This document shows positions 1-64,000 of a DNA stretch of 64,000 bases, piece after piece; within the stretch, counting starts at the first letter, position 1; each line of letters starts with the position of its first letter. The DNA is from Nostoc sp. (lineage in GTDB: Bacteria; Cyanobacteriota; Cyanobacteriia; Cyanobacteriales; Nostocaceae): positions 32,001 to 96,000 of the forward strand of contig JBALDB010000018.1 in the NCBI GenBank assembly GCA_036918135.1. Direction: 5' to 3'. The position numbers were made by a program, and so were the translations under genes. The notes under the pieces were generated by a model that saw only the letters and a program-made list of their open reading frames with translations, was not told where the DNA came from and ran no database searches.

Positions 1-917
1 TTGCCAATGACAACAACTATCCTTTCTCAACAGGTCGTCCAGGGAACGATCCTCAAAATCCAGTTATAGACAACGACGAAATTCTGCTTTTGAAGTTGGA
101 GAAGCCGCTTAATCTTGCTCCTGGCTTAGGTCAACCTCAAGCTGAAGAAATTAATTTTGGCTCCCCTAACAGCGATACTATTACCGCTGAGCCAAATCAA
201 ACTTTATTTACAGGTGATGGAGCAGACTTTGTAGAAGGTACTACAGGTAACACAATCCAGACTGGGAATGGTGAAGATACGGTACTAGTTGGCAGCGATT
301 CTTCAGTGTCCACAGCAGACGGTGATGACAGTATCTTTGTCGGTCAAAATGGTGCTGCTAGTAACACAACTGCCGATAGTGGCAATGGTGATGACCAAGT
401 TACTGTAGTGGAAGCCAATGGTAGTAATAATCTATTTGGGGCAGCAGGTAATGATACTTTGACAGTAGTTGAAGGTACTGGTCAACTGTCCTTTGGTGGT
501 TCAGGTAAGGATACCCTTAAGAGTGAAGGTAGCAACAACCGTTTATATGGTGGTTCTGGAGATGACAAACTTTTCTCTAGTGTCAATGACTCGTTGTTTG
601 GTGGCGATGGTGATGATGTGCTATTTGCTGGTCAAGATGGCGGTAATCGCCTAACTGGTGGTGCTGGTGCTGACCAGTTTTGGGTTGCTAACGCCAGTCT
701 GCCAACTAGTAAGAACATTGTGACTGACTTTGCGATCGGTGTTGACAAAATTGGACTTGGTGGTATTGGTGTCACTCAATTTAGTGCCTTAACTCTATTG
801 CAACAAGGTAGTGATACTTTGGTGAAAATCGGAAATACACAGTTGGCTTCATTGGTTGGAGTTACATCAACTAGCCTTACAGCAAATGACTTTGTTTTTG
901 CTGCTAGTGTAGTTTAG
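1..917 (+). CDS. 5'-truncated protein: end of an esterase-like phytase domain plus RTX-like Ca-binding repeats
   Basis: Frame open from position 3 ([12 protein letters not shown]...[10 protein letters not shown], typical end of phytase-like esterase domain), then GGxGxD repeats; true start lies before the window. Confidence 0.75.
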
Positions 918-1055
918 CTCGAAGTGATTACAGTTTAAATTCAACATTCAAAATTAATTAAGCTGTAATGATTTTGCGATTGTGAGGGAGTATTACTCCC
1001 TTGCTTTTTATATCTGTGAGAAATTGATTTACAAGATGTTTGTAAAGTCTAAAAT

Positions 1056-1085
1056 TTTAACTTGTTCATAACTTTCCTTAAACTT
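1056..1085 (+). promoter_or_regulatory. Putative Pho box (SphR/PhoB site)
   Basis: TTTAACTT / CATAACTT / TTAAACTT at 11-bp period, fitting PyTTAAPyPy(T/A), upstream of a phosphatase gene. Confidence 0.6.
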
Positions 1086-1317
1086 TGAACAACTATCTTT
1101 TGAAACACTGACCAGAGTTACATTCATTTAATTGTCTGCACTAAATTGTGTGGATAATAAGCATTTTTCACCAAATACTACTCAGGTTTTTGTAAACAAT
1201 AATTTTTGCTTGATTTAAGTGTAATTAATTACCTAGTCTTCAGACACAAAACTGCTGCGTAGGCGTAGCCAGCTGTAGGCATCGCTCGTAGCTTACAATA
1301 TTTAAGGAGTAGTCGGC

Positions 1318-3993
1318 ATGGCTGATACAAACGGCAACGGTAGAAATGTCATTATTTTTGTGGCGGATGGATTGCGTAATGGTTCTGTAAACCCGACTGA
1401 CGCCCCAACTTTATATAGCATCCGCCAGCAGGGAGTTAATTTTACTAACAGTCATTCGCTATTTCCGACATTTACCACTCCGAATGCTTCGGCGATCGCC
1501 ACAGGACATTATCTTGGAGATACAGGTGACTTTAGCAATACTGTCTACACTGGTTTTCCTGTTCCTAATGCTAACGGCAGTGTCACACCATTCATCGAAA
1601 ATGATGCAGTTCTCGGAGATATTGACGAAAAGTTTCCTGGAAACAACTTTCTTGATGAAGAGTCACTGCTATCCTATGCACGGGCGCAAGGCTTCAATAC
1701 CGCTGCAATTGGTAAGCTAGGGCCAGTTGCCATCCAAGATGTCACACAAGTAAACCGAGATAGCGGCACTGATAGCAATATTCCCACCCCAGATACTGTA
1801 ATTATCGACGATCGCACAGGTGCAGCAGCTAATCCGGTAACAGGTTCACCTCAAGCTGTACCACTCGATCCTGATATAGCAGCTCGTCTAGAAGCAGTTG
1901 GCCTACCCACTACAACTCCTGGTAGAGGGGCAAATGGTAATTCTGGCAATAACACAACTCCTGGAACTACAGTTGCCAATGTTGACCAGCAACAGTTCTT
2001 TATCGATGCCACTACCAAGGCAGTTCTCCCGAAGTTTCAGACAGAGGATAAACCATTCGTATTGGTTTACTGGTCAAGAGACCCTGACGGAACTCAACAC
2101 AATCAAGGTGATAGCTTAAACAGTTTGACACCGGGCATCAATGGTGATACTTCCAAAGCTGGAATCAAGAATGCTGACAATAACTTAAAGCAGCTTCTTG
2201 ATTACCTCAAAAGTACAGGTTTGGACAAAACTACAGATGTCTTTATTACTGCTGACCACGGTTTTTCCACCATCAGCAAACAAGTTACTGATAACCAAGG
2301 CACAACAACAAATAGTTATGCTGCAACTCAAACCTACGCTGGTGTCAATCCTGGATTTCTACCACCAGGTTTTGTTGCGATTGATTTGGCTCACGATTTA
2401 AATCTACCTTTATACGATCCTGATAAAAATACAGTCACTCCTTTAGACATCGATAACATTCAGTATGCTGCTGTTGATGCAACACAAGGTCAACGCCCGA
2501 CAGCTGGGAATGGTGTAATTGGCGGTAGCGGTCAGGTAATTGATGGCCACCTCGACTCAGCCACAAAGGTAGTTGTAGCTGCTAACGGTGGTTCGGATCT
2601 GATTTATTTGCCCAATGGTAATGCTGACCTAGCCAAACAGGTAGTGAATTTGCTTTCGCAAAAAGACTACATCAGTGGTATTTTCGTAGATGACGCCTAT
2701 GGAAACATTCCAGGTGCTTTACCACTAAGTGCGATCGGGCTAAAAGGTAATGCTCAAACACCCGTTCCAGCGATTGTAATCAACTTCAAAACCTTTAGTA
2801 CCGACCCAAATAACCCAAACAACCCTCAAGCTGAGGTAGAGATTGCTGACACAGGCTTACAACAAGGGCAAGGGATGCATGGCAGTTTTGGTCGGGGCGA
2901 TACCTTCAATAACATGGAGGCTATTGGCCCTGATTTCAAATCAGGTTATGTAGACTATGCACCTGTCAGTAATGCTGACGTAACACCCACACTCGCTAAG
3001 ATTTTGGGTTTGAATATTCCTAGTAATGGCGATTTGAAAGGTCGTGCCATCACAGAGGCATTAGTGGGAGGGCCTGATTCAGTCTCCTTCACCCAAGGAA
3101 CCTTGACTTCAGAAGAAGCTGCTAACGGTCAAACAACAATTCTCAACTATCAGAGTGTAGGTAATACTCAGTACTTTACAGCAGCAGGGTTTGCCGATCG
3201 CACTGTTGGACTATCAACATTAGATGTTGATTTTGGTACTACAAGTAGCGATGATGTCACCCTCAAGTCAAACCAAACCTTATTCACAGGCGACGGAGCA
3301 GACTTTGTAGAAGGTACTACAGGTAACACAATCCAGACTGGCAATGGTGATGACACTGTATTGGTAGGCAGTAACTCTTCAGTATCCGCAGGAGACGGAG
3401 ATGATAATGTCTTTATTGGTCAAAATGGTGCTGCTAGCAATACCAGCGCTGATGGTGGCAATGGTGATGACCAAATCACAGTAATCGAAGCCAATGGTAG
3501 TAATAACCTATTTGGAGGCGCAGGTGCTGATACTCTGACAGTAGTTGAAGGTTCGCGTCAATTATCCTTTGGTGGTTCAGGTAAGGATACCCTCAAGAGT
3601 GAAGGTAGCAATAACCGTTTGTATGGTGGTTCTGGAGATGACAAACTCTTCTCTGGTGTCAATGACTTGTTGTTTGGTGGCGATGGCGATGATGTGCTAT
3701 TTGCTGGTCAAGGAGGTGGTAATAGCCTCAGTGGCGGTACTGGTGCAGACCAGTTTTGGATAGCCAATGGCAGTTTACCAACTAGCAACAACACCATTTC
3801 TGACTTCAGCATCGGTGTTGACAAAATTGGACTTGGTGGTATTGGTGTCACTCAATTTAGTGCCTTAACTCTATTGCAACAAGGTAGTGACACTTTAGTG
3901 AAAATCGGAAATACACAGTTGGCTTCATTAGTTGGAATTACCTCAACTAGCCTTACAGCAAATGACTTTGTTTTTGCTGCTAGTGTGATTTAG
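1318..3993 (+). CDS. Alkaline phosphatase superfamily (nucleotide pyrophosphatase/phosphodiesterase) with C-terminal RTX-like repeats
   Basis: [33 protein letters not shown] motifs; GGxGxD repeats; AAGGAG RBS. Confidence 0.85.
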
Positions 3994-4274
3994 CCAAAAG
4001 ATGATTACAGCTTAAATTCAATATTCCAAATTAACTAATGCTGTAATGATTTTGCTTATACGAGGGAGTGATACTCCTTCGCTTTTTATATGAGCAACGT
4101 GAAACCCAACATGGATAAGGATGTTGGGTTTTCTAATTGTGGAGTGGGTGTCTCAGTTGTCTGGAACAAAAGACGGGTAAGATACCTACCCCACAAGATT
4201 AGATAATTTATTTGTTGGAAGTCCTTAATACTTACTCTCATAACCTACGCTAATCCGTATTTGTTCAAAAAATT

Positions 4275-4378
4275 TGTAGTATCTCCTTGACAATATGTAT
4301 TTTATATATTACAAATGTAGTATGAGAACAAAAGCTTTTCTAAAAGGCTAAGGCAAAACATCTCAGAACCTAGAAAAC
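4275..4378 (+). promoter_or_regulatory. Putative promoter/leader of the RNA array: TGTAGTAT repeats, TTGACA, boxB-like hairpin and boxA-like element
   Basis: TGTAGTAT 4275 and 4316; TTGACA 4287; hairpin AGCTTTT-CTA-AAAGGCT 4333-4349; GAACCTAGAAAAC 4366-4378. Confidence 0.5.
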
Positions 4379-4401
4379 CGAATAGCAAGTTACGACTTTT
4401 T

Positions 4402-4482
4402 GGGGTCGCGATTGGTGTTCGACTGCTCCGAAACCAACAAACGGACGGTAGCAGGATTCGGGTTCAATTCCCGACGACTCCA
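4402..4482 (+). ncRNA. Mini tmRNA-like RNA (tRNA-like domain only)
   Basis: GGGGTCG/CGACTCC-A acceptor with G3.U70; unpaired D-loop ending TTCGAC; helix CTGCT/AGCAG; T-arm TCGGG-TTCAATT-CCCGA; no tag ORF. Confidence 0.7.
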
Positions 4483-4499
4483 CTGACTTCTACTTGTTT

Positions 4500-4706
4500 G
4501 GGTCTGTAACTCTAATGGTAGAGCGCCCAGATTCACTTGTGCTCTGACAGAAAAAGCTTACATACTTGCTCAAAGGTAGAGCGATCGTCTCTAAAACGAT
4601 AAGTGCAGGTTCAATTCCTGCGGTGTAACCACAGCTTTTTCAACTCGCACGAAGTGTGAGTGCAACTCTCACAGGGAAGGTATCGGTTCAATTCCGATCA
4701 GATCCA
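4500..4706 (+). ncRNA. tRNA-like RNA whose anticodon arm is replaced by scaffold cassette 1
   Basis: Acceptor GGGTCTG/CAGATCC-A; D-arm ACTC-TAATGGTA-GAGC; T-arm ATCGG-TTCAATT-CCGAT. Confidence 0.7.
4534..4656 (+). ncRNA. Scaffold cassette 1 carrying a tRNA body with CUA anticodon
   Basis: GTGC..GAAAAAGC-TTACATA..GCTTTTTC-AACTC-GCAC; D-arm GCTC/GAGC; ATCGT-CTCTAAA-ACGAT; GCAGG-TTCAATT-CCTGC. Confidence 0.75.
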
Positions 4707-4732
4707 CTAAATAATTTGTAATTCGTAATTAA

Positions 4733-4948
<216 letters not shown>

Positions 4949-4961
4949 AATATTTAGTTAA

Positions 4962-5141
4962 CCATGCCCTAACAGAAGAAGCATACATACACATTCATAA
5001 CGATCCTAAGGTAGTAAAATTCGAGCGATCAAACTAGCGAAGTATGATTTATAAATTTTTTGCAGATTTAGCATACGTGCCCACTGCCAATAGTTGGTAA
5101 GAGCGATCGTAAGCTGTAAAAAGCTTCTTAAACTTGTACGG
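4962..5141 (+). ncRNA. Scaffold cassette 2 carrying a permuted 23S rRNA domain IV (H67-H71) mimic
   Basis: AAGAAGC/GCTTCTT stem; ATAACGATCCTAAGGTAGTAAAATTC vs 23S ATAACGGTCCTAAGGTAGCGAAATTC. Confidence 0.7.
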
Positions 5142-5156
5142 ATTAATTGAAGAATT

Positions 5157-5300
5157 AATTCCGCGCCCTGACTTGTAAAGCATACAAACATATATCCGGT
5201 AACGGAATACAGGTTCGATTCCTGTCGCTCCCTTTGATGGGAGCGTAGCCAAATTGGTAAAGGCAACTGTGAAAACTGCTTTGCTAACTTGTGCGGAATT
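5157..5300 (+). ncRNA. Scaffold cassette 3: circularly permuted tRNA (YrlA-like Y RNA architecture)
   Basis: T-arm ACAGG-TTCGATT-CCTGT; acceptor CGCTCCC-TTTGAT-GGGAGCG closed by a loop; D-arm GCC-AAATTGGTAAA-GGC. Confidence 0.8.
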
Positions 5301-5361
5301 TCAATTATTTAAAATAGTAGTGTTTAGAGCAAGCCTTAGTGATTTTTCAAAACTAAAACTT

Positions 5362-5491
<130 letters not shown>

Positions 5492-5649
5492 TATAAATAT
5501 TAGATTTGGCAAAATTTTGATTGAGTGGAGGAAACTTATGCTCAAAGCTTTTAAAGACAGATTTTAAATAAAAAATCTTAATTTTAAAGCTATTAACTGG
5601 AATTAAAAACAATACTATTTATTGCAATTTAATATGATTTGAGGCTGCT

Positions 5650-6030
5650 ATGTCTGTGAACACTCTAGAAATTTTAGAGCAAATCAAGTCTCTAAATGTC
5701 AATGAAACCGCTCAATTAGTAAAGCAGATTGAAGCAACTTTCAATGTCGATATATCCACACCTAAATTCCTTAAGATTGACAAGCGAGATGAGGATGAAA
5801 CTCAACCGCAGATTCAAACGGAATTTGATGTCTTGTTGGTATCGGTTCCAACAGAGAAAAAGATTGCCTTACTCAAGGTCATCCGGACGGTGACTGGACT
5901 GGGACTCAAAGAAGCAAAAGACTTTGTAGAATCCCTGCCTCAAGTAGTTCAAGCAGGACTGAATCAAGAAGCGGCTGAAATTCTTAAGCAGCAGCTAGAG
6001 GAAACAGGAGCAGTTGTTTCTCTGATGTAA
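5650..6030 (+). CDS. rplL: Divergent ribosomal protein L7/L12 paralog
   Basis: TEFDV..KKIALLKVIRTVTGLGLKEAKDFVE C-terminal domain; no rplJ/rplA/rplK adjacent. Confidence 0.85.
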   Translation: MSVNTLEILEQIKSLNVNETAQLVKQIEATFNVDISTPKFLKIDKRDEDETQPQIQTEFDVLLVSVPTEKKIALLKVIRTVTGLGLKEAKDFVESLPQVVQAGLNQEAAEILKQQLEETGAVVSLM

Positions 6031-6102
6031 CAGAATTAGTCAAACAGGGAGTGTTGACTGCTGAGTTACGAATTCTCACTATCTTCCCAATCCTTGGCAG
6101 TT

Positions 6103-6180
6103 GTTGCTGCGCCCCGATAGCAGAAGCTTACATAACTCTGCATAAGTTATACACGATGCTTCTACAACTTGCGTGGTGAC
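6103..6180 (+). ncRNA. Scaffold cassette 5 with a minimal anticodon-like hairpin
   Basis: GTTGCTGCGC/GCGTGGTGAC; AGAAGC-TTACATA..GCTTCT-ACAACTT; cargo ATAACT-CTGCATA-AGTTAT. Confidence 0.65.
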
Positions 6181-6223
6181 TGTATCGCCCCGCGTGCAAC
6201 ATCTGCCTCCTCATCCATCATAA

Positions 6224-7672
<1,449 letters not shown>

Positions 7673-7807
7673 AGTACATCAGGGTGCGTTATGGTTACTC
7701 ATCACGCATCCCGATCTTATTCCATCATATATCCTCACTTTTATTGATTTACAAAGTTATAGTAAATTCTGTAAATTTAACTTATTATTAACTAATTCAA
7801 TTTGTTA

Positions 7808-8914
7808 CTAAACACCAAATAGGTACTTAGCAATGCTTTTATTTTTCATCAGAATGAATACAGCTAACCAACTCATGATAAAAGTGGGTAGAGAAAATGC
7901 TAATTGAGAAATAAAAGTTACTTCATCTAATAACTGAGGTTGAGTTTTCTTCAGATAAATCTCCATAAAATTAATTCCAAATAGGTGTATCAAGTAAATT
8001 CCAAAAGAACATAATGCTAAATTTCTTATGACGCTGTTTGGTTTTAAGTAATTCGATAAAACAATACCGTATAATAAAAGAGAATATCCCAGAAAAACTT
8101 CCCGAAAACCAGTAAGTATTGGGTTACTATAAACGTCAGCAATAAGAAATAAACCTAATAACAAGTAAGCATATACGAGTTTCACACGCAACAATGAAAA
8201 GTTGGTTTTAAGAAGTAAATACCTTAAAGTCATTGCAATAAAAAAGTAAGGTAAACACCTCAATAACCATGCTACTTCTATAGATATAAACCTCAAAAAC
8301 TCATTTTTAGAAGGCTCGTAATTCACTAGATTAAATAAATTATTAAAAGCTATATCGTTATGTAAATCTACTGTATTTCCAGTAATTAAAAGCAGGTTGT
8401 AGAGGATGAGGCTCAACAGAGACAAACTAGCTAATATTTTAAGTCCAATTTTCGGTTTTGCGAAGTAATTTGCAAATATTATGAGCGAAGTACCTACTAG
8501 CAATAGCGGTAAATAGTATAATTGATATGATGCTTTTCCATAAAATATAATTAAAAAAGGATCTCCTAATAGATGATTTAATTCTTCTTTTTGATTTGAT
8601 GCTGAAAACATAATTATTTTGGCAATCAGATAAATAACTGTCCAAACTATATATGGTATTAGGAGACGCCGACATCTTGCTTTCCAATAAGTTAATGAAA
8701 AGTCAGCATTCGACTTACAAATCATGAAGTAGAAAGATGCAGCTAAGAAAAAGGGAACAGCAAAACTAAATAGATATTGTATCTCTTGGGAAAAGTAACT
8801 TGCACGATCCCGATTTGGATCGGCTGAATGTAGTAAGACAACTGCGTATGCCGCGATTCCTCGGCACAAATCAACACCCGATAGCCTTGGTTTTGCCTCT
8901 ATTTTTGACTGCAT
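7808..8914 (-). CDS. Acyltransferase family 3 membrane protein
   Basis: DLCRGIAAYAVVLLH, AVPFF, RRLLIPY, SFGIYLIH; very AT-rich. Confidence 0.85.
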   Translation of the reverse strand: MQSKIEAKPRLSGVDLCRGIAAYAVVLLHSADPNRDRASYFSQEIQYLFSFAVPFFLAASFYFMICKSNADFSLTYWKARCRRLLIPYIVWTVIYLIAKIIMFSASNQKEELNHLLGDPFLIIFYGKASYQLYYLPLLLVGTSLIIFANYFAKPKIGLKILASLSLLSLILYNLLLITGNTVDLHNDIAFNNLFNLVNYEPSKNEFLRFISIEVAWLLRCLPYFFIAMTLRYLLLKTNFSLLRVKLVYAYLLLGLFLIADVYSNPILTGFREVFLGYSLLLYGIVLSNYLKPNSVIRNLALCSFGIYLIHLFGINFMEIYLKKTQPQLLDEVTFISQLAFSLPTFIMSWLAVFILMKNKSIAKYLFGV

Positions 8915-8976
8915 TGTTAGTATTAAAGTAGATTTTTTGAAAAAATAAAGTATTCAAGTGGTTTTTTGTTTATAGA

Positions 8977-9119
8977 TAGGACTTATGCACTTTACACATT
9001 GACTATCATGTGGATGGTAGGCTCGTTAAGCTAAAAGTCTTGCCCTGCCTCGTTCCCAGATTCTGCCTTGTAACGATAGGTAAGCCACAGTTGTTATCTC
9101 TGTGAATGCATAAGTCCTA
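8977..9119. mobile_element. MITE-like element
   Basis: 13-bp terminal inverted repeats TAGGACTTATGCA/TGCATAAGTCCTA. Confidence 0.6.
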
Positions 9120-9240
9120 ATAAAGTTAACCAATTAATATTAGAAATACCATACCATATAAAACCCGATTTGATTTATGAAAACATCATGAGACTAAAAA
9201 GCCCGTTTTATCTAAAATCTTATTCAAAAATTAAATATGA

Positions 9241-9549
<309 letters not shown>

Positions 9550-9735
9550 TGAAATCATTCTGCGTATGCAGATAAAGGTTTTGATGCTCTGAGTAATTTA
9601 GCTTTTTTGTCTTTGTTGAAATAAGGCTGTAAATTAAAGGGTTTAAGATCCGCTTTGTAGGCATAACTAGCAGCCAAAATATTTACCGGAAAGTAACAAG
9701 TGTTAATTGTAGTATAATGTAGTATTAGAATCTCA

Positions 9736-9938
9736 TGCGTGCCCCAACTCGTGGAGCCTACATATTAGTACGAGAGGAAGGTAACACTGCCGAATGCAGT
9801 GGGCGTTAGTGAACGGGGAGTGCGAAGAACCTGGAAAGTGGGCTTAGAAGTAGCCATCTTTGAAAGAGTGTGTAACAACTCACCAGCGGAGTCCCTCTAG
9901 TAACTGAGAAAACGCAATGCTCCACCAACTTGCACGCA
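9736..9938 (+). ncRNA. Scaffold cassette 6 carrying 23S sarcin-ricin loop and H42-H44 GTPase-centre mimics
   Basis: TGCGTGC/GCACGCA; GTGGAGC/GCTCCAC; AGTACGAGAGGA 9767-9778; GGCTTAGAAGTAGCCATCTTTGAAAGAGTGTGTAACAACTCAC. Confidence 0.8.
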
Positions 9939-10030
9939 GAATTATACAGTAATCTTAAATTATTCGTTAGAACCAAGATACCCGACTTCTTTTGAAAAGT
10001 TGGGTATCTAAACCCTACTGAGCGATAAAA

Positions 10031-10423
10031 TTAAAGTTTACTTTCAGTCTTTGACTTTAATACCTGTATCGCTTTGAATCCTTCTATAGTCTGACCTAAA
10101 AATATCATGGGAATAATCAAGCCAAACGGTTTACCTGTTTGAATCGTATTGTAAATGCCAGTTAACGCATTTAGCGACATCAATCCTACTGCAATACCTA
10201 GTGCAATTTTTGATTTACGTTGTACAAAAAAACCTAGAACTAGATAGAGTAAACCAAAACCTAAAAACCCAATTCCTAATATTAGATAATCAGGCAATCG
10301 ATTACCAACGATAAAGAATATTATGCTTAGGAAAATACTCAAAATTCCAATTGCGTAAACTGCACGATAAGCAGATGCTAACTTTTTTCTGGACTCTGAC
10401 ATCTGTTGTATTTCGGTAGTCAT
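10031..10423 (-). CDS. Small membrane protein (about 4 TM), unknown function
   Basis: 130 aa hydrophobic ORF. Confidence 0.65.
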   Translation of the reverse strand: MTTEIQQMSESRKKLASAYRAVYAIGILSIFLSIIFFIVGNRLPDYLILGIGFLGFGLLYLVLGFFVQRKSKIALGIAVGLMSLNALTGIYNTIQTGKPFGLIIPMIFLGQTIEGFKAIQVLKSKTESKL

Positions 10424-10551
10424 GCTTTTTCTATTTTTTGGGTTTATTGAGAGTAAATAATGTAGAAGCTATAGAACTTAAAAGATATATTTTTTATATA
10501 CTTAAATTTATAAATTTGCTTATGTAATTTTGCTTAAAAAAACGATAATTT

Positions 10552-11382
10552 ATGACTGACATCCGTAAGCTAATCAACCAAATTGCTAGCGCAGAAGCAC
10601 AGTTGTGTAATACTCAATTTCTTGCGCCTTGTGTAAAAGGTGGACGAGTTCGCACACGAGTAGTAGGGATGGTCTATACCTTCACACCAAAGCCGAATAA
10701 ATTTGAAGGTTGGGGTATTTTTCAGCCGGTGGATGAGAAGATAGCAATGGTTGTGGAAGAGGCAGATTTACCTCAAATTGCCGAATACCTGCAACACTTT
10801 CCCCAAATACGGCTGCGGCTAGCATACCAACTGCGGGGACAAAGTTGGTTAGCATACCCCGTGAATGAAGCAGATATACGTCAACGGTTGCAGGTGGTTA
10901 AACCGATCGCCATTCATCTAGTAACTGAAAGTATTATTTTTGACCAAATCATCGCCCGTTGGAATGGACAGTCCTGCTGGTTTGAGGAAATCGATCATCG
11001 TACCGATCCGGCTATTGTTGAAACTCTGCAATCAGCTGTTAAGCAACTGATTCCCGTTGAAGAATTGCAATTTAAAGGCATAACGCCAGAAATTCGCACA
11101 GTCTATGAATTAGCAACACGGCAAATTGAAGGCTTTGGGCAACCCCAACAGGATGAAAAGCGATTGAGAAAGGCATTGCAGATGGGTGGCGGTGAATTAA
11201 AGCAGTTTCACGATCGCGGTGATTACTGGACAGTGGACTGGACAACTGCTGATGGTGTTCGCCACAGTAGTGCGATCGCCAAAACTGACTTGACTGTAAT
11301 CAGTTCTGGTATTTGCCTAAGTGGATACGATCGCAACTTTGACTTGCAATCGTTAGTTGGTGTAATGGAACAACAAGAGTAG
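10552..11382 (+). CDS. Hypothetical protein with possible E2-like C-terminal Cys motif
   Basis: 276 aa ORF 24 bp upstream of ThiF; SSGICLSG near C-terminus. Confidence 0.7.
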   Translation: MTDIRKLINQIASAEAQLCNTQFLAPCVKGGRVRTRVVGMVYTFTPKPNKFEGWGIFQPVDEKIAMVVEEADLPQIAEYLQHFPQIRLRLAYQLRGQSWLAYPVNEADIRQRLQVVKPIAIHLVTESIIFDQIIARWNGQSCWFEEIDHRTDPAIVETLQSAVKQLIPVEELQFKGITPEIRTVYELATRQIEGFGQPQQDEKRLRKALQMGGGELKQFHDRGDYWTVDWTTADGVRHSSAIAKTDLTVISSGICLSGYDRNFDLQSLVGVMEQQE

Positions 11383-11406
11383 TAAGTGTATTAATTACGA
11401 ATTATT

Positions 11407-12045
11407 ATGAGTATCTTTTTTCACGAACAGCTTTACCGCAGCAATGCTGTGATGGCAAAGTTGAAAAACTATCCTGTAACAATTTGTGGGGCGGGGGCGT
11501 TAGGGGCTAATATTGCTGAGAATATGGCTCGGTCTGGTTTTGATAAACTGACAGTAATCGATTGCGATCGCATTGAGGAGCGTAATCTTTCCACCCAGCC
11601 TTACTACCGTTCCGATGTTGGAGCATTCAAAGCAAAAATATTGGCAAACAATTTATACCGAGCAATTGGTACTAAAGTTGATGCTAAAACCAAAGAATTG
11701 ACATCAGCAAATGTCAATCAACTACTCCAAGATAGTCAATTAATTATTGATGCTTTTGACAATAGCGTAGCACGTCAATTAGTAAAAGATTATGCCACTC
11801 AATTTAGCATTCCTTGTCTTCATGCTGGGCTAGCAGTTGATTATGCAGAGGTAATTTGGAATGATGTTTATCGCGTTCCTTCTGAGGTTAATGATGATGT
11901 TTGTGATTATCCTTTGGCACGAAACTTAGTAATATTAACCGTTGCTGTAGTATCGGAAGCGATTGTTTCATTTATTGCCACAACAGAACGGCGTAACTTC
12001 ACCATCACTTTGAAGGATTTGACTGTTCAACCTTTGTTTTTGTAG
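11407..12045 (+). CDS. ThiF/MoeB/E1-family adenylyltransferase
   Basis: ICGAGALG, DCDRIEERNLSTQ, KAK, IIDAFDN; candidate catalytic Cys in VCDY. Confidence 0.9.
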   Translation: MSIFFHEQLYRSNAVMAKLKNYPVTICGAGALGANIAENMARSGFDKLTVIDCDRIEERNLSTQPYYRSDVGAFKAKILANNLYRAIGTKVDAKTKELTSANVNQLLQDSQLIIDAFDNSVARQLVKDYATQFSIPCLHAGLAVDYAEVIWNDVYRVPSEVNDDVCDYPLARNLVILTVAVVSEAIVSFIATTERRNFTITLKDLTVQPLFL

Positions 12046-12127
12046 ATGGCGATCGCAGAATTTGTAATAAGCTGGAAAAGCTAAACCATTAACAGCGAAA
12101 ATGAGCAAATTATGAGCCTTAAAACCA

Positions 12128-12358
12128 GTGCCTAAGAAAATTAGAGAACTGAAGGCAATGGTAGCAAAAGTTGGATATATTCTTCAGCCAGGTCGAGGAA
12201 AAGGAAGTCATACGTATTGGAAACATCCGTTATTACCTGAAGAACCTCTGACTATTCCAGGTAAGGAGGGAGATGATGCTCCGCTATATTTGGAGAAGAA
12301 CATTCAACGGGTTCTCAAAAGGTTGGAAGAGTTTGAAAGCGATGAAGGTGAATCATAA
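12128..12358 (+). CDS. hicA: HicA-family toxin
   Basis: GKGSH motif, 76 aa. Confidence 0.85.
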   Translation: MPKKIRELKAMVAKVGYILQPGRGKGSHTYWKHPLLPEEPLTIPGKEGDDAPLYLEKNIQRVLKRLEEFESDEGES

Positions 12359-12589
12359 ATGAGTTATTACTACAGCATGGTGATTCAGTGGTCAGAGGAC
12401 GATCGACTATTCTTAGTGCATTTGCCAGAGTTCCCCTGGCAGGAGTTTCATACGCATGGCAAAACTTACGAAGAAGCTGCCAAAAATGGGCAGGAAGTAA
12501 TTGAGGCGTTTGTTGAGATGCTGCAAGAAGAGGGAAAACCACTACCAGAACCCAGAATGCTTCCTAGACGACCATTACAGGTTGCTTAG
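12359..12589 (+). CDS. hicB: HicB-family antitoxin
   Basis: IQWSEDD..LPEF..THGKTYEEAAKNGQEVIE..PLPEP; abuts hicA. Confidence 0.85.
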   Translation: MSYYYSMVIQWSEDDRLFLVHLPEFPWQEFHTHGKTYEEAAKNGQEVIEAFVEMLQEEGKPLPEPRMLPRRPLQVA

Positions 12590-12604
12590 TCAATCTGATT
12601 AATG

Positions 12605-13339
12605 CTAAAGCATTTTTTCTAAAAACTGCTTAGCGCGATCGCATTTAGGATTCTGGAAAAACTCACTCGGAGCTGTATCTTCTGCTAAAATTCCTTGGTC
12701 GAGGAACATAATTCGATTGGCAACTTCTCTGGCAAAACCCATTTCATGGGTAACAATCGCCATTGTCATACCAGATAAGGCTAAAGCTTTCATCACTTCC
12801 AGCACATCTTTGACCATTTCTGGATCTAAAGCAGAGGTGGGTTCATCGAACAAAATCATCTGTGGTTCCATTGCTAACGCGCGGGCGATCGCTACTCGCT
12901 GTTTTTGTCCCCCCGATAGTTTGGACGGGTAGACATGGGCTTTTGGCTCTAAACCTACTTTTGCCAGCAATTCTAAACCATGTTGCTGGGCTTTTTGCTG
13001 AGCTATTTTCTTCACCTTGATGGGCGCGTAGGTGACATTTTGCAGCACCGTCATGTGGGGAAACAAATTAAAATGTTGAAATACCATCACCAAATGCTGG
13101 CGAACTTTAGCAATGTTTGCTTTCGGATTAGTGATTTCTTGTTCTTGAAAATAGACTCTTCCTCTGGTGGGTTGTTCTAGCAAATTCATGCATCGCAAAA
13201 AGGTAGACTTACCGGAACCTGAAGGGCCTAATATGGCAACCACTTCACCCCGATTAATCTCAGTGGAAATATCTTTGAGTACGTCGAGTTGACCAAAGGA
13301 TTTACACAAAAATTCCGTGCGAATTATTGCATTACTCAC
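12605..13339 (-). CDS. Polar amino acid ABC transporter ATPase
   Basis: [26 protein letters not shown]. Confidence 0.95.
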
Positions 13340-14822
13340 TTTGCCGTAATCTCCTTTCTAAAGTAGATGCACCGAAGGTCAAACCCATGACCAAAACATA
13401 ATAAATTAATCCTGCAAACAGTAAGGGTTCAAAATAAATATATTTATTTGCACCAACGATTTGGGCACTGCGTAATATTTCTACCACACCAATTGTTGAC
13501 ACCAGGGCGGAATCTTTCAACAGTCCAATAGTTTCATTTACTAATGCTGGTAGAATGTTCTTCAATGCTTGGGGCAAAATCACATCCCACATCATCAACC
13601 AATAGGGAACACCCATAGACATCGCCGCTTCACTTTGCCCTTTATCTACTGCTTGAATCCCACCCCTGATGGTTTCCGACATATAAGCGCCAGAATTCAA
13701 GGTAAAAGTTAACACCCCTGCCTCCAATGCCGAAATCTTATAGCCTGTAAGCTGGGGTGTTGCGTAGTAAACCAACGCCAATTGTAACAGCAAGGGTGTG
13801 CCTCGAAAGATAGAAGTGTAAGCATTAGCAACCCACGTCAGCGGCTTAATCCCGATAATTTTAGATAGAGAGAGTATTGTTCCCCAGATTAAACCCAATG
13901 TTACGGATAATAGCGTAAACAACAAAGTTAAAGGGATGCCCCGCAGAATAAAGGGAATATCTGGAAATATTCTCCTGATGTCAAAATTTAATCCTTTTTT
14001 GGCAGGAGTTGAGGATGTAGTATCGGTGATAATATTCTCAGAAAACCACTTATTTACTAATTGATTTAATCTGCCATTCTCCTTCATTTGTTGCAAGACT
14101 TTGTTAAAAGGTTCGACAAAAGCAGAATTTTTGGGAAAAGCGATCGCCGATCCACTTGCTTCTTCTGAAGGGATAATATTAAATTCTAAATCTGGATTGG
14201 CTTGGGCAAATCCTTTAGCAACGGTATCCTCAACAATTGCCGCATCAATTCGCCCAGATTTAATTTCTTGAACTACTTCGGGAACTTTATTAAGTTGCTT
14301 TATTTGAATGCCTGTAACTTTTTGAGCAATTTTTTTCGCATTTTGCTCCTGTATAGTTCCTAGTTGTACCCCAACTTTTTTTCCCGATAAATCTTGTGGC
14401 TGCTTGAGATTGCTACCCTTAACAGCAACAATCGTATCTTTGGCTTCATAATAAATAATTGAAAAATCAACATTTTTCTGACGTTCTGGAGTTGGAGTCA
14501 TCCCCGCCATTACAAAGTCTGCTCGATTTGCTTGGAGTGCAGGAATTAAGCCATTAAAATCCGATTCCATAATTTGAAGTTTAAACCCTAGTTTTTGAGC
14601 AAGGGTTTTGGCAATATCTATATCAAAGCCAACAATTTGACTTTCACCTGTTTTAGTATCGTAAAATTCATAAGGCGGATAATCTGGTGAAGTAATCATC
14701 GTTAGCGTGTCTTTCCCTAAAGATGAAGCAGCTTTGAGAGACTCGCTATATCCTGTGATAATATTGATTGCTACTATTAGTGCAAAGAATATCGTTAATA
14801 GCCATACTCTTGTTTTTTTCAC
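13332..14822 (-). CDS. Amino acid ABC transporter, fused binding protein and permease
   Basis: DYPPYEF..GFDIDI binding domain; [17 protein letters not shown] permease. Confidence 0.92.
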
Positions 14823-15015
14823 GGGCTTGAGAATTATTTAATGGATTTGACAATTATATAAATCCACTCTCATTTTGCCAGGATTCTAACAATTACGATT
14901 TCTGTACGACCTTAACGAAAAAATATCATAGAGACGTTGCATTGCAACGTCTCTACATCTGTTGGAATAGCTTAAGATAGCTGTATCTTCCCGTCTACAC
15001 ACATAGCCGAGTGAA

Positions 15016-15540
15016 CTACTCGCTTTCATTCATCCGTTGTACGCTCCAAAAATGTTCTGCAAATGCAACGGCGGGGTGAATTGGAGCTTTAGGCTTGGTT
15101 TTGAGTACCATAGATGCTTCATGAGGTAAGCGATCGCTCTTAGTTGAGTTACACTTCTCGCAGGCAGTTACAACGTTATCCCAACTATGCTGTCCACCTT
15201 TGGAACGAGGAATCACATGGTCAAGGGTTAAACGCTTACCGCTACCACAGTATTGACAAGTATGATTATCGCGCTTGAGTACTTCACGACGATTTACAGG
15301 AGGTACTTTCCAGTGTCGTTCTGGATTACCCGTTGTCAAACGAATGTGTTCCGGAACTTGTAGTACAATACTGGGCGAGCGGACTTCCCACTGCTTTGTA
15401 CTGCCAAAATTCAATGATTCTGCTTGACCAGTAACTAACAGTACTATTGCTCGTTTGATGTTGATACGTGCCAATGGTAAGTAGTTCTTGGAGAAGACTA
15501 CCACCGAATTTTGTAGTATGTGTGGCTGCTGAACTTGCAT
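15016..15540 (-). CDS. HNH endonuclease
   Basis: RDNHTCQYCG, LTLDHVIPRSKGG, NVVTACEKCNSTK; GAGGAG RBS before ATG 15540. Confidence 0.9.
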   Translation of the reverse strand: MQVQQPHILQNSVVVFSKNYLPLARINIKRAIVLLVTGQAESLNFGSTKQWEVRSPSIVLQVPEHIRLTTGNPERHWKVPPVNRREVLKRDNHTCQYCGSGKRLTLDHVIPRSKGGQHSWDNVVTACEKCNSTKSDRLPHEASMVLKTKPKAPIHPAVAFAEHFWSVQRMNESE

Positions 15541-15556
15541 GGATAAAGAGCTCCTC

Positions 15557-15598
15557 AAAAAAATAACCCCCACTTCTGGTTATCAGCAGCGGGGGTCA
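15557..15598 (-). terminator. Intrinsic terminator in the HNH leader (attenuator candidate)
   Basis: Minus strand TGACCCCCGCTGCTG-ATAAC-CAGAAGTGGGGGTTA-T7. Confidence 0.7.
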
Positions 15599-16159
15599 GG
15601 TAGTTGATACTTTTTGCCTGTTTATAGGTGCTATCAAACAGTTGCACCTCCCGCTGTGGATTATTCGATCCCAATTGACCACTAGAGCGATCGTGAAAAT
15701 ACTTTCACTTGCAGATTTAACCCCCAATAACCAATACGTCCTCTCAAACGCACGCGCACCAGGTGTTCTGCCTGTACCCTTGCTCGGTTGACAATGCATC
15801 ATGCTATTAATGGTTGAAGAGAATCTGGTTATCATCGAATTTCTGTAGTATTTGTAGTTTAAATTTATTGTATAATACAACTTGTAATATTAATTTGTCT
15901 AGTGCCAATATTTCTAGAGGATGACGACAGATAATCTGCCGAATATCCAAAGCTTGAACAGCATATTCTCTAATTATGACACTTTCACAGCCATTAGTTG
16001 CCCCAAATGAATTTTCTGTAAAGATATCAGCTCGAGTTTATCCAATTAATGAGGACGGTATTAACTGTACCGATGAATGGGACTATTGGTATTAAATTTA
16101 GTAACCTAGAAAAGTAGATGTTTATATTTCCAGATAGAGCCACTCGACTATCAGTCTAA

Positions 16160-18274
<2,115 letters not shown>

Positions 18275-18595
18275 GGTTTTGAGGCAGGGAGCAGGAGGCA
18301 GGAGGTAGAAACTTTTTATCTGTGATAAATCTGTCCTGGATTATGTACCTCACTTACTTGCAATCTGCTGTAATTCTTAAATCATAACTACCTTGGTGAT
18401 AAATCTCATTGAGTAATAGGTTTAAGTTGATAATTGATTCAGGTTCGGCAGTTCTTAGCGGCACTATAAATTCAGGAATCTCATCTGGCAAATTAAATCA
18501 CTAAAGTTGAGCCTTTGGACGATTTTCATAATGATTCGGTTGAGTACCGATTTTTTATCTACACTACTATCGAAAATGTCAAAAATCTATGATAT

Positions 18596-19927
18596 TTGAT
18601 TTATTCAGTTAGGAAATCAGCAGTGCTACCAAATAACCGTACTCCCGCAAACCAAAATCAACGCTGGAAATTTTTACAACTTTTTGGAATAGTAAGACGT
18701 AATCCTTTTTTGATTTCAAGGTGGATTTTACGCTGGATAGTATTGGGGACTGTTTGTGGTCTATTTGCTGGTTTGTACTGGAATGTTTTAGAAATAATAA
18801 CTCACCAGTTAGAAAGGTTTGAGGGTGTGAGTCTGCTAATAGTTATGCCAATAGCTGGATTAATTATTGGCTTGGTAATTCATTTTTTAGGCAATCCTGG
18901 GGAAATTGCTGTGATTGTCGATAATATCCATTTCCGTGGCGGACGTTTGGATACACGAAAAAATCCGGCGATGATTCTCACTTCTTTGGTTAGTATCGCT
19001 GCTGGGGGTAGTGCAGGGCCAGAAGCCCCATTAGTACAGGTTACAGGTTCTTTTGGTACATGGGTAGGCGATCGCCTTCGTCTGGAGGGCGAAGACTTGA
19101 GATCCACGACTTTAGCAGCAATGGCGGCTGGCTTTACCGCCTTGTTTGGCGCACCATTAGGTGGGGCGATGTTTGCTCTAGAAATTCTTCACCATCAGCA
19201 TGTCGTTGAATACTACGAAGCTTTAATGCCCGCCATTGTTTCTAGTTGCGCTAGTTATTTAGTATTTGCTTCCATTGCCCATTTAGGAATTGCCCCCACC
19301 TGGCATTTTCCTCAATACAGTTTACAGAACATCGATGATTTTGCTTTGGCTGTCGTGTTCGGAATCATCGGCGCTGTTGCAGGCTGGATTTTTATGTTTA
19401 TTTTTCGCGGCTGTGACAGACTGTTAGCCATGCTTCCTGGGCCTGTTTATGTTCGTACTACATTAGCAGGATTAGGCTTAGGTACTTTAGCAACCTTCTT
19501 ACCCCTAACGCGCTATTTCGGACATGAAGAATTAGAGTCAGTCCTAAATGCTAATTTTTCAGTTGTTTTTCTGTTAATTTTAGCTTTGGGTAAGATGGCA
19601 TCTATCAGCATTACAGTTACCGGTGGGTGGCGGGGTGGTTTCATTATTCCCTTATTTTTTATCGGTGCTTGTATTGGTAAAGCAGTCGCAATTTTAATTC
19701 CGGGGCTGAATCCTGCACTAGCTATGATTTGTACAATGGCAGCTATCAATGCAGCAGTGACACGCACACCCATAAGTACGACTTTGTTGTTAGCAAAATT
19801 AGCTAATTTTAGTCCGATTACGCCAATTCTTTTTGCTAGTTTGATTGGATTTTTTCTCGCACCAAAAGTCCCCTTTATAGCTTCTCAACTTAAATCGGAG
19901 CAATCTCTTGAAGAGATACAAAGTTAA
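18596..19927 (+). CDS. ClC chloride channel family protein (start possibly GTG 18623)
   Basis: GSAGPEAP, GGFIIP motifs. Confidence 0.9.
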   Translation: MIYSVRKSAVLPNNRTPANQNQRWKFLQLFGIVRRNPFLISRWILRWIVLGTVCGLFAGLYWNVLEIITHQLERFEGVSLLIVMPIAGLIIGLVIHFLGNPGEIAVIVDNIHFRGGRLDTRKNPAMILTSLVSIAAGGSAGPEAPLVQVTGSFGTWVGDRLRLEGEDLRSTTLAAMAAGFTALFGAPLGGAMFALEILHHQHVVEYYEALMPAIVSSCASYLVFASIAHLGIAPTWHFPQYSLQNIDDFALAVVFGIIGAVAGWIFMFIFRGCDRLLAMLPGPVYVRTTLAGLGLGTLATFLPLTRYFGHEELESVLNANFSVVFLLILALGKMASISITVTGGWRGGFIIPLFFIGACIGKAVAILIPGLNPALAMICTMAAINAAVTRTPISTTLLLAKLANFSPITPILFASLIGFFLAPKVPFIASQLKSEQSLEEIQS

Positions 19928-19947
19928 AAAACTTTATCAAAAAATAT

Positions 19948-20128
19948 ATTTACGTTAATTCCGATTTAAGGCGATCGGTAAAGTATTAAATAGAATGTTC
20001 GGAACACATTTTACTGTTTCCATTAGTTCCAATTTAAAGCAATCGGTAAAGAATCGCTATCGTAGTCTACTAACAACCACGCGTGTGGGAGTGTTTCCAT
20101 TAATTCCGATTTAAAGCAATCGGTAAAG
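19948..20128 (-). CRISPR. Orphan mini CRISPR array, 3 repeats and 2 spacers
   Basis: 36-bp repeat GTTTCCATTAATTCCGATTTAAAGCAATCGGTAAAG at 20093, 20016 (2 changes) and 19948 (degenerate); spacers 32 and 41 bp; leader-like region to the right. Confidence 0.8.
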
Positions 20129-20416
20129 AGTTCATTCAGGAGCCTTTGCCCCATAAGGCTTTCAGCCACCAAATCGACACACCTCTGAAAAAGATTATAT
20201 ATCTTGTGCAAAATTAAGTAAAATACATACCTCAAACCCTTGTCCTGTAAGGCATCAACACACCTCAATGAAGAATATAGGGTTTTGGGGATTCGATGAG
20301 GTGTGTAGATGAAAATCAGAAGAAGATTTTACCGATAGAGTTGGGTAAATTTTGGTATTTTTGGTAGTATTCTACGTAGCATCAATTTTACGAAAAAACT
20401 CTCAAGTGCCTTTTTC

Positions 20417-21211
20417 ATGAAAAGAAGACAATTTCTTGGCTTCCTTGGTATAGCAGTTGCTGGATTACTCCTAGCAATTGGTTTACCGTTAGTTACTCCT
20501 TCTCCTGTAATTGCCCAGTCAAACAACATACTTGTGTCAGCCGCCGCTAGCTTAAAAGATGCGATGGAAGAAATTAAGCCTCTGTACCAACAAAGTAAAT
20601 CAGATGTAAATATTACTTATAATTTTGGGGCTTCTGGTGCTTTGCAGCAACAGATTGAGCAAGGTGCGCCAGCAGATGTTTTTATTTCGGCTGGTAAAAA
20701 ACAAGTCGATGCTTTAGAACAAAAAGGACTGCTTTTACCAGGCACTCGTACTAATCTAGCAAATAACCGTCTGGTTTTGATAGTACCTAACAATGTTGTG
20801 GGTATTAGTAGCTTCTACAATTTAACAGATAGCAAGATTAAGAAAGTTGCGATGGGTGAACCCAGGAGTGTACCTGCAGGGCAATATGGGGAGCAAGTCT
20901 TAAAGAAATTGAATCTTTACGATCGCCTCAAACCAAAATTAGTGTTTGCTAATAATGTGCGTCAAGTCTTAGCAGCAGTAGAAACTGGTAATGCTGATGC
21001 TGGTCTAGTTTATGCTACTGATGCCAAAATCTCCAATAAAGTAAAAGTTGTAGTTGCTGCTGATGATAAATTTCACTCACCGATAGTCTATCCGATGGCT
21101 GTCCTCAAAAGCAGTAAAAATCCTGCTGCTGCTAAGGAGTTTGTCCAGTTTTTATCTGGCGCTCAAGCTAAAGATATACTCAAAAAATATGGGTTTCTTG
21201 TGTCTAAATAG
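20417..21211 (+). CDS. modA: Molybdate ABC transporter binding protein
   Basis: VSAAASL, FGASGAL, GAPADVF, VPAGQY. Confidence 0.93.
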   Translation: MKRRQFLGFLGIAVAGLLLAIGLPLVTPSPVIAQSNNILVSAAASLKDAMEEIKPLYQQSKSDVNITYNFGASGALQQQIEQGAPADVFISAGKKQVDALEQKGLLLPGTRTNLANNRLVLIVPNNVVGISSFYNLTDSKIKKVAMGEPRSVPAGQYGEQVLKKLNLYDRLKPKLVFANNVRQVLAAVETGNADAGLVYATDAKISNKVKVVVAADDKFHSPIVYPMAVLKSSKNPAAAKEFVQFLSGAQAKDILKKYGFLVSK

Positions 21212-21233
21212 CTAGCAGCTTGTTGGATAAATC

Positions 21234-21358
21234 TTAGTGGTTCATCACAAAAATTTTGATAAGTTTGTAGTCAGCACTTTAGTGCTTAAATACTTCCCAA
21301 CATAAAGTTCTCACTAGAAACGCATTTAACTTACAAAATCAATGAGATGAACCACTAA
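21234..21358. mobile_element. MITE-like element
   Basis: Terminal inverted repeats TTAGTGGTTCATC/GATGAACCACTAA. Confidence 0.5.
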
Positions 21359-21657
21359 TACCGCAGTGAAGTCATGTATTCAAAAGTCAAAAAGCTTATG
21401 TTGTCAGCTTTTCCCTGATTGTGAATGGTATCTCTATTTACACGATGCTGTAATACTGGCGCTACTCATAATTCGTAATTCCACAATCAATTTTAAAATT
21501 GCTATTAATACCTTTGCCAAATCAAAAAATATTTTGATTCAGAGGTTGGGTTCAGCAAAGCGAAACCTAATGTATAAAAACATGGCAAAATATTCTAATA
21601 TCAGAACTAATTGTTAACCTAAGCTATAAAAGTGAATTTCTAACTTAGGCTAATTAT

Positions 21658-22215
21658 TTAAGAAGCTGTAGACTGCAATTTTTCTAATCGTGCTAGTACT
21701 TCTGAACTATGAATGTTTGGGTTAACTTTGACAAAAGTCTCGCGCAAGATGCCTTGAGGATCGATGATAAAACTGTGGCGCATAGATAAGAAACTGAGCC
21801 ACGAACCGTAAGCTTTACTTACTAAACCATCAGTGTCAGCCAATAGCGGGTATTTTAGTCCCTCTGAATCACAAAATTTAGCGTGGGAATCAATGTCATC
21901 AGCACTGACACCGAGAATTTGCGTCTTTTTTTGGAGATACTGGGGTAAATCTTCTTGAAAACGACGAGCTTCTATAGTGCAACCAGAGGTAAAGTCTTTA
22001 GGATAAAAGTACAAAACTACCCACTTACCGCGAAAGTTAGAGAGGGAGATTTTGCCATCACCAGTGTTAGTTGGCAAAGTAAACTCCGGTGCAGGTTGAT
22101 TAATTGCAGGAAGTTTACCACCAAGAGCATCAGCAGCAGGGGTAAAATTTAGCCAACTAATAATAGAAATACAGCTGGCAAATAATATACACAAAAAAGT
22201 GCGACGGGAAATCAT
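21658..22215 (-). CDS. Peroxiredoxin Q/BCP with signal peptide
   Basis: YFYPKDFTSGCTIEA. Confidence 0.93.
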   Translation of the reverse strand: MISRRTFLCILFASCISIISWLNFTPAADALGGKLPAINQPAPEFTLPTNTGDGKISLSNFRGKWVVLYFYPKDFTSGCTIEARRFQEDLPQYLQKKTQILGVSADDIDSHAKFCDSEGLKYPLLADTDGLVSKAYGSWLSFLSMRHSFIIDPQGILRETFVKVNPNIHSSEVLARLEKLQSTAS

Positions 22216-22272
22216 GGTACAAACCAAAATCACAACTTTACACAAGTTTACAATTTTTAGTTAATACTAATC

Positions 22273-22515
22273 TTATTCTGACTCAGATTGGGGAGGAATA
22301 TCTGTGCTTTCGATGTATTGGCTATCTAGGAGAAAGGCTCCTCTTGTGAAGCGAATACCCCAATATCCACCGGGTCTACGGTCAATAACTATACCTTCTT
22401 CACCAATGTGAATCACATCGGGAGGACGTAGCATGGGCATAGGTTCAGCAGTTTTGACGTAGGGTGGTAATGCTACAACACGGACTTTACTACCAATAGC
22501 AAATTCTTTAGACAT
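22273..22515 (-). CDS. sipA: NblS-interacting protein SipA
   Basis: PPYVKTAEPMPMLRPPD..RRPGGYW. Confidence 0.8.
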   Translation of the reverse strand: MSKEFAIGSKVRVVALPPYVKTAEPMPMLRPPDVIHIGEEGIVIDRRPGGYWGIRFTRGAFLLDSQYIESTDIPPQSESE

Positions 22516-22969
22516 CTTGTTTGTATTTTGCAAATAATTTTTGGAAATGATATATATAGAGCATTACGGTTAATTTTAAGCCGTCTTTGATTTAGATTTG
22601 ACCAATGAACTAGTACTTCATCTGACTAAAATCTAAAAAAATTTCATTAGTAATAACAAAAAGACCAGCCTCCCACAGCTGGCCTAAAAGATATTTTTTT
22701 GCGTTGTCTTCTCAAGAGAGTTAAAACCCAATTGCGCGTTCCTAAAATGCAACGGGCAACTTTTCTTAACAATATTGTAACAGCCAACACAGATTTTTCA
22801 GAAATTTTCATCAAAAAAAGATATAGACAAAACTTAAAAGCCTCTATCTATAAGGAGAATTCGGTACGACGCAGGGTAGAAATAGGGAGTAGGGAGCCAG
22901 TGCGTTGGACGGGTTCCCGGCTTGGAGCAACTAGCGTTCAATACTCAACACTCTCTATTTACCCAATGA

Positions 22970-24697
22970 CTAATGACTAATGACTAATTGTGGTTTTCCC
23001 CAAAGGATGGTCTCTTGCTTATAAATGGCAATTCCTGGTTTTGCTCCTTTGGGTTTGTAGACGTGTTTTAGCTGAGTGTATACTACTGGCACTTGGTCAC
23101 TCTGACGGGCGCGACTGTAGTAAGCAGCAAGATTAGCTACAAATTGTAAATCAGCTTCTTCTGCAACAGCACCGGGTTCAAGACGTAGTAGCACATGGCT
23201 ACCTGGAATTTCTTGAGCGTGAAACCATAGGTCATAATCCCCAGCTACACGAAAAGTCAATTGGTCATTTTGGCGATTGTTACGACCGATCAAAACTTCA
23301 AAGCCACTAGGAGTAAGGTAATGATAAAAGTTACTTGTAGAGGCTTCATTGTTGGTGCGATCGCGGTATTCTGGATCTTCGAGATACTTTTGCCCAATCA
23401 GTTCTTCGCGGATTTCTTCTAAAGCTTGCAAATCTTGTGCTGTTTGGTAGTTGTCTATTTGGTCGATCGCAGCTTGTACTTGTTCCAAATAGTCTATTTC
23501 TGTCTGCGCTTCTAAAAGTAGCGGTTCTACAGCAGAACGAGCGCGTTTGAGTTTTTGGTGCTGTTTGTAAAGACTTTGGGCATTTTGGACGGCGTTTTTA
23601 TCTGGTTGGAGAGCGATCGCTATTGGCTGATTAGTCTCAAAATCTGGGATAATTATTTCTTTCATCCCTGGTTCCCAGTTTTGCAGGTGAGCCATTAATA
23701 AATCTGCTTTTTGCCGATACTCATCAGCTCGATCTGATTGCTGCAAGCGTGTCTTAAAAGTTTGAGCTTTATTGTGTAATTTCCCCAAAATATTATTTAA
23801 TTTCTGACTCAACTGATGGCGCAATTGAGAAAATAACTGTTGATTGAGTTGGTCAGTGTAGTAACGGTTGAGTAATTCTTGAATGTCTTTAACGCTTTCC
23901 ACTCCACCCCAACCCATTACTGTATAGCCGTCTTTTGTCCAAGCGGGTTGAAATTTCCCAGAATCCAAGGTTTGCAGCCATTCTTGCCAATGCTCAAACA
24001 ATCTTTGCCAATCCTCTGGTTTGAGTGTATCGGTGGATGTTTCTGGTAGAATATTTGCTGCTAAGAGCATTGATTCTAACAATGCTGCACTCAAACCACT
24101 ATAACTTTTGAGTAATTGCCGCTTGATTGCTCCTGGTACTAAGCTTACGCGTTCTTGCCAGCGTTGTTGAGATTCGCTCAAATTGGGGATAGTCCCAATA
24201 AGTTTTGGTGGTGTTTCGTAAGGTTGTCCGGTTTGGATAGGACGGACACTAGATTGTTGCTGACTGACTTGATGGGCAGCAGTAATAATTATATTGCTAG
24301 CGTCAGTGAGAATGACGTTGCTATACTTGCCCATAATTTCTGCATAGACATGATATAGGGCGTTTTCTCCGGGACGCCGAGCAAATTGTAAATCAATAAC
24401 CCGTTCCCAAGGAGCGATCGCTTCAATTGCTACTAAAGCCAAACCAGCCAATTGGTGTATCAGTTGTTGGCTAAAAGTGAAGGTATCGGGAATTCGCGGT
24501 GGCGGATCGGTGATGCAAATATGTGCAGCTTGAGGATGCCAAGAAATCTCTAGCCAACCCCGTTGTTTCAAGGTGCGTAATGCTATGGCAATAGTGTAGC
24601 GATCGCGCTGATAAACTTGCTCTAAGCGTGATGGTAGCCAGCTTGCACGAATTTCGCTACAAGCAGCTGTGAGAGTGGTAAAGTCAACTGGTTGCAA
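22970..24697 (-). CDS. NFACT (RqcH/FbpA) family protein
   Basis: EIMGKYSN, GRNNRQND, WFHAQEIPGSH, KPKGAKPG. Confidence 0.93.
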   Translation of the reverse strand: MQPVDFTTLTAACSEIRASWLPSRLEQVYQRDRYTIAIALRTLKQRGWLEISWHPQAAHICITDPPPRIPDTFTFSQQLIHQLAGLALVAIEAIAPWERVIDLQFARRPGENALYHVYAEIMGKYSNVILTDASNIIITAAHQVSQQQSSVRPIQTGQPYETPPKLIGTIPNLSESQQRWQERVSLVPGAIKRQLLKSYSGLSAALLESMLLAANILPETSTDTLKPEDWQRLFEHWQEWLQTLDSGKFQPAWTKDGYTVMGWGGVESVKDIQELLNRYYTDQLNQQLFSQLRHQLSQKLNNILGKLHNKAQTFKTRLQQSDRADEYRQKADLLMAHLQNWEPGMKEIIIPDFETNQPIAIALQPDKNAVQNAQSLYKQHQKLKRARSAVEPLLLEAQTEIDYLEQVQAAIDQIDNYQTAQDLQALEEIREELIGQKYLEDPEYRDRTNNEASTSNFYHYLTPSGFEVLIGRNNRQNDQLTFRVAGDYDLWFHAQEIPGSHVLLRLEPGAVAEEADLQFVANLAAYYSRARQSDQVPVVYTQLKHVYKPKGAKPGIAIYKQETILWGKPQLVISH

Positions 24698-25112
24698 AGC
24701 GATTAGTTATTAACATTCAAATGGTAGCGATCGCTATGCTTTTATTTTCGTTTAGTCAAAGCATAGCACACCTCAACTATCATAGCGGTTTTAGCAGTCC
24801 TAAATGATTTGTGAAATAATTTTCTCGAGTCAAGATTGGTTATTTGTCATTAGTCCTTTGTTATTTAAAATAACTAAGGACAACAAAAATATTTTTCATT
24901 TTCTCGTTCAGAATTTCTATATTAAGGTTAATTTGTCAATTAATTTATAAATATAACGGTGTGGAAAAACAAAACTATGTTAATAAAAATAAAATAGGCT
25001 TAAACCTTCTTTCTCCAGCAATAGCTGCCGACGCTTGCAGACTCGCTAACGCTGCACTATCCTGCCTCATCCCAACAATAAATATTCACACCGACCTACT
25101 TATGCAAATGTA

Positions 25113-25164
25113 TAGGGTGAGTGATTTATACTAATTAAACCAATAGTATAAATCACTCACCCTA
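25113..25164. terminator. Perfect 21-bp inverted repeat, probable terminator
   Basis: TAGGGTGAGTGATTTATACTA-N10-TAGTATAAATCACTCACCCTA. Confidence 0.65.
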
Positions 25165-25264
25165 AAAAATATTTACAATAAATAATGATGACTAAGGAAC
25201 TAGGAAAAGAAAATTATTGCTGACTTCGAGTTACCCATTCACCATTATCTCTAACGCAAGAGAA

Positions 25265-26638
25265 TTATTTAGCTACCAAAACTGGCTGTTTTGCTTGTGA
25301 ATGCATTAATTCGGCAGTTGAATGCACTAATTCTTTTGCTGTTGATTGCACTAATTCGGCTGCTGAGTGTACTAATTCTTTTGCTGTTGATGCTACTGGT
25401 TGTGGCTGCGACAATTGAATGTAAAGTTCACTCAGTTGATTAGCGACGCCATCCCAACTAAATTTAGTTTCAACGCGCTTTCTACCAGCTTTGCCGAGTT
25501 TGTCTCGCCATTCTGGATTCAACGAAATTCTGTCGATCGCATTTGCGAAAGCAGTTACATCTTGCGCTGGTGCTAATAAACCAGTTTCTTCGTTAACTAC
25601 AGTAAACTGAAGTCCACCAACATCACTAGCTACCACTGGTGTACCGCTAGCCATCGCTTCAATTGCCACGAGTCCAAACGGCTCGTAGTGACTGGGAACA
25701 ACGCAAACATCAGCTGCTCCGTAATAAGTTGGTAAAACATCTTGACTTAAACGACCGGCAAAGGTGGTGAAATCACTCATCCCTAATTCGTTAACGATTT
25801 GCTCAATGCGATCGCGCTCAATTCCGTCGCTGTTACCTGGAGTACTACCACCACCAATAATTAACCGCACTTTGTTGGACTCGCGCACTTTAGACTCACT
25901 TACTGCACGCACTAAGGTTTCTATCCCTTTACGTTGATCGAAACGACCGACATATAATATAACTTTGGTTTCTGGATCGATTCCCAGTTCTAATCTGGCT
26001 GCATCTCGTCCAATCGAACCAAATCTCTGAATATCTGTACCGCAGGGAATAATATCAATATTGCCTTTTTTGGAAACAAGCGATCGCATATGTTCTTTTT
26101 CCTGGGGACTCGTTGCTACAATTCGCTCTGCTGTCTCCAACACTTGTTTTTCCACTGCCAATCGCTGACTGGCAATCTGGGGAATATTCTCTATAGTGTT
26201 ATATTTTACTGCTCCTAAAGAGTGGTAGGTGTGAACCTGTTTAACTCCTTGGATTCTCTTCAACTCCATTCCTACCCAGCTGGAAAGCCAGTAGTTGGTG
26301 TGAACTAACTGGTAGGTAATACCATTTTTTCCTTGAAATTTGAGAAAATTATCTATAAATTCTGGTAAATATCCAAAAATATTATCTCGTGGCACAAACT
26401 CCAAGGGGCCTGCTTTTAAACGAATCGTTCGACAATTCTCGCTATGCTGAACGATTGAGTCTTGCTCCAAACTTACTTTGCGGGTAAACATATCAACTTT
26501 CCATCCTATATGCGCTAGTGCTTCACCCACATGGCGCACGTAAACATTTTGTCCCCCAGCTTCTTCTTTCCCTATTTCAATAGCTGGGTCTCCGTGAACG
26601 GAAATCAAGGCAATACGTTTTTCGGTGGTAGAGTTCAT
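25265..26638 (-). CDS. GT4 glycosyltransferase (MshA/sucrose-phosphate synthase-like)
   Basis: ISVHGDP..AGGQNVYV, HTNYWLS, YEPFGLVAIEAMASG. Confidence 0.9.
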   Translation of the reverse strand: MNSTTEKRIALISVHGDPAIEIGKEEAGGQNVYVRHVGEALAHIGWKVDMFTRKVSLEQDSIVQHSENCRTIRLKAGPLEFVPRDNIFGYLPEFIDNFLKFQGKNGITYQLVHTNYWLSSWVGMELKRIQGVKQVHTYHSLGAVKYNTIENIPQIASQRLAVEKQVLETAERIVATSPQEKEHMRSLVSKKGNIDIIPCGTDIQRFGSIGRDAARLELGIDPETKVILYVGRFDQRKGIETLVRAVSESKVRESNKVRLIIGGGSTPGNSDGIERDRIEQIVNELGMSDFTTFAGRLSQDVLPTYYGAADVCVVPSHYEPFGLVAIEAMASGTPVVASDVGGLQFTVVNEETGLLAPAQDVTAFANAIDRISLNPEWRDKLGKAGRKRVETKFSWDGVANQLSELYIQLSQPQPVASTAKELVHSAAELVQSTAKELVHSTAELMHSQAKQPVLVAK

Positions 26639-27598
26639 AGTTTGTGTGTTGCGAATTGTAACAAAGTTTTAGCCGATTCCAAGTTGGCGTATATTGAGAG
26701 TACGCTGACCTGATTTATTGAAGAACTTTAATTAATGTTGAGTTTAATTTACTATATCTAATATTTTTTTACATCTTCTGCCAGAAATAGGCTTTAAGAT
26801 TAAGTATTAGATATTTAATTATTTCTCTAGAAATATCTAATTAATATATAGAATACTTATAAGCAGTGAAATTCTATTCTTTATTTTCTTGATAGAAAGC
26901 TAATTCCGTAGAGTTGGGTAAGTACAACAGCTAAGTGATGCTGGATGAACTCAGTATGATTTAAGGAAAAATCGCAAACAACTCAACTCTCCCAGTCTTA
27001 CTCATATAATTAGTTTTATTTTATACCTTTCATAATCGTAATTCCCTAGATTAGGACAATGTTGATTGTTCAAAGCAGTGAAGCAACTAGGCACTTTGCT
27101 GTAGTGCGAAAATTAGAGGTAGAAGAACTAACTAAAATTTAGTATCACTAGGTCAAATTAAAAATGCTTATGAGGTTAATAGTTCAATAATTTGTGGCAG
27201 GCTTTATAAAGAGAAATATAATAGCTGTATTGTTGCTGTGTTTTACTAGTTCATTTAAATAAGGGGTCTTTACGACGGACTCTCGCTAAGCGACTGTAGT
27301 TAAAAACTGGTTAAACAGAAAACATTTACTTTTCTATTGTCAATCATGGTTGAAACAACATACACGCGCTGTAGTTATTTCATAGTAAGTTTTATTTGGA
27401 GTACGGTTCGATAAATTGTGCTTTAATAAATAGCTATAGCAACAGACAAACCCAAATGCATGGGGTTTGCACCATAGCACTTACAAAATTATCTGCAAGC
27501 AGTTTTTAATTAAGCAGTTAGAGAAGAATTGACAATTAAAAATTAAAAATCAAAAAAATAATTCTGATTTTTAATTTTTAATTTCTCTCCCTTAAGGA

Positions 27599-28096
27599 TT
27601 AATTCGTAGTTTGTGCAGCTAGCATTTGTTTGAGCTTTTCTAATTCTGAAGCCCAACGGGGATCTGGACGAATAGCATCTGACTCTGTAGTCGTGGTGCT
27701 TTCACGAGAACCTCCGCCACCGCCCCGACGAGGCTTCTTAGAGCCTTTCTCACGACGGCTACCTTCTTTATTAGTGTTAGGAGTAGGGTTATTACTAGCA
27801 ACATTAACTGCTTTAGGAGCTTGCTCCTCGCCCTCCTCACCTTTTGTACGAGGTAATGCCTTCTCTAGCTTGATGGGAGTGTCTTTGAACATCTGACCAT
27901 TATACTTTTCAATTATTTGGTCAGCTTGTTCGTCATTATTGACCGTCAGAAAACCAAAACCACGGCATTTGCCAGTTTTGCGGTCTTTAATTAATTTAGT
28001 AGTTACAGCATCACCTTCAGCTGCAAAAACTGCTTGTAGATCTTGACGATCGATTTCTTCTTTGGGCAAATTACCTATATATAGGCGAACGGACAT
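27599..28096 (-). CDS. RRM RNA-binding protein (Rbp3-like)
   Basis: LYIGNL (RNP2), RGFGF (RNP1), PDPRWA tail. Confidence 0.9.
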   Translation of the reverse strand: MSVRLYIGNLPKEEIDRQDLQAVFAAEGDAVTTKLIKDRKTGKCRGFGFLTVNNDEQADQIIEKYNGQMFKDTPIKLEKALPRTKGEEGEEQAPKAVNVASNNPTPNTNKEGSRREKGSKKPRRGGGGGSRESTTTTESDAIRPDPRWASELEKLKQMLAAQTTN

Positions 28097-28679
28097 GAAC
28101 TATACCTCCAACAGATGAATGAACATGGCAAGGTGAGAAAACCATTACTTGGCTTTGGCTTTTAAATAGATGCTATTGACAAACACTGCCACCAACCAAT
28201 TTTTTTGTTCCAAACTATCAACCTTTACAATACAGTTTTTCGTTGGGATCAAGCTTAATAAATCCAAAGGCTCAAACTACAATGAGCTAATAACACCTTA
28301 ATTCTAAGAATTGTAAATTTAATAGCCTACTGTCTGCCAAAGTACACGCTTTCTTCAATGCCCTTTTTCGCAGAATAAAATACCATTCTTTACATTACCA
28401 CGGTATTTTCTACCTAGCTAGTTTAGCGCATACATTTTCGACTTTAGTATTATTGTATCGTAGCATAAAACACATTTTTTCTTCAAGGCAGGATTTCTGG
28501 AAACAAAAACCAGCCAGTGGCTGGTTAATTTGCTGCTGTGTTGGGAGGATGAAAAGGTATGGAAAGGGGAAAAAGCATCCGAATTCATCACAAAGCGATG
28601 AGGCTGAGTTATGTCGGTTGCTATTGTTTGTGTAAATAAATGTAACACTAGGGAATAAAACCTGCAACTTTTGTTTACA

Positions 28680-28770
28680 TTTCGGTTTGTCCTTTGTCCT
28701 TTGTCCTTTGTCATTTGTTCTCGATCCAAAGCAAATAACTAATGACTAATAACCAATGACCAATGACTAA
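28680..28770. repeat. STRR heptamer repeats (also near 22965, 49440, 49580, 52280, 52430)
   Basis: (TTTGTCC)n and (AATGACT)n. Confidence 0.8.
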
Positions 28771-31058
28771 CCAGTGAGAAAAATATATGCACCCCAAGCT
28801 TGTGCTGCAACTGCTAAAGCAGTAGACCAAATGGGATGAGGGCTGTGAATGGTTTTACCAGTTTGAGTTTCCAGCGTTTGGATATCGATCCAAGGTGTTG
28901 CTCCTCGCCGGAACCAACCTGTGACAATAATTTGCCGACCAATCAAATCCTGGTGATTGAGTGATTGTCCCAGCCAAGAAACGTGGTGTAATTTTACTAA
29001 GCCTGCGCTTGATTGTAAGATTAAGTCTTGGGCTAAAGAGTTGCTAGTACCTTGACGACCTAATAATTTGCCTACAAGACGCACGCTGATGCTGTCGATG
29101 GGTAAGGCAGAAGGGTCAGCTAATAAGTTGGGCAGGCAATCATCAGTTTGCACAGTGGCAGATTTAATATCGGGGAAGAAAGAATTAATCCGGATCACTG
29201 TACCGATGCTAAAGCCAATCAAAAGGCAGCCTGTAATGAAAGACCAATCTTCATAGATCCACTTGAGATTTAAAAATCGAAAAGCGAACGCTAATTGCCA
29301 CGTTAGCCAAACCAAACCAGCAAACAAAAACCCTAAAGGAATTCCTAACCAGGGAGCAATTTGTAATAAGAAAGACTGACGCTTAACTTTTAATGCTTGT
29401 TGGCTAGGGAAATGTAATTCGGTATCTAGATGCCAGCGATCGCCTATTTGGCAGAGGCGTTGGATGCGATCGCCCACCAGAGGATGGCTATTATTAATCG
29501 TAAACCATCGGCGATAGGGATTAACAATATCCCATTTCAAAAAGGATTCAAAAGAGAGATTACTGGCAATAGTGCCTAAAGAAAGACTTTGTTGGTGGCT
29601 AACTGGTGCGACGATATTTAAGCTTTCCAACTGCCAACTAGTGTGTTCTTGTTTTTGGATATCAGCTGCTATTCCAATAGCAATTTTGAGTAAAGCCCGA
29701 ATTAGAGCATTGGGATTACCAGTAACCTCGGCTGCAACGCGATCGCTATAATAATGCCGCAACCGCGACAACCACAATCCAGTCCCAGTCAGCAAACACC
29801 AAACTCCATAAATCAGACTAGCTACAATTGTCACAGGAGTGCGCCAAATTTTGCCTGATATGCCATCGCCCAACTTTGATACTTGCTCGTATACCTTATA
29901 AGTTGGTAGTGTCACCAGCAACAACAAAGACATGACTATAAAATCCCAGTAAGCAATATGCCCTAGCTGGGTGGCGTAAACGATCGCAATTTCATCATCT
30001 GCTAGTTGTTCTAACAACCCTTGACTGACTACAATCCTTGCGTTACGTGGTAAACTACCATAACTAAGAATAATTGGTGCAGTCATTGGCAAAATTCGCA
30101 GTTTGGGTAACGGCCAGTGCCGTTGTTGGCAACAACGTTGTAGCACCCGAACCGCTTCTCGACTATGAGCATTCAATACATCTTTGGTAAATTCTCGTTG
30201 ACCATAGAAGTTTGCTAGTAGCAGATCTAGTAACCAAGGTGATACTCCCATCAAAATTACCAACACGATTAGCAACAATCGCGTTGGGTCATTGTATAAA
30301 AATTGTAATGGTTCTACATAGGGAAGTTTATCTAAAGCCTGGTTGATGAATCCCAATATTAACTTGAGGATTTCTCGGATCGCCCAAAACAGGGCGATGA
30401 ATGTTCCTGCTGCTAACAGCCGCAAGGGGATTAATTTTGGCTTACGTAGGGGTTGCCATGCCCTGGCGCGTTGTGCTTGTCGCCAATAAATAACGCCGAA
30501 TAGTTTGGCTTGGGTACGGGTGACAGAACCCATGAAGCCGTTGAGAGGCGGCGAAGGTGGAGGTGGTGTGACAGTAGCTTTGAGTTTAGCTAGTGGCACC
30601 ATCGTTGGGACGTTGTGGCTGTTGGTCGATGTTAGTAGTTCGTCTTTCGGTTTCTCCTCTGATGCCGGAGTATCTGGGGGTGAATTCTCAAAGGCAACAA
30701 ATCCAGTTTCGACATTTTTTGATTCTGTTTCAGGTTTTTTACGTTTTGTCAAATGTTCGAGAGCGCGTGTTGCCCACTCTTGAACTTGGGGATTGTTACT
30801 CTCGATCAAACTTTGGGAAAAAGCGATCGCTTTGGAGACTTCGCCAGTGCGGGCATAAGCCATCACTAAACCAACCCTTGCTTGTAAATTAGCAGTCGCA
30901 TTAGTTTCGCTGCTAGCAAGAGGTTCTAACTGAACGATCGCTGTTTGATAATTTCCCTGCTTGAGGGCAACTAAACCAGCCTCCAAAGACGATTTGGCAT
31001 GTGAAGGCATACAGATTCTGGCACTCCAATCTCTTCTAAACGATCCACGTCTGGGCAA
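28767..31058 (-). CDS. TPR plus M48-like membrane protein with degenerate HExxH
   Basis: VVSQGLL..L.DDEI..ATQLGH, SHPL..RI; likely start at MPSH. Confidence 0.8.
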   Translation of the reverse strand: MPRRGSFRRDWSARICMPSHAKSSLEAGLVALKQGNYQTAIVQLEPLASSETNATANLQARVGLVMAYARTGEVSKAIAFSQSLIESNNPQVQEWATRALEHLTKRKKPETESKNVETGFVAFENSPPDTPASEEKPKDELLTSTNSHNVPTMVPLAKLKATVTPPPPSPPLNGFMGSVTRTQAKLFGVIYWRQAQRARAWQPLRKPKLIPLRLLAAGTFIALFWAIREILKLILGFINQALDKLPYVEPLQFLYNDPTRLLLIVLVILMGVSPWLLDLLLANFYGQREFTKDVLNAHSREAVRVLQRCCQQRHWPLPKLRILPMTAPIILSYGSLPRNARIVVSQGLLEQLADDEIAIVYATQLGHIAYWDFIVMSLLLLVTLPTYKVYEQVSKLGDGISGKIWRTPVTIVASLIYGVWCLLTGTGLWLSRLRHYYSDRVAAEVTGNPNALIRALLKIAIGIAADIQKQEHTSWQLESLNIVAPVSHQQSLSLGTIASNLSFESFLKWDIVNPYRRWFTINNSHPLVGDRIQRLCQIGDRWHLDTELHFPSQQALKVKRQSFLLQIAPWLGIPLGFLFAGLVWLTWQLAFAFRFLNLKWIYEDWSFITGCLLIGFSIGTVIRINSFFPDIKSATVQTDDCLPNLLADPSALPIDSISVRLVGKLLGRQGTSNSLAQDLILQSSAGLVKLHHVSWLGQSLNHQDLIGRQIIVTGWFRRGATPWIDIQTLETQTGKTIHSPHPIWSTALAVAAQAWGAYIFLTG

Positions 31059-31367
31059 AAGCGCGAACTTCAGATGCCGTGGAAATCAACTGTGCCCAGC
31101 TAAGTCCAACCTGCGAATAAAGAAGTCAGAATTCAGGAGTTAGAATTCAGCAGCAAACCCCTAGACTGCCAAAGCTCTCGTCAAGAGTCAGAATTAAATT
31201 CTGTACTACTGGCGGATGCATTAAGTGAGTTAAGACCCGATCGAATTTTTAATTTGGTTCTCTTCAATCAGTTAAAGACTGGGACTTTCACTCTCTCGAA
31301 AAGTTCAGCTTGCAGCAAGCCTTGGCTGTAACTTTTAGCTGATTAATTCTGAATTCTGTATTTTTCT

Positions 31368-32996
31368 TCATTCCTCCACTGGTTGTTGACTAGAAAATAC
31401 TGGGGCGATCGCGCTTAATTTCAACTCTGCATGGTCACTCTCTAACTGTTGACAATTCCATTCATTCCGGAATAGCAACACTGGGCGTCCCATACTGTCT
31501 TTGACTGTAGTGGTATTGAATAAACGTCCCACCTGATTTAATGCTTCCCAACCACCTTCAACCCAACGGGCGACACTGTAGGGTAATAAATCTAGTATGG
31601 TTTCTACACCATACTCATTTTGTAAGCGAAACTGCACCACCTCAAATTGCAACTGACCCACCGCCGCTAAAATTGGATCGCGCTTGGCTTCATCAGTTGA
31701 ATACATAATTTGCACAGCACCTTCTTCGCGCAATTCCGCAACACCTTTTTGGAATTGCTTAAACTTCGAGGGGTTGGGGTTCCTGAGAGTTGCAAACAGT
31801 TCCGGCGAAAAATACGGAATGCCTTCATATTCCAGCTTTTGCCCCGTGTAAATTGTATCCCCGATCGCAAAAACACCGGGATTGTTCAAACCGATCACAT
31901 CGCCGGGATAAGCCTCATCAATCGATTCCCTCTCCTGAGCAAAGAGTTTTTGCGGACGGGAAAGACGGACAAATTTACCAGTGCGAGCGTGATTCACCAT
32001 CATATCTTTTTCAAACTTACCAGTGCAGACCCGGACAAATGCGACGCGATCGCGGTGTTTCGGGTCCATGTTTGCTTGCAGTTTGAACACAAACCCAGAA
32101 AACTCTGGGTATGTGGGAGGAACTTCACCAACAGTGCTGTTGTGAGAACCGGGTTTGAGGGCATAGTCTAGGAAGTACTTGAGGAATAACTCTACCCCAA
32201 AATTTGTCATGGCGCTACCAAAGAATACTGGCGTCATTTTGCCTTCATGTATCAACTGCAAATCTAGCTCTGGGCCAACTCCATCTAACAGTTCTAGATC
32301 GTTTTTCAGTTGATAGTACAGGTCTTGTTCTAGCAGCTGTTCTATTCTTCGATCGCCTAATTCTACTATCGTATCACGAGCTTCTCGGCTGCCGTGGGCA
32401 CTGCGTTCAAACAAGTGAATTTGTTGCTTGTGTCGGTCAAAGACACCTTTAAAGCGATCGCCCATGCCGATCGGCCAGTTTACGGCATAAGTTTGCAATC
32501 CCAATTCTTGCTCAATCTCGTCTAAAAGTTCTAGAGGTTCTCTTCCTGGGCGATCGAGCTTGTTGACAAATGTAAAAATCGGGATACCCCGCAGCTTACA
32601 CACTTCAAACAATTTGCGGGTTTGCGGTTCTAAACCTTTGGCCACATCAATCAGCATCACTGCATTATCAGCGGCAGCCAGAGTTCGATAAGTATCTTCA
32701 CTGAAATCCTGGTGACCAGGTGTATCTAATAAATTTATTTGGCAGTTCTGGTATGCAAATTGCAACACCGTGGAAGTAATCGAAATACCCCGTTGTTGTT
32801 CCATCGCCATCCAATCTGACGTAGCTTTACGCTGTGCCCGTCGCGCCTTGACCGCCCCAGCTTCGTGAATTGCACCTCCGTATAGCAGTAGCTTTTCTGT
32901 CAGTGTAGTTTTACCAGCATCAGGGTGAGATATAATTGCAAAGTTGCGCCGAAGTTCAACTGCGCGATCGAGTTCAGACTCAAGTTCAATTGACAT
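31368..32996 (-). CDS. prfC: Peptide chain release factor 3
   Basis: [23 protein letters not shown]. Confidence 0.98.
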
Positions 32997-33120
32997 AACT
33001 GTATTTGTTTGTAACTTAACTTAATTTTTTTTGACTTTGGCAAGTCTTTTAATCTTAAGACAACGATGCTCGTGATAGGGTCGTAATATAACCAACAATC
33101 TGACTAAATAGGAGAAACGA

Positions 33121-33480
33121 ATGTACGACACAGACAAGCGAAAGCTTTTATCGGCCTTGTCTCATGGAGCTATTTTTTTTAGTACCGCTATTGTATCTGT
33201 AGGTATACCTATTGCCATACTGCTGGTATCTGACGATCCTATTGTTAAAGAAAACGCCAAAGAATCCATCAATTTCCACTTTAATGTCTGGTTTTATGGA
33301 GCGATTCTAGGAGCGCTGTTTATTTTATTCGGTTGGTTGGTCTTACCGCTATTGTTACTGGGACCATTAGCAGGTATTGGCTATTTTTTGCATTGGGGAC
33401 TAACAATTTGGGCAATCACGCAGGTTTTTAGCAATCCTGATATACCTTTTCGCTATCCCTTTATTTTCCGAGTTTTTTAG
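33121..33480 (+). CDS. DUF4870-like membrane protein
   Basis: LSH..KENAKESINF..FRYPF. Confidence 0.8.
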   Translation: MYDTDKRKLLSALSHGAIFFSTAIVSVGIPIAILLVSDDPIVKENAKESINFHFNVWFYGAILGALFILFGWLVLPLLLLGPLAGIGYFLHWGLTIWAITQVFSNPDIPFRYPFIFRVF

Positions 33481-34040
33481 CATAAATTCTCGGCATCGGG
33501 CATTGGGCATTGGTAATTATGGGTTATTTTTTATTTTTGTTGTTGTACCTTGATGCAGACAACTAATAGCCGGATTTTACCAGCAGAGGGTGTAAGAATC
33601 TTCAATTCGTCAATTTTGAATCATTTATTGTTTATAGATACAATGCCCTATGCCCATTTTTCATTTGTAATATTGTTTTTTTAGTTCGTTAGATACATGT
33701 CAGAATAATTTGTAATTGATAATGATGCTTCTATGTTGCTAACGCTACGAAGACAGTAATTCGTAATTTTCATCCTAGACTTTAATCGGGGGCTTGAAAA
33801 AGGCTGACTATTTTTTATCTCCATCTAATGAATTGAGAGGTTTGTACCATTAATTACGAATTGGTGATTATTTGGTCAGCCAAGCTGTAAAATACAAAAT
33901 TGCCCCACAGTCTCGATTAAGAGTAGGGCAAATGTCAGTTAAGCTACTTATTGTAGTCTGTCTGATGGCAGGAAAGTTTTATCCTGTTTTTGTGACGCTT
34001 TGTTTTGTGTCCATTTGCGTTGTTTTTCTGAAGAAAATTT

Positions 34041-35021
34041 ATGTTTCCTACACATCGCCCCCGCCGTCTGCGTACCCATCCCCAACTGCGCCGAATGGTT
34101 CGTGAAACTGTTTTGACAACAAGCGATTTCATTTACCCACTATTTGCCGTACCAGGTGAAGGAATCGCTAATGAGGTCAAATCCATGCCCGGAGTGTACC
34201 AGCTTTCGGTAGATAAAATTGTCGAGGAAGCAAAAGAAGTTTATGATTTAGGAATTCCTGCAATCATTCTATTTGGTATTCCAGCTGATAAAGATGTGGA
34301 TGCCACTGGTGCTTGGCATGATTGCGGTATCGTCCAAAAAGCTGCAACTGCCGTAAAAGCAGCAGTACCTGATTTGATTATAGTTGCTGATACTTGTTTG
34401 TGTGAGTATACCAGTCACGGACACTGTGGTTATTTGCAAGTTGGTGATTTAACAGGACGAGTTTTAAATGACCCAACCCTAGAATTGTTGAAAAAAACAG
34501 CAGTTTCCCAAGCAAACGCCGGTGCTGATATCATTGCGCCTTCGGGGATGATGGATGGCTTTGTACAAGCAATTCGTCAGGGTTTGGATGAAGCTGGATT
34601 CCAAGACACACCGATTTTGTCTTATGCTGCTAAGTATGCTTCGGCTTATTATGGACCATTTCGGGATGCAGCAGATTCGACGCCGCAATTTGGAGACAGA
34701 AGAACTTACCAAATGGACCCAGGTAATGGTCGCGAAGCAATTAAAGAAATTGAATTAGATATTGCTGAAGGTGCTGATATGCTCATGGTTAAGCCAGCTT
34801 TGGCATACATGGACATTATCTGGCGCGTAAAGGAAGCGAGTAATTTACCTGTTGCGGCTTACAATGTTTCTGGTGAGTATTCGATGGTGAAAGCTGCGGC
34901 TCTGAATGGTTGGGTGGATGAGCAACGTGTGGTTTTGGAAACTTTAACTGGGTTTAAACGCGCTGGGGCAGATTTGATTTTGACTTATCATGCTAAAGAT
35001 GCAGCGCGATGGTTAAAGTAG
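34041..35021 (+). CDS. hemB: Porphobilinogen synthase
   Basis: [17 protein letters not shown]. Confidence 0.98.
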
Positions 35022-35623
35022 GGTGGGCAATTGAATAGTAACGATTTAATAAATCTCACGCAAAGACGCGAAGGTGCAAAATTTTTTGTATTTTGGTGTT
35101 TGGGCGTGAGATTATTGTATTTTGGGTTTGACTAGTGCAAAATTTCAAATATTGAATTACTGAATATGAAGCACAAGATTTAAAAATTCAATATTTTAAA
35201 CTTTTATAACGTTTTGTATTCGTCCATTGATTCGTAATCAAAGCACAGGTTAATACATTTTAGTAGCCCAAAAACTTAAGATAAACAATGTTTTCATTTG
35301 TTCTACGGTAGGCATATTTAAAATAATGCGTAATTCATAATTCAAGTTAGTTTGAGACGCTGATTTAGCCGCATTTCTCTCAATTACTGCGATGTCTGCA
35401 ACTACTACGCCTGCGTATTAATCGTAACCTTTATCTAGACGATGTTTTGGACTTTTTTAATGGCTAATAACTAAATTGGTTAATTTTTCAATGTTGGCTA
35501 ATTACATTTCATGTACATTTTGTAAGTGATAATACACAAAAAAAAGATTCCATCGTTTGCCAGAGGGCGAGGCGATCGCTTATAAAAGAAGATAGTTAAT
35601 AAATTTTTCTCAATTGGCATTTA

Positions 35624-35965
35624 ATGTCAATTGATTTAACAAAAGCATTCAATATTTTCGAGGGAGCATGGGATATGGATATGCAAGTCCTGAGAGAGCG
35701 TGCTGGTCTTAGCCGTGCAGAGGTTGCCTTCAGGCTTGCAATCAGTGAAACCAGTGTTCGCAACTGGGAAGCTGGGCGTACTGAACCTACAATGACGCCA
35801 AAAAAATATTTAGATGCTTTGCATCTGTTCAAATGTACACCTGAAGAGTTGGCAACGGCAAGTGAAAAGTCAATAAATCAGCGACATAAACGCAAACCAG
35901 GTAGACCGAGACGCTTTGCACAGACTCAAGTATCTCAAGTAACTGATTCTCCAGTTTGTAACTGA
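35624..35965 (+). CDS. XRE-family HTH regulator
   Basis: LRERAGLSRAEVA..SVRNWEAGRTEP. Confidence 0.85.
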   Translation: MSIDLTKAFNIFEGAWDMDMQVLRERAGLSRAEVAFRLAISETSVRNWEAGRTEPTMTPKKYLDALHLFKCTPEELATASEKSINQRHKRKPGRPRRFAQTQVSQVTDSPVCN

Positions 35966-36631
35966 TAACTTGCTTACTAAAAGTTGAGTATATGGCTTGT
36001 TCGGGGTAAAGACTTGAAAAATCCGATAGAATCTAACTTAAGAATATAGATTTATTGATTTGCAATTTATAATCAAAAATTCGCTAGCTGTCTTCGTAAC
36101 CTAATGTTTCTCAGGTACTGGTGCATTAAGCTGATATGAACTCAACACTAGTCAGGCATTTGACCATCAGCTACTCATTGTGCCCCTGTTATGCAGCTAA
36201 AGTTTGAAGTTTAATTTTGCTTTAGTGAAGAGAGTTCCACTTCTACCACTGCTTGAAATATAGAATTTTGCTCTTGATGGACAAATTTCTCATACCTGAA
36301 GTGTAGAAAATTAGCAAAGTTCTCCGAATCTGTTTGATGGCTGAGGAAACATATACTACCGTGTATTTACGTAGGTATGAGAATTGAGTAGCAACTTTGA
36401 TATAGTTGTCTCTGCTATTTATCTCTGTTTAGGGGGAAAATAGCAATTAAACAGACACTACAGGAGATGAAAAATTACAAATAATCATCAAAGCAACTTT
36501 TTAGCAATTCTTAGGTCTATGCCTGGGGCGGTTCATTTAGACAACCAAACTCCAACTAGTGCGATCGCTCACGGTATTTGCCACAGCCACACGATAAAAT
36601 TCTAAAACCATAATCGTACTAAAAGGTCTAA

Positions 36632-37615
36632 ATGGCAGAAACACTATTCTTCAACGCCTTGCGTGAAGCCATTGACGAAGAAATGGCGCGTGACTCCAGC
36701 GTATTTGTTCTTGGTGAAGACGTGGGACACTACGGCGGCTCCTACAAAGTTACCAAAGACCTGTACCAAAAGTATGGCGAACTCCGAATTCTAGACACCC
36801 CCATCGCCGAAAACAGCTTTACCGGCTTGGCAGTGGGAGCAGCCATGACTGGGTTGCGCCCCATCATCGAAGGTATGAATATGGGCTTTTTACTCCTAGC
36901 CTTCAATCAAATATCTAACAACGCTGGGATGCTGCGCTATACTTCCGGAGGTAACTTCAAAATTCCGATGGTCATTCGCGGCCCTGGAGGTGTAGGACGG
37001 CAGCTAGGGGCTGAACATTCCCAGCGACTAGAAACCTACTTCCAAGCGGTGCCAGGTTTGAAGATTGTTGCCTGTTCCACACCCAGAAACGCTAAAGGAT
37101 TACTAAAATCAGCGATCCGCGATGATAACCCAGTCTTATTCTTTGAACACGTTCTCCTTTACAACTTAAAAGAAGACTTACCAGAAGAAGAATACCTGCT
37201 GCCCCTAGATAAAGCAGAAGTTGTGCGTAAAGGTAAAGATGTCACAATTATAACTTATTCACGGATGCGCCATCATGTACTGCAAGCAGTAAAAACATTG
37301 GAAAAACAAGGATACGATCCAGAAGTTATTGATTTAATATCTCTCAAACCATTAGATTTTGATACCATTGGTGCATCAATAAGAAAAACCCATAAAGTCA
37401 TTGTAGTGGAAGAATCCATGCGAACTGCGGGTATAGGAGCAGAAGTCATCGCTTCAATTAACGATCGCTTATTCGATGAATTGGATGCACCAGTACTGCG
37501 GCTTTCTTCCCAAGATATTCCTACACCATATAACGGTAATCTGGAGCGATTAACAATTGTCCAACCAGAGCAAATAGTGGAAGCTGTAGAAAAAATGGTA
37601 GCTTTGCGGGTGTAG
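36632..37615 (+). CDS. pdhB: Pyruvate dehydrogenase E1 beta subunit
   Basis: GEDVG, DTPIAE, GAEHSQ. Confidence 0.97.
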
Positions 37616-37619
37616 AGAC

Positions 37620-37870
37620 TGGGGCTGGGGAGATGGGGGAGTGTGGGCAGATGAGGAGATGGGGGAAAAGATGAGGAGATGGGGGAGTGTGGGGAGAAAG
37701 GGGGGAAAGATTTCTTTCCTATCCTCCTACACCCCCTTTTCCTCCCACCCCTGCATTTCTTGCCCATCCTCCCACACCTCCAAAACCTCCTTTTCCTCCC
37801 ACCCCTGCATTTCTTGCCCATCCTCCCATACCTCCAAAACCTCCCACACTTCCTGTTTGCCCAATGCCCA
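37620..37870. repeat. Purine-rich then pyrimidine-rich repeat tract with a 54-bp tandem duplication
   Basis: GAGATGGGGG repeats; units 37737-37790 and 37791-37844. Confidence 0.8.
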
Positions 37871-37939
37871 ATCCTCAATCCCCATTCATAACTCTACAAA
37901 AGAGCGCTATTATAGCCTTTGTCAGTTGCGAGTTATGGT

Positions 37940-39352
37940 ATGCAAAGACAGCGATCGCTATTAATCTTGATTTTGGTTCTGGTAATCGCCGCGATAACGG
38001 TGATTGCTACAATTCCGATACCTCTTGGACTTGACTTGCGGGGAGGTTCACAGCTAACAATTCAGGTAAGACCATCAGCGGAAATTCCCAAAATCACTGA
38101 ACGAGAATTGGAAGGTGTGAAGAAAGTTGTCGAAGGTCGAATTAATGGTTTGGGTGTTTCTGAGCCAGTGATCCAAACAGTCGGCGCAGATAAGATATTG
38201 GTGCAACTACCAGGGGTCAACGACCCAGAGCAAGCCGAACGGGTGCTAGGAGGTACGGCGCAGTTAGAATTCCGCACGCAAAAGCCGAATACAGAAACTC
38301 AACTGTTAGCTTTCCAAGCATCGCGAAATCAATTGAAGGCAAAACAAGAAGAGTTGAGAAAGAGTAACGATAAAGCAGGAATTACTAAAAATCAAGAAGA
38401 TTTACAGAAAAATAATCAAGCGATCGCCCAATTGTTTGAAAGCACCAATCCCCCGCTAATTGGTAAATACCTCAAGGATGCTTATGGCGAACCCACTCAA
38501 GGTAACAATTGGAATGTTGCCATTCGCTTCGACCAAAAGGGTGGTGAACTTTTTGCTCAACTGACGAAAAACCTTGCTGGTACTGGGCGTAGTATTGGTG
38601 TTTTTCTCGACAATGAATTGATCAGCGCTCCTACCGTCGGTATTGAATTTGCCTCTACTGGTATTACTGGAGGCTCTGCTGTAATTACAGGTCGGTTTAC
38701 TGCACAAGAAGCTAATGACTTAGGTGTGCAGCTACGCGGTGGCGCATTACCTGTACCAGTAGAAATCGCAGAAAGGCGGACAGTAGGTGCAACCTTGGGT
38801 AAAGATAGCATTCAAAGCAGTATTTATGCTGGGGTCGGTGGTTTAACTTTAGTATTAATATTTATGGTGGTTTACTATCGACTACCAGGATTGATTGCGG
38901 ATGTGTCACTAGTAATCTACTCCCTCTTGACTTGGGCAACCTTTGGTTTATTGGGTGTCACCCTAACTTTGCCAGGAATTGCTGGTTTTATTCTCAGTAT
39001 TGGGATGGCGGTTGATGCCAACGTGCTAATTTTTGAAAGGACACGAGAAGAATTGCGAGTTGGTAAATCTCTATATCGTTCTGTGGAATCTGGTTTTTAC
39101 CGAGCATTTTCTAGTATTTTAGATAGCAACGTTACTACGTGGATTGCTTGTGCTGCTCTGTTTTGGCTGGGGTCTGGTTTAGTCAAGGGCTTTGCTCTTA
39201 CCTTAGCTTTAGGGGTGGCTGTAAGTATGTTTACGGCAATTACTTGTAGTCGGACATTGCTGTTTTTGGCAATTGCAATTCCGTCGTTACGGAAGACAGA
39301 ACTTTTCTGTCCAAACCTGCCAGTGTCGAATAAGGCAGAGGTGGCTAGATGA
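37940..39352 (+). CDS. secD: Protein translocase subunit SecD
   Basis: [21 protein letters not shown]. Confidence 0.97.
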
Positions 39353-40335
39353 AACTGAGTATTAATAAATCGCGATCGCTTTGGTGGACTGTTTCTGCCG
39401 TTATTATCCTTGCTGGTATCATCTCAATGGTGATTTCTTGGCAACAACCGAATATTCACGCACCCCTACGCCCCGGTTTAGATTTTATCGGTGGTACGAG
39501 ATTGCAGTTTGTCCGAGATTGCACCAAACCTGGCAATTGCGACAAACCAATTGATATCAACGCTGTACGGGAAGTAGCAAAAGCGCAGGGATTAGGTGAT
39601 AGTAGCATCCAACTTATCTCGGAAAATGGTGCAGAAAATGGCGTACTAATTCGGACAAAAGATTTGAGTGTCGATCAACGCACCAAGTTACAAAATACTT
39701 TAAGCGAACAAATTGGTGTTTTCGATCCACAAAAAAACCAAATAGACTCTGTTGGCCCTACCTTGGGTAAAGAATTGTTGAGGTCTGGACTATTAGCTCT
39801 GATAGTTTCCTTTATTGGTATTACTGTCTATATGAGCTTCCGTTTCCAGTTAGATTATGCCGTATTTGCGATCGTTGCTTTATTCCACGATATCTCGATC
39901 ACTGTAGGGGCTTTTTCAATTTTGGGTTTGGTGGCAGGCATCGAAGTAGATAGCCTTTTTATTGTCGCCTTACTTACGATTACAGGTTTTTCAGTCAACG
40001 ACACAGTAGTGATTTACGATCGCATTCGAGAAACCATTAAAACCAATCCCGAACGCCCGATTGCCGATATTGTAGATGATGCAGTTAACCAAACCTTATC
40101 AAGGTCAATCAACACTACCTTAACCGTATTACTCACATTAGCTGCTATCTTTTTATTTGGTGGAGAAACACTAAAAAACTTTTCTCTAGCTTTGATTATT
40201 GGCTTCACGATGGGGGCTTATTCAAGTATTTTCATTGCTAGTACTCTCCTTACTTGGTGGCGAGAACGCAAGGGTCAATTCCAGGTGGTAGTCAACGATG
40301 ACTCGATTGATACATCTGTTTCCCAGGATACTTAA
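39349..40335 (+). CDS. secF: Protein translocase subunit SecF
   Basis: [23 protein letters not shown]. Confidence 0.97.
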
Positions 40336-40406
40336 ACTTGTATATATTTGAGAATTGGGTGAAAGTATTTTGAATTGCTCACTCACCCCTGGCAATTTTA
40401 TTCCCT

Positions 40407-40820
40407 ATGGATCAACCAGAAGAACCATTAACTAATGTTTCAGACTTTGAGAAATCTGACCCATCGTTTGCTCAACAAGTGCAAAGGCTACATCAACTAA
40501 CAGTATATGGCAGGTGGCTGTTTGTGAGCTGTTTATGGCTTACCATTGCCCCTGTTAGCCTGTGGAATTTACGTACAGAAATTTCTTTGTGGCGACAATA
40601 TTTTACTTGGGTAGCAGTGCGATATGGACTTTTCTATCATCCACTGTCTACTTTTGGTTTAGCTTTTTGTATCGGAATGACCGCTGCTGTATTAGTTTGG
40701 CAAAGTCGTAATATTTTACTGGGATTACCAGAGGAGGAAAAACAACGTTTAGAAAAACAAGTTTATCGAATACGTCAGCAAGGGCCAACTCACCCTTTAT
40801 GGAAGTGGGTTTGTCATTAA
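40407..40820 (+). CDS. Hypothetical membrane protein
   Basis: 137 aa ORF with 2 hydrophobic segments. Confidence 0.7.
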   Translation: MDQPEEPLTNVSDFEKSDPSFAQQVQRLHQLTVYGRWLFVSCLWLTIAPVSLWNLRTEISLWRQYFTWVAVRYGLFYHPLSTFGLAFCIGMTAAVLVWQSRNILLGLPEEEKQRLEKQVYRIRQQGPTHPLWKWVCH

Positions 40821-40926
40821 ATGTTGCCTTAGGTGAGTAAATTTTCTCTGGTTGCATATACATATACATATTCGGCAATTTCTAGCAAAATATGATTTAG
40901 CAGTAGCTAAGATATAGCCAAAGTGA

Positions 40927-41403
40927 GTGCCATACATGAACAATCCTCAAATTCAATTTAGCGATCGCAAGTCTGAAATTGACCTTTACCAACTTCAAGA
41001 ATTGTTAAATATTTCAGCTTTCTGGGCAAAAGGCCGCAGTATTGAGGATTTAAGTATAGCTATTGCCAATAGTGAGCCAGTGATTTCCGTATGGGATACT
41101 CAGCGGCTCATTGGCTTTGCTAGAGCAACATCTGATGGCATATATCGCGCAACGATTTGGGATGTTGTGATTCATCCAGAGTATCGAAATAGTGGTTTGG
41201 GAAGCAATTTAGTAGAAACCATTTTGAGTCATCCCCGCATGAGATGGGTTGAACGCGTTTATTTGATGACTACTCACCAACAGGAATTCTACAAAAAGAT
41301 TGGTTTCCAGTCCAACACTACTACTACGATGGTATTGTATAACTTAGCTAATCTTAGTTTCCTTCCTGATACAGAAGTTGAACTTCAACAATCACCTAAA
41401 TAG
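40927..41403 (+). CDS. GNAT acetyltransferase
   Basis: IGFARA..IWDVVIHPEYRNSGLG. Confidence 0.9.
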   Translation: MPYMNNPQIQFSDRKSEIDLYQLQELLNISAFWAKGRSIEDLSIAIANSEPVISVWDTQRLIGFARATSDGIYRATIWDVVIHPEYRNSGLGSNLVETILSHPRMRWVERVYLMTTHQQEFYKKIGFQSNTTTTMVLYNLANLSFLPDTEVELQQSPK

Positions 41404-41467
41404 TGCCCAGTGCTGAGTTAGGAGTTAAGAGTTATTCTCCTCATCTTTGTTAGTCACCATTCCCTAC

Positions 41468-42379
41468 TCAACACTCAGCACTACTGCATAAGGGAATAGA
41501 AATTTGTAGTCTGCTTAGTTGCTGAGGTGGTTCCTTGATAATCGGAGAAGGCAGGATTTCTAGTTTTCCTCCGAGAACTTGCACCAAAGTTTGATTGATT
41601 AATAGCCTCATTCCTGGAGAAAGAGTAATGTTCTCTAAGTTAACTTGGCTTGGCAGCTCTTCAGATTTAATCGAGTCAATTGGCTCACTCCAGGGTATGG
41701 CATGAGTTGGTATATCCAGCCAAATATTAACAAAATTACTTGTAGAGACGGTATTGCTAGAAATATAAATGCTGCCTTCTTCCATCTGAGTAATCGCAGT
41801 GTCTATTAAACTGATTAATATTTGGCGCAGCCAAAGAGAATCTGCCAAAACATAAATTTCTGGGTCTGCGGGTAACAATTGCAAGGGAAAATTGCGATTT
41901 GCCGCCAGCATATAAGTTAAGTTATAAGCCTCGTGCAAAATATCGGCTAACGGTCTGGGCTGAATATCTAGTTTATTTGTACCATGCTCAATTCTAGCAA
42001 CGTTAAGAATTTCATCCACTAGCTTTAGCAATTTCAGCGTTCGCTCATGAGCTTGGACAAGAAATTCTCGCTCTTCAGCTGGATTTTCACACAGATCTGA
42101 CAAAATTAACTGATGTAAGCCAATTAAACCATTGAGAGGCGATCGCAATTCATGGGTCGTCCGTGCCAAAAAACCAGCTTTAAACTGGCTCATTTCTTTT
42201 GCCATAAAATATGCCAGCTGCGTTTGCTGCATCTGTTGCGATGCTGATGGCATCTGCTGTTGGTCTAATGGTGCTGCTGGCAATAAGCTAGATGAAGTGT
42301 TTGGCCGCGCAAATAACCAACAAAAACCTAGACCTAGTGCTATTCCTGCTCCTAAATATATCCAGTTACTCCAATTCAT
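41468..42379 (-). CDS. Sensor histidine kinase-like protein (degenerate ATPase domain)
   Basis: THELRSPL H-box. Confidence 0.8.
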   Translation of the reverse strand: MNWSNWIYLGAGIALGLGFCWLFARPNTSSSLLPAAPLDQQQMPSASQQMQQTQLAYFMAKEMSQFKAGFLARTTHELRSPLNGLIGLHQLILSDLCENPAEEREFLVQAHERTLKLLKLVDEILNVARIEHGTNKLDIQPRPLADILHEAYNLTYMLAANRNFPLQLLPADPEIYVLADSLWLRQILISLIDTAITQMEEGSIYISSNTVSTSNFVNIWLDIPTHAIPWSEPIDSIKSEELPSQVNLENITLSPGMRLLINQTLVQVLGGKLEILPSPIIKEPPQQLSRLQISIPLCSSAEC

Positions 42380-42477
42380 ATTTTGGCAATTATTAACTTG
42401 TTAATTGACCACAACAGCGCAAATTAAACTTCCGGATTTCTTAATTGTTGAAACCAGGGAAACAACATTATAGCTAT

Positions 42478-43086
42478 CTATATCTGCTTATCATTCGATA
42501 AATCTAACTTTATTGCACCTTGCCGCAAAATCTGCCAATTAATCCCTGTCCATTTGGCAACGGTGGAAGGAATACCCAGTCCTGACATTTCATCCTGGGA
42601 TTCTGTGGTTACCAAAGTCAGAACGTTAGGAAACTGAGCCGTAATTTCAGTCATTTTTTGCAAAGGCGGCTGACCAGAGAAATTAGCGCTAGTAGTGGCA
42701 AGAGGGCCTGTTTGCGCCAAAATAGTTTGAGCGATCGCACTGTTTGGGACTCGAATACCAATTGTACTCGGATCGGTAGGATTCATGATTTTTGGTAAGC
42801 GCTGACTCGCAGGCAAAACTAACGTCATAGCTCCTGGCCAATATTTATCCGTTATTTTTTGCCAAATTTTATACTCGTTTTCACTACCTTGGACATAAGG
42901 CCACAAATCCTCAGCAGTAGCACCCATGAGAATTAGAGGTTTGTCCTGACTCCGTTGCTTAGTTGTAAAAATTAATGCTGCTTTTTCTGGTATCGTCGCC
43001 AGTGCGGGAACCGTGTCTGTAGGAAAGCTTACCAAAAAGCCACTGCGTGCGCCAACTATTAGATTTTCTAGAGAAACTTGGGTCAT
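42478..43086 (-). CDS. tsaC: L-threonylcarbamoyladenylate synthase (Sua5/TsaC)
   Basis: FPTDTV, KQR..KPL, WPG, TTSANFSG. Confidence 0.9.
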   Translation of the reverse strand: MTQVSLENLIVGARSGFLVSFPTDTVPALATIPEKAALIFTTKQRSQDKPLILMGATAEDLWPYVQGSENEYKIWQKITDKYWPGAMTLVLPASQRLPKIMNPTDPSTIGIRVPNSAIAQTILAQTGPLATTSANFSGQPPLQKMTEITAQFPNVLTLVTTESQDEMSGLGIPSTVAKWTGINWQILRQGAIKLDLSNDKQI

Positions 43087-43280
43087 GTTTGCTGACAATA
43101 TTCGTCCACAACTTTTACTATTGTTGCGGAGGAAGTGGCAGAAAACAGCAAACGGATTGACGAACGCCACTTGCTCAGCGTAGCGTCTGGTAGAGTACCA
43201 GAAATTACGAATTACCAATTAGTAATTATTCGGTCATCCTAAATAACATAAATCTTGAGCAATTACTAAACTTATAATTC

Positions 43281-44168
43281 CTAAGTTTTATAAGCTAGGG
43301 CAAAGCGTTCAATTCCAGCTAAATCAGTGTGAATTTGGACTTTACAATAGTTACCTTGATTTTGTAAAAGTTCTCGCACTGTATCTGCTTGTCCTGCCAT
43401 CATCTCAATCAACCACACTCCACCAGATTGCAAATAGCTAGGAGAGATTTCTATCAAATGACGAATGCAATCTAAGCCATCAGCGCCACCATCCAAAGCT
43501 AAATGTGGTTCGTGGTTGACTACTTCTGGTTGCAAACTAGGTAAGGTACTGGTGGGTATGTAAGGGGGGTTCGACACCATACCACTGAACTGACCTTCGA
43601 GGAATGCCAGTGGCTCCCACCAGGAACCTTGATAAAATCGAATGCGGTCAGCAAAACCCAAATTTTGGGCATTAGTTTGGGCGATCGCCAAAGCTTCCAG
43701 ACTGTAATCAACAGCATGAATTATTGCTTTTGGCAGGACATTTGCTAGTCCGATGGCGATCGCTCCACTGCCAGTACCTAAATCCGCCCAGTGTCCTGAA
43801 GTATTGCTAGCAGCTGCTAGAACTAAATCAATTAAGCACTCTGTTTCTGGTCGGGGAATCAAAACCGCATTCGATACGGTGATTTTAAACTGACGCCAAG
43901 GTGTAGCTTTGGCAATGTACTGCACTGGTAGGCGTTCGTTTAATCGCCTCTGCCACAACTGGTCTAACTCTACTAGAGGCAATTGCATCTGAATTTGCGG
44001 CCAATTTTTAAAAGACTCCAAACGCAGTGCCAAACGGTCTAACCCAGCAACTTCTTGGAGTAGCCAATCTACCTCTGTTGGTGAAACATCAGTGGCGATC
44101 GCTGCTTGAGTTGCTGCATTCCGCCACTGCCAAAGTTGTAGACCAGATATCAGATGTTTTTCCCCCAT
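43281..44168 (-). CDS. prmC: Release factor glutamine methyltransferase
   Basis: LIPRPETE, DLGTGSG, SNPPY. Confidence 0.95.
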   Translation of the reverse strand: MGEKHLISGLQLWQWRNAATQAAIATDVSPTEVDWLLQEVAGLDRLALRLESFKNWPQIQMQLPLVELDQLWQRRLNERLPVQYIAKATPWRQFKITVSNAVLIPRPETECLIDLVLAAASNTSGHWADLGTGSGAIAIGLANVLPKAIIHAVDYSLEALAIAQTNAQNLGFADRIRFYQGSWWEPLAFLEGQFSGMVSNPPYIPTSTLPSLQPEVVNHEPHLALDGGADGLDCIRHLIEISPSYLQSGGVWLIEMMAGQADTVRELLQNQGNYCKVQIHTDLAGIERFALAYKT

Positions 44169-44193
44169 GCCTCAACCTTGGAGTGCGTAACCG

Positions 44194-45033
44194 TTATTTT
44201 TTTGGAGCGGGCGCAGTCGAAGGCTTGCCAGCAGGTGATTGATTCGCCGCTAGGGAGCGAATAAAATTGATCGACTCTCGCGATGGATATAAAACAATTT
44301 TATTGATACTTGGATCGTTGCTACTATTGAGAGCCTCCATAACACCTAACAAATCCACTACCTGAATTTCAGTGTTGTTTGCTTCCTTTGGCACGGCTTT
44401 TTTAAATTCGTCTAACAGAGCTACTGCTTGCTCTTTTTCAAAAAAGAAAGGTATGTAGCGCTCGTTGCCTTTTGCCAGGGGAATGGTCAGATAGCTATTA
44501 TCTTTTTTAAATTTAGGCACAAACAAGGGAATACCGTTGAATTGCTGCACTTTTTGACCATTCTGATTCAGCATACTTGTTGCTGACGCTACCTGTTGCT
44601 GTGTCGGTACTAAAGTATAAATTACTGAATCTGACTTCTTTTTGCTTTCTAGCACTATCTTATAGTAGTCTGCCAAAGACAAAGGTCTTACCTGTAGCGT
44701 GCTTGCCAGTTGAGGATTTTCTTTTTTCAGCCGATTATCAAGGAATTTTTGAGCATCTTGCTTGCTAATAAAAAATCCTACTTGAGAGATGGTCTTGGAC
44801 TGGTTGTTTCTCGAAAGAACTACAAATTCGCCCTTAGGATTTGTAAGAGTGAATACGGGTACTTCCTGTAGCTTTTTCACTACCTGATCTTGTGGTAAAG
44901 CCACCGCCTCTAAATTGCCTAGCCCTGGTAAATTGCCTATTCCTGAAAGCCCTGCTAAAAAGACACTCCCAGCTATACCTAATGTTGCACTCCAACGAAC
45001 GAATAATTTCATAACTGCTCCTCGCATCAACAA
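44194..45033 (-). CDS. Tic22 family protein
   Basis: KLQEVPVFTLTN, FNGIPLF, IPFFFEKEQ. Confidence 0.85.
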   Translation of the reverse strand: MLMRGAVMKLFVRWSATLGIAGSVFLAGLSGIGNLPGLGNLEAVALPQDQVVKKLQEVPVFTLTNPKGEFVVLSRNNQSKTISQVGFFISKQDAQKFLDNRLKKENPQLASTLQVRPLSLADYYKIVLESKKKSDSVIYTLVPTQQQVASATSMLNQNGQKVQQFNGIPLFVPKFKKDNSYLTIPLAKGNERYIPFFFEKEQAVALLDEFKKAVPKEANNTEIQVVDLLGVMEALNSSNDPSINKIVLYPSRESINFIRSLAANQSPAGKPSTAPAPKK

Positions 45034-45810
45034 TACAATTCAATTAAACAAATGGTTGGGTTTGCACAGCACCAACTAGCTTCAGTTATATAGCAATCTA
45101 TTTTAGTTGTGAAAATTTATTTGTAAATAAGTCGTATGTCAGTTGAGTGTTAATAGTTAGCAGTCAAAGTAGAATAATTCTACCTATTTAGCCTTGATAT
45201 AGTATCGCCTTTACGAATTGACTGTGCTAATGTTGTGTTTTTGTCGATTTGGCTAAGCTATTCACTGCCAAATCCTGTAGACGCCTATTTTTTAGCTTGT
45301 TAAACAGTAAAAAGTTTCTCTGATCTGAAAGCTAATAAATGCCATTTTATTAACTTTCTCTAATATTGGGTGACGCTATGAGTTTATTAATCGTTCCATT
45401 TGGGATTAATTAAATATTTTCTCAAATTTATACAAGGTAGAGTATCAGGAGTATCTGATTTCTCAAGGACGAAATTTAGCTACTATGTTTCAAAAGCTAG
45501 CCCAAGAGCAAAACAAGAAAATTGATTTTCTGCGTAAAAATATACAACTTAATTGCACACCTTAGCAACAAAACTCTAATCTATTCTCTTTAAATGGCAG
45601 AAATTTTTCAGAGATTTTGTAGATTTAGTTGATTGCTCAGACACCAAAACCTCAAGAAAATAATTGGCTCTACGTACCCATATATAGAGATTTGCTAACA
45701 ATCTCTGTGGTTGAGCGCAATTTAATATACTTAATTTTGTAATTTGACATTTAATCAAACCCAAATTTATTAACAACTCTGGGTTTGATTAATCATAATT
45801 ATTAACTAAA

Positions 45811-45884
45811 TCGGGATGACAGGATTTGAACCTGCGGCATCCTGCTCCCAAAGCAGGCGCGCTACCAAGCTGCGCTACATCCCG
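45811..45884 (-). tRNA. tRNA-Pro(UGG)
   Basis: CGGGATGTAGCGCAGCTTGGTAGCGCG-CCTGC-TTTGGGA-GCAGG..GGTTCAAATCC..CATCCCGA cloverleaf. Confidence 0.97.
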
Positions 45885-46179
45885 GCTATACTTATCTACT
45901 TTTTGCGGTTCGGTTTTAGCTTCCCAGTAAAGCGATCGCGCTTTTGCATAAGCTTTAAAGTCATCATATCACATAATAGCGCTCATACATAATTTTCTTT
46001 ATTCTCTGTAAAGACAAGATAGATAGATCTTTATATAGAATAAAGGTTTTTCTGCCGACTTATTTTTACCAAACATAAATTTGCTTGCTTGGCGGCTGAA
46101 GCCAAACTAGATCGAAATAATAGACTTCACTACTGTACCTGATTTTATTGTGCAAATCAGGCTTTATTTGAATTAGGTG

Positions 46180-46731
46180 CTAGTGAGGATACCAGAACAT
46201 GCCTTTGATACCTTCTGGATCTGGCATAAATCCCATAGTTCGGTAGAAGTCTACAACGTGAGGATCGGCGAACAGAGTCACATTGCTAATCTCTTCACTC
46301 CGAAGTTTTTTGAGAACGTATTTCATCAATGCCTTGCCCAGTCCTTGATTTTGGAAATCTGGGTGAACCACCACATCCCAAATAGTGGCATTAAATGCAT
46401 GATCTGAGGTAGCGCGGGCGAAACCAATGAGCCGTTTATGGTTTCCTCTGACTTGCCACATTGAGGCGACAAGAAAACTATGCTCAATGGCTTTTTTAAC
46501 TTTTCTTAGAGGACGACGCGACCAACCAACTGCATCACAGAGTTCTTCTAGTTCATACAAATCGATATCTCGCTCTGTACTGAAGACGATGCGAGCCTCC
46601 TTTGAAGAAGCTTCGTTAACACTACTGAGGCTGGAGTTGCCCGCAGTTTGCGCTGTATGTTCTTCAAAAGGGTTTGTCCTAGTTGTCGCTACAGACTCAG
46701 GAGTACTAAACCAAGTTTTCCAAAAACCCAT
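46180..46731 (-). CDS. GNAT acetyltransferase (Ycf52-like)
   Basis: [27 protein letters not shown]. Confidence 0.88.
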
Positions 46732-47233
46732 GCCAACGTGGTTCGGGTAATATAACTGAATTGGTTTACACTCTCTTTGAGTGTTGATTCATGCTTAACA
46801 TAGCTAGCCTCATTTACTACACTTGGCAATCAAAATTTTTGGCTTGTTTGCGAAATTCGTAATGATAACAGCTAGTCAGGGCATGTTTCACACCAATCAT
46901 TTTCAACTTTAGCATTTTGTTGTAAAGCCTAGTAAAAATTCAGCAAAAGGGAAAAATATAAGTAATTCATAAATTATGCCCTATTGTGATTCCTCTGTCT
47001 GATTATGCAGGAAACTACCCAAGCTGCCGCTGTAACTTTTCTCCAAATCAAACAGAAAAACCCAATTATGGCAAAGATCCTGTGAATTTTTGGTATGCAG
47101 CTGAAATGCACGTTAGCTTAAGAGTGAATAGTATCTCAGGGATTTGAATATCTGGGAAAATTCCCACTCTCCAGTTCCCAACACCTACTTTTTAGTCCCC
47201 AGGTGACCAAAGCAAGCGAGTCTACCCTTAACA

Positions 47234-47953
47234 ATGGCTTCTGGTTTAAAATCTTCGACACTCGAACTCCTAAAGCGCTTTAATCGAGCGTTTCCCCAGT
47301 TTTATGAGCAATTTGTCAGCAGTGAGATTCAACTGCAAAATTTACGGCTAGCCTACCGTCTGTATAAAACTAGACGCGCTGTGATTGAACTCAAACCGGA
47401 AGGTAGCAAAAGTGCCTTGCATTTTGCCTACCGTAACCAGTCTTTTCTTCTCAGCGATATTTTTGGTGTACTAGCAGCTTATGGATTAACAATCCACGGC
47501 TTGAGTCTATACGGTCAGATCCGTCCGCCAATGTTAGTTTTTATTAAACTGTTGGTATCTCGTGGTAGTAAAGCCTTGACCGATAAAACCGCAGAAAATG
47601 TCTGTCGCGCCATTCGTGAGGCTTTAGGAGGTCGGTTTGAGGTAGAAGAAATGCTGGCAGTAGAATTCAATCTCGACACTGGCTTAGAGCAGGTACAAAC
47701 TGAGTTCTATGTCGATCCGGTTTTTCATCTGCCTGCGTTAGTAATTGAAGCTGATAATCAACCAGGCTTATTTTATAAAGTGATGTACGCCATTTGGCAA
47801 GAAGATCTGCTAGTAGTCAATGCCAATTTACTTGTTTGGCGCGGACGTACACGGCTAATTCTCTACTTGTTAGGGCCCAATGAAAGCCTGATTCCTGAAT
47901 ATCTGGGTCACAAAATTGCTGAAGGGGTGCGACACAGGTTGTTAGGGAAATGA
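47234..47953 (+). CDS. Hypothetical protein with ACT-like domains
   Basis: 239 aa; ADNQPGLFY motif. Confidence 0.7.
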   Translation: MASGLKSSTLELLKRFNRAFPQFYEQFVSSEIQLQNLRLAYRLYKTRRAVIELKPEGSKSALHFAYRNQSFLLSDIFGVLAAYGLTIHGLSLYGQIRPPMLVFIKLLVSRGSKALTDKTAENVCRAIREALGGRFEVEEMLAVEFNLDTGLEQVQTEFYVDPVFHLPALVIEADNQPGLFYKVMYAIWQEDLLVVNANLLVWRGRTRLILYLLGPNESLIPEYLGHKIAEGVRHRLLGK

Positions 47954-48527
47954 AAACACTCTTGATTCCTCGCTAAATTTTAGATTTTAGGAAACTCCTA
48001 GAAATAAATTATCTTGTTTGAAGTTGATGACTATTGACTGTTGACTGTGAACACTGGAATATTTATTTTATTTGTCAGTCCCGTTAAATTTTGCGAAAAG
48101 TTCAGCCAGTCGCTTAGTGTTAGCATAGAGTTAGCGAAGTAAGAGCTTCGGCAGTAGGGTGAGTCCAGTTTTGTTAGCACAGCGTCTTTGTAAGGAGAAG
48201 GAGGAAAATTCTCCGTAGGGAACTGGCGTTAGTGCAGCTGTGTTAGACTGTTACGTCCAGCGTCTTGCTCCAGAAGGCTGGTAATTTCAACGCGAGAACA
48301 AATCTAAAACCCAAAATTTCAAATTATATAGCACAATTCAAGAGTCAGAATTAAAATAGATTCTCTGCCTAGCTAGCAGACCTAAATGGTGTACTTCAGA
48401 CTAGTTGAAATCTGCTGGATTTATTTCCCTACCCTTGAATAAGGTGGGGTTTATCTAAAATACAAAATCGTTTGACTTTTGACACTTCGTATTTAGTCGT
48501 ACCCACCCTTAGGGGTACGATATAAGT

Positions 48528-49439
48528 ATGGCAACTATTGAAATCTTAGGCGTTCCACACGCATACGAGCTAACGGCTCCCACTTCCTGCCCCGATGCTT
48601 TAGTATTTATCCACGGTTGGCTCAATAGCCGTGGATATTGGCAACCTGTGATTTCCCGCCTATCAGATGATTTGCAGTGCCTGTCCTATGATTTGCGAGG
48701 TTTTGGTGAATCCCAGTCTCAGGTAAAAAGCGATTTTAGTCGGGCACAAACGTTTGTGAGTTTGACACCGCTCTCCAGTAGTGGAGTTGGCTCACCTTTC
48801 GATTCTCTTTATACTCCTGCTGGCTATGCTCAGGATTTAGCAATTCTTCTGAAACAGCTAAATATTACTAGTGCTTGGCTAATTGGTCACTCTTTGGGAG
48901 GTACGATCGCTCTATGGGGAGCAGATCGAATACCTGAGTGTGTTAAGGGAGTTATCTGTATCAATGCTGGTGGTGGTATTTACCTTAAAGAAGCTTTTGA
49001 ACAGTTTCGCTCAGCAGGTCAGAAATTTTTACAAATCCGTCCGCGCTGGCTCTCCCAAGTGCCTTTGATTGATTTGCTGTTTACCAGAGCCAGTGTGGTA
49101 CGTCCTTTAGAGCGCTATTGGGCGCGTCAGCGGGTGATTGATTTCGTCGTCGCTGACCCAGAAGCGGCGCTGGGAACTCTGTTAGACTCTACAACTGAAG
49201 AAGAAATTAACCGTTTACCCGAACTGGTATCCCAACTCAAGCAGCCAGTTTATTTTTTAGCTGGTGCGGAAGACAAAGTTATGGAACCTAAATATGTCCG
49301 CCATTTAGCTAGCTTTCACAGATTATTTCAATACTGTGGTGACAATGTTTTGGAAATTCCTAATTGCGGACACTTGGCCATGTTAGAGCAACCGGATGCA
49401 GTTGCTGATTACATCCGGTCAATAGTTAACAGTCAGTAG
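48528..49439 (+). CDS. Alpha/beta hydrolase
   Basis: FIHGW, DLRGFG, GHSLGG, CGH. Confidence 0.92.
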   Translation: MATIEILGVPHAYELTAPTSCPDALVFIHGWLNSRGYWQPVISRLSDDLQCLSYDLRGFGESQSQVKSDFSRAQTFVSLTPLSSSGVGSPFDSLYTPAGYAQDLAILLKQLNITSAWLIGHSLGGTIALWGADRIPECVKGVICINAGGGIYLKEAFEQFRSAGQKFLQIRPRWLSQVPLIDLLFTRASVVRPLERYWARQRVIDFVVADPEAALGTLLDSTTEEEINRLPELVSQLKQPVYFLAGAEDKVMEPKYVRHLASFHRLFQYCGDNVLEIPNCGHLAMLEQPDAVADYIRSIVNSQ

Positions 49440-49604
49440 TCCTTTGTCATTAGTCATTAGTCATTTGTCCTTTGTCATTAGGCTTAGAATATCAGGGAGC
49501 CATTGCGCCCTTCCTGCTTTCCCGAACTTTAACCAAGTGGGGTTATGAGGCATTGCTTATCAGTGGTTACAACTAACAAATGACTAACCACTAATGACTA
49601 ATGA

Positions 49605-50654
49605 CTAGTCAACAGTTTGATACAACTTCATCACCTGACTCAGGGCTAATCTGGATTCAACGCCTAATGTCAGGGGAGATGTATGACCAGAGGATAGATG
49701 GTCAACGGCGGCACAGCCAATCATGGCGGCATTGTCAGTACAGAATTTCAAAGGGGGAAATAGGACGCGTAGGTTATGTTTAATGGCGGCGGCTTGGAGA
49801 TTTTTTCTCAGACCGCTATTGGCTGCTACACCGCCTCCAACAGCAATTGTGTCTAAACCATAGTCTAAGGCACAGGCGATCGCTCTTTTGGTTAGCGATC
49901 GCGCTACAGTATCCTGAAAGCTAGCTGCTACATCTGCTACTGGTACTTGTCTACCATCTTTCTCTAACTGCTGTACTAAACGCAATACAGCCGTTTTTAA
50001 CCCACTAAAACTTGCATCATAACGATGAAACCCGCCACCAGGTAAAGAGACTTTTCCTTCTGGTAAGGCAAACGCTTGGGGATTCCCCTGTTGTGCCAGC
50101 TTGTCAATTACTGGGCCACCAGGATAACCCAACTTTAACAATCGCGCTACTTTATCAAAAGCTTCACCCGCAGCATCATCACGAGTTTGTCCTAGCGTTT
50201 CATAGACACCACAATCTTTAACATAAATCAAACTTGTATGTCCGCCTGAAACCAGTAAGCTAAGGAAAGGGGGATTTAAACTTGGCTCGCTCAAGTAAGT
50301 TGCGTAAATGTGACCTTCGAGATGGTGAACTCCCAAAAAAGGTTTGTTGTGTACCATTGCCAGGGTTTTGGCAGCAGTTAATCCCACCAACAGCGCTCCT
50401 ACGAGTCCAGGGGCACAAGTAGCAGCAATTCCATCAATTTCCTCCCAATCTAGTTTGGCTTGTTGTAGAGCTTGAGCGATCGCTTGATTGATCGTTTCCA
50501 AGTGCTGGCGGGACGCCACTTCTGGTACTACCCCGCCATATTGCTGGTGGACTGGAATTTGCGAAGCGATGATGCTGCTGCAAACTTGACGATTGTTCAC
50601 AATTGCGACGGCAGTTTCATCACAGCTGGTTTCTATTGCTAAAACGGTTGCCAT
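49605..50654 (-). CDS. tsaD: tRNA t6A synthase TsaD
   Basis: [26 protein letters not shown]. Confidence 0.97.
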
Positions 50655-50813
50655 TGAGAATTCTGATTGAGAAGCTTTAACTTTTATTTACTGAAACTTT
50701 ACTCGGTTCCCACCCAAGAGTATGATGACTTCCTAGTTATGCAAATAAAGACTGTACAAGCCGCTTCGTTTTGTACAAAGAACTTTTTGTTTTGTAATAA
50801 AAGGAAACACTCT

Positions 50814-51308
50814 ATGCGTCGATTGTTTGCTTTGATTTTAGCGATTTGTCTTTGGTGCAATTTTGCCCCCCCAGCAAAAGCTTTAGGGGCTAACTTGACA
50901 CTGTGCAAAGACACTCCCGCTTTTCAAGAGCTAGCAGCTAATGCCCGTAATACTACTAGTGACCCACAATCAGGACAAAAGCGGTTTGAGCGTTATTCTC
51001 AAGCGCTATGTGGTCCTGAGGGTTACCCCCACTTGATTGTAGATGGCCGTTTAGATCGTGCTGGTGATTTCTTGATTCCCAGCATTCTATTTCTATATAT
51101 TACTGGTTGGATTGGCTGGGTAGGTCGTGCCTATCTGATAGCGATCAAAAAGGAATCTGACCCCGAACAAAAAGAAATCCAAATTGACCTAGCTTTGGCA
51201 CTACCCATAATGGCCACAGGCTTTACTTGGCCACTAGCAGCAGTCCAAGAATTACTCTCTAATAAATTAGCAGCCAAAGATTCAGAAATTCCCGTTTCCC
51301 CACGCTAA
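50814..51308 (+). CDS. psaF: Photosystem I subunit III
   Basis: [29 protein letters not shown]. Confidence 0.97.
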
Positions 51309-51346
51309 ATCGATTTTACTAATTCATTTGTTTGGAGACTAAATTC

Positions 51347-51496
51347 ATGGCAGACAAAGGCGACCAATCATCCTATTTGGTTAAATTTATTTCCACAGCC
51401 CCAGTGGCAGCTACTATATGGTTGACAATCACAGCAGGTATTGTGATTGAATTCAACCGCTTTTTCCCAGATTTACTTTTCCACCCACTACCATAA
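51347..51496 (+). CDS. psaJ: Photosystem I subunit IX (not in ORF track)
   Basis: [49 protein letters not shown]. Confidence 0.95.
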
Positions 51497-51756
51497 GTGG
51501 AAAATGAGATTTAGGATAATTCTCTAAAATTGTTTAGTTAGTATGTTTGGACTAACTAAGCAAAATTCTCGCCTAAATAGACAGCAAAAAGAGTTTTTTG
51601 AAACTCGCGATCCAATTGATATATCGCGAGTTTCACAGTTTTTAAATAAGCTAAATTAATTTTTCTAAACTTGCTAAGCAAAAGACATCTTTAGCTACAA
51701 TTATTATTAATATAAAAATGCCACCATTTATTTTAATTGAGAGGCGAACATAAAAT

Positions 51757-52278
51757 ATGGCGCAAGCAGTAGATGCATCCAAAGATCTGCCGAGCGATCC
51801 GAGAAATCGGGAAGTTGTTTTTCCGGCATTCCGCAATCCACAGTTAGGTAACCTAGAAACTCCGATTAATTCTTCTCCCTTGGTCAAGTGGTTTATTAAT
51901 AACTTACCTGCCTATCGTCCAGGTCTGAGTACTGGTAGACGTGCGCTAGAAGTCGGAGCAGCTCATGGCTACTGGCTGTTTGGCCCTTTTGCCAAATTGG
52001 GTCCACTGCGGGATACAGCTGATGCTAATTTAGCTGGGTTACTATCAGCGATCGGTTTAGTTGTTGTTTTGACCGGCGCTTTATCTTTATATGCCAATAG
52101 TAATCCTCCAAAAGCACTTCCTAGTGTTACCGTACCCAATCCTCCAACAGATACTTTTAACTCTAATGAAAGCTGGAATAACTTCGCCAGTTCTTTCTTA
52201 ATTGGTGGTATTGGTGGTGCAGTAGTTGCTTACTTTTTGACTACAAATTTGGAACTAATTCGAGGTTTATTTGGTTAA
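51757..52278 (+). CDS. psaL: Photosystem I subunit XI
   Basis: GNLETPINSS, NLPAYR, AHGY. Confidence 0.97.
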   Translation: MAQAVDASKDLPSDPRNREVVFPAFRNPQLGNLETPINSSPLVKWFINNLPAYRPGLSTGRRALEVGAAHGYWLFGPFAKLGPLRDTADANLAGLLSAIGLVVVLTGALSLYANSNPPKALPSVTVPNPPTDTFNSNESWNNFASSFLIGGIGGAVVAYFLTTNLELIRGLFG

Positions 52279-52586
52279 TTTAGTCATTAGTCATTGGTCA
52301 CTTGTGCTGAGCATACCCCTGCTCTTAAGCAAGCTACTTTGTAGCGTCTCTATTTGGAGAAGCCGTTGGCGCAGCCTCTCGTAGAGAAGCATTAGTCATT
52401 GGTTAGTAGTTAAGAACAGAAAATGATAAAGAACAAAGGACAAATGACACATAACAAATGACAAAGCGCAAAGTTATGAGCAAAGGAAACTTTCTCTAAG
52501 AACTTTGTAATAAAGGACACAAAGAAAAAGCTTTGTGTCCTTTGTTTATTAATCCTAAAGGTGGGTATGTTGTTAAAAATACTATA

Positions 52587-53210
52587 TTATTTAAACAAAG
52601 CTGCTTCGATGTCATTTAAAGCAGTTTGAAAATCGTCATTAACGATTTGAAGGTCAAATTCATTTGCGGCTTTAATTTCTTCGTGGGCGCGGTGCAGACG
52701 ACGAGCGATCGCATCTTCAGAGTCTTGACCGCGAAAGCGTATCCGTTTCTCCAATTCCTCAAAAGAAGGCGGTAAAATAAAAATGCTGAAGGCACTGGGG
52801 AAGGAAGCACGAATTTGTCTTGCTCCTTTTAACTCAATTTCTAACACTACCAATTTGCCAGAATTAATTTGCTTAAGTACAGCTTTACGGGGAGTACCGT
52901 AATAGTTACCAGTAAATTCTGCCCACTCTAATAATTCACCTTCAGCAATTAATTGCTCAAACTGACTGCGGCTAATAAAGTAATAATTTATGCCATCAAT
53001 TTCCCCTGGACGGGGAGAACGCGTTGTCACGGATACAGAATAATACAGTTGGGGATGACGGTTTAAGAGCGATCGCATCAAAGTGCCTTTACCGACCCCA
53101 CTGGGGCCAGTTAAGACAATTAACCTACCTGGATTAGGAGATTCTTTGGTAGTAGCGCTACTCTGAATGGGTAAAACTTCGATCATCCTTTTAACCTGTG
53201 AATTAATCAA
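52587..53210 (-). CDS. gmk: Guanylate kinase
   Basis: [22 protein letters not shown]. Confidence 0.96.
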
Positions 53211-53354
53211 TAGATATTATTTATTAGTCTTGCATTCGTCGCCAAGCCCACCGTTAACTACAGAATTTGTAGTATTGGTGACAAAAAATTCGTCTAATTC
53301 ACATGGTAGTGCCGATATACTGCAAATAGAGTAAGGTTTTTAACCCACTGCTAG

Positions 53355-53621
53355 TCAATTATCTACAGTTTGATGCTCGCGGGAAATCACAAAACGATTC
53401 GCTACCGTTTCCGGCTGGATTGCTGAGAGAATTACGTGGCTGGAATCAGTAATAATTACAGCCCTAGTCCGGCGACCGTAAGTTGCATCAATCAGTTGAC
53501 CTCTGTCCCGTGCATCGGTAATAATCCGCTTAATTGGGGCAGACTCTGGACTGACAATGGCAACTACTCGGTTGGCAGACACGATGTTACCAAAGCCGAT
53601 GTTGATTAATTGAATATCCAT
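53355..53621 (-). CDS. remA: RemA/DUF370 family protein
   Basis: [18 protein letters not shown]. Confidence 0.88.
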
Positions 53622-53871
53622 AAAAAACTAACTACAAACGCAGTTTGAGAAGCTTGTAATAAACTTATTTACATGTTATCGCCTATAAACAGGAGTTACA
53701 ACGCTTAAATACACGCCAGCCTTCGCTTTTAAATTAATGTCTGCTTTTTTTAGCCTTTTATTCGCTAAATTCCCTAAAAATATACCCAAAGATATAGTGA
53801 AAATTGTACTGGTATAAGGTACTCAAGTGACATACATTTATATTGTTTGAAACAAGTATCTGGCTGGAAAA

Positions 53872-54900
53872 TTGACACCAAGCAAAATCGATTGGAAGCG
53901 TTTGGCTCTAACTGCCCTGGCTGACTACAATATCAGTGCAGCTCAATTGGTATTTTTGGGTCATAGCGAAAATGTGACGTTTCGTGTTGACACTTTCAGT
54001 AGTGAAAATTTTGCTACATCTAAAGAGTTTGACGGTCAAAGATTATTTCTTCTCCGTATCCATTATCCAATCGCTCGGTGCTGCGATCGCATTTGGCAAC
54101 AACAGGCTGTCATTGAATCAGAACTCATGTGGCTTACTGCCTTGCATGAAGATACCGATTTAGTCGTGCCATACCCGGTGCAAAACCAGAGTGGCACTTT
54201 CGTTACCTCTGTTGCAATCGCTCAAACTAGCGAAACACTCAACTGTACACTACTAAATTGGGTCGATGGTTCTCCCCTCGACAGCCAACCCACACCGACG
54301 CAGGCTTGTCAAGTCGGGGAACTTATGGCTAGGTTGCACCAGCACGCTAGCTTTTGGGAATTACCTTTAGGCTTTACACGACCAAAATATGACTGCGAGC
54401 AATTACACGCCTCACTGATGGAGCTACGATCGCTAATAGATGCTGGTACAATCTCTATTGCTGATTTCGCTGTGCTTGAGACTGTGGTACAGCAAATTGG
54501 TGATGTGATGACGGCACTAGAAAAAACACGCTCTAATTGGGGCTTAATTCATGGAGATCTGAATGAAAATAATTACATTTTTTATGCAGGTGAAGCGCGA
54601 GCGATCGATTTTTCCCGGTGTGGCTTTGGTTACTATCTTTATGACATTGCTTCTACACTCAAACATCTATTCCCCGAAAATCGGAAATCGTTTCTCAGTA
54701 GCTATCACAACGTGCGCCAACTGTCTGATGATTATCAAAATATTTTAGAAGCATTATTTATTGCAGCAACGATAGATAATTTTGCGTTTCTCGCATCACA
54801 GCCGAATGAACACGATTGCTTATCACAAGATATACCTTACGTTACCAAAAAGCTTTGTAGTAAATATCTAAAAGGCGAGACATTTTTGTTCGAGTCTTAG
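53872..54900 (+). CDS. APH/homoserine-kinase-type phosphotransferase
   Basis: SEN, LRIH, IHGDL..N, IDF, YDIA. Confidence 0.85.
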   Translation: MTPSKIDWKRLALTALADYNISAAQLVFLGHSENVTFRVDTFSSENFATSKEFDGQRLFLLRIHYPIARCCDRIWQQQAVIESELMWLTALHEDTDLVVPYPVQNQSGTFVTSVAIAQTSETLNCTLLNWVDGSPLDSQPTPTQACQVGELMARLHQHASFWELPLGFTRPKYDCEQLHASLMELRSLIDAGTISIADFAVLETVVQQIGDVMTALEKTRSNWGLIHGDLNENNYIFYAGEARAIDFSRCGFGYYLYDIASTLKHLFPENRKSFLSSYHNVRQLSDDYQNILEALFIAATIDNFAFLASQPNEHDCLSQDIPYVTKKLCSKYLKGETFLFES

Positions 54901-54933
54901 ATTCGGAACAGCTTCTTGTTCTGATAGAATGCT

Positions 54934-55758
54934 TTACATTCGCCATTTATAATGCGGAACCCAATCAAGAATATCTTTCGCAAGTTGGTTGTTAATCAGA
55001 GCTTTATAAGGTTGATGTTCATATTCGGAACCACCACGCCAATCGACTTCAGGAAGTAGCGATTGAGCCATTTCTTGACTAGTTCGATGAGCTGAAGAAA
55101 TATCATCCGCACATAGCAACAAGGTTACATGACCAGGATTTGGGCAGTGTAAGGCGCACCGTGCAGCCTCAGCAGCATCTCTCACATCCAGAAAAGCGCC
55201 GTATTCCCAAAATGGATTCCATTCAAAATCGGGATTGGCTTGCCGATTAGAAATAATAAAATCATAAGTCTCTTTATTAAAGACACCAGGTGGTCGCAAA
55301 CAAATAGTTGAGATACCTGTGCTATCGGTAAAATATTGGCACATTTCTTCACCAAGCCGCTTGGAAATAGCGTAAGGAGTGGATGGATAACAAGGATGAT
55401 TCTCGTCTAAAGGAAGATAATCCGGTTTTCTTTCACCTTTGAAGATTCCCAATACATCAACGCTGCTGAAGAAAACGATACGTTTCACTTTTGCCTGTGC
55501 TGCCGCACTTAGAATATGCCAAGTGCCAAGAAGATTGACTGCGATTATTTCATCTGGTGAATCTTCAGAGCTTACAAGCAATGCCGCTAGATGAACGATC
55601 GCATCACAACCTTGAATAGCAGAACGGATTTCGTTTGGATTTAAAATATTATGACCACTTACAATATCAAAGCCAATCACTTCACATCCGTCGGCACGCA
55701 AAACTTTTTCAACAACCGAACCAATTGTTCCTTCGTTGCCAGTCACTAATATTTTCAT
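54934..55758 (-). CDS. NAD-dependent epimerase/dehydratase
   Basis: TGNEGTIG, HLAA, YAISK. Confidence 0.9.
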   Translation of the reverse strand: MKILVTGNEGTIGSVVEKVLRADGCEVIGFDIVSGHNILNPNEIRSAIQGCDAIVHLAALLVSSEDSPDEIIAVNLLGTWHILSAAAQAKVKRIVFFSSVDVLGIFKGERKPDYLPLDENHPCYPSTPYAISKRLGEEMCQYFTDSTGISTICLRPPGVFNKETYDFIISNRQANPDFEWNPFWEYGAFLDVRDAAEAARCALHCPNPGHVTLLLCADDISSAHRTSQEMAQSLLPEVDWRGGSEYEHQPYKALINNQLAKDILDWVPHYKWRM

Positions 55759-56037
55759 AAATAATTTCAGTTTTATCAGTACTTAAAGTTTAGAACTGGG
55801 GCGCTCACACCTTAGTTAAGTTACTATTACCTCAAGTCAATCAGGGAAATTAGCCCATGAACCTAATTTTAGAGCGTGAAACATCTCCTCTTCGAGAAGA
55901 TGAAACAGAGGTTACTTCTTCTTCATTCCCCACCTCCACACCCTACACCCCACACCCTAAAACCAGTAATATCAATGATTTCCGCTTATCTTAGTGCCAT
56001 TCGTCTATAGGCTTTTCCGGAATTGGCTAACGTATTA

Positions 56038-58383
56038 TTACTTAGCAGTCTTTTTCAAACCTTGCCAGCTTTCTCGCAATCGTATCAAGTTAGGCGTATG
56101 ACCACCATAACGCCAGCTAACATAAGCTTGACAAATTTCATCTATTACTTGGGCAGTTGTTGGGGCATGATGTTGGTATGAAACTCTGGCATACTCTAAA
56201 GGTGTTTGTGCTGGATGTTTACCTAAACCTTTCTGGGCTGTCCATTGCAGCATTTGTTGATAAAGGCTTTCCATTGCTGGCAATTTCTTTAACCATCGAC
56301 GATTACGCCACTCTCGCCACTGTCCCCAACCTAGCCAAGCAAAGAAAGCTATGGTAGTACCCAAGATTAAGCCAGTCAAGACACCGAACCAACCTTGAGA
56401 GAATAAAGCTAAAAACCAAGCGATCGCTCTACTCACCCAGTTGAATATTGTCCCAAATACATTATTCAATAAACCTGTTACCGGAGAAGGTAACCATCCA
56501 GCAATCCACTGCCAAAATTGCCGCAACACGCTAAAAGTCTCAGTATCTTCTATTGAGGGGGGTATCAAGGGATGATTGGGAATTGGATCGAAGGCAAACC
56601 AACCATATTTAGGGAAATATACCTCCGTCATCACATAAGCGTCTGTATTACGGACAACATACATCCCAGTGAATGGATTAAACTCTCCCGAACTAAACCC
56701 CGCTACTAACCGTGCTGGGATACCAATGGAACGCAGCATCACCGTGAGAACTGTGGAAAAATGGTCTGGATAGCCTCCTTTGTACTTGAATAAAAAAGCT
56801 TCTACCAAGTCTTCTTTTTCATCTAAATAAGGTAGTTCTAAGGGATTTTGTGGAACAGAGTAGTATTGCTTTAGGTATTGAGCTAAGTAAAGAGCCTTTT
56901 CATATGCTGAATCCAGACTTTTAGACGACTTTCCTACCTGGTGTTGATTGTAGTTGGCGAGGATTTCTTCGGTGCGTTGCCGGACTTTTTGGGCAATTTC
57001 GGACGGTATTTGAAGATAATGGTTTTTAATATCTCGTGGATATTTAGTAGAAGTTTGACCTAACAAAGTCCGATCGCGGTATGGTACTTCGGAAACTACT
57101 GTATAAGTTACGCCTTCTGATAATTCCACAGGCGATCGCAAGCCGTTTTCTTTATCAACTGCAATCATTGGTGTGGGAAAATAAAGCTCTTTGGGATTAG
57201 CCATTGCTGGAATTAGATTCGGCAATTCCGACACCACTGTATAAGTTTGTACGACTTCTTGAGTTTTTCCAGTAATCAAAGGTGGAGGAATAAAAATTTG
57301 GTAAGACCAAGGCGATCGCCTGATGGTGGTAACATCTTCATTACGAGAAACTTCCCATCCTTTACCTGTATAACGGTCAAATGCCAACACTCGCCAAAAA
57401 CCCTCAGCTTGCGATCGGACTCGCATTACAACCTTGGGTTTCATCTCGCCCCGCAGGTTTTGGTTGATTTGGCTATTAAAACCGTAGTAAAAATTATTAT
57501 CTACTTTTCCTGGTTGACCAGTTTGGTTTTGTCCTGCACCATCTCCTTGATTATTACTATTACCTTGACGGACATAACCGGGATTAATAATAGTACGTCC
57601 TGTAAAACTGCCTTTAATCTCTATTAGAGAACTTACAGGAAAACTTCGTAATTGATAGCCAGGTAATCTTGGTAAAACAGCAAAAATTGCCAGTCCCAGA
57701 CCGACAATTATAAAAAAATTAATAATTAAAAATTTAAAATTTAAACTTGAGAATTTCCCTTTAGGTATTTTTTGTGTTTGCGTTTTTAATGACTGCAAAC
57801 CCAAACGCGAACGGTAATCTAATACTAAAGTTGGCAGAGCGATCGCTAAAAATAACAGTAATACAGGAGCAAATGCTAAAGTTTGACTTAGTGTTGCAGC
57901 TACACCTAATAAAATCAATCCGATGACAATCGAATAACCCAAATTTTTGCGGCGGGGTGTATCAAAGCTGTGCAATACCTGTAGTTGAATCAATAACTCT
58001 GCTAAACCTAAGCGCGTATCATTCAACTCTGTCACTAACCGCCCAAAGAAAGCACCCAGTGCTATTAACATGCCGATGGCGATACAGAATTTTATTGCAA
58101 CATTGCGATCGCGGCGACGATAGTAACTCCAAATCGCACCTACTACACTCAAGGGTAACGCCCAAAGACTGAATGAAGTCTCAGCAGCGATATCTGTCGC
58201 CACAATTCCCAAAATAACCAACGCTAGCACCAGCACCCGTAAGGGAATTGAATCTTCCACTTCTGTCAAATGCGAACCCTGTGTATTTTGCTGCCCGAAA
58301 TTATCTGTAGGCAGACGCCAAAACCGATTCATCCTGGATAAGTTAAACATTTCGAGTCTAAGGTGTAGATCCCACGGAAACAA
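56038..58383 (-). CDS. Membrane transglutaminase-like protein (DUF3488/TgpA-type)
   Basis: TM N-terminus; GIPARLVAGF, EVYFPKYGW..FDP; catalytic Cys apparently absent (GYPDHF). Confidence 0.85.
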   Translation of the reverse strand: MFPWDLHLRLEMFNLSRMNRFWRLPTDNFGQQNTQGSHLTEVEDSIPLRVLVLALVILGIVATDIAAETSFSLWALPLSVVGAIWSYYRRRDRNVAIKFCIAIGMLIALGAFFGRLVTELNDTRLGLAELLIQLQVLHSFDTPRRKNLGYSIVIGLILLGVAATLSQTLAFAPVLLLFLAIALPTLVLDYRSRLGLQSLKTQTQKIPKGKFSSLNFKFLIINFFIIVGLGLAIFAVLPRLPGYQLRSFPVSSLIEIKGSFTGRTIINPGYVRQGNSNNQGDGAGQNQTGQPGKVDNNFYYGFNSQINQNLRGEMKPKVVMRVRSQAEGFWRVLAFDRYTGKGWEVSRNEDVTTIRRSPWSYQIFIPPPLITGKTQEVVQTYTVVSELPNLIPAMANPKELYFPTPMIAVDKENGLRSPVELSEGVTYTVVSEVPYRDRTLLGQTSTKYPRDIKNHYLQIPSEIAQKVRQRTEEILANYNQHQVGKSSKSLDSAYEKALYLAQYLKQYYSVPQNPLELPYLDEKEDLVEAFLFKYKGGYPDHFSTVLTVMLRSIGIPARLVAGFSSGEFNPFTGMYVVRNTDAYVMTEVYFPKYGWFAFDPIPNHPLIPPSIEDTETFSVLRQFWQWIAGWLPSPVTGLLNNVFGTIFNWVSRAIAWFLALFSQGWFGVLTGLILGTTIAFFAWLGWGQWREWRNRRWLKKLPAMESLYQQMLQWTAQKGLGKHPAQTPLEYARVSYQHHAPTTAQVIDEICQAYVSWRYGGHTPNLIRLRESWQGLKKTAK

Positions 58384-58810
58384 TGCTAAAGACGGAACTG
58401 ACCGCCTAATTTTAAGTATTCCCGTTGGGCGAAGTTTTCTTATCCTGTTTGTTAAGCGTCTATAAGTGTAAAATTGATGGCTTGGTAAAATAGAGGCGTG
58501 GCGAAATCAGCACAACACATCCAATTAACTCGTTCCCCAGGCTTTGCGACTACTTAAATTTCCGTAGTCCCTGCAGGCGGACAAGAATTTGTATAGCCAC
58601 GAATTGTATTTGCCAGGGTTTTTAATCCAAAATTGGTGTTATGGGGTGAGTCTACACATGCCTAAGAGATGGCAACCTACATTAAGTAAGCACCCTGTTG
58701 CTAGCAGTCTCGCAAGAGAAACTAAAGCCCCAAAGCAACAGCTAGGGGAAAAGTTATCTTAATATATATCGGCGTTGAGTAATGTAGTGTGCTAGCGGTA
58801 GCAATTTAGA

Positions 58811-59791
58811 CTAGATAGTGGGACTAATTACAAACAACAAAGGTTGTTCGTCTATTTCTGGAAACTCAACTTCTAGGGTATAAATTGAGTTAAGTTGCTC
58901 GCAGCCTAACTCTACACTTAGGTATCCAGAACTCGAAGATGTTGTCATTGCTAAGGTGCCACTTCCCTGCAATGTCAAAGTTCCTTTAACAGGTAAATCA
59001 GCTTGAACAAGTAACCTCGTAAGTTTACCTAGAAATTGGTACTCTACTTTAATGTTTAAAGTACCGACACTGGTCAGCCATTGTCTTTCCACCACTGGAC
59101 TAGTTGCTGAAAGTGGTAGAGTCAGATTTTCCAGCAATTGTTTCGCCGCCAGCAATGACAAAGCCATCTGTTGACGGGGTTGTAAATCTGAGTAATCACT
59201 CTGAATTTCAGGCATCTTATCCAGAGTATTCACTGAACGATAGGTACTTCTTAGCACTAAACCAGCTATGTCATTTAATGCCTGAGACTCATTTGGGAAA
59301 AAGTTCTCCACCACTTGAACTAATTTTGCTCCCAGCGGCACTGAAGATGTAACCAACGCCTGACACTGTTCTAGCAGTTGCCGGAAAACTCTTTCTGGCA
59401 GGGGAATCGGCAGATTCAGTTTCGACTGTTGTGCCATCCATCCCCAGGTAGGAACGAGCGTCATTGACGGCTCATCAATAAAATCGGGATAGTCAGTTAA
59501 TTGTGTTTCCCAAGGAAACAACGGTGGGTGGTCTTGGATTTGGATTTGTAACCGACGCTTAAGGACGGCTTGGAAACGATCTTGCACAGTAGGAATTTCT
59601 CCCAGTTGAAAGGCCTGGGGCTTTCCTCTCAATTTTGGCTCACTGTTTTTTGAAGCAGTGGCTTGATTGTAGAGGTTTTTTACCCCGTCATTTTCCTTAC
59701 ATTCTACCGAGGGATACTCACCGTTTTTGACATTATCTGTCAATAACCAATAGAGACACTCTTGTTGTAAGGATTCTGAGTCACTATTCAT
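58811..59791 (-). CDS. patU: PatU heterocyst pattern protein
   Basis: Overlaps hetZ stop; PTVQDRFQAVLKRRL..PPLFPWE. Confidence 0.8.
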   Translation of the reverse strand: MNSDSESLQQECLYWLLTDNVKNGEYPSVECKENDGVKNLYNQATASKNSEPKLRGKPQAFQLGEIPTVQDRFQAVLKRRLQIQIQDHPPLFPWETQLTDYPDFIDEPSMTLVPTWGWMAQQSKLNLPIPLPERVFRQLLEQCQALVTSSVPLGAKLVQVVENFFPNESQALNDIAGLVLRSTYRSVNTLDKMPEIQSDYSDLQPRQQMALSLLAAKQLLENLTLPLSATSPVVERQWLTSVGTLNIKVEYQFLGKLTRLLVQADLPVKGTLTLQGSGTLAMTTSSSSGYLSVELGCEQLNSIYTLEVEFPEIDEQPLLFVISPTI

Positions 59792-61001
59792 GAGTAGATG
59801 CACTCGATCCGGACACTAATGAGTTACGAATTTCCCAAGCTTGTTCAAGAATTTTAAACCATCGTTTTTGCAGTTGTGCCATTGACAGCCCTAAAGTTTT
59901 AGCTATTTTTTCATCGCTTTGTCCTTGTTGCTTCAACTCTAGTAAAGACCGCTGTTTATTATCCAACTGTGCTGTGTATACTTGCCATTGCTGCGGAGTT
60001 AAGCCCAAGTTGGTATGCAATGAAGCTTCTAGCCACTCATGAACTAATTCCCAACGGTGCAACAAGGCAAATCGAATTAAATGATACTTGAAGCGCTGCT
60101 GTAAGTAATCTCTCTGACGAGGGGTTAAACCTAAAACCGACTCAATTTCCTGTGCTGATAGATCTTGGAGACGAAGCGAAAAGTAATCAGCACAGTCAGA
60201 TTGTTGCCGTTGTTCGAGATAATTCATTAATTCCGTAATCACAACGGAGCGCAATGTGTCTTCTTCCGGTTCGGATTCTGTTTGGGTTGCCATTGTGGAG
60301 CGCAATTGCTGGATGGCTGGTTCTTCCCAACCGTCAGCTTCACTGTTGCTACCTTCTGCGGCTTGTTCTATATCTACGCTGGTTTCGGGGGGTTGCTGTT
60401 GAGAGAAAGTTTGCGCTCGCAGGATAATTAGCTGCTGCTGACGGCCTGGTAAGGGAATTCGTCGTTTACCATAGCGTTCGGTAAATGCCATGTACTCAGC
60501 CAATTCCAGAAGCGTTTGCGGACGATAAGTGGCACCAAGTTGATTTTCTCGCCGAAAAGCGTTCAATGCTTCTAGATAAAAACTTTGTAGGAAATCTTCA
60601 ATTATAGTCAGCCGTCCTTGATAGCTTAATTGCTTCTGAGGAGGATTAATGTAACGATAAATAATAGCGCTCAAAGTACTGTGTAATTCTACCCTGCCCC
60701 GATTTGAACCCAACTGATAGTACCTAAGACACTGTTGCAGCCGATGTCGGGCGAGGGTAAGTGCCGAGCTTTCTACAGTTCCAGAAGCTTGGATACGTTT
60801 GCTTTCACTGCAAATCCGGTAGACTTCGGTGGTAATTCGTCTTGCTACATCGTGGCAATTCTGCTCCGAGGCTTTAGTTGACTGCTGAAACTCCCTGGAC
60901 AGGAGTTGAAAGATCGCCTCCACACCAATAGAATTTTCTCCCAGAATAGTTGCAGATGGAATAGTTGCGGTTGCGGCTGAATTCATAGTCTCGGTTTTCA
61001 A
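59784..61001 (-). CDS. hetZ: Heterocyst differentiation protein HetZ
   Basis: RICSESKRIQ, LELAEYMAFTERY, RDYLQQRFKY; synteny with patU. Confidence 0.85.
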   Translation of the reverse strand: MKTETMNSAATATIPSATILGENSIGVEAIFQLLSREFQQSTKASEQNCHDVARRITTEVYRICSESKRIQASGTVESSALTLARHRLQQCLRYYQLGSNRGRVELHSTLSAIIYRYINPPQKQLSYQGRLTIIEDFLQSFYLEALNAFRRENQLGATYRPQTLLELAEYMAFTERYGKRRIPLPGRQQQLIILRAQTFSQQQPPETSVDIEQAAEGSNSEADGWEEPAIQQLRSTMATQTESEPEEDTLRSVVITELMNYLEQRQQSDCADYFSLRLQDLSAQEIESVLGLTPRQRDYLQQRFKYHLIRFALLHRWELVHEWLEASLHTNLGLTPQQWQVYTAQLDNKQRSLLELKQQGQSDEKIAKTLGLSMAQLQKRWFKILEQAWEIRNSLVSGSSASTHE

Positions 61002-61152
61002 AAGACCCTAACGTATTTAAATACAACCTGTACGACCGTGGGTGTTGGCTTTTTGGGTTTTGCGTATAAGCTAAACGCAGAGCAATCCTACGTTGAAGAT
61101 GTGCCTGATTTTATTATTCCCAAGTTTTATGGGATTGTTCACATTTTGATAG

Positions 61153-61665
61153 ATGTTATTGCCATTACCCAGGAGCCGTATACAAGTCATTATGGATTTA
61201 CAAACACAAATTCAATTGCTGATTGACAATGCACCCCGCGATGGTATAACACCAAATCTGATTACAGCAATTGCTCCTGCCCTAAGAGCGATCGCTCAAA
61301 AATTACGTTACTCCCAGTACTATATTCTCCAAAGTTCGGAGGGCAACTGGGTTTTAACTACGTTGAGCAATCGTACTAATCCAGGATTGGAAAAGCAGGT
61401 GATTTACGCTTTTCCTACCATACAGGATGTCTCCCTAATTTCCACTGCTGGGCTTGACCCTCAAATGCTAACTAAAATTGTTCCGGTTACCCATATTTTG
61501 TTTCAATTGCTGGCATTAGAACCCGTAGATAGTATCGTTTTTTTGGAAACGCCGGGTCAGACCACTCATACCTTTGAAGTCCGGCGAACTGACCTAGAAA
61601 AACTCATGCAACAACAGCTACGACAGATCCGATCGCCTAAAAACATACCCCCTGATATTGCATAG
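61153..61665 (+). CDS. Hypothetical protein (likely start ATG 61192)
   Basis: ORF divergent from hetZ. Confidence 0.7.
   Translation: MLLPLPRSRIQVIMDLQTQIQLLIDNAPRDGITPNLITAIAPALRAIAQKLRYSQYYILQSSEGNWVLTTLSNRTNPGLEKQVIYAFPTIQDVSLISTAGLDPQMLTKIVPVTHILFQLLALEPVDSIVFLETPGQTTHTFEVRRTDLEKLMQQQLRQIRSPKNIPPDIA
61446..61460 (-). promoter_or_regulatory. Putative HetR-binding site upstream of hetZ
   Basis: Minus strand GGGTCAAGCCCAGCA (GGG-N5-CCC), about 450 bp upstream of hetZ. Confidence 0.65.
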
Positions 61666-61822
61666 AATAGTTTTGATTGTGAGATTTTTTCGATACAACT
61701 CAATCTCTCTCTTGAAAGTTTATGAGCACCAGAAATCGGCGCTCATAAATTTTTGAAAAATTTTCAATTTTCAATCTGTCTGAAAAAATTTGCTGAATTA
61801 GGAAACCATTTTTTCCCTATCG

Positions 61823-62046
61823 CTTTGTAATATCTAAAATTAATTAAAAAATAGTTAGCAGTGAACAATTCTCAATTTTTTTATTTACTATTCGTAGATT
61901 AGATTAAGCAACGAAACTCAACATTTGTGGATTTGTTGGCTTCTCTTACAGGAAACCCAACCTACAGTTAGTATTTTCAAGTCTTTGTTATATCTAAAAT
62001 TGATTAAAAAATAGTTAGCAGCGAACAATTCTCTATTTTTTATTTA
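61823..62046 (+). repeat. ~65-bp direct repeat flanking a short dispersed-repeat-like element
   Basis: 61823-61887 resembles 61983-62046; GAAACCCAACCTAC between them. Confidence 0.75.
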
Positions 62047-62188
62047 GTTCTGCTAAGCCAAAAATACCCCCCTAAGAATAGGTGGCAGGTTTCACTTAGG
62101 TAGAACTTACGCAACTGACACATCTATTTTTCGTAATCCGGGTCAAGACCTAAGTCAAAGACCCTGCGCTCTGTGAGTGACAACTAAT

Positions 62189-63160
62189 TTAATAGAGCCG
62201 ACTCAGTGCATAGTCAGCGATGTTAATCAATGCCTGTTTAGACTCTGACAGTGGCAAAACTGCAAGATGTTCAATTGCCAATTTAGTATGATGAGCAGCT
62301 AATTCTCGCGCTTGCTGTATACCTTGACTATCTTGAATTAATGTTAACGCTTGCTCTAAGTCCCCTTCTTGAGCAAATTCTCTTTCAATCAGCACTTCCA
62401 AATATGGTTTTTCAGCTAAAGCAAATAAAACAGGTGCAGTCAAATTGCCACTTTTGAGATCCGATGCTACAGGTTTACCTAAGGTATCTGTTGTGCTGGT
62501 GAAATCTAGAATGTCATCGACAATTTGAAATGCTATGCCCAGATGACGACCATAGTTGTACATATGCTCAACAGTTTCTCTGGACACTTCACTAAGTAAT
62601 CCAGCAGCTTTGGAACTATTAGCAATTAACGAAGCTGTTTTGTAATAACTCTTTTGGAGGTAAGTTTCAATAGAGATGTTAGCATCAAAACGATTCAATC
62701 CCTGCTGAATTTCTCCAGTCGCTAGATCCATAATCACTTCTGAGAGTAGTTTCACCACCTCCAAATTGTCCAAGTTTGCTAAATACCACGAAGATTGGGC
62801 AAAGAGAAAATCTCCTGCTAATATGGCAATGCGGTTACCAAACAAACTATGAACGGTGGGAACGCCTCGTCGCATATCTGATTCATCTACCACATCGTCA
62901 TGTACTAAGCTTGCTGTGTGAATCATTTCAGTAATTTCAGCTAAGCGGCGATGACGCGGTGTAATTTCTTGGTCTAACATTGTTGCCCGCGATATTAACA
63001 GGACAATTGCTGGCCTGATACGCTTTCCCCCAGCTCCGAATAAATGTTCGGCTGCTGCAAACAAAATGGGGTGGCGATTTCCAACTAGCTGTTTAAGGTT
63101 ATCTGCTAGTTGTCGCAGGTCTGCTTCCACAGGGGTAAACAGGGAGGTGGCTGGGGTCAT
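62189..63160 (-). CDS. sds: Solanesyl diphosphate synthase
   Basis: GGKRIRP, HDDVVD..RRG, FQIVDDILD. Confidence 0.93.
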   Translation of the reverse strand: MTPATSLFTPVEADLRQLADNLKQLVGNRHPILFAAAEHLFGAGGKRIRPAIVLLISRATMLDQEITPRHRRLAEITEMIHTASLVHDDVVDESDMRRGVPTVHSLFGNRIAILAGDFLFAQSSWYLANLDNLEVVKLLSEVIMDLATGEIQQGLNRFDANISIETYLQKSYYKTASLIANSSKAAGLLSEVSRETVEHMYNYGRHLGIAFQIVDDILDFTSTTDTLGKPVASDLKSGNLTAPVLFALAEKPYLEVLIEREFAQEGDLEQALTLIQDSQGIQQARELAAHHTKLAIEHLAVLPLSESKQALINIADYALSRLY

Positions 63161-64000
63161 GGATGGGCGGACTCTGACTTAGGTTACGAAAGTTTACATA
63201 TCCTTTACTCATTTTAAGATAACCCAGTGCCAGCGCAAAGTTTTCATCAGCTAATCCCATACTCATAAGTCTATTGGTGAAAATATAGCTAATACTGGCT
63301 TTGTAAATAAGCAATTATGCTTAAAAGGAATATGACTTCTGAAAATATCAGAAGACTGTTAGCCGAAGATCGCGTGACTAAGCTATTGTAATATTTTGTA
63401 GCAATTTGTATACAAAAAAATTAGGGTTTAGCAGTGCCCATTCTACAAAAATTGGAATCAAATGACTGGTACAAGATGTCAGGGTATTTACCTGTCGTAT
63501 TTTTACATTGTCATCTACAGATACAACAAAACCAAATTAAGTAATATTAATTATTGACAAAATTGACAAAATGTGGATTTGATTTCATAGCTGAGACTAA
63601 TTTTTTTCGATTGAGTGTAGCTATAGAAAAAATTTGAAATTTAGCAGATGAGTGGGCTTAAAATTCACGGCTGTTGTGTTACGCTAAAATATAGGAATTT
63701 TAAATTTTTAAAATACTCACACACCAAAAGTAAAGTTACTTAATAAGTAATTTTACTTAATTAGAAGTTGTGTGTACAAAATAACTATTGTTGGTAAGAT
63801 TCAGGGGATAGCTCCTTTAATTTTTCTAACGATATGCAAAACTCCTAGTTGGGAGCTATGTAATATCCCTATGGGAAGCCTTTCGGGTGACGCTCCTTCT
63901 CTGCGAGACGCTAAATAAACGTCGCTAACGGTAGGCTAACGTCAAGTAGGTATTAAAGGTCTCCTTTATGCCCCTGTTGGCTCAAAGCTACACGCCTTTA

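What the first reader, a model, noticed from the sequence alone, without database searches (positions are those of the whole stretch)
4402..4482. 81-nt tmRNA tRNA-like domain with no mRNA-like domain
Has tmRNA TLD hallmarks: GGGG start, G3.U70 and A73 alanine identity, stemless D-loop ending TTCGAC, short GAT linker, canonical T-arm. Helix 2 is capped after about 22 nt, so there is no tag ORF. It may bind SmpB or be alanylated, acting as a decoy or regulator of trans-translation. CCA is not encoded.
Basis: partly seen in the sequence, partly recalled or inferred. Interest (0 to 1): 0.8.

Follow-up and report, generated by a model that had tools for sequence, protein, structure and literature searches.

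The report
Tagless mini-tmRNA in cyanobacterial stress operons
This cyanobacterium carries, besides its normal ribosome-rescue RNA (tmRNA), a conserved 81-base gene for only that RNA's alanine-accepting head, placed first behind a translation-stress-type promoter; such tagless RNAs were known from one phage and from organelles, and a copy in a model cyanobacterium makes their function testable.

Summary
Real. Window 4402-4482 is a one-piece tmRNA tRNA-like domain whose ~314-nt mRNA/pseudoknot part is replaced by a short capped helix (RF00023 E 7e-15, 43.2 bits, cut-off 47). The genome has a separate full ssrA and one smpB. Homologues occur in 23 of 151 genomes of the family and 28 of 401 of the class, in long tRNA arrays or heading a Ro60-like/Y-RNA-like operon. 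Stems covary (0/500 shuffles); U70 of G3·U70 is kept in 44 of 44 intact copies. The promoter is homologous to that of the stress-induced Anabaena PCC 7120 trn operon, which itself holds a copy. It is of the same kind as the published TLD-only tmRNA of phage DS6A, so not categorically new. Best reading (0.5): a stress-induced, alanylated RNA that borrows host SmpB, enters stalled ribosomes and adds untagged alanine; rival: SmpB sink. Against importance: patchy, and about a third of copies are damaged. Nothing functional is shown. The scan noted this family before on another genome (e1-7686081).

The parts
4275..4323 (+). Putative promoter with TrcR-type repressor sites: TGTAGTAT 4275-4282, -35 TTGACA 4287-4292, 17-nt spacer, -10-like TACAAA 4310-4315, TGTAGTAT 4316-4323
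   Evidence: Sequence; leader aligns with the region upstream of the PCC 7120 trn operon, score 100 against a maximum of 37 in 1000 shuffles; 4306-4323 matches 13 of 18 bases of the TrcR-protected motif quoted in PMC10272220 (my comparison). The consensus scan did not list this promoter. Repression is inferred.
4402..4482 (+). Tagless mini-tmRNA gene (tRNA-like domain only), 81 nt to the discriminator A73
   Evidence: RF00023 E 7.4e-15; family model R1 109.9 bits (in the training set); covariation
4402..4408 (+). Acceptor stem 5' strand; G3 at 4404 (pairs with U70 at 4479; 3' strand 4475-4481)
4409..4422 (+). D-region with GG and the counterparts of E. coli tmRNA U17, C18, G19, A20; a 3-bp stem is possible
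   Evidence: contact residues from PMC8363625
4423..4454 (+). Truncated helix 2: two short stems, an AAA/A internal loop, a CC/GG pair and a 7-nt terminal loop; replaces pseudoknots and mRNA-like domain
   Evidence: 17-nt core identical in 35 of 44 intact copies (partly a product of searching with it)
4455..4474 (+). GAT linker (counterpart of E. coli G333-A334-C335) and T-arm
4500..4706 (+). Next RNA of the operon: tRNA-Ala-like shell (G3·U70, A73) whose anticodon arm is replaced by a repeated cassette that itself encloses a tRNA-like cloverleaf with CTA anticodon (4559-4628)
4739..4948 (+). Conserved 69-aa ORF without a family match
   Evidence: homologues in 75 of 80 loci
4964..5490 (+). 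Three more copies of the repeated RNA cassette; one holds a YrlA-like permuted tRNA module (5208-5264), one a tRNA-Arg(GCG)-like cloverleaf (5389-5462)
   Evidence: repeat families D2 and D6; RF02553 24.1 bits, E 0.1, far below cut-off; RF00005
5650..6030 (+). Ribosomal protein L7/L12 paralogue
   Evidence: PF00542, PF16320; TIGR00855 above cut-off
6239..7672 (+). Divergent Ro60/Rsr (TROVE + vWA) protein, 477 aa
   Evidence: profile hits human RO60 E 5.6e-17 and Deinococcus Rsr E 8.7e-8; model pLDDT 89; Foldseek top 12 all Ro60/TROVE, TM 0.60-0.70. Pfam alone gave only vWA.

Best explanation
A horizontally spread, tagless tmRNA head kept as an accessory member of the cyanobacterial translation-stress regulon. 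Shown: the gene, its fold, its conservation, a separate full ssrA and single smpB, and a promoter homologous to the stress-induced trn operon's. Inferred: when translation is impaired the operon is derepressed; RNase P, RNase Z and CCA-adding enzymes cut the RNA out like the neighbouring tRNAs; AlaRS charges it; with host SmpB and EF-Tu it enters the empty A site of stalled (non-stop) 70S ribosomes in competition with tmRNA, accepts the nascent chain and is translocated. With no resume codon, tag or stop it leaves an empty A site again, so the chain gains one or more untemplated alanines and is finished by another round, by full tmRNA or by subunit splitting. It works like the first half of trans-translation, uncoupled from tagging.
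For: Alanine identity is under selection: pairs 1-3 never vary in 30 aligned homologues while pairs 5-7 show 24 double changes; U70 is never replaced by C in 44 of 44 distinct intact copies (G1-G3 and A73 were part of my filter, U70 was not), whereas pair 4:69 varies in 11 of 44. SmpB-contact bases named in PMC8363625 are kept: U17 43/44, C18 40/44, G19 34/44 (A in 9), A334 43/44. T-stem covaries. CCA is encoded in 21 of 24 acceptor-intact array-type copies. Full ssrA is present beside the short gene in the host and in 5 of 5 carriers tested from five other families, each of 5 carriers tested has one smpB, and no SmpB relative lies in 208 loci: it must borrow the host protein. A TLD fragment plus SmpB makes poly-alanine without template in vitro (PMC3929946, citing a paper I did not see). 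An uncharged TLD-like molecule inhibits tmRNA as well as a charged one (PMC4131195, citing Mao 2009, not seen), so a pure sink would not need the alanine identity that is conserved here. The PCC 7120 operon that holds a copy is induced 100-1000-fold by ribosome antibiotics and cut into 70-100-nt pieces (PMC8421152).
Against: No processing, charging, SmpB binding or ribosome entry was shown. The only in vivo precedent is inhibition. The gene is dispensable: 34 of 55 family genomes with the Ro60-like gene gave no match to the model, and at least 16 of 80 Nostoc-type loci keep promoter and downstream ORF but lack it. Damage is common: 17 of 55 Nostoc-type and 11 of 29 class-sample copies carry a T-loop insertion, a broken acceptor or an unrecognisable 3' end. 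The G19/A20/G333/A334 set is complete in only 27 of 44 intact copies, and the phage-like copy L175 has C at G19, the change said to abolish trans-translation. A 3-bp D-stem could bury the SmpB-contact bases. The near-invariant terminal loop is not explained by this model. Only two PF00472 proteins were found in the host, so no ArfB-type factor is at hand to release the alanylated chain.
Confidence: 0.5

Rival explanations
1. A brake on trans-translation: the RNA titrates SmpB (or blocks the A site unproductively), so that under stress stalled ribosomes and nascent chains are not tagged and destroyed while RNA repair proceeds.
For: TLD-only RNA inhibits tmRNA in E. coli (PMC11915505; PMC4131195; primary paper not seen). 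Single smpB in every carrier tested. Same architecture as the phage DS6A RNA and a copy on a phage-like contig. rtcB is in the same regulon in PCC 7120 and the host has two RtcB genes.
Against: Inhibition was reported whether or not the RNA is chargeable, yet alanine identity is the most strictly kept feature, more than the SmpB-contact set. Why a cell under translation stress should damp its main rescue system is not obvious (inference). Not exclusive of the best explanation: an RNA that enters ribosomes also competes with tmRNA.
Confidence: 0.25
2. A structural decoy or repair substrate in a kit of translation mimics: it draws ribonucleases, toxins or a dedicated RNA-binding protein, recognised partly through the conserved terminal loop, and does not act on ribosomes.
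For: The operon is a collection of mimics: tRNA-like, YrlA-like and 23S-rRNA-like modules and an L7/L12 paralogue beside a Ro60-like gene. The 17-nt cap core is identical in 35 of 44 intact copies and in the otherwise distant L175 (47 of 81 positions identical overall).
Against: The RNA lacks the repeated cassette ends that flank the other modules, and in most other families it lies in tRNA arrays (27 of 29 loci with 7 or more tRNA genes). DS6A has another cap. Cap constancy is inflated because searched with it. No partner complementary to the loop was found.
Confidence: 0.13
3. A non-functional passenger: the remnant of a phage or plasmid tmRNA carried along in mobile tRNA arrays and now decaying.
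For: Patchy distribution (3 of 151 genomes of the phylum sample; 23 of 151 in the family), frequent insertions and broken copies, clean losses; L-arrays spread horizontally and hold pseudogenes.
Against: 99% of cells paired with 8 pairs showing double changes, 0/500 shuffles, far above slid controls; constant length 79-81 nt; kept in two different operon settings and as a stand-alone gene behind the same promoter type (L137); same architecture in DS6A.
Confidence: 0.08
4. An aberrant alanine-charged tRNA that decodes with its 7-nt terminal loop (middle triplet CAA), i.e. a stress mistranslator.
For: The fold can be drawn as a four-arm cloverleaf with a 3-bp D-stem and a 7-nt loop; it lies among tRNA genes.
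Against: The loop has no U at position 33, the arm is about 9-10 bp with internal loops rather than 5 bp, ARAGORN does not call it, the best clan match is tmRNA, and the arm repeats the AAA/A internal loop seen in E. coli tmRNA helix 2 (my comparison).
Confidence: 0.04

Closest known systems
TLD-only tmRNA of mycobacteriophage DS6A (PMC4131195; 'standard, no CDS' class of PMC11915505)
   Same: One-piece, 80 vs 81 nt, standard 5'-3' order, G3·U70/A73, capped helix 2 with an AAA-containing internal loop, no CCA encoded; scores 49.3 bits (E 5e-11) with the model built from cyanobacterial copies; 54 of 82 aligned positions identical.
   Different: Here a cellular gene in chromosomes and plasmids, beside the host's own ssrA, inside stress-type operons; different terminal cap; blastn did not even link the two.
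CDS-less organellar tmRNAs (jakobid and oomycete mitochondria; ~65-nt Mallomonadaceae plastid genes; PMC11915505)
   Same: No tag reading frame; tRNA-like domain kept; function unresolved.
   Different: Those are the organelle's only tmRNA, mostly permuted; this one is an extra gene beside a full ssrA.
Full-length tmRNA (RF00023)
   Same: Acceptor, D-region, linker, T-arm and the base of helix 2.
   Different: No pseudoknots, resume codon, tag or conserved stop. Not a recent copy of the host gene: last 29 nt match host ssrA at 16, E. coli ssrA at 23, DS6A at 21 positions.
Anabaena PCC 7120 trn operon / TrcR regulon (PMC8421152, PMC10272220)
   Same: Homologous promoter-leader; the operon itself holds a copy between trnE-UUC and trnY (NC_003273.1 51739-51819, minus strand; 96.3 bits with R1, in the training set).
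   Different: Both papers describe 26 tRNA genes and do not mention tmRNA in the main text; in this genome the copy heads a Ro60-like operon and the tRNA array has none.
Bacterial Ro60/Rsr-Y RNA loci (YrlA; PMC4201824)
   Same: Neighbouring Ro60-fold gene and a YrlA-like permuted tRNA module.
   Different: The 81-nt RNA is not permuted, has a free acceptor end and lacks the repeated cassette ends; it is not a Y RNA.

Membership tests
Standard tmRNA (RF00023) | 7-bp acceptor with G3·U70 and A73 | tested here: met
Standard tmRNA (RF00023) | T-arm, D-region and linker bases that contact SmpB | tested here: met
   All present in the window copy; U17 43/44, C18 40/44, G19 34/44, A334 43/44 across intact copies. 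Sequence only.
Standard tmRNA (RF00023) | mRNA-like domain with resume codon, tag ORF and stop; pseudoknots | tested here: not met
   314 model positions replaced by 22 nt; 40 of 44 copies have no stop triplet in any frame of the arm
Standard tmRNA (RF00023) | Score at or above the gathering cut-off (47 bits) | tested here: not met
   43.2 bits; three homologues reach 47.4-52.4
CDS-less one-piece tmRNA (DS6A type) | Both TLD halves in standard order joined by a short capped helix 2, no CDS | tested here: met
CDS-less one-piece tmRNA (DS6A type) | Structural homology to the published member | tested here: met
   DS6A scores 49.3 bits, E 4.6e-11, with model R1, which did not include it; best tRNA scores 25.8 bits
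CDS-less one-piece tmRNA (DS6A type) | Alanylation, SmpB binding, effect on trans-translation | not testable with these tools
   needs bench work
Permuted (two-piece) tmRNA (RF04321) | 3' TLD half upstream of the 5' half, separate coding piece | tested here: not met
   Standard order; RF04321 16.5 bits, E 3.7; no conserved complement of the loop nearby
Mitochondrial tmRNA (RF02544) | Match to the family model | tested here: inconclusive
   Not listed, but overlapping matches of one clan are dropped in favour of the best
tRNA-Ala | Cloverleaf with 5-bp anticodon stem and U33-containing 7-nt loop | tested here: not met
Y RNA (YrlA, RF02553) | Permuted tRNA module with a Ro60-binding stem | tested here: not met
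   RF02553 matches 5208-5264, not 4402-4482; repeated cassette ends absent around the 81-mer
TrcR regulon | TGTAGTAT-type sites over the -10/start region | tested here: met
   53 of 55 Nostoc-type copies have such a site within 700 bp upstream
TrcR regulon | TrcR binding and derepression under translation stress | not testable with these tools
   Shown only for the PCC 7120 promoter in PMC10272220. A candidate repressor gene in the host was found with a neighbour protein that I took for TrcR by position; not compared with TrcR itself.

The most novel reading that the evidence does not exclude
Bacteria encode a natural, stress-induced tagless rescue RNA: charged with alanine and paired with host SmpB, it cycles through stalled 70S ribosomes and writes an untemplated alanine tail, an RNA-only counterpart of RqcH tailing that acts before subunit splitting. 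It heads an undescribed operon of translation mimics (nested tRNA-like, Y-like and 23S-rRNA-like RNAs, an L7/L12 paralogue, a divergent Ro60), and it has been sitting in the well-studied PCC 7120 trn operon, where it could account for part of the operon's survival benefit and serve as a tractable model for mitochondrial tagless tmRNA.
Probability: 0.3. Interest if true: 0.88.

Novelty: new variant of a known kind. Interest (0 to 1): 0.63.

Why it matters
What a tmRNA without a tag frame does in a cell is an open question: the forms known so far are in mitochondria, two algal plastids, a phage and two poorly known bacterial groups (PMC11915505). A conserved cellular family, with a copy inside an inducible operon of a genetically tractable cyanobacterium for which deletion and repressor mutants exist, makes the question directly testable. 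If it tails proteins with alanine it is a new route of ribosome rescue; if it titrates SmpB it is a host-encoded regulator of trans-translation. It also marks an operon of RNA mimics around a Ro60 protein too divergent for Pfam's TROVE model.

Tried and rejected
Integration-site scar or recent duplicate of host ssrA: rejected; both TLD halves are present and the 3' 29 nt match the host gene at only 16 positions. RF00023 scan of 151 phylum genomes as a way to list short forms: of the 4 short hits shown (80 more matches not listed), two were plain tRNA-Ala (L040, L041), one was the window, one a true homologue. Alternative pairing of the cap (26-29 with 41-44): no double changes, so the other register was kept, on 5 double-change cells in helix 2 only. 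A trans-acting mRNA partner pairing with the loop: complement in 3 of 44 loci against 4.2 in shuffles. Micro-tag: the one UAG in the window's arm is in 1 of 44 copies. Viral contigs: 0 matches, then 6 matches, none in a TLD. Phage blastn gave only short 3' matches and missed DS6A. Metagenome pattern: 43 matches, 33 in a TLD context, 10 without one and dropped as chance. Expression: 8 runs held 5-10% of the words; contigs of 3 RNA runs from 2 studies cover homologues of the RNA and the operon, but they are other strains, the copies laid carry the T-loop insertion, contigs show no ends and DNA carry-over was not excluded: no evidence on processing. Alignments A1 and A2 misaligned the 79-nt copies and L175; covariation was counted on A3, which leaves out those 8 of 38 rows. 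Single-sequence fold of the 477-aa protein failed (pLDDT 43.5) and was redone with 85 sequences. Genome-wide only 2 pairs of TGTAGTAY sites lie within 60 bp, both in this window, but about 0.6 are expected by chance (my arithmetic), so this is only suggestive. Literature: nine full-text searches returned no description of a cyanobacterial TLD-only tmRNA. Two papers that might bear on this were not held, and the taxonomic table S2 of PMC11915505, which lists the 9 'standard, no CDS' genes, was not in the readable supplement, so a database entry cannot be excluded.

Full report
OBSERVATION. The first seven pair with 4475-4481, with G3 opposite U70 and A73 at 4482; then a 14-nt D-region with GG, a 32-nt capped arm, a GAT linker and a canonical T-arm; the trailer is CTG. 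Rfam's tmRNA model aligns to both ends with 314 model positions replaced by 22 nt (E 7.4e-15; 43.2 bits against a cut-off of 47), which is why the gathering-level scan and ARAGORN miss it. The fold has z -2.4. 'Stemless' needs a caveat: a 3-bp D-stem is in the predicted fold and pairs in 96.7% of cells in 30 homologues, with weak covariation.

NOT THE HOST'S ssrA. The genome (99.99% complete) has a full ssrA on another contig (128.6 bits, tag ANNIVKFARREALVAA) and one smpB. The short gene is no recent copy: its last 29 nt match host ssrA at 16 positions, E. coli ssrA at 23. Five of five carriers from five other families also have a full ssrA (the short copy of one of them, G288, is of the broken type and was not hit), and five of five carriers tested have a single smpB. 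No SmpB relative was found in 208 fetched loci.

A CONSERVED FAMILY. Around the neighbouring 477-aa gene, 55 of 80 named Nostoc-type loci hold a copy. A model built from 30 copies finds it in 23 of 151 genomes of the family and 3 of 151 of the phylum sample; a cap pattern finds 28 of 401 genomes of the class, in six families besides the host's, with no hit for the reversed control. Of the 29 loci from that search other than the window, 27 hold seven or more tRNA genes, the RNA usually lying between tRNA-Arg(CCG) and tRNA-Cys; one stands alone behind the same promoter type (L137). A metagenome scan gave 43 matches, 33 in a TLD context, among them a distant copy on a contig of small unassigned ORFs that I read as phage-like (L175; 43.1 bits). 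On the unfitted alignment A3 (30 of 38 chosen rows; see Tried and rejected) 99.0% of cells pair, 8 of 21 pairs show double changes, 0 of 500 shuffles reach this, and slid controls give at most 51%. Acceptor pairs 1-3 never vary; pairs 5-7 and three T-stem pairs covary. Among 44 distinct intact copies U70 is never C, and the counterparts of the SmpB-contact bases named in PMC8363625 (passages) are mostly kept: U17 43, C18 40, G19 34 (A in 9, C in 1), A334 43. G1-G3 and A73 were part of my filter for 'intact', so only the 3' partners are informative. The arm repeats the AAA/A internal loop visible in E. coli tmRNA helix 2 (my comparison), so the gene looks like a tmRNA cut and closed within helix 2. 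Its 17-nt core is identical in 35 of 44 copies, partly because two searches used it.

AGAINST A CENTRAL ROLE. 17 of 55 Nostoc-type copies and 11 of 29 class copies carry a 19-44-nt insertion in the T-loop, a broken acceptor or no recognisable 3' end. At least 16 of 80 loci keep the promoter and next ORF but have no copy. 55 of 151 family genomes have the Ro60-like gene, only 21 of them a model match. It is an accessory gene.

CONTEXT. The leader (4266-4384) aligns with the region in front of the Anabaena PCC 7120 trn operon (score 100, best of 1000 shuffles 37). It has TGTAGTAT sites at 4275 and 4316 around a TTGACA-17-TACAAA promoter-like element; 53 of 55 Nostoc-type copies have such a site upstream. 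TGTAGTAT over the -10 box is the footprinted TrcR repressor site of the trn operon (PMC10272220, passages); that operon is induced 100-1000-fold by ribosome antibiotics and cut into 70-100-nt RNAs (PMC8421152, sections 19 and 22). The PCC 7120 operon holds a divergent, intact copy between trnE-UUC and trnY (64 of 81 identical). Neither paper mentions tmRNA in its main text, nor does the readable supplement of PMC8421152; the plasmid table shows no feature there but lists no RNA genes at all. Downstream in the window lie a tRNA-Ala-like shell with a nested cassette, further cassettes with YrlA-like and tRNA-like cores, an L7/L12 paralogue and a 477-aa protein that is a divergent Ro60/Rsr by profile and fold. 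Co-transcription is inferred from spacing and strand.

MECHANISM. Shown: gene, fold, conservation, context. Inferred: induction under translation stress, tRNA-like processing, alanylation, use of host SmpB. From there two published behaviours of TLD-only RNA diverge. In vitro, TLD plus SmpB makes poly-alanine without template (review PMC3929946, passages; primary paper not seen). In E. coli such a molecule inhibits tmRNA, chargeable or not, perhaps by titrating SmpB (PMC4131195, passages; PMC11915505; primary paper not seen). Because alanine identity is kept more strictly than the SmpB-contact set, I favour real ribosome entry: the RNA accepts the stalled chain, is translocated, and with no frame to resume leaves an alanine-extended chain for another round, for full tmRNA or for splitting (0.5). 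The host shows only two PF00472 proteins, of release-factor length, and an RqcH-type NFACT gene 18 kb away, which leaves the release step open. A pure SmpB sink gets 0.25, a ribosome-independent decoy 0.13, a decaying passenger 0.08, a mistranslating tRNA 0.04.

COMPARISON WITH WHAT IS KNOWN. It is not a standard tmRNA (no mRNA-like domain), not permuted, not a tRNA and not a Y RNA. It is a member of the CDS-less one-piece kind: PMC11915505 (parts 1-3 of 5 read) counts 9 'standard, no CDS' genes and names phage DS6A, two Mallomonadaceae plastids, mitochondria and two doubtful bacterial groups, no cyanobacteria. The DS6A gene, fetched here, is 80 nt, scores 49.3 bits with the cyanobacterial model and has a different cap. 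Other papers seen: PMC4201824 (passages), PMC10542128 (passages, not relevant), PMC6514570 (passages), PMC4174442 (term search, no hits). Nine searches found no account of the cyanobacterial family; table S2 of PMC11915505 could not be seen. Earlier AI notes of this scan report the same cyanobacterial family on another genome and many phage members; I reached my reading before seeing them and used them only for the DS6A coordinates.

VERDICT. A real, conserved, accessory tagless tmRNA: a new variant of a known kind, notable as a cellular gene beside a full ssrA in a translation-stress regulon and as an overlooked member of a model operon. Interest 0.63; 0.88 if alanine tailing is shown.

Noticed in passing
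window 4500-4706: Nested RNA: a tRNA-Ala-like shell (G3·U70, A73, D- and T-arms) whose anticodon arm is replaced by a cassette that encloses a second cloverleaf with a CTA (amber-reading) anticodon at 4559-4628; fold z -2.7. Well conserved in relatives.
   Followed up: partly
window 4539, 4964, 5163, 5369, 6109 (5' ends) and 4623-4656, 5457-5490 (3' ends): Repeated RNA cassette with conserved ends and different cores (tRNA-like, YrlA-like, unassigned); probably the Y-RNA equivalents of the divergent Ro60 protein (inference).
   Followed up: partly
window 9708-9940: A similar cassette behind its own tandem TGTAGTAT sites encloses a 56-nt match to 23S rRNA model positions 1093-1148 (51 bits, above cut-off). 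That this is the L11-binding, GTPase-associated domain is recalled, not from a call. A related 47-nt stretch lies on contig C56.
   Followed up: partly
window 5650-6030: L7/L12 paralogue inside the operon; a tblastn match is present in only 28 of 80 related loci.
   Followed up: no
window 6239-7672 and 9337-9515: Ro60/Rsr-fold protein missed by Pfam's TROVE model, 1011 relatives at 50% clustering; a 179-nt piece is duplicated at 93% identity 2.3 kb downstream.
   Followed up: partly
window 4739-4948, 10552-11382, 11407-12045: A 69-aa ORF and a 276-aa ORF without family and a ThiF/E1-like gene travel with the Ro60-like gene (75, 71 and 68 of 80 loci); possibly a small-protein conjugation system (guess).
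   Followed up: no
L047, L127, L155 and others; also neighbouring tRNA genes: A recurrent 19-44-nt hairpin-like element inserted in the T-loop of mini-tmRNA copies and of array tRNAs in many genomes; looks like a small mobile repeat that targets T-loops.
   Followed up: no
L154:3470-3510 (PCC 7120 trn operon): A remnant of the cassette 3' end seen at window 5457-5490 lies inside the trn operon, suggesting exchange between the two operons.
   Followed up: no
L175:1113-1192 and 2669-3046: Phage-like metagenomic contig with a distant mini-tmRNA (same cap core, C at the G19 position) and a protein with an L7/L12 C-terminal domain.
   Followed up: partly
window 15016-15573 and 22970-24697: HNH gene 64-87% identical to those in front of tRNA arrays, and an RqcH-type NFACT gene.
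   Followed up: no
window 3-917 and 3168-3993: Two adjacent phosphatase-type genes end in near-identical RTX-repeat tails; an earlier scan note describes the same in another genome.
   Followed up: no

Follow-up and report, generated by a model that had tools for sequence, protein, structure and literature searches.

A tRNA-Ala-like shell with a putative Ro60-binding handle and exchangeable cargo in place of its anticodon arm in Nostoc and other cyanobacteria

In a 64,000-nt stretch of a Nostoc sp. genome (assembly GCA_036918135.1, contig JBALDB010000018.1, positions 32,001-96,000; hereafter the window), one tRNA appears to be enclosed within another, and the inner one bears the amber anticodon CUA. 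What kind of RNA such an arrangement would give rise to, and whether the amber anticodon matters to it, is the question raised by this locus. As read from the sequence, the nested unit is 207 nt long and occupies positions 4500-4706 of the + strand. Its parts are as follows.

4500-4506, + strand: 5' strand of the outer acceptor, with G1, G2 and G3 (sequence and ortholog alignment)
4507-4525 (arm proper 4509-4524), + strand: outer D arm, with G18G19
4526-4533, + strand: 5' strand of the anticodon-stem remnant and junction linker (ortholog alignment)
4534-4566, + strand: 5' strand of the handle, comprising closing stem, P1, internal loop, P2 and the AAGCTTACATAC motif; predicted Ro60-binding part (covariation)
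4559-4631, + strand: inner tRNA body with D arm, T arm and anticodon loop CT-CTA-AA at 4589-4595 (ARAGORN, Rfam)
4633-4656, + strand: 3' strand of the handle (repeat copies and covariation)
4656-4672, + strand: junction hairpin of 5 bp, with loop TGCAACT here and U-GNRA-YU in the family
4673-4681, + strand: 3' strand of the anticodon-stem remnant and 5-nt variable loop (RNAalifold, alignment)
4682-4698, + strand: outer T arm, canonical, with loop TTCAATT
4699-4706, + strand: 3' strand of the outer acceptor, with U70 and the discriminator A73 at 4706

Anatomy and conservation of the nested unit

The initial annotation described an outer tRNA shell with a G3·U70 acceptor, in which the anticodon arm is exchanged for a cassette and a hairpin. 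This anatomy can be read in the sequence, and RNAalifold recovered the same nested fold unprompted from 72 distinct orthologs. The outer acceptor consists of seven pairs (4500-4506 with 4699-4705), G3·U70 among them, and after A73 the genome reads CTA and not CCA, so that the CCA of the shell is not encoded here. The anticodon stem is reduced to a remnant of 3 bp (4526-4528 with 4674-4676), which encloses a 123-nt cassette (4534-4656) in place of the anticodon arm together with the 5-bp hairpin. The outer D arm begins with an A·C mismatch in the source genome and has U at position 14, a residue that replaces the usual A14 in all 72 orthologs. ARAGORN and Rfam called the inner body only and neither called the outer shell. 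The fold of the unit had a z score of -3.3, with none of 200 shuffles equally stable, and a looser shell test was passed by 6 of 20,000 shuffled flanks and by 6 of 20,000 random genome slots. When the source genome copy was folded as a single sequence, the acceptor, T arm, handle stem P2 and inner arms were supported, and the outer D stem, anticodon remnant, handle stem P1 and hairpin received a probability of about zero. Judged by its sequence, the shell carries the anatomy for tRNA-type processing along with alanine identity elements.

A lack of conservation in the outer arms had been named beforehand as grounds for giving up this reading. The acceptor strands were found to be conserved at 0.99-1.0 among the 72 orthologs, with values of 0.79 before position 4500 and 0.66 after position 4706. 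No double changes were found in the outer acceptor, D or T stems of these orthologs, and therefore covariation does not prove the outer stems in that set. Among 39 of the 107 type-1 shells, where related rows are counted more than once, double changes were present in the T stem (6 rows, the first pair passing from A-U to G-C), in the hairpin stem (17 rows, one pair changed on both sides) and in the handle stems. Because the acceptor has no double change in the 39 shells, its pairing is argued from complementarity and sharp boundaries. Comparison of the source genome with 27 shells of the stem-loop type gave identities of 0.99 for the acceptor, 0.87 for the T arm, 0.80 for the D arm, 0.75 for the handle, 0.71 for the hairpin region and 0.33-0.36 for the flanks. 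The acceptor is thus the most identical part across shell types, indicating that selection is strongest there.

The loop of the junction hairpin reads U-GNRA-YU in 105 of 110 distinct shells, which we take to fit the T-loop folding motif. At one locus (L223, 1501-1666) the hairpin keeps its loop on a stem that is exchanged throughout; the shell there lies directly after tRNA-Arg, where other arrays hold tRNA-Ala. Two explanations of the hairpin were rejected. The loop positions vary among shells, which argues against a relic alanine anticodon. The other, mimicry of 16S rRNA helix 42, was based on an 8-nt identity with the 16S rRNA of genome G471 that is not significant (E 1.2-2.7; 99-113 of 200 shuffles were as good, and the L223 stem resembles helix 42 more), and this likeness is retained as a lead only.

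The full-length unit was present in 134 of the 389 genomes of the host's family and some match in 223, the former figure being a hand count of listed rows with five partial rows left out; all counts are inflated by kinship and by horizontal spread of arrays. When a covariance model built on the unit was searched against other cyanobacterial families, it gave full-length matches some 180 nt long that have this shell and handle and a short cargo. The model also matches ordinary tRNAs in all 151 genomes, and only the top full-length matches were therefore used. One query of the short-cargo type matched 22 of 401 class-wide genomes. No phage or viral copies were detected in viral contigs or in 50,697 phage records. 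One full plasmid copy was found, and other Nostocales plasmids carry handles without a shell. The full copy (L236) lies on the 69-kb Dolichospermum plasmid NZ_CP051207.1 next to a tyrosine recombinase, and this locus also has the small ORF described below, three handles and the start of a Ro60-like gene.

Cargo types, the inner tRNA and the relation to array tRNA-Ala

Further sequence searches combined with a structural parser yielded the 110 distinct shells, which come from five families. The cargo is a tRNA body in 80 of them, a bare anticodon stem-loop in 27 (with the loop CU-GUU-AA in 19) and something else in three; an anticodon loop is thus the cargo in 107 of 110. The description of the unit as a tRNA within a tRNA is correct for this genome and does not extend to the family, since a tRNA body is missing from 30 of the 110 shells. 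A shell of a second type, whose cargo measures 80 nt, was seen at L152:1283-1499, L151:1678-1892 and L193:1681-1897, in tandem with the first type at two of the three loci. It is nearer to array tRNA-Ala, having a bulged acceptor, an encoded CCA and a longer anticodon stem, and its cargo gave no significant rRNA or Rfam match. In a tree built without the cargo, from which 44 Nostocaceae rows were dropped to leave 50 of 94, the shells with tRNA bodies fell on one weak branch (87/71), and the order of cargo exchange is not fixed by it.

In other cyanobacterial families the shell lies within a long tRNA array, usually just 5' of the small ORF and the Ro60-like gene, and a tRNA-Ala gene adjoins it in 8 of the 10 distant loci scanned. 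When the shell halves were scored against 404 tRNAs, array tRNA-Ala was the best match for each of the seven shells tested. The alanine identity set is described as A73, G2-C71 and G3·U70, with no anticodon element, in the part of the literature drawn on here (PMC9976931). G3·U70 is present in 109 of 110 shells and G2-C71 in 72 of 72 orthologs; position 73 is A in 105 shells and G in 5, and CCA is encoded in 14 of 110. Two alanine elements are absent, G4-C69 being an invariant U4-A69 and G20 being U. The source genome's own tmRNA also has U4-A69, and its acceptor differs from that of the shell by one pair. A 5-bp anticodon stem with a 7-nt NGC loop, as tRNA-Ala has, is absent and is replaced by the remnant, handle and hairpin. 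Position and these sequence comparisons make it very likely, in our estimation, that the outer shell derives from a tRNA-Ala of the long stress tRNA arrays.

The inner body was called by ARAGORN (4558-4630, CUA) and by the Rfam tRNA model (49.8 bits), and its D, T and anticodon loops are canonical in the source genome. Its acceptor has 6 bp and is bulged, and the 5' strand of this acceptor is the handle motif. The initial annotation stated that the inner tRNA has no free acceptor end; this is right for the precursor and overlooked that the bulged acceptor is followed by an encoded A-CCA at 4628-4631 (CCA at 4629-4631). By sequence, the inner body is a latent tRNA of 73 nt, and, given the internal CCA, it may be cut out. 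The triplet CUA, on which that annotation had centred, is not conserved: it is found in 32 of the 80 distinct shells with a tRNA body, a sample weighted to close kin of the source genome, and these carry 14 triplets in all and six irregular loops. Conservation of the inner anticodon loop is 0.76 among the 72 orthologs.

Could the inner tRNA (4559-4631) be cut out and act as an amber suppressor? Its canonical loops and the A-CCA after its acceptor would suit such a role, as would the fact that CUA is the commonest triplet, and the share of cores with an internal CCA is 58 of 69 among the shell-borne ones versus 19 of 97 among shell-less handles with tRNA bodies (kin are not independent in this comparison). 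Against it stand the variety of triplets and irregular loops, the loss of the D-loop GG in 42 of 72 orthologs and of the T-loop UUC in 41 of 72, the bulged acceptor whose 5' strand is the invariant handle motif, and the 30 shells that have no tRNA body. TAG is also a common stop in the source genome, where it closes 729 of 2,724 long stop-free stretches, and the PylRS model TIGR02367 found no match in this genome, which is 99.99% complete. An excised suppressor is therefore most improbable, and the amber-suppressor or tRNA-Pyl reading was rejected, in line with the initial annotation's own doubt that the inner part is a working suppressor. Because the cargo varies among shells, the inner tRNA is, on comparative sequence evidence, a passenger and its amber CUA is incidental. 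Annotation of tRNA-Pyl or of an amber suppressor at such loci would be a mis-call of the cargo.

The handle cluster, the Ro60-like gene and expression

The unit stands in a cluster with the following further features.

4275-4282 and 4316-4323, + strand: two TGTAGTAT boxes, matching the TrcR repressor site as described in PMC10272220
4288-4293, + strand: TTGACA hexamer between the TrcR-type boxes (sequence)
4402-4485, + strand: mini-tmRNA-like RNA, tag-less, an optional neighbour (Rfam tmRNA 43.2 bits, below the cut-off of 47)
4739-4948, + strand: small conserved ORF ending in Gly (no Pfam family)
4964-5139, + strand: handle copy 2, cargo with a piece like 23S rRNA helix 69 (0 of 200 shuffles)
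5163-5294, + strand: handle copy 3, circularly permuted tRNA cargo with T arm, closed acceptor hairpin and D arm in YrlA-like order
5369-5484, + strand: handle copy 4, shell-less tRNA body, loop with GCG (ARAGORN, Rfam)
5650-6030, + strand: ribosomal protein L7/L12 paralog (Pfam PF00542, E 1.5e-23)
6109-6174, + strand: handle copy 5, short cargo
6239-7672, + strand: Ro60-like protein of 477 aa, helical ring and vWA domain (profile, fold)
9739-9935, + strand: handle copy 6, cargo with pieces of the 23S sarcin-ricin loop and L11 site

The handle is present in six copies within the window and nowhere else in the source genome. A YrlA match was obtained only in handle copy 3 (5208-5264), at 24.1 bits against a cut-off of 69. 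The small ORF lies directly downstream of the unit in 33 of 34 loci, and the 5' motif of the mini-tmRNA-like RNA was found in 32 of 84 ortholog flanks, that is, at only part of the loci; the mini-tmRNA-like RNA at 4402-4485 itself carries G3·U70. A 179-nt segment at 9337-9515 repeats part of the Ro60-like gene (6989-7167) with 93% identity and lies upstream of the sixth handle and that handle's own two TrcR-type boxes. An AT-rich acyltransferase-3 gene (7808-8914, - strand) splits the cluster, which ends at 11407-12589 with a ThiF/E1-like gene followed by a HicA-HicB pair. At five loci (L180, L181, L182, L184 and L185) handles lie within long tRNA arrays and adjoin a tRNA-Trp call; some annotated array tRNAs may therefore be handle cargos. 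The T loops of tRNAs and tRNA mimics at L003, L024, L028, L149 and L176, and in RNA contigs of relatives, frequently carry an insertion of a short repeat about 20-25 nt long.

The Ro60-like protein was identified by profile and fold. A profile of 84 relatives matched human Ro60 in the PDB with an E value of 2.6e-17, and in a structure model with a pLDDT of 90.7 the top 12 Foldseek matches were all Ro60/TROVE proteins (TM 0.60-0.72); an earlier model from a shallow alignment (pLDDT 64) was set aside. The Pfam TROVE family matched none of the 84 members and vWA_Ro60 matched 20, and the profile and fold matches to Ro60 extend over the ring. The unit lies 1.5 kb upstream of this gene on the same strand, within the distance of up to 4 kb used for Y RNAs, and the gene lies no more than 3 kb downstream of the unit in 29 of the 30 loci with enough sequence. 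By hand comparison, the Ro60-like gene accompanies the complete unit in 128 of 134 genomes. About 50 of the 178 family genomes with a Ro60-like gene do not have a full shell, and the shell is thus an accessory. Decayed copies that have lost the 5' half of the shell were noted at L097 and L100 (G667, G668) and at L099 (G326); G667 has a partial Ro60-like match, and G668 is absent from the set of genomes that matched. In none of the 110 handles was the Y RNA motif GNCGAAN0-1G present.

According to the portion of PMC10272220 that deals with this repressor, a TGTAGTAT-type box is the TrcR site of the stress tRNA operon of Anabaena, and rtcB belongs to the TrcR regulon. Of 84 distinct ortholog flanks, 68 contain TGTARTAY no more than 300 nt upstream, compared with 1.8% of random windows, and a promoter scan called no + strand promoter at 4275-4323. 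Contigs from eight RNA-library runs of relatives cover the shell, and one from run X8 bridges the handle and the 3' part of the shell (4623-4696). Such contigs (word shares 0.04-0.10, with no silent-stretch control) represent coverage only, with rare forms dropped, and are no measure of transcription, level or ends. Run X6 gave short deep contigs over shell-specific parts, one of which stops at 4707; this is where an added CCA would depart from the genome sequence and is taken as a hint only. A joint between 4566 and 4631 was rejected as a sign of excision, since 66 other letters stand between its two sides and it represents a paralogous handle.

Proposed working of the unit and comparison with known systems

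The observed anatomy, conservation, three cargo types and linkage to a Ro60-like gene lead us to propose, with slightly better than even confidence, that a tRNA-Ala-like shell, a handle and an exchangeable cargo form a charged, Ro60-docked decoy with two faces that would act during translation stress. The comparisons with array tRNAs indicate, with little doubt about the array origin, that a handle was inserted into the anticodon arm of a duplicated array tRNA-Ala gene. Transcription would be repressed by TrcR and would be followed by an RNase P cut at position 4500, 3' cleavage after 4706 and CCA addition, a sequence of events that we consider very probable. This maturation is proposed because the features required by RNase P, the 3' nuclease and the CCA enzyme are retained in the shell, and the mature product is likely to be a single RNA of about 210 nt cut out by tRNA-maturing enzymes. 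Engineered tRNA scaffolds of like design are processed and protected in Escherichia coli, as reported in PMC3753655. Because AlaRS reads the acceptor and not the anticodon, the RNA would rather probably be alanylated; alanine identity resides in the acceptor, which explains how a tRNA-Ala could remain chargeable once its anticodon arm is gone and why conservation in the shell is highest there.

By analogy with Y RNAs (PMC4201824 and PMC12135203, in the parts consulted), the handle would probably dock the RNA on the neighboring Ro60-like ring, and the charged acceptor end and the anticodon loop would be displayed at opposite ends of the resulting RNP. The two ends might then draw acceptor-end or anticodon-directed toxins or nucleases away from real tRNAs. 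This decoy step is the weakest of the model, and we rate its chances as somewhat under even. It is favored because the cargo is nearly always an anticodon loop whose triplet is free to vary, and because VapC-type nucleases are induced in stressed Anabaena, where some array tRNAs and no housekeeping tRNAs are reported as cleaved (PMC8421152, as excerpted). The same source describes the array tRNAs as stress-induced, mostly aminoacylated and processed to single tRNAs. A more tentative reading is that an alanine-charged tRNA chassis tethers to the Ro60 ring a cargo that is swapped by recombination between handles, the cargos being an anticodon stem-loop, an entire tRNA whose CCA end is latent, or a domain of 80 nt.

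Other accounts of the shell do without the decoy. The shell could be a passive cap for processing or stability, left when a handle landed in an array tRNA-Ala gene, which gives clean ends and frees the downstream mRNA and for which charging would be irrelevant. The other five handles work without a shell, about 50 genomes with a Ro60-like gene lack it, and U14, the missing G4-C69 and the G73 of five shells are compatible with such a cap. RNase P and RNase Z need shape, yet the acceptor is more identical (0.99) than the T arm (0.87) and D arm (0.80), and 109 of 110 shells retain the G·U wobble, so we regard a passive cap as unlikely. Still less probable is a tmRNA-like rescue RNA, alanylated and delivered by EF-Tu to stalled ribosomes to receive the nascent chain in a codon-independent way; the place of SmpB would be taken by the junction hairpin or the Ro60-like protein. 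The shared topology of an alanine acceptor with a long insert for the anticodon arm, the single pair separating the acceptor from that of the genome's tmRNA, and the adjoining mini-tmRNA and L7/L12 paralog speak for it. The D arm, however, is paired and of tRNA type, as is the variable loop; no Rfam tmRNA match spans the unit (the short-cargo form scores 10.7 bits) and ARAGORN made no tmRNA call; and the insert has no tag-like frame, with stops in all three frames. A 477-aa ring on the anticodon arm would also be hard to fit in the A site. It is likewise conceivable that the insert is an intron whose excision is followed by RtcB ligation of the halves into tRNA-Ala, given the position of the insert at the anticodon arm, two RtcB genes in the genome and the place of rtcB in the TrcR regulon. 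The halves, however, give no 5-bp stem with a 7-nt alanine loop, the GNRA varies (GCAA, GTAA, GAAA, GAGA) such that no anticodon is kept, Rfam reports no intron family, and no joint skipping the insert was found in the RNA contigs of the eight runs from relatives. A spliced tRNA-Ala was rejected on these grounds, and we give the intron reading hardly any credence.

If the favored model of a charged, Ro60-docked shell is true, the engineered tRNA scaffold would have an equivalent in nature, and the unit would join tmRNA as a case in which alanine identity keeps a tRNA chargeable without its anticodon arm. It also bears on the role of bacterial Ro60-bound tRNA mimics. Culturable Nostocales, among them the carriers Nostoc linckia NIES-25 and Tolypothrix tenuis PCC 7101, offer a natural series with one shell, three cargos and handles with and without a shell, for which ribosome-targeting antibiotics and trcR deletion are known inducers. 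No earlier description of the unit was found in the open full-text literature or in Rfam, the two sources covered.

By its sequence, the unit falls outside the criteria for YrlA, tRNA-Ala, tmRNA and tRNA-Pyl. It resembles the YrlA Y RNAs (RF02553), in which, as the consulted part of PMC4201824 describes them, the anticodon stem of a tRNA-like domain leads into a 5'/3' stem that has an internal loop, and whose genes share the strand of a Ro60-fold gene and lie no more than 4 kb from it. Mycobacterium smegmatis YrlA is reported there to be opened by RNase P and to gain CCA. In the unit, by contrast, the tRNA is unpermuted and forms an outer closure with free ends, the shell joins the bottom of the handle with a second tRNA or stem-loop on top, and there is an alanine identity; neither the motif GNCGAAN0-1G nor the order of T arm, acceptor hairpin and D arm is present, and RF02553 does not match. 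With the tmRNA tRNA-like domain (RF00023) the unit shares the G3·U70/A73 acceptor and the long insert replacing the anticodon arm, and it differs in its paired D arm, tRNA-type variable loop and lack of a tag frame; an ordinary tmRNA is encoded elsewhere in the source genome. The L-array (trn operon) tRNAs under TrcR, as treated in portions of PMC8421152 and PMC10272220, are the apparent source of the shell, have like boxes and share an array with it in other families. Unlike them, the unit is not a decoding tRNA, and it lies here with the Ro60-like cluster while the array is on another contig. The scaffold of Ponchon and Dardel (PMC3753655, as far as excerpted) likewise keeps the acceptor, D and T arms and takes its insertion at the anticodon stem-loop, whereas the unit is natural and has a handle predicted to bind protein, a junction hairpin in addition, and cargo of three types. 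The unit is thus built like the engineered tRNA scaffold and is predicted, by analogy, to work like a Y-type tRNA mimic.

Follow-up and report, generated by a model that had tools for sequence, protein, structure and literature searches.

What is a strand of 23S rRNA doing inside a small folded element that lies among tRNA-like units and shortly upstream of a gene for a Ro60-like ring protein? The question stems from a preliminary description of the window (the whole 64-kb stretch of Nostoc DNA analysed here), which read this element as a circularly permuted mimic of 23S domain IV opened at the loop of helix 69 (H69). Our comparisons suggest something new, namely an rRNA-derived, circularly permuted module in a Y-RNA-like scaffold, for which we found no earlier description among Ro60-associated RNAs. 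Rfam 15 has no family covering the element, full-text literature searches returned bacterial Y RNAs only as tRNA mimics and PNPase tethers and gave no account of the element, and a 2026 preprint on tRNA mimics mentions neither Ro60 nor 23S.

Locus organisation and the Ro60-like protein

The element, hereafter unit 2, is the second of four adjacent units. A single 31-nt repeat (family D1) recurs as their 5′ flank, at 4539, 4964, 5163 and 5369, and the matching 3′ flanks (family D4) are able to pair with it. A two-part closing stem (P1a and P1b; Table 1) is common to all units of the locus, and the flank repeat behind P1b recurs in units 1, 3 and 4 (families D1 and D4). Units 1 and 4 enclose a tRNA-like cargo in the normal order (ARAGORN; 49.8 and 51.1 bits with the Rfam tRNA model). 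The cargo of unit 3 is a permuted tRNA-like module with a weak Rfam match to YrlA (24.1 bits, for a gathering score of 69). Just upstream of the units, positions 4402-4485 resemble a tmRNA of which the tRNA-like domain alone is left (43.2 bits, for a gathering score of 47). A fifth unit with the same flanks, at 9735-9945, holds an SRL and GTPase-centre-like 23S module, which scores 51 bits with the Rfam model of bacterial LSU rRNA (model positions 1093-1148), enough for the gathering score. The same cargo gives a weaker BLAST match (E 1.9) to positions 2573-2596 of r23, a segment that we take to be the sarcin-ricin loop. Since no real 23S was found in the own assembly of the strain, r23, the 2831-nt 23S of a related Nostoc (locus L082), served as the reference. 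The locus is one scaffold carrying exchangeable modules, and the term “cargo” is therefore apt. RNA-library contigs of relatives, from two studies, span the equivalent of 4354-5492; as these are contigs only, defining neither ends nor strand, from other strains and with possible DNA carry-over, they provide a weak hint that the units are expressed in relatives.

The presumed partner of the units is a 477-aa protein whose gene begins 1.1 kb downstream of unit 2. Pfam recognizes only a vWA domain in this protein, with no match for the TROVE model. A profile built from 49 relatives nevertheless matched, in the PDB, human Ro60 (9nen, 5.9e-16), phage Ro60 (9l5y, 1e-14), Xenopus Ro (1yvp, 1.2e-12) and Deinococcus Rsr (2nvo, 1.5e-6), and 11 of these 49 relatives matched the Pfam vWA_Ro60 model. 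The AlphaFold (AF2) model, with a pLDDT of 91.7, retrieved exclusively Ro60/TROVE chains among the best 12 Foldseek rows listed, over the full length and with TM scores of 0.63-0.71. Based on the profile matches, the vWA_Ro60 hits and the predicted structure, we assign the protein to the Ro60 family as a diverged member. It shares at least 80% identity with the best 120 database clusters listed, whose names span several cyanobacterial orders, and its distribution is patchy, with 44 of the 401 sampled genomes of the class and three of 18 in the window’s own family.

Several other genes belong to this neighbourhood. A conserved 69-aa ORF lies directly upstream of unit 2, and tblastn finds it (62-80% identity) beside the units or the Ro60-like gene in 5/8 and 18/20 distant loci. 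The Ro60-like gene of distant loci often has a 276-aa ORF and a ThiF protein of the E1-like type behind it. PADLOC, NCBIfam, Pfam and a protein atlas give no family for the 69-aa and 276-aa proteins, and the E1-like protein matches defence-system E1-E2 models (best 2.2e-18, PADLOC) and NF058523. An L7/L12 paralog is found 510 bases downstream of unit 2, and the genome holds a canonical L7/L12 elsewhere (157 bits).

Table 1. Features of unit 2 and of its neighbourhood, with positions counted along the window.
Feature	Position	Pairs with	Strand	Details
Conserved 69-aa ORF, directly upstream of unit 2	4739-4948		+	
Unit 2, whole element (Y-RNA-like scaffold and 23S domain-IV-like module)	4962-5141		+	
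P1a, 5′ strand of closing stem	4962-4967	5136-5141	+	helix 1; 6 pairs, 5 with two-sided changes, 98.3% paired; also found by RNAalifold
P1b, 5′ strand of closing stem (AAGAAGC)	4976-4982	5123-5129 (GCTTCTT)	+	helix 2; 7 pairs, 6 with two-sided changes, 94.9% paired
23S-like strand (H69 loop end, H69 3′ strand, CUAAG mini-hairpin, strand toward H71)	4997-5022		+	23/26 vs r23 1846-1871
H69-like helix, 3′ strand (ACGATC)	5000-5005	5105-5110 (GATCGT)	+	helix 3
Hairpin at the place of H71	5020-5033		+	helix 5; 5-bp stem, GNRA tetraloop GCGA; 98.2% paired, 2 pairs with two-sided changes
H67-like helix	5042-5046	5072-5076	+	helix 6; 92.8% paired, 2 pairs with two-sided changes
8-bp hairpin capping the H67-like helix	5051-5058	5064-5071	+	helix 7; 89.2% paired, 4 pairs with two-sided changes
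H68 base and stub	5078-5104		+	helices 8 and 9; 98.5% and 97.4% paired
H68 base pairs	G5079, C5080, C5084, T5085	C5104, G5103, G5101, A5100		first two pairs, then second two
H68 stub	5086-5090	5094-5098		loop TAG
H69-like helix, 5′ strand (GATCGT), then AA (H69 loop start)	5105-5112		+	alignment columns 160-182, top match r23 1829-1843
L7/L12 paralog	5650-6030			TIGR00855, 101.6 bits
477-aa Ro60/TROVE-like ring and vWA protein, presumed partner of the units	6239-7672		+	profile, AF2 model, Foldseek

Likeness to 23S rRNA, fold and relatives of unit 2

Unit 2 is homologous to 23S rRNA. The strings quoted in the preliminary description occur where it placed them, namely ATAACGATCCTAAGGTAGTAAAATTC at 4997-5022, TGCCCACTGCCAA at 5078-5090, followed by TAG, and TTGGTAAGAGCGATCGTAA at 5094-5112. 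The first had been likened to the 23S stretch from the H69 3′ strand to H71, and the proposed 23 identities out of 26 were confirmed against real Nostoc 23S, at r23 1846-1871. These are model positions 1942-1967 when the Rfam consensus structure is laid on r23, presumably 1916-1941 in the E. coli numbering. The Smith-Waterman score of the 26-mer is 37, compared with 20.4 ± 2.3 in dinucleotide shuffles, none of which (0/200) scored as high. In a BLAST comparison of the whole 23S with the whole 64-kb window, the 26-mer ranked second (E 0.012), and the three top matches all fell inside units of the locus. The profile HMM of the family matches the same r23 segment at E 1.6e-8, and 18 to 26 of the 26 core positions (median 23) are identical to 23S over 67 homologs.

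The likeness outside this strand is a matter of the family and not of the window copy. Taken alone, the 3′ part of the window copy gives an insignificant Smith-Waterman score against 23S (17, equalled in 167 of 200 shuffles), and the Rfam LSU_rRNA_bacteria model has no match on the window element; even the most 23S-like relative examined (L122) obtains just 6.6 bits with the Rfam LSU model (E 5.3). A profile of the 3′ part of the family (columns 128-182 of the alignment A1 described below), by contrast, finds r23 1757-1784 as its best match (E 0.0055). When its two halves were run separately, the top matches were r23 1757-1773 (E 0.073), which is the strand after H67 with the H68 base, and r23 1829-1843 (E 0.097), which is the H68 3′ strand with the H69 5′ strand; both fall at the places predicted by circular permutation. 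The segments flanking the 26-mer (H67 5′ strand, H68 base and H69 5′ strand) are thus collinear with 23S after permutation at the level of the family profile. The proposal that the cargo ends with the rRNA segment that normally precedes its beginning, H68 being cut to a stub, holds on these profile matches, and the permuted alignment extends beyond the 26-mer for the family while remaining insignificant for the window copy by itself. Profile columns 71-100, which follow the 26-mer and cover the hairpin at the place of H71, match nothing in 23S, and this hairpin has no sequence likeness to H71, which is not retained in unit 2.

In 23S, the order of the parts is H67 5′ strand, H68, H69, CUAAG, H71 and H67 3′ strand. 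Unit 2 reads H69 3′ strand, CUAAG, hairpin, H67-like strand (the 3′ equivalent), cap, H67-like strand (the 5′ equivalent), H68 stub and H69 5′ strand. Read as circles, the two orders agree; a hairpin seals the old ends and the new ends face the closing stem. The sequence comparisons thus support the view that the module is a circularly permuted copy of the junction core of 23S domain IV (H67-H71).

The place of the opening is more variable than had been proposed. In the window and in the Nostocaceae copies the break does lie inside the H69 loop, which leaves four loop bases at one end and one or two at the other; the window keeps the last four and the first two and lacks half of the loop, the part of H69 whose function has been studied best. 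In six of 68 relatives, however, the 5′ side retains the H69 loop in full and a partner strand is present on the 3′ side, so that the break point varies among lineages. In two relatives (L092 and L107), we read this 3′-side strand as mismatched (G-G) at the very position available for a local closing pair. Overlapping ends that are trimmed differently in each lineage would be the pattern expected if the permutation had arisen via tandem duplication.

Unit 2 has a conserved folded architecture. After removal of duplicates, 68 distinct sequences were available, of which 67 were aligned (A1) and one (L102, 251 nt) was left out for its length. A structure of 47 pairs in nine helices was written from the 23S layout and scored on A1. 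Overall, 94.9% of the cells are paired; sliding the partners by 1 to 3 columns lowers this share to 22-41%. The derivation of the structure from the same A1 sequences favours the share of paired cells. The pair-count measures are less biased in this respect: two-sided changes occur in 31 pairs, versus 14.8 ± 1.9 in shuffles (0/500 reach 31) and 9-17 after sliding. The covariation score is 0.228, versus 0.144 in shuffles and at most 0.067 after sliding. RNAalifold, run without any given structure, also arrives at P1a, at the H69-like helix and at the H68 stub; in the middle of the element it prefers other pairs, which show hardly any two-sided changes. Among these, a GCGA/UCGC pairing was rejected, as it too has hardly any such changes and crosses the better supported H67-like helix, and as UCGC is absent in two relatives (L095 and L097).

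The covariation test across homologs that the preliminary description had called for bears out its helices, since the H69-like helix, the H68 base and stub and the H67-like helix are all kept with two-sided changes. In the H69-like helix, 5/6 pairs show such changes and 93.3% of the cells are paired over the 67 homologs. The compensatory change read from the window alone (GATCG/CGATC) is part of this 6-bp helix, which RNAalifold predicts independently and which is kept and covaries across the family; it is one among several compensated variants and hence no accident of HIP1 sequences. The commonest form of this long-range helix in relatives is ACGGCC/GGCCGT. Its column pair 54/175 is unpaired in 14 of 67 sequences (12 C-A and 2 A-A) and corresponds to a G-U pair in real 23S. 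The suggested replacement of H67 by GTATG/CATAC likewise turned out to be a real helix (5042-5046/5072-5076, with 92.8% of cells paired and two pairs with two-sided changes); the window has GUAUG/CAUAC, most Nostocaceae have GCAUG/CGUGC and L093 has AUCGC/GCGAU.

The remaining helices are preserved in a similar manner. In the H68 base, pairs are arranged as 2 + 2 + 5, just as in the real 23S helix (Rfam consensus structure); pair 138/172 is CG in 58 homologs and UA in nine, and 5/7 pairs of the H68 stub hairpin show two-sided changes. The stem of the hairpin at the place of H71 alternates between UUCGA/UCGAA and UUCAG/CUGAA, with a GNRA loop in 67/68 homologs. The closing stem shows two-sided changes in 11 of its 13 pairs; P1a and P1b enclose a conserved internal loop with an invariant A and ACT. 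The published motifs GNCGAAN0-1G (bacterial Rsr) and GGUCCGA are absent as such from this stem.

Unit 2 is conserved well beyond the window. Of 80 Nostocaceae Ro60-like loci, 44 contain a full-length homolog (81-97% identity), as do 11 of the 401 sampled genomes of the class, ten of them by BLAST over most of the length and the eleventh (L099) being divergent. In metagenomes, 18 of 19 matches to a pattern of the module core are full-length homologs; the nineteenth (L119) was dropped as a real 23S carrying an insertion, and L101 was dropped because only 40 nt matched. Identities among homologs range from 70 to 97%, and most relatives are nearer to 23S than the window copy is: one (L120) is identical at 26/26 positions of the 26-nt core, another (L092) agrees with 23S over 29 consecutive nucleotides, the entire H69 loop among them, and a third (L114) retains GCCCAGTGC and ACGGCGGTCGTAA. 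Across 108 Ro60-like loci, 23S-like DNA clusters at two 23S regions only, near r23 1058-1135 (49 loci) and near r23 1838-1871 (30 loci). Of 20 further Ro60-like loci searched with a profile, 19 have units without a clear copy of unit 2; the sole weak full-length-like match is L133, the other matches being to the closing stem. The module is thus optional for the system, given that 44/80 Nostocaceae loci carry a copy and 19/20 of the further loci lack a clear one. In viral contigs, neither the module pattern nor a relative of the 477-aa protein was found.

Unit 2 is also linked to the Ro60-like gene. The protein is present in all 11 genomes carrying the unit among the 401 sampled. Two short BLAST matches in genomes without the protein were rejected, one as a 25-nt match to the flank and the other as a spurious 40-nt match. 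In eight distant loci, the Ro60-like gene lies 1.5-2.3 kb downstream of unit 2 in four, on the same contig at 14-15 kb from the unit in two, and on other contigs of fragmented assemblies in two.

Possible roles of unit 2

The reading that we favour, with a probability of roughly 60% and by analogy with bacterial Y RNAs, is that unit 2 acts as a Y-RNA-like adaptor or decoy presenting the interface core of the 50S subunit to a ligand. The closing stem would hold the RNA on the Ro60-like ring protein. The H69 strands lie at the two ends of the module, so H69 is formed between these ends and would stack toward the closing stem. The module would then display the subunit-interface core as a bait, and a ligand that normally recognizes this part of the ribosome may be recruited to the Ro60-like particle or, alternatively, titrated away. 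Candidate ligands are an enzyme that modifies or processes rRNA, a factor active in recycling or rescue, and the decoding region of the 30S subunit. Binding to the Ro60-like protein, the nature of the ligand and the choice between recruitment and sequestration are the conjectural parts of this proposal.

A different function can be imagined for the same architecture. The units could be decoys or sensors in a conflict system and lure nucleases or modifying toxins directed against the translation machinery, while the Ro60-like/vWA, 69-aa, 276-aa and E1-like proteins would sense or answer damage to the bait. We hold this main rival to be unlikely, even with several features speaking for it. The distribution is patchy (44/401 genomes, and 3/18 in the window’s own family), and the protein is 85-87% identical across families, more than the 74-76% seen with a family of the same order, which resembles accessory systems that move horizontally. 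The gene set is conserved (69-aa ORF, units, Ro60-like gene, 276-aa ORF and ThiF/E1-like gene), the E1-like protein has the defence-system matches given above, and the modules of the locus presumably copy known targets of RNA toxins. On the other hand, the other four proteins have no PADLOC match, the H69 core is no textbook toxin target, and the surroundings of the locus show no evident gene for a nuclease or effector; the absence of copies in viral contigs is neutral in this regard. A role in cis appears far less credible. Mimicry of rRNA by leaders is an established principle, and with an L7/L12 paralog 510 bases downstream, unit 2 might be an autoregulatory leader for this gene or for the Ro60-like gene. 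Two more units nevertheless intervene before the paralog, which is found in none of the eight distant loci carrying the unit; the Ro60-like gene is 14-15 kb away in two genomes; and unit 2 has its own closing stem, as the tRNA-like units do.

Two further explanations would deprive the 23S likeness of its meaning, and we give next to no credence to either. One is that unit 2 is the remnant of an rRNA gene in decay, or that an intergenic sequence rich in HIP1 resembles 23S by chance, as the GCGATCG-like strings of the window copy and the insignificance of its 3′ part alone might suggest. Against this, the full length is kept across several cyanobacterial families and in metagenomes, every helix covaries, most relatives have GGCCG/CGGCC, which is not a HIP1-like form, neat capped hairpins stand in place of H68 and of H71, and the 70-97% range of identities argues against homologs that are recent copies of one another. 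The other is that the cargo is a degenerate tRNA-like module of the YrlA type, with GCCAA...TTGGTAAGAGC as a remnant of the D-arm. Adjacent units do hold tRNA-like modules, and TTGGTAAGAGCGATCG resembles the D-arm string of unit 1 (family D6). Positions 4955-5150, however, give no tRNA, tmRNA or YrlA match in Rfam at E values up to 10, the T-arm motif is absent from unit 2 and the helices fit the 23S layout. As the tRNA-like module that defines YrlA was looked for and not found, unit 2 is not a YrlA member.

It may be asked whether the units have a common purpose. Bound to Ro60, the RNAs of the locus might together reconstitute, away from the ribosome, the RNA surfaces touched by translation factors and the small subunit, a generalization that we regard as doubtful though not implausible. 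The surfaces so rebuilt would be, just as tentatively, tRNA, the tRNA-like domain of tmRNA, the H69 interface core, and the SRL with the GTPase-associated centre, the last accompanied in Nostocaceae by an L7/L12 paralog of its own. Were this the case, the particle would stand in for the ribosome and, under stress or in conflict, would capture, test or silence translation factors or agents that target ribosomes. The known modules of bacterial Y RNAs have so far been tRNA-like or PNPase-binding, and a permuted 50S-interface module with a sister SRL/GTPase-centre unit points to the ribosome as the theme of the system. Unit 2 supplies precise baits for pull-down experiments. It also offers a natural case of a small rRNA junction folding alone, with H68 and H71 reduced to caps, which is relevant to rRNA folding, ligand binding and evolution by circular permutation.

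Comparison with known systems

The closest parallel in organization is with YrlA and other bacterial Y RNAs (RF02553). Chen et al. 2014 (PMC4201824) describe a stem that binds the Ro60 ring and a module that engages another protein, examples being PNPase in Deinococcus and the tRNA enzymes acting on the tRNA-like module of YrlA; they also report that few YrlA RNAs were found in cyanobacteria. As in these systems, the gene adjoins a Ro60-family gene, several paralogous RNAs occur at one locus, and each RNA is modular, with a stem formed by its ends and a module modelled on an RNA of the translation machinery; the permuted tRNA-like module of unit 3 is of the YrlA type (24 bits). Unit 2 differs in that its module copies 23S helices 67-71 rather than tRNA, in that its stem is without GNCGAAN0-1G, and in that the partner protein is too diverged for the Pfam TROVE model.

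Compared with its apparent source, domain IV H67-H71 of 23S (RF02541, model positions ~1856-2000), unit 2 shares a near-identical 26-nt strand and has the H69 stem, the H68 base and the H67 closing helix in the same circular order, and its relatives preserve the H69 loop and longer stretches of identity. The differences are the permutation itself, the size (~130 nt versus ~150 nt in 23S), the reduction of H68 to a 5-bp stub, the GNRA hairpin standing for H71, the capped H67, and the placement of the module in a foreign closing stem, outside the ribosome.

Leaders of ribosomal-protein operons (L1, L10, L20) mimic protein-binding sites of rRNA as well, in cis and within the 5′ UTR. Such leaders and unit 2 have in common that a short RNA reproduces an rRNA site bound by protein. 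The leaders copy the site of the protein that they regulate, whereas unit 2 seems to be an RNA of its own, set in a Ro60-type scaffold, and copies the subunit-interface core. Permuted genes of structured RNAs are known too, such as the two-piece cyanobacterial tmRNA (RF04321) and permuted tRNA genes, in which the RNA keeps its original job. Here as there, the halves of a conserved fold are swapped and a new loop closes the old ends; unit 2, in contrast, is a piece of rRNA removed from the ribosome.

A second 23S-like cargo

Besides unit 2, whose cargo resembles H67-71 of 23S rRNA, the window holds a further unit, unit 5, that shares its closing-stem flanks with the other units and likewise carries a 23S-like cargo (Table below). 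In coordinates of the 23S rRNA of a related Nostoc (r23), this cargo matches positions 1058-1127, and the Rfam LSU model places it in the L11/GTPase-associated region (model positions 1093-1148, 51 bits). A second, weaker match within the same cargo falls at r23 2573-2596, the sarcin-ricin loop. With the window unit as the BLAST query, unit 5 was present in 72 of 80 Nostocaceae loci; with 23S as the query, a GTPase-centre-like segment was recovered in 49 of 108 loci.

Part of the Ro60-like gene, covering residues 250-310, recurs immediately 5' of unit 5 (window 9334-9516) as a fragment with 90% identity. Outside the window, a 23S-like stretch was observed on the minus strand of contig C56 of genome G000 (190530-190586; 80% identity over 59 nt to r23 1068-1125), away from the locus of the units and from canonical rplL; it may represent a further mimic or the leader of a ribosomal-protein gene.

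Features of the window around the units and the Ro60-like gene, with their basis
Feature	Window positions	Basis or remark
Mini tmRNA-like element	4402-4485	tmRNA model, 43.2 bits, slightly below the gathering score of 47
Candidate tRNA-like fold, 5' half	4503-4537	read by eye
Candidate tRNA-like fold, 3' half	4664-4707	read by eye
69-aa ORF	4739-4948	upstream of the Ro60-like gene
Second L7/L12 gene	5650-6030	TIGR00855, 100.7-101.6 bits
Unit 5	9735-9945	closing-stem flanks same as other units; 23S-like cargo
276-aa ORF	10552-11382	downstream of the Ro60-like gene; no known family
ThiF/E1-like protein, 212 aa	11407-12045	downstream of the Ro60-like gene

Elements resembling tmRNA and tRNA

The mini tmRNA-like element retains both ends of the tmRNA model, that is, the tRNA-like domain, joined by only 22 nt as against a middle part of 314 nt. 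By eye, the two candidate halves of a single tRNA-like fold pair through GGGTCTG and CAGATCC, one half bearing a D-arm and the other a T-arm, and the entire unit 1 looks as if it stood in the place of the anticodon loop. Unit 1 itself carries a tRNA-like cargo (window 4558-4630), to which ARAGORN assigns the anticodon CTA; its counterparts in other loci have differing anticodons, TTA included.

In L135, L137 and L144, the stretch from the 69-aa ORF to the Ro60-like gene contains another recurrent unit with a different cargo; this cargo is kept across the three loci and includes GGTGCGTATCTG...GCTGCAAGCCTGA...AGCAGGC.

The Ro60-like gene and its neighbours

The L7/L12 paralog, which shares 48% identity with the canonical gene of contig C27, has the units on one side and the Ro60-like gene on the other; among the distant loci it was found in L139 only. 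The Ro60-like protein of the window shares 85-87% identity with those of three families of the same class (f20, f26 and f28), but only 74-76% with that of a family of the same order (f3), and the gene is missing from the one genome of its genus in the sample, a pattern that suggests horizontal transfer.

The conserved neighbours of the Ro60-like gene are the 69-aa ORF on its 5' side and the 276-aa ORF and ThiF/E1-like protein on its 3' side. The small protein of this gene set ends in a single Gly, and that it might act as a ubiquitin-like carrier is only a guess.

Follow-up and report, generated by a model that had tools for sequence, protein, structure and literature searches.

The window analyzed here, a 64-kb stretch of a Nostoc sp. 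genome, contains a locus in which a 203-nt noncoding RNA (ncRNA; 9736..9938, plus strand; covariance-model match 9731-9943) lies 2 kb downstream of the gene for its presumed partner, a 477-aa protein predicted to be a divergent Ro60/TROVE-vWA protein (6239..7672, plus strand). Sibling RNAs that share the ends of the ncRNA flank this gene and the gene for an L7/L12 paralog of 126 aa (5650..6030, plus strand). On the other side of the ncRNA are the genes for a conserved 276-aa protein (10552..11382, plus strand) and for a ThiF/E1-like adenylyltransferase of 212 aa (11407..12045, plus strand; Pfam ThiF 1.1e-28), which are syntenic with each other. The locus bears traces of rearrangement: an acyltransferase gene (7808-8914, minus strand) now separates the Ro60-like gene from the ncRNA, and a partial duplicate of the Ro60-like gene (residues ~253-310; 9346..9516, plus strand) has been left behind. 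In another genome (G002, locus L044), the order is Ro60-like gene, ncRNA remnant, 276-aa gene and E1 gene, without the insert.

The ncRNA is built as a closed scaffold around two rRNA-like modules, with all elements on the plus strand. The closing stem P1 (9736-9742 / 9932-9938) surrounds both modules, and the ends proposed in the original prediction, i.e. 9736 and 9938, coincide with this helix. P1 is separated from P2 (9752-9757 / 9919-9924) by an internal loop with CCCAACUC on one side and ACCAACUU on the other, and these elements are followed by an invariant UACAUA(Y) (9759-9765), the sarcin-ricin loop (SRL) module, the hairpin P3 (9785-9789 / 9797-9801), P4 (9803-9807 / 9911-9915) and an H42-H44-like arm (9815-9898). 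Folded as a single sequence, 9730-9945 shows no unusual stability (z = -1.12; 30/200 shuffles equally stable); support for the structure comes from comparative data only. In an alignment (A3) of 92 full-length copies found with a covariance model of the ncRNA (R1), 94.9% of the cells are paired and 25 of the 47 pairs have changes on both sides, a value as high as this being reached in 0/500 shuffles, while slid controls have 28-45% paired. Similarly, compensatory changes are present at 19/47 pairs in a BLAST-ascertained alignment (A1). For P1, the internal loop and P2, two-sided changes occur at 8/14 pairs in the 92-copy alignment, and the loop sequence is conserved.

The SRL module (9766..9783, plus strand) consists of UAGUACGAGAGGA and, possibly, a flanking helix of 3 bp. 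As originally predicted, AGTACGAGAGGA is present at 9767-9778 on the plus strand; it occurs once in the 64-kb window and has matches in 0/100 shuffles. Together with the two U's on its 5' side, it is identical over 14/14 positions to the SRL in the 23S rRNA of a genome of the same genus (L048, positions 2642-2655), and its AGUACGAGAGGA core with the bulged-G motif and the GAGA tetraloop is identical to that of the 23S SRL. Because the pattern used to ascertain 80 loci itself contained the SRL, the invariance of the SRL is judged solely from the 34 BLAST-found copies of A1 and 10 copies found with the covariance model, in which the 12-mer is kept in 34/34 and 10/10 cases, respectively. The putative SRL-closing helix, UAU/C (9763-9765) with GUA (9781-9783), is 98% paired without covariation, and RNAalifold prefers another invariant pairing. 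Unlike in 23S rRNA, the helix closing the SRL has at most 3 bp, and the H42-like stem of the second module is also shortened.

The second module (9815..9898, plus strand) corresponds to the GTPase-associated centre (GAC) and comprises a lower H42-like stem, a k-turn-like motif, an upper H42-like helix (9830-9834 / 9883-9888) and an H43/H44 three-way junction (9831-9886). Within this module, 9831-9886 matches the Rfam model LSU_rRNA_bacteria (RF02541; model positions 1093-1148; gathering score 50) with 51 bits, and these 56 nt represent the top of H42 together with H43 and H44; the archaeal LSU model RF02540 gives 48.4 bits (E 7e-13). The whole of 9815-9898 had been proposed to follow H42-H44; this is the case for the Rfam-matched part, while the flanks (9815-9830 and 9887-9898) are only loosely similar to lower H42 in a local alignment. 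The register of the lower H42-like stem has alternatives that, by eye, appear to depend on the subgroup. The host's own 23S rRNA was not found with RF02541 among the 12 of 135 candidates scored, and a GAC-like 50-mer of the host genome (at C56) was rejected as not being 23S rRNA; the 23S rRNA of L048 was used as the reference instead. The GAC core is identical to this reference at 27/31 positions and, beyond the SRL and GAC patches, the ncRNA has no significant similarity to it. Thus, the ncRNA is not a full-length 23S rRNA: the Rfam match is limited to 56 nt, and its flanks are scaffold and other modules. In 23S rRNA, the GAC and the SRL are ~1,550 nt apart, whereas they are 50 nt apart in the ncRNA.

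The GAC module not only scores above the Rfam gathering threshold but also keeps the triple positions of 23S rRNA, as the SRL module keeps the core of H95. The E. coli numbers used in the following were assigned to the ncRNA through the Rfam alignment and are taken to be those in common use. The equivalent of G1071 is G in 90/92 homologs and that of 1091-1100 is G-C in 92/92; moreover, the U1060/A1088 and 1082/1086 contact positions are retained. The equivalents of 1072/1092/1099 are U/U-A in 87, C/C-G in 3, U/U-G in 1 and C/U-A in 1 of the 92 homologs, and the ncRNA of the window has U/U-A where the host 23S rRNA, for which L048 of the same genus serves as a stand-in, has C/C-G. In the GAC, 1071.(1091-1100) and 1072.(1092-1099) are described as base triples (PMC2952862, PMC8614978). 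One pair of the upper H42-like helix is U-A in 47 and C-G in 45 homologs. The k-turn-like motif in the flanks (C9823-G9891, bulge 9824-9826, G9827.A9890 and A9828.G9889, plus strand) is recognized by its sequence signature alone, with the C-G present in 90/92, the G.A in 86/92 and the A.G in 89/92 homologs and with a variable bulge; Kt-42 is described as located in H42 (PMC2952862). The equivalents of A1067 and A1095 are A in 80/92 and 87/92 homologs, respectively. These nucleotides, which are contacted by factors and by thiostrepton, vary more than the fold does, which fits selection for an L11/L10-binding fold better than selection for GTPase contacts.

The full-length 203-nt element is present in 23/36 genomes of the same genus and also occurs in other cyanobacterial orders. 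At homologous loci, both rRNA-like segments are conserved and their helices covary. Rearrangements and truncated copies were found in L037b, L031 and L044 and for the second copies in L056, L066 and L107. Scanning viral contigs with the pattern yielded 0 matches. A Clostridia MAG (L114) matched the pattern but not the covariance model and was rejected as a homolog. In a Ktedonobacterales MAG (L067), we found a shorter scaffold RNA that carries only the SRL.

The terminal scaffold of the ncRNA recurs in five sibling RNAs within the window, all on the plus strand. Among the R1 matches listed, 151 have E<=0.01 and come from 90 sources, and 59 of them score 18-47 bits; the weaker matches that were inspected have the terminal scaffold around different cargo. 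In the window, the highest-scoring sibling (5361..5492; 42.5 bits with R1) has both scaffold arms, which enclose a complete tRNA-like cargo (called as a tRNA at 5389-5463, anticodon GCG). It is followed by a sibling with a YrlA-like cargo consisting of a T-arm, a stem-loop and a D-arm (5155..5302; 33.5 bits), in which 5208-5264 matches Rfam YrlA with 24.1 bits, i.e. under the gathering score of 69, by a second sibling with a tRNA-like cargo (4531..4659, cargo 4558-4630, anticodon CUA; 22.4 bits), by one with an unassigned cargo (4956..5147; 19.1 bits) and by a scaffold RNA that is nearly devoid of cargo and immediately precedes the Ro60-like gene (6101..6182; 17.9 bits). In addition, a lookalike of the tRNA-like domain of tmRNA is present at 4402..4485 (plus strand); it scores 43.2 bits with Rfam tmRNA, for which the gathering score is 47, and has the model ends 1-374 joined. 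Altogether, the ncRNA is a conserved, structured, discrete and rRNA-like RNA that shares its scaffold with its siblings. The original prediction had interpreted the union of the two modules as selected mimicry in a scaffold rather than as an rRNA remnant, and the covariation, the co-variation of the GAC triple positions and the scaffold common to the sibling RNAs all argue for this interpretation.

In the 477-aa protein, Pfam recognizes only the vWA domain, and TROVE is without a score. By contrast to this silence of the TROVE model, a profile of the protein family matches Ro60 structures in the PDB (Ro60 9nen, 2.6e-14; Ro60 of phage phiLo 9l5y/9kop, 6e-11; Xenopus Ro 1yvp, 2e-10; Rsr 2nvo, 4e-6), and 7/30 family members are matched by Pfam vWA_Ro60. 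In Foldseek searches of the PDB with an AF2 model of the protein (pLDDT 87.5), the 12 best matches are all Ro60/TROVE proteins (TM 0.53-0.63). Based on this model, the protein has the fold of a Ro60/TROVE-vWA protein. The family has 3,068 matches at E<=1e-5 and, among the matches listed, the 120 with a name are all called vWA or hypothetical. The Ro60-like gene is within 4 kb of the ncRNA in 38/80 loci. In a phylum-wide draw of 151 genomes, 11 have the ncRNA, 11 the Ro60-like protein and 10 both, the exceptions being G137 with only the ncRNA and G117 with only the Ro60-like protein; in some of these genomes, the two are 8-57 kb apart or on separate contigs.

We favor, with more confidence than doubt, that the ncRNA is the RNA component of a Y-RNA-type RNP and that the cargo is a mimic of the site at which factors bind to the ribosome. 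Y RNAs are known for mimicking tRNAs, and the stem formed by their ends has a conserved internal loop or bulge to which Ro60 binds. As in the YrlA and Yrn1 (RF02553) Y RNAs, the ends of the ncRNA form a stem with an internal loop, and the cargo mimics an RNA of the translation machinery; as for bacterial Y RNAs, the gene lies beside a gene for a Ro60-fold TROVE-vWA protein, is often multicopy and is linked to stress, and the T and D arms of a sibling in the locus are YrlA-like. Unlike in Y RNAs, the cargo is rRNA-like (H42-H44 and SRL) and not tRNA-like, and the Ro60 homolog is too divergent for Pfam TROVE. The loop also differs, with both A1 and A3 having G(C/A/U)CC(Y)AA(Y) in place of GNCGAA/CGAA; a conserved 5' motif GNCGAA(N0-1)G (PMC4201824) and a conserved CGAA motif (PMC12135203) have been described for Y RNAs. 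In a check for the 5' motif of Y RNAs, GUCCGAAC was found only in the Ktedonobacterales variant L067, and RF02553 (YrlA) had no match at E<=10 in 9500-10100. Neither Rfam 15 nor the literature searched yielded a description of an rRNA-mimicking Y RNA or of an ncRNA that combines GAC and SRL.

A competing possibility, which we regard as unlikely, is that the ncRNA acts on its own, as a regulatory or sponge RNA whose mimicry of the factor-binding site does not involve the Ro60-like protein, with the shared stems serving as signals for processing or stability. This would be compatible with the unmatched canonical Ro-binding motif, with G137, in which the ncRNA occurs without a detected Ro60-like gene, and with the SRL-only scaffold RNA of the Ktedonobacterales MAG, which has no TROVE gene within 4 kb and lies beside an ORF that is not Ro60-like. 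However, the Ro60-like protein is encoded in 10/11 genomes with the ncRNA but in 1/140 without it, non-adjacent pairs included; the conservation of the scaffold loop and of UACAUA among the aligned homologs far exceeds the need of the helices alone; and the YrlA-like sibling is built on the identical scaffold.

Two tandem TGTAGTAT boxes (9708-9715 and 9718-9725, plus strand) with a 2-nt spacer lie upstream of the ncRNA and overlap the predicted TATAAT, which is indeed present at 9713-9718; they are a candidate TrcR-type operator for translational stress and, with TATAAT, the candidate promoter of the ncRNA. Two further TGTAGTAT boxes (4275-4282 and 4316-4323, plus strand) lie upstream of the array of scaffold RNAs. 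TGTAGTAT is described as a footprinted TrcR site over the -10 of the Anabaena trn operon (PMC10272220), and tandem 9-nt repeats with a spacer of 2-3 nt are described over the -10/TSS (PMC8421152). Judged from its sequence, the candidate promoter of the ncRNA has the arrangement of the TrcR regulon, i.e. boxes of the TGTAGTAT type overlapping the -10, and TGTAGTA is found within 70 nt upstream in 34/92 homologs. A generic sigma-70/terminator scan of 9550-10100 gave no plus-strand promoter, there being no -35, and no intrinsic terminator. In 34/80 loci, the ncRNA is amid at least 3 tRNA genes, mostly 18-34; tRNA arrays with the ncRNA inside have 20-34 genes per 8 kb, and such arrays are reported to be stress-induced in Anabaena (PMC8421152). 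The ncRNA resembles the TrcR/tRNA-array system in genomic context, in having TGTAGTAT over the -10 and in the theme of spare RNAs for translation that are induced under translational stress; term searches of the main texts of the papers on this system (PMC8421152, PMC10272220) gave no mention of TROVE, Ro60, Y RNA, 23S or L12. Coverage by RNA-library contigs of relatives is confined to 9736-9946; one starts 4 nt ahead of 9736, and two short ones (165 and 179 nt) represent the ncRNA alone. No such contig was found over 9600-9727 or 9952-10050, and contigs cannot show absence; no sequencing run had the exact ncRNA stretch, the best word share being 0.22. The contigs, which do not prove transcription, weakly suggest that the ncRNA is expressed.

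The genes downstream of the ncRNA bear on a second alternative. In other genomes, the 276-aa gene usually follows the ncRNA directly; it is within 4 kb in 34/80 loci and starts 18 nt past the ncRNA in L065 and L095, while the E1-like gene is present in 29/80 loci. Pfam, NCBIfam and PADLOC gave no family for the 276-aa protein, Atlas gave no lead of use, and its AF2 model is poor (pLDDT 45). This synteny raises the question of whether the ncRNA is a cis-acting leader in which the GAC copy binds free L11 or L10(L12)n and controls a 276-aa/E1-like operon, with SRL and scaffold being accessory. Elsewhere in the genome, the 5' UTR of a gene for an AAA+ ATPase contains an SRL-less GAC-like element behind a TGTAGTAT box, which points in the same direction, and the L10 and L11/L1 operon leaders are likewise short RNAs that copy a protein-binding site of the stalk region off the ribosome. 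However, these known leaders are cis-acting mRNA leaders in r-protein operons and copy one site, whereas the ncRNA has a closed scaffold, which is common to its tRNA-like siblings, adds the SRL, has the full H43/H44 fold and is often far from ORFs inside tRNA arrays. None of the 34 loci in tRNA arrays has the 276-aa gene within 4 kb, and in the window a convergent membrane-protein gene intervenes between the ncRNA and the 276-aa gene. Moreover, the neighbours of the ncRNA include no r-protein operon, no Rfam r-protein leader matched at E<=10, and a leader function leaves the invariant SRL without a role. We therefore consider such a leader improbable and less plausible than a sponge RNA.

The tRNA arrays could also suggest a function at the level of DNA, in which the element mimics 23S rDNA and thereby serves the HNH endonucleases of these arrays as a decoy or homing target, HNH homing endonuclease genes being described as conserved beside L-arrays (PMC8421152); the compensatory pair changes and the closed scaffold, which argue for selection on RNA structure, and the confinement of rDNA identity to short patches make this highly implausible. 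Finally, an rRNA pseudogene remnant or recombination scar without a function of its own, as the two short stretches near-identical to 23S rRNA and the rearrangements and truncated copies around the locus might suggest, is the least credible explanation and already contradicted by the covariation and the base-triple co-variation: only 14 and ~56 nt are 23S-like, these derive from sites ~1,550 nt apart in 23S rRNA, the whole 203 nt are conserved across orders with compensatory changes, and the GAC copy differs from host 23S rRNA (L048 as a same-genus stand-in) by a coordinated base-triple swap.

Returning to the Y-RNA-type RNP, we suggest the following model. The two-helix scaffold with the internal loop at the ends of the ncRNA would probably be the binding site of the Ro60-like protein. 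Instead of a tRNA-like cargo, one multi-helix junction holds two modules, i.e. a miniature L10/L11 stalk base with the H42-like stem, the k-turn-like motif and the H43/H44 junction with its triples, and the SRL. In the 50S subunit, the GAC stalk base and the SRL together form the docking site for translation GTPases. In Nostocales, the ncRNA would be transcribed from its own TrcR-type promoter and, if controlled by TrcR, derepressed by translational stress, while in Oscillatoriales and others it would be transcribed within long, stress-inducible tRNA-gene arrays. During translational stress, the Ro60-like RNP may then display an off-ribosome copy of the factor-binding site, for which L11, L10 with the L7/L12 paralog, translational GTPases, SRL- or GAC-directed ribotoxins and antibiotics are candidate ligands. 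The role of the ncRNA could be that of a decoy or sentinel, or it could tether such a ligand to the Ro60-like protein, in parallel to tRNA-like Y RNAs.

If true, this model would make Ro60 RNPs a general platform for displaying look-alikes of the translation machinery, and the TrcR/tRNA-array response of cyanobacteria to translational stress, the mechanism of which is only partly understood, would gain an RNA and a Ro60-type protein. It also points to a widespread family named vWA or hypothetical as hidden Ro60 homologs. A compact natural RNA with stalk base and SRL would, in addition, offer a ready-made minimal system in which GTPase docking, L11/L10 binding, the action of thiopeptides and the recognition by ribotoxins can be studied off the ribosome.

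More tentatively, and with doubt outweighing confidence, we speculate that a single, interchangeable scaffold allows the Ro60-like RNPs of cyanobacteria to present mimics of every RNA in the translation machinery, namely of tRNAs, of the tRNA-like domain of tmRNA and of the stalk base combined with the SRL. In this scenario, the mock docking site together with L11/L10 and the L7/L12 paralog would, under translational stress or attack, trap or activate translational GTPases off the ribosome or serve as bait that senses and absorbs SRL- or GAC-directed ribotoxins and antibiotics, and the vWA and E1-like system would act in signalling or repair. It is only a guess, prompted by a C-terminal Gly and the E1-like gene nearby, that the 66-aa ORF at 4748-4948, which has no Pfam family, is ubiquitin-like. 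The L7/L12 paralog is within 4 kb of the ncRNA in only 7/80 loci, the flanks of which are short. It has the C and N domains of Pfam Ribosomal_L12 and matches NCBIfam TIGR00855 with 101.6 bits (cut-off 84.4); a second, canonical L7/L12 copy in the genome adjoins L10 and is 48% identical to the paralog, with a different hinge.

Similarity of the ncRNA (9736-9938, + strand) to rRNA is concentrated in its two modules, the sarcin-ricin loop (SRL) and the GTPase-associated centre (GAC). AGTACGAGAGGA at 9767-9778 occurs only once in the window, and none of 100 shuffles yielded it. The stretch 9831-9886 is matched by the Rfam bacterial LSU model (51 bits; gathering score 50; model positions 1093-1148), and with the archaeal LSU model (48.4 bits) all positions align to the H42-top/H43/H44 consensus. 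Compared to a same-genus 23S rRNA (L048:834-3723), used in place of the host's own, there are only two meaningful similarities, i.e. 27/31 positions in H43-H44 and 14/14 at the SRL (UUAGUACGAGAGGA), and these sites are ~1,550 nt apart in the 23S rRNA. Together with the TATAAT at 9713-9718, these matches confirm the coordinates and description of all three elements in the original prediction.

The ncRNA is a selected RNA. Among 60 relatives searched by BLAST with the 203-nt sequence, full-length copies (89-99% identity) are present in 23 of 36 genomes from the same genus, and eight genomes from other genera in this order also have copies (71-84%); 70-nt matches at 76% identity, numbering 3-5 in each complete genome, are the true 23S genes. 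In an alignment of 34 distinct copies, the SRL 12-mer is unchanged and RNAalifold gives 47 pairs, 19 with compensatory changes. When one genome per species was scanned with a pattern, at least 121 stretches matched, and 78 of the 80 fetched contain the full ncRNA. Their labels are cyanobacterial nearly throughout, including Nostoc, Microcoleus, Moorena, Okeania, Fischerella, Roseofilum and Lusitaniella, the others being one contig labelled Acidobacteriota and two labelled “uncultured bacterium”. Of 151 genomes drawn evenly across the phylum, 11 have the full ncRNA. Among 92 copies aligned to the covariance model of the ncRNA (R1), 94.9% of cells are paired compared to 28-45% with the partners slid, two-sided changes occur in 25 of 47 pairs, and 0 of 500 shuffles reach any of the pairing or covariation measures. 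Because the 80 loci were picked by a pattern containing the SRL, its invariance was judged from copies identified otherwise, 34 by BLAST and 10 by the model, and the 12-mer is present in every one. Full-length copies across genera, the extent of pairing and the two-sided changes speak against debris; and with the SRL kept at homologous loci and the helices covarying, the proposal of selected mimicry rather than an rRNA remnant is supported. Truncated or degenerate second copies are present at four loci (L037, L056, L066, L107) and remnants in two genomes (G002, G025), while a second copy of 278 nt (G134:C23:732159-732436; 160 bits) has a ~65-nt insertion somewhere in the structure.

From the terminal helix P1 (9736-9742/9932-9938), a conserved internal loop leads to P2 (9752-9757/9919-9924), followed by an invariant UACAUA(Y) segment, the SRL segment, hairpin P3 (9785-9789/9797-9801) with covariation in all four pairs, P4 (9803-9807/9911-9915) and the H42-H44-like arm (9815-9898). 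The helix closing the SRL has at most 3 bp, and covariation cannot decide its pairing. In the upper H42-like helix, U-A alternates with C-G (47 vs 45 copies) and G-C with A-U among the 92 copies. GAC equivalents were mapped via the Rfam archaeal LSU alignment and are given in E. coli numbering. The equivalents of G1071 (90/92), G1091-C1100 (92/92) and U1060/A1088 (91/92) are retained. At the 1072/(1092-1099) triple, 87 copies have U/U-A, three have C/C-G and two are mixed, while the host 23S rRNA has C/C-G. These residues form stacked base triples linking the two GAC loops (PMC2952862, PMC8614978). The retained contacts and the U/U-A or C/C-G triple therefore indicate that the ncRNA keeps the GAC tertiary fold, with its triple bases exchanged in concert compared to the host C/C-G. 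At the spot corresponding to Kt-42, which is in the middle of H42 (PMC2952862), the H42-like stem has a k-turn-like signature with C9823-G9891 (90/92), a variable 3-nt bulge, G9827.A9890 (86/92) and A9828.G9889 (89/92).

P1, the internal loop and P2 make up a scaffold that, judged from sequence, is shared by a family of RNAs with differing cargo. Among the 151 R1 matches listed, 59 are weaker (18-47 bits); in those inspected, the alignment is confined to P1, the internal loop, P2 and UACAUAC, which enclose different cargo. Searching the window using R1 with filters off gave five scaffold matches: two with a whole tRNA-like sequence (4531-4659, anticodon CUA; 5361-5492, anticodon GCG), one with T-arm, stem-loop and D-arm in YrlA order (5155-5302; Rfam YrlA 24 bits, sub-threshold), one with cargo of no recognised type (4956-5147) and one almost empty (6101-6182). 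At 4402-4485 is a stretch similar to the tRNA-like domain of tmRNA (Rfam 43.2 bits, sub-threshold against a gathering score of 47), and several more tRNA half- or arm-like pieces are interspersed with scaffold RNAs at 4486-4720. A Ktedonobacterales MAG contig has a shorter scaffold RNA without GAC (L067:3933-4052, - strand; 44 bits) with a well-formed SRL hairpin (GGC-C-AGUACGAGAGGA-AC-GCC), a second hairpin and a 5' loop with the classic word for Ro binding, GUCCGAAC; the 4 kb on either side contain no TROVE gene.

The ORF at 6239-7672 (+) encodes a 477-aa protein with only vWA recognised by Pfam and with named relatives, among the matches listed, labelled only vWA or hypothetical. A 30-member family profile matches human Ro60 (2.6e-14), Thermus phage phiLo Ro60 (6e-11), Xenopus Ro (2e-10) and D. 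radiodurans Rsr (4e-6). Of the 30 members, 7 score with Pfam vWA_Ro60, and the 12 best PDB matches of an AF2 model (pLDDT 87.5) are Ro60/TROVE structures over nearly full length. These matches show the protein to be a divergent Ro60. At 38 of 80 loci, its gene and the ncRNA are no more than 4 kb apart. Of the 151 genomes drawn, the protein likewise occurs in 11 and both occur in 10, and the pairs include ones 8-57 kb apart or on separate contigs. As related genomes are not independent samples and a single mobile island may carry both, this is a strong association rather than proof.

The best reading is that the ncRNA is a Y-RNA-type RNP component with a miniature ribosomal factor-binding site as cargo. 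It resembles Y RNAs in way of working and genomic place, and is a putative Ro60 binder; however, it is not classed as a YrlA member because the published Y-RNA motif is unmatched and Ro60 binding is presumed. The cargo could capture L11, L10 with the L12 paralog, GTPases, or toxins or drugs directed at the SRL or GAC. This L7/L12 paralog is encoded at 5650-6030 (+) and is 48% identical to the product of the canonical gene, which adjoins L10 on another contig. Because fold-defining residues are more conserved than the factor-contacting adenines (A1067 equivalent 80/92; A1095 equivalent 87/92), r-protein binding would be slightly favoured over factor contact. Rival explanations are a cis leader, a Ro60-independent sponge, a DNA-level decoy and, least of all given its conservation, debris. 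We found no earlier description of such an ncRNA in Rfam 15 or the literature searched.

Two tandem copies of TGTAGTAT, at 9708-9715 and 9718-9725, span the -10. In the Anabaena trn operon, footprinting placed TrcR on this word where it covers the -10 (PMC10272220), and repeats in tandem, spaced by 2-3 nt and covering the -10/TSS, give translational-stress induction (PMC8421152, section 22). The word is within 70 nt upstream in 34 of 92 homologs, all of the Nostocales type TGTAGTAT-NN-TGTATTAT, and two further boxes (4275, 4316) precede the scaffold-RNA array. In Microcoleus, Moorena and others, the ncRNA is within tRNA-gene arrays (18-34 genes per 8 kb), the “L-arrays” of PMC8421152; term searches of this paper and PMC10272220 gave no TROVE, Ro60, Y RNA, 23S or L12 in the main texts. 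The exact ncRNA sequence is in no public run searched. RNA-library contigs of close relatives cover 9736-9946 only; one of 1,100 nt starts 4 letters ahead of 9736, and two (165 and 179 nt) are the ncRNA alone, a weak hint, not proof, of a stable small RNA.

In Oscillatoriales loci (e.g. L058, L090, L129, L092, L042:15324-15390), a conserved Shine-Dalgarno-like AAGGAGGU upstream of the ncRNA is followed by a start-like codon, a stop within ~15-30 nt and then GCGATCGC; this might be a mini-mRNA initiation-region mimic or a real micro-ORF. Elsewhere in the host genome, a second GAC-like (H43/H44) element without SRL or scaffold (G000:C56:190500-190600, - strand; L049 ~4500-4600; R1 46.6 bits, model 83-181; 84% identity to ncRNA positions 90-139) is in the 5' UTR of a gene encoding an AAA+ ATPase of 400 aa, has a TGTAGTAT box ~130 nt upstream and is shared with genome G034. 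The published table of the TrcR regulon includes an AAA ATPase (all0263). TrcR-like words (TGTAGTAT, TGTAGTTT, TGTATAAT, TGTAATAT) cluster at 15844-15885, ~360 nt upstream of an NAD-dependent DNA ligase (LigA) gene (16238-18274).

Downstream of the ncRNA, synteny extends to genes for a conserved 276-aa protein of unrecognised fold (34 of 80 loci) and a ThiF/E1-like protein (29 of 80). In the window, a membrane-protein gene is inserted downstream, and an acyltransferase gene (7808-8914) and a duplicated Ro60 fragment upstream. This fragment (~9346-9516; residues ~253-310), beside the acyltransferase gene, is sequence evidence pointing to local rearrangement. A conserved 66-aa ORF within the RNA array (4748-4948, + strand; C-terminus ...AVYG) matches no Pfam family; that, alongside the E1-like gene (11407-12045), it might be a ubiquitin-like modifier is only a guess. 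Just past the E1-like gene, a small ORF pair (12128-12589) resembles, by eye only, a HicA/HicB-type toxin-antitoxin.
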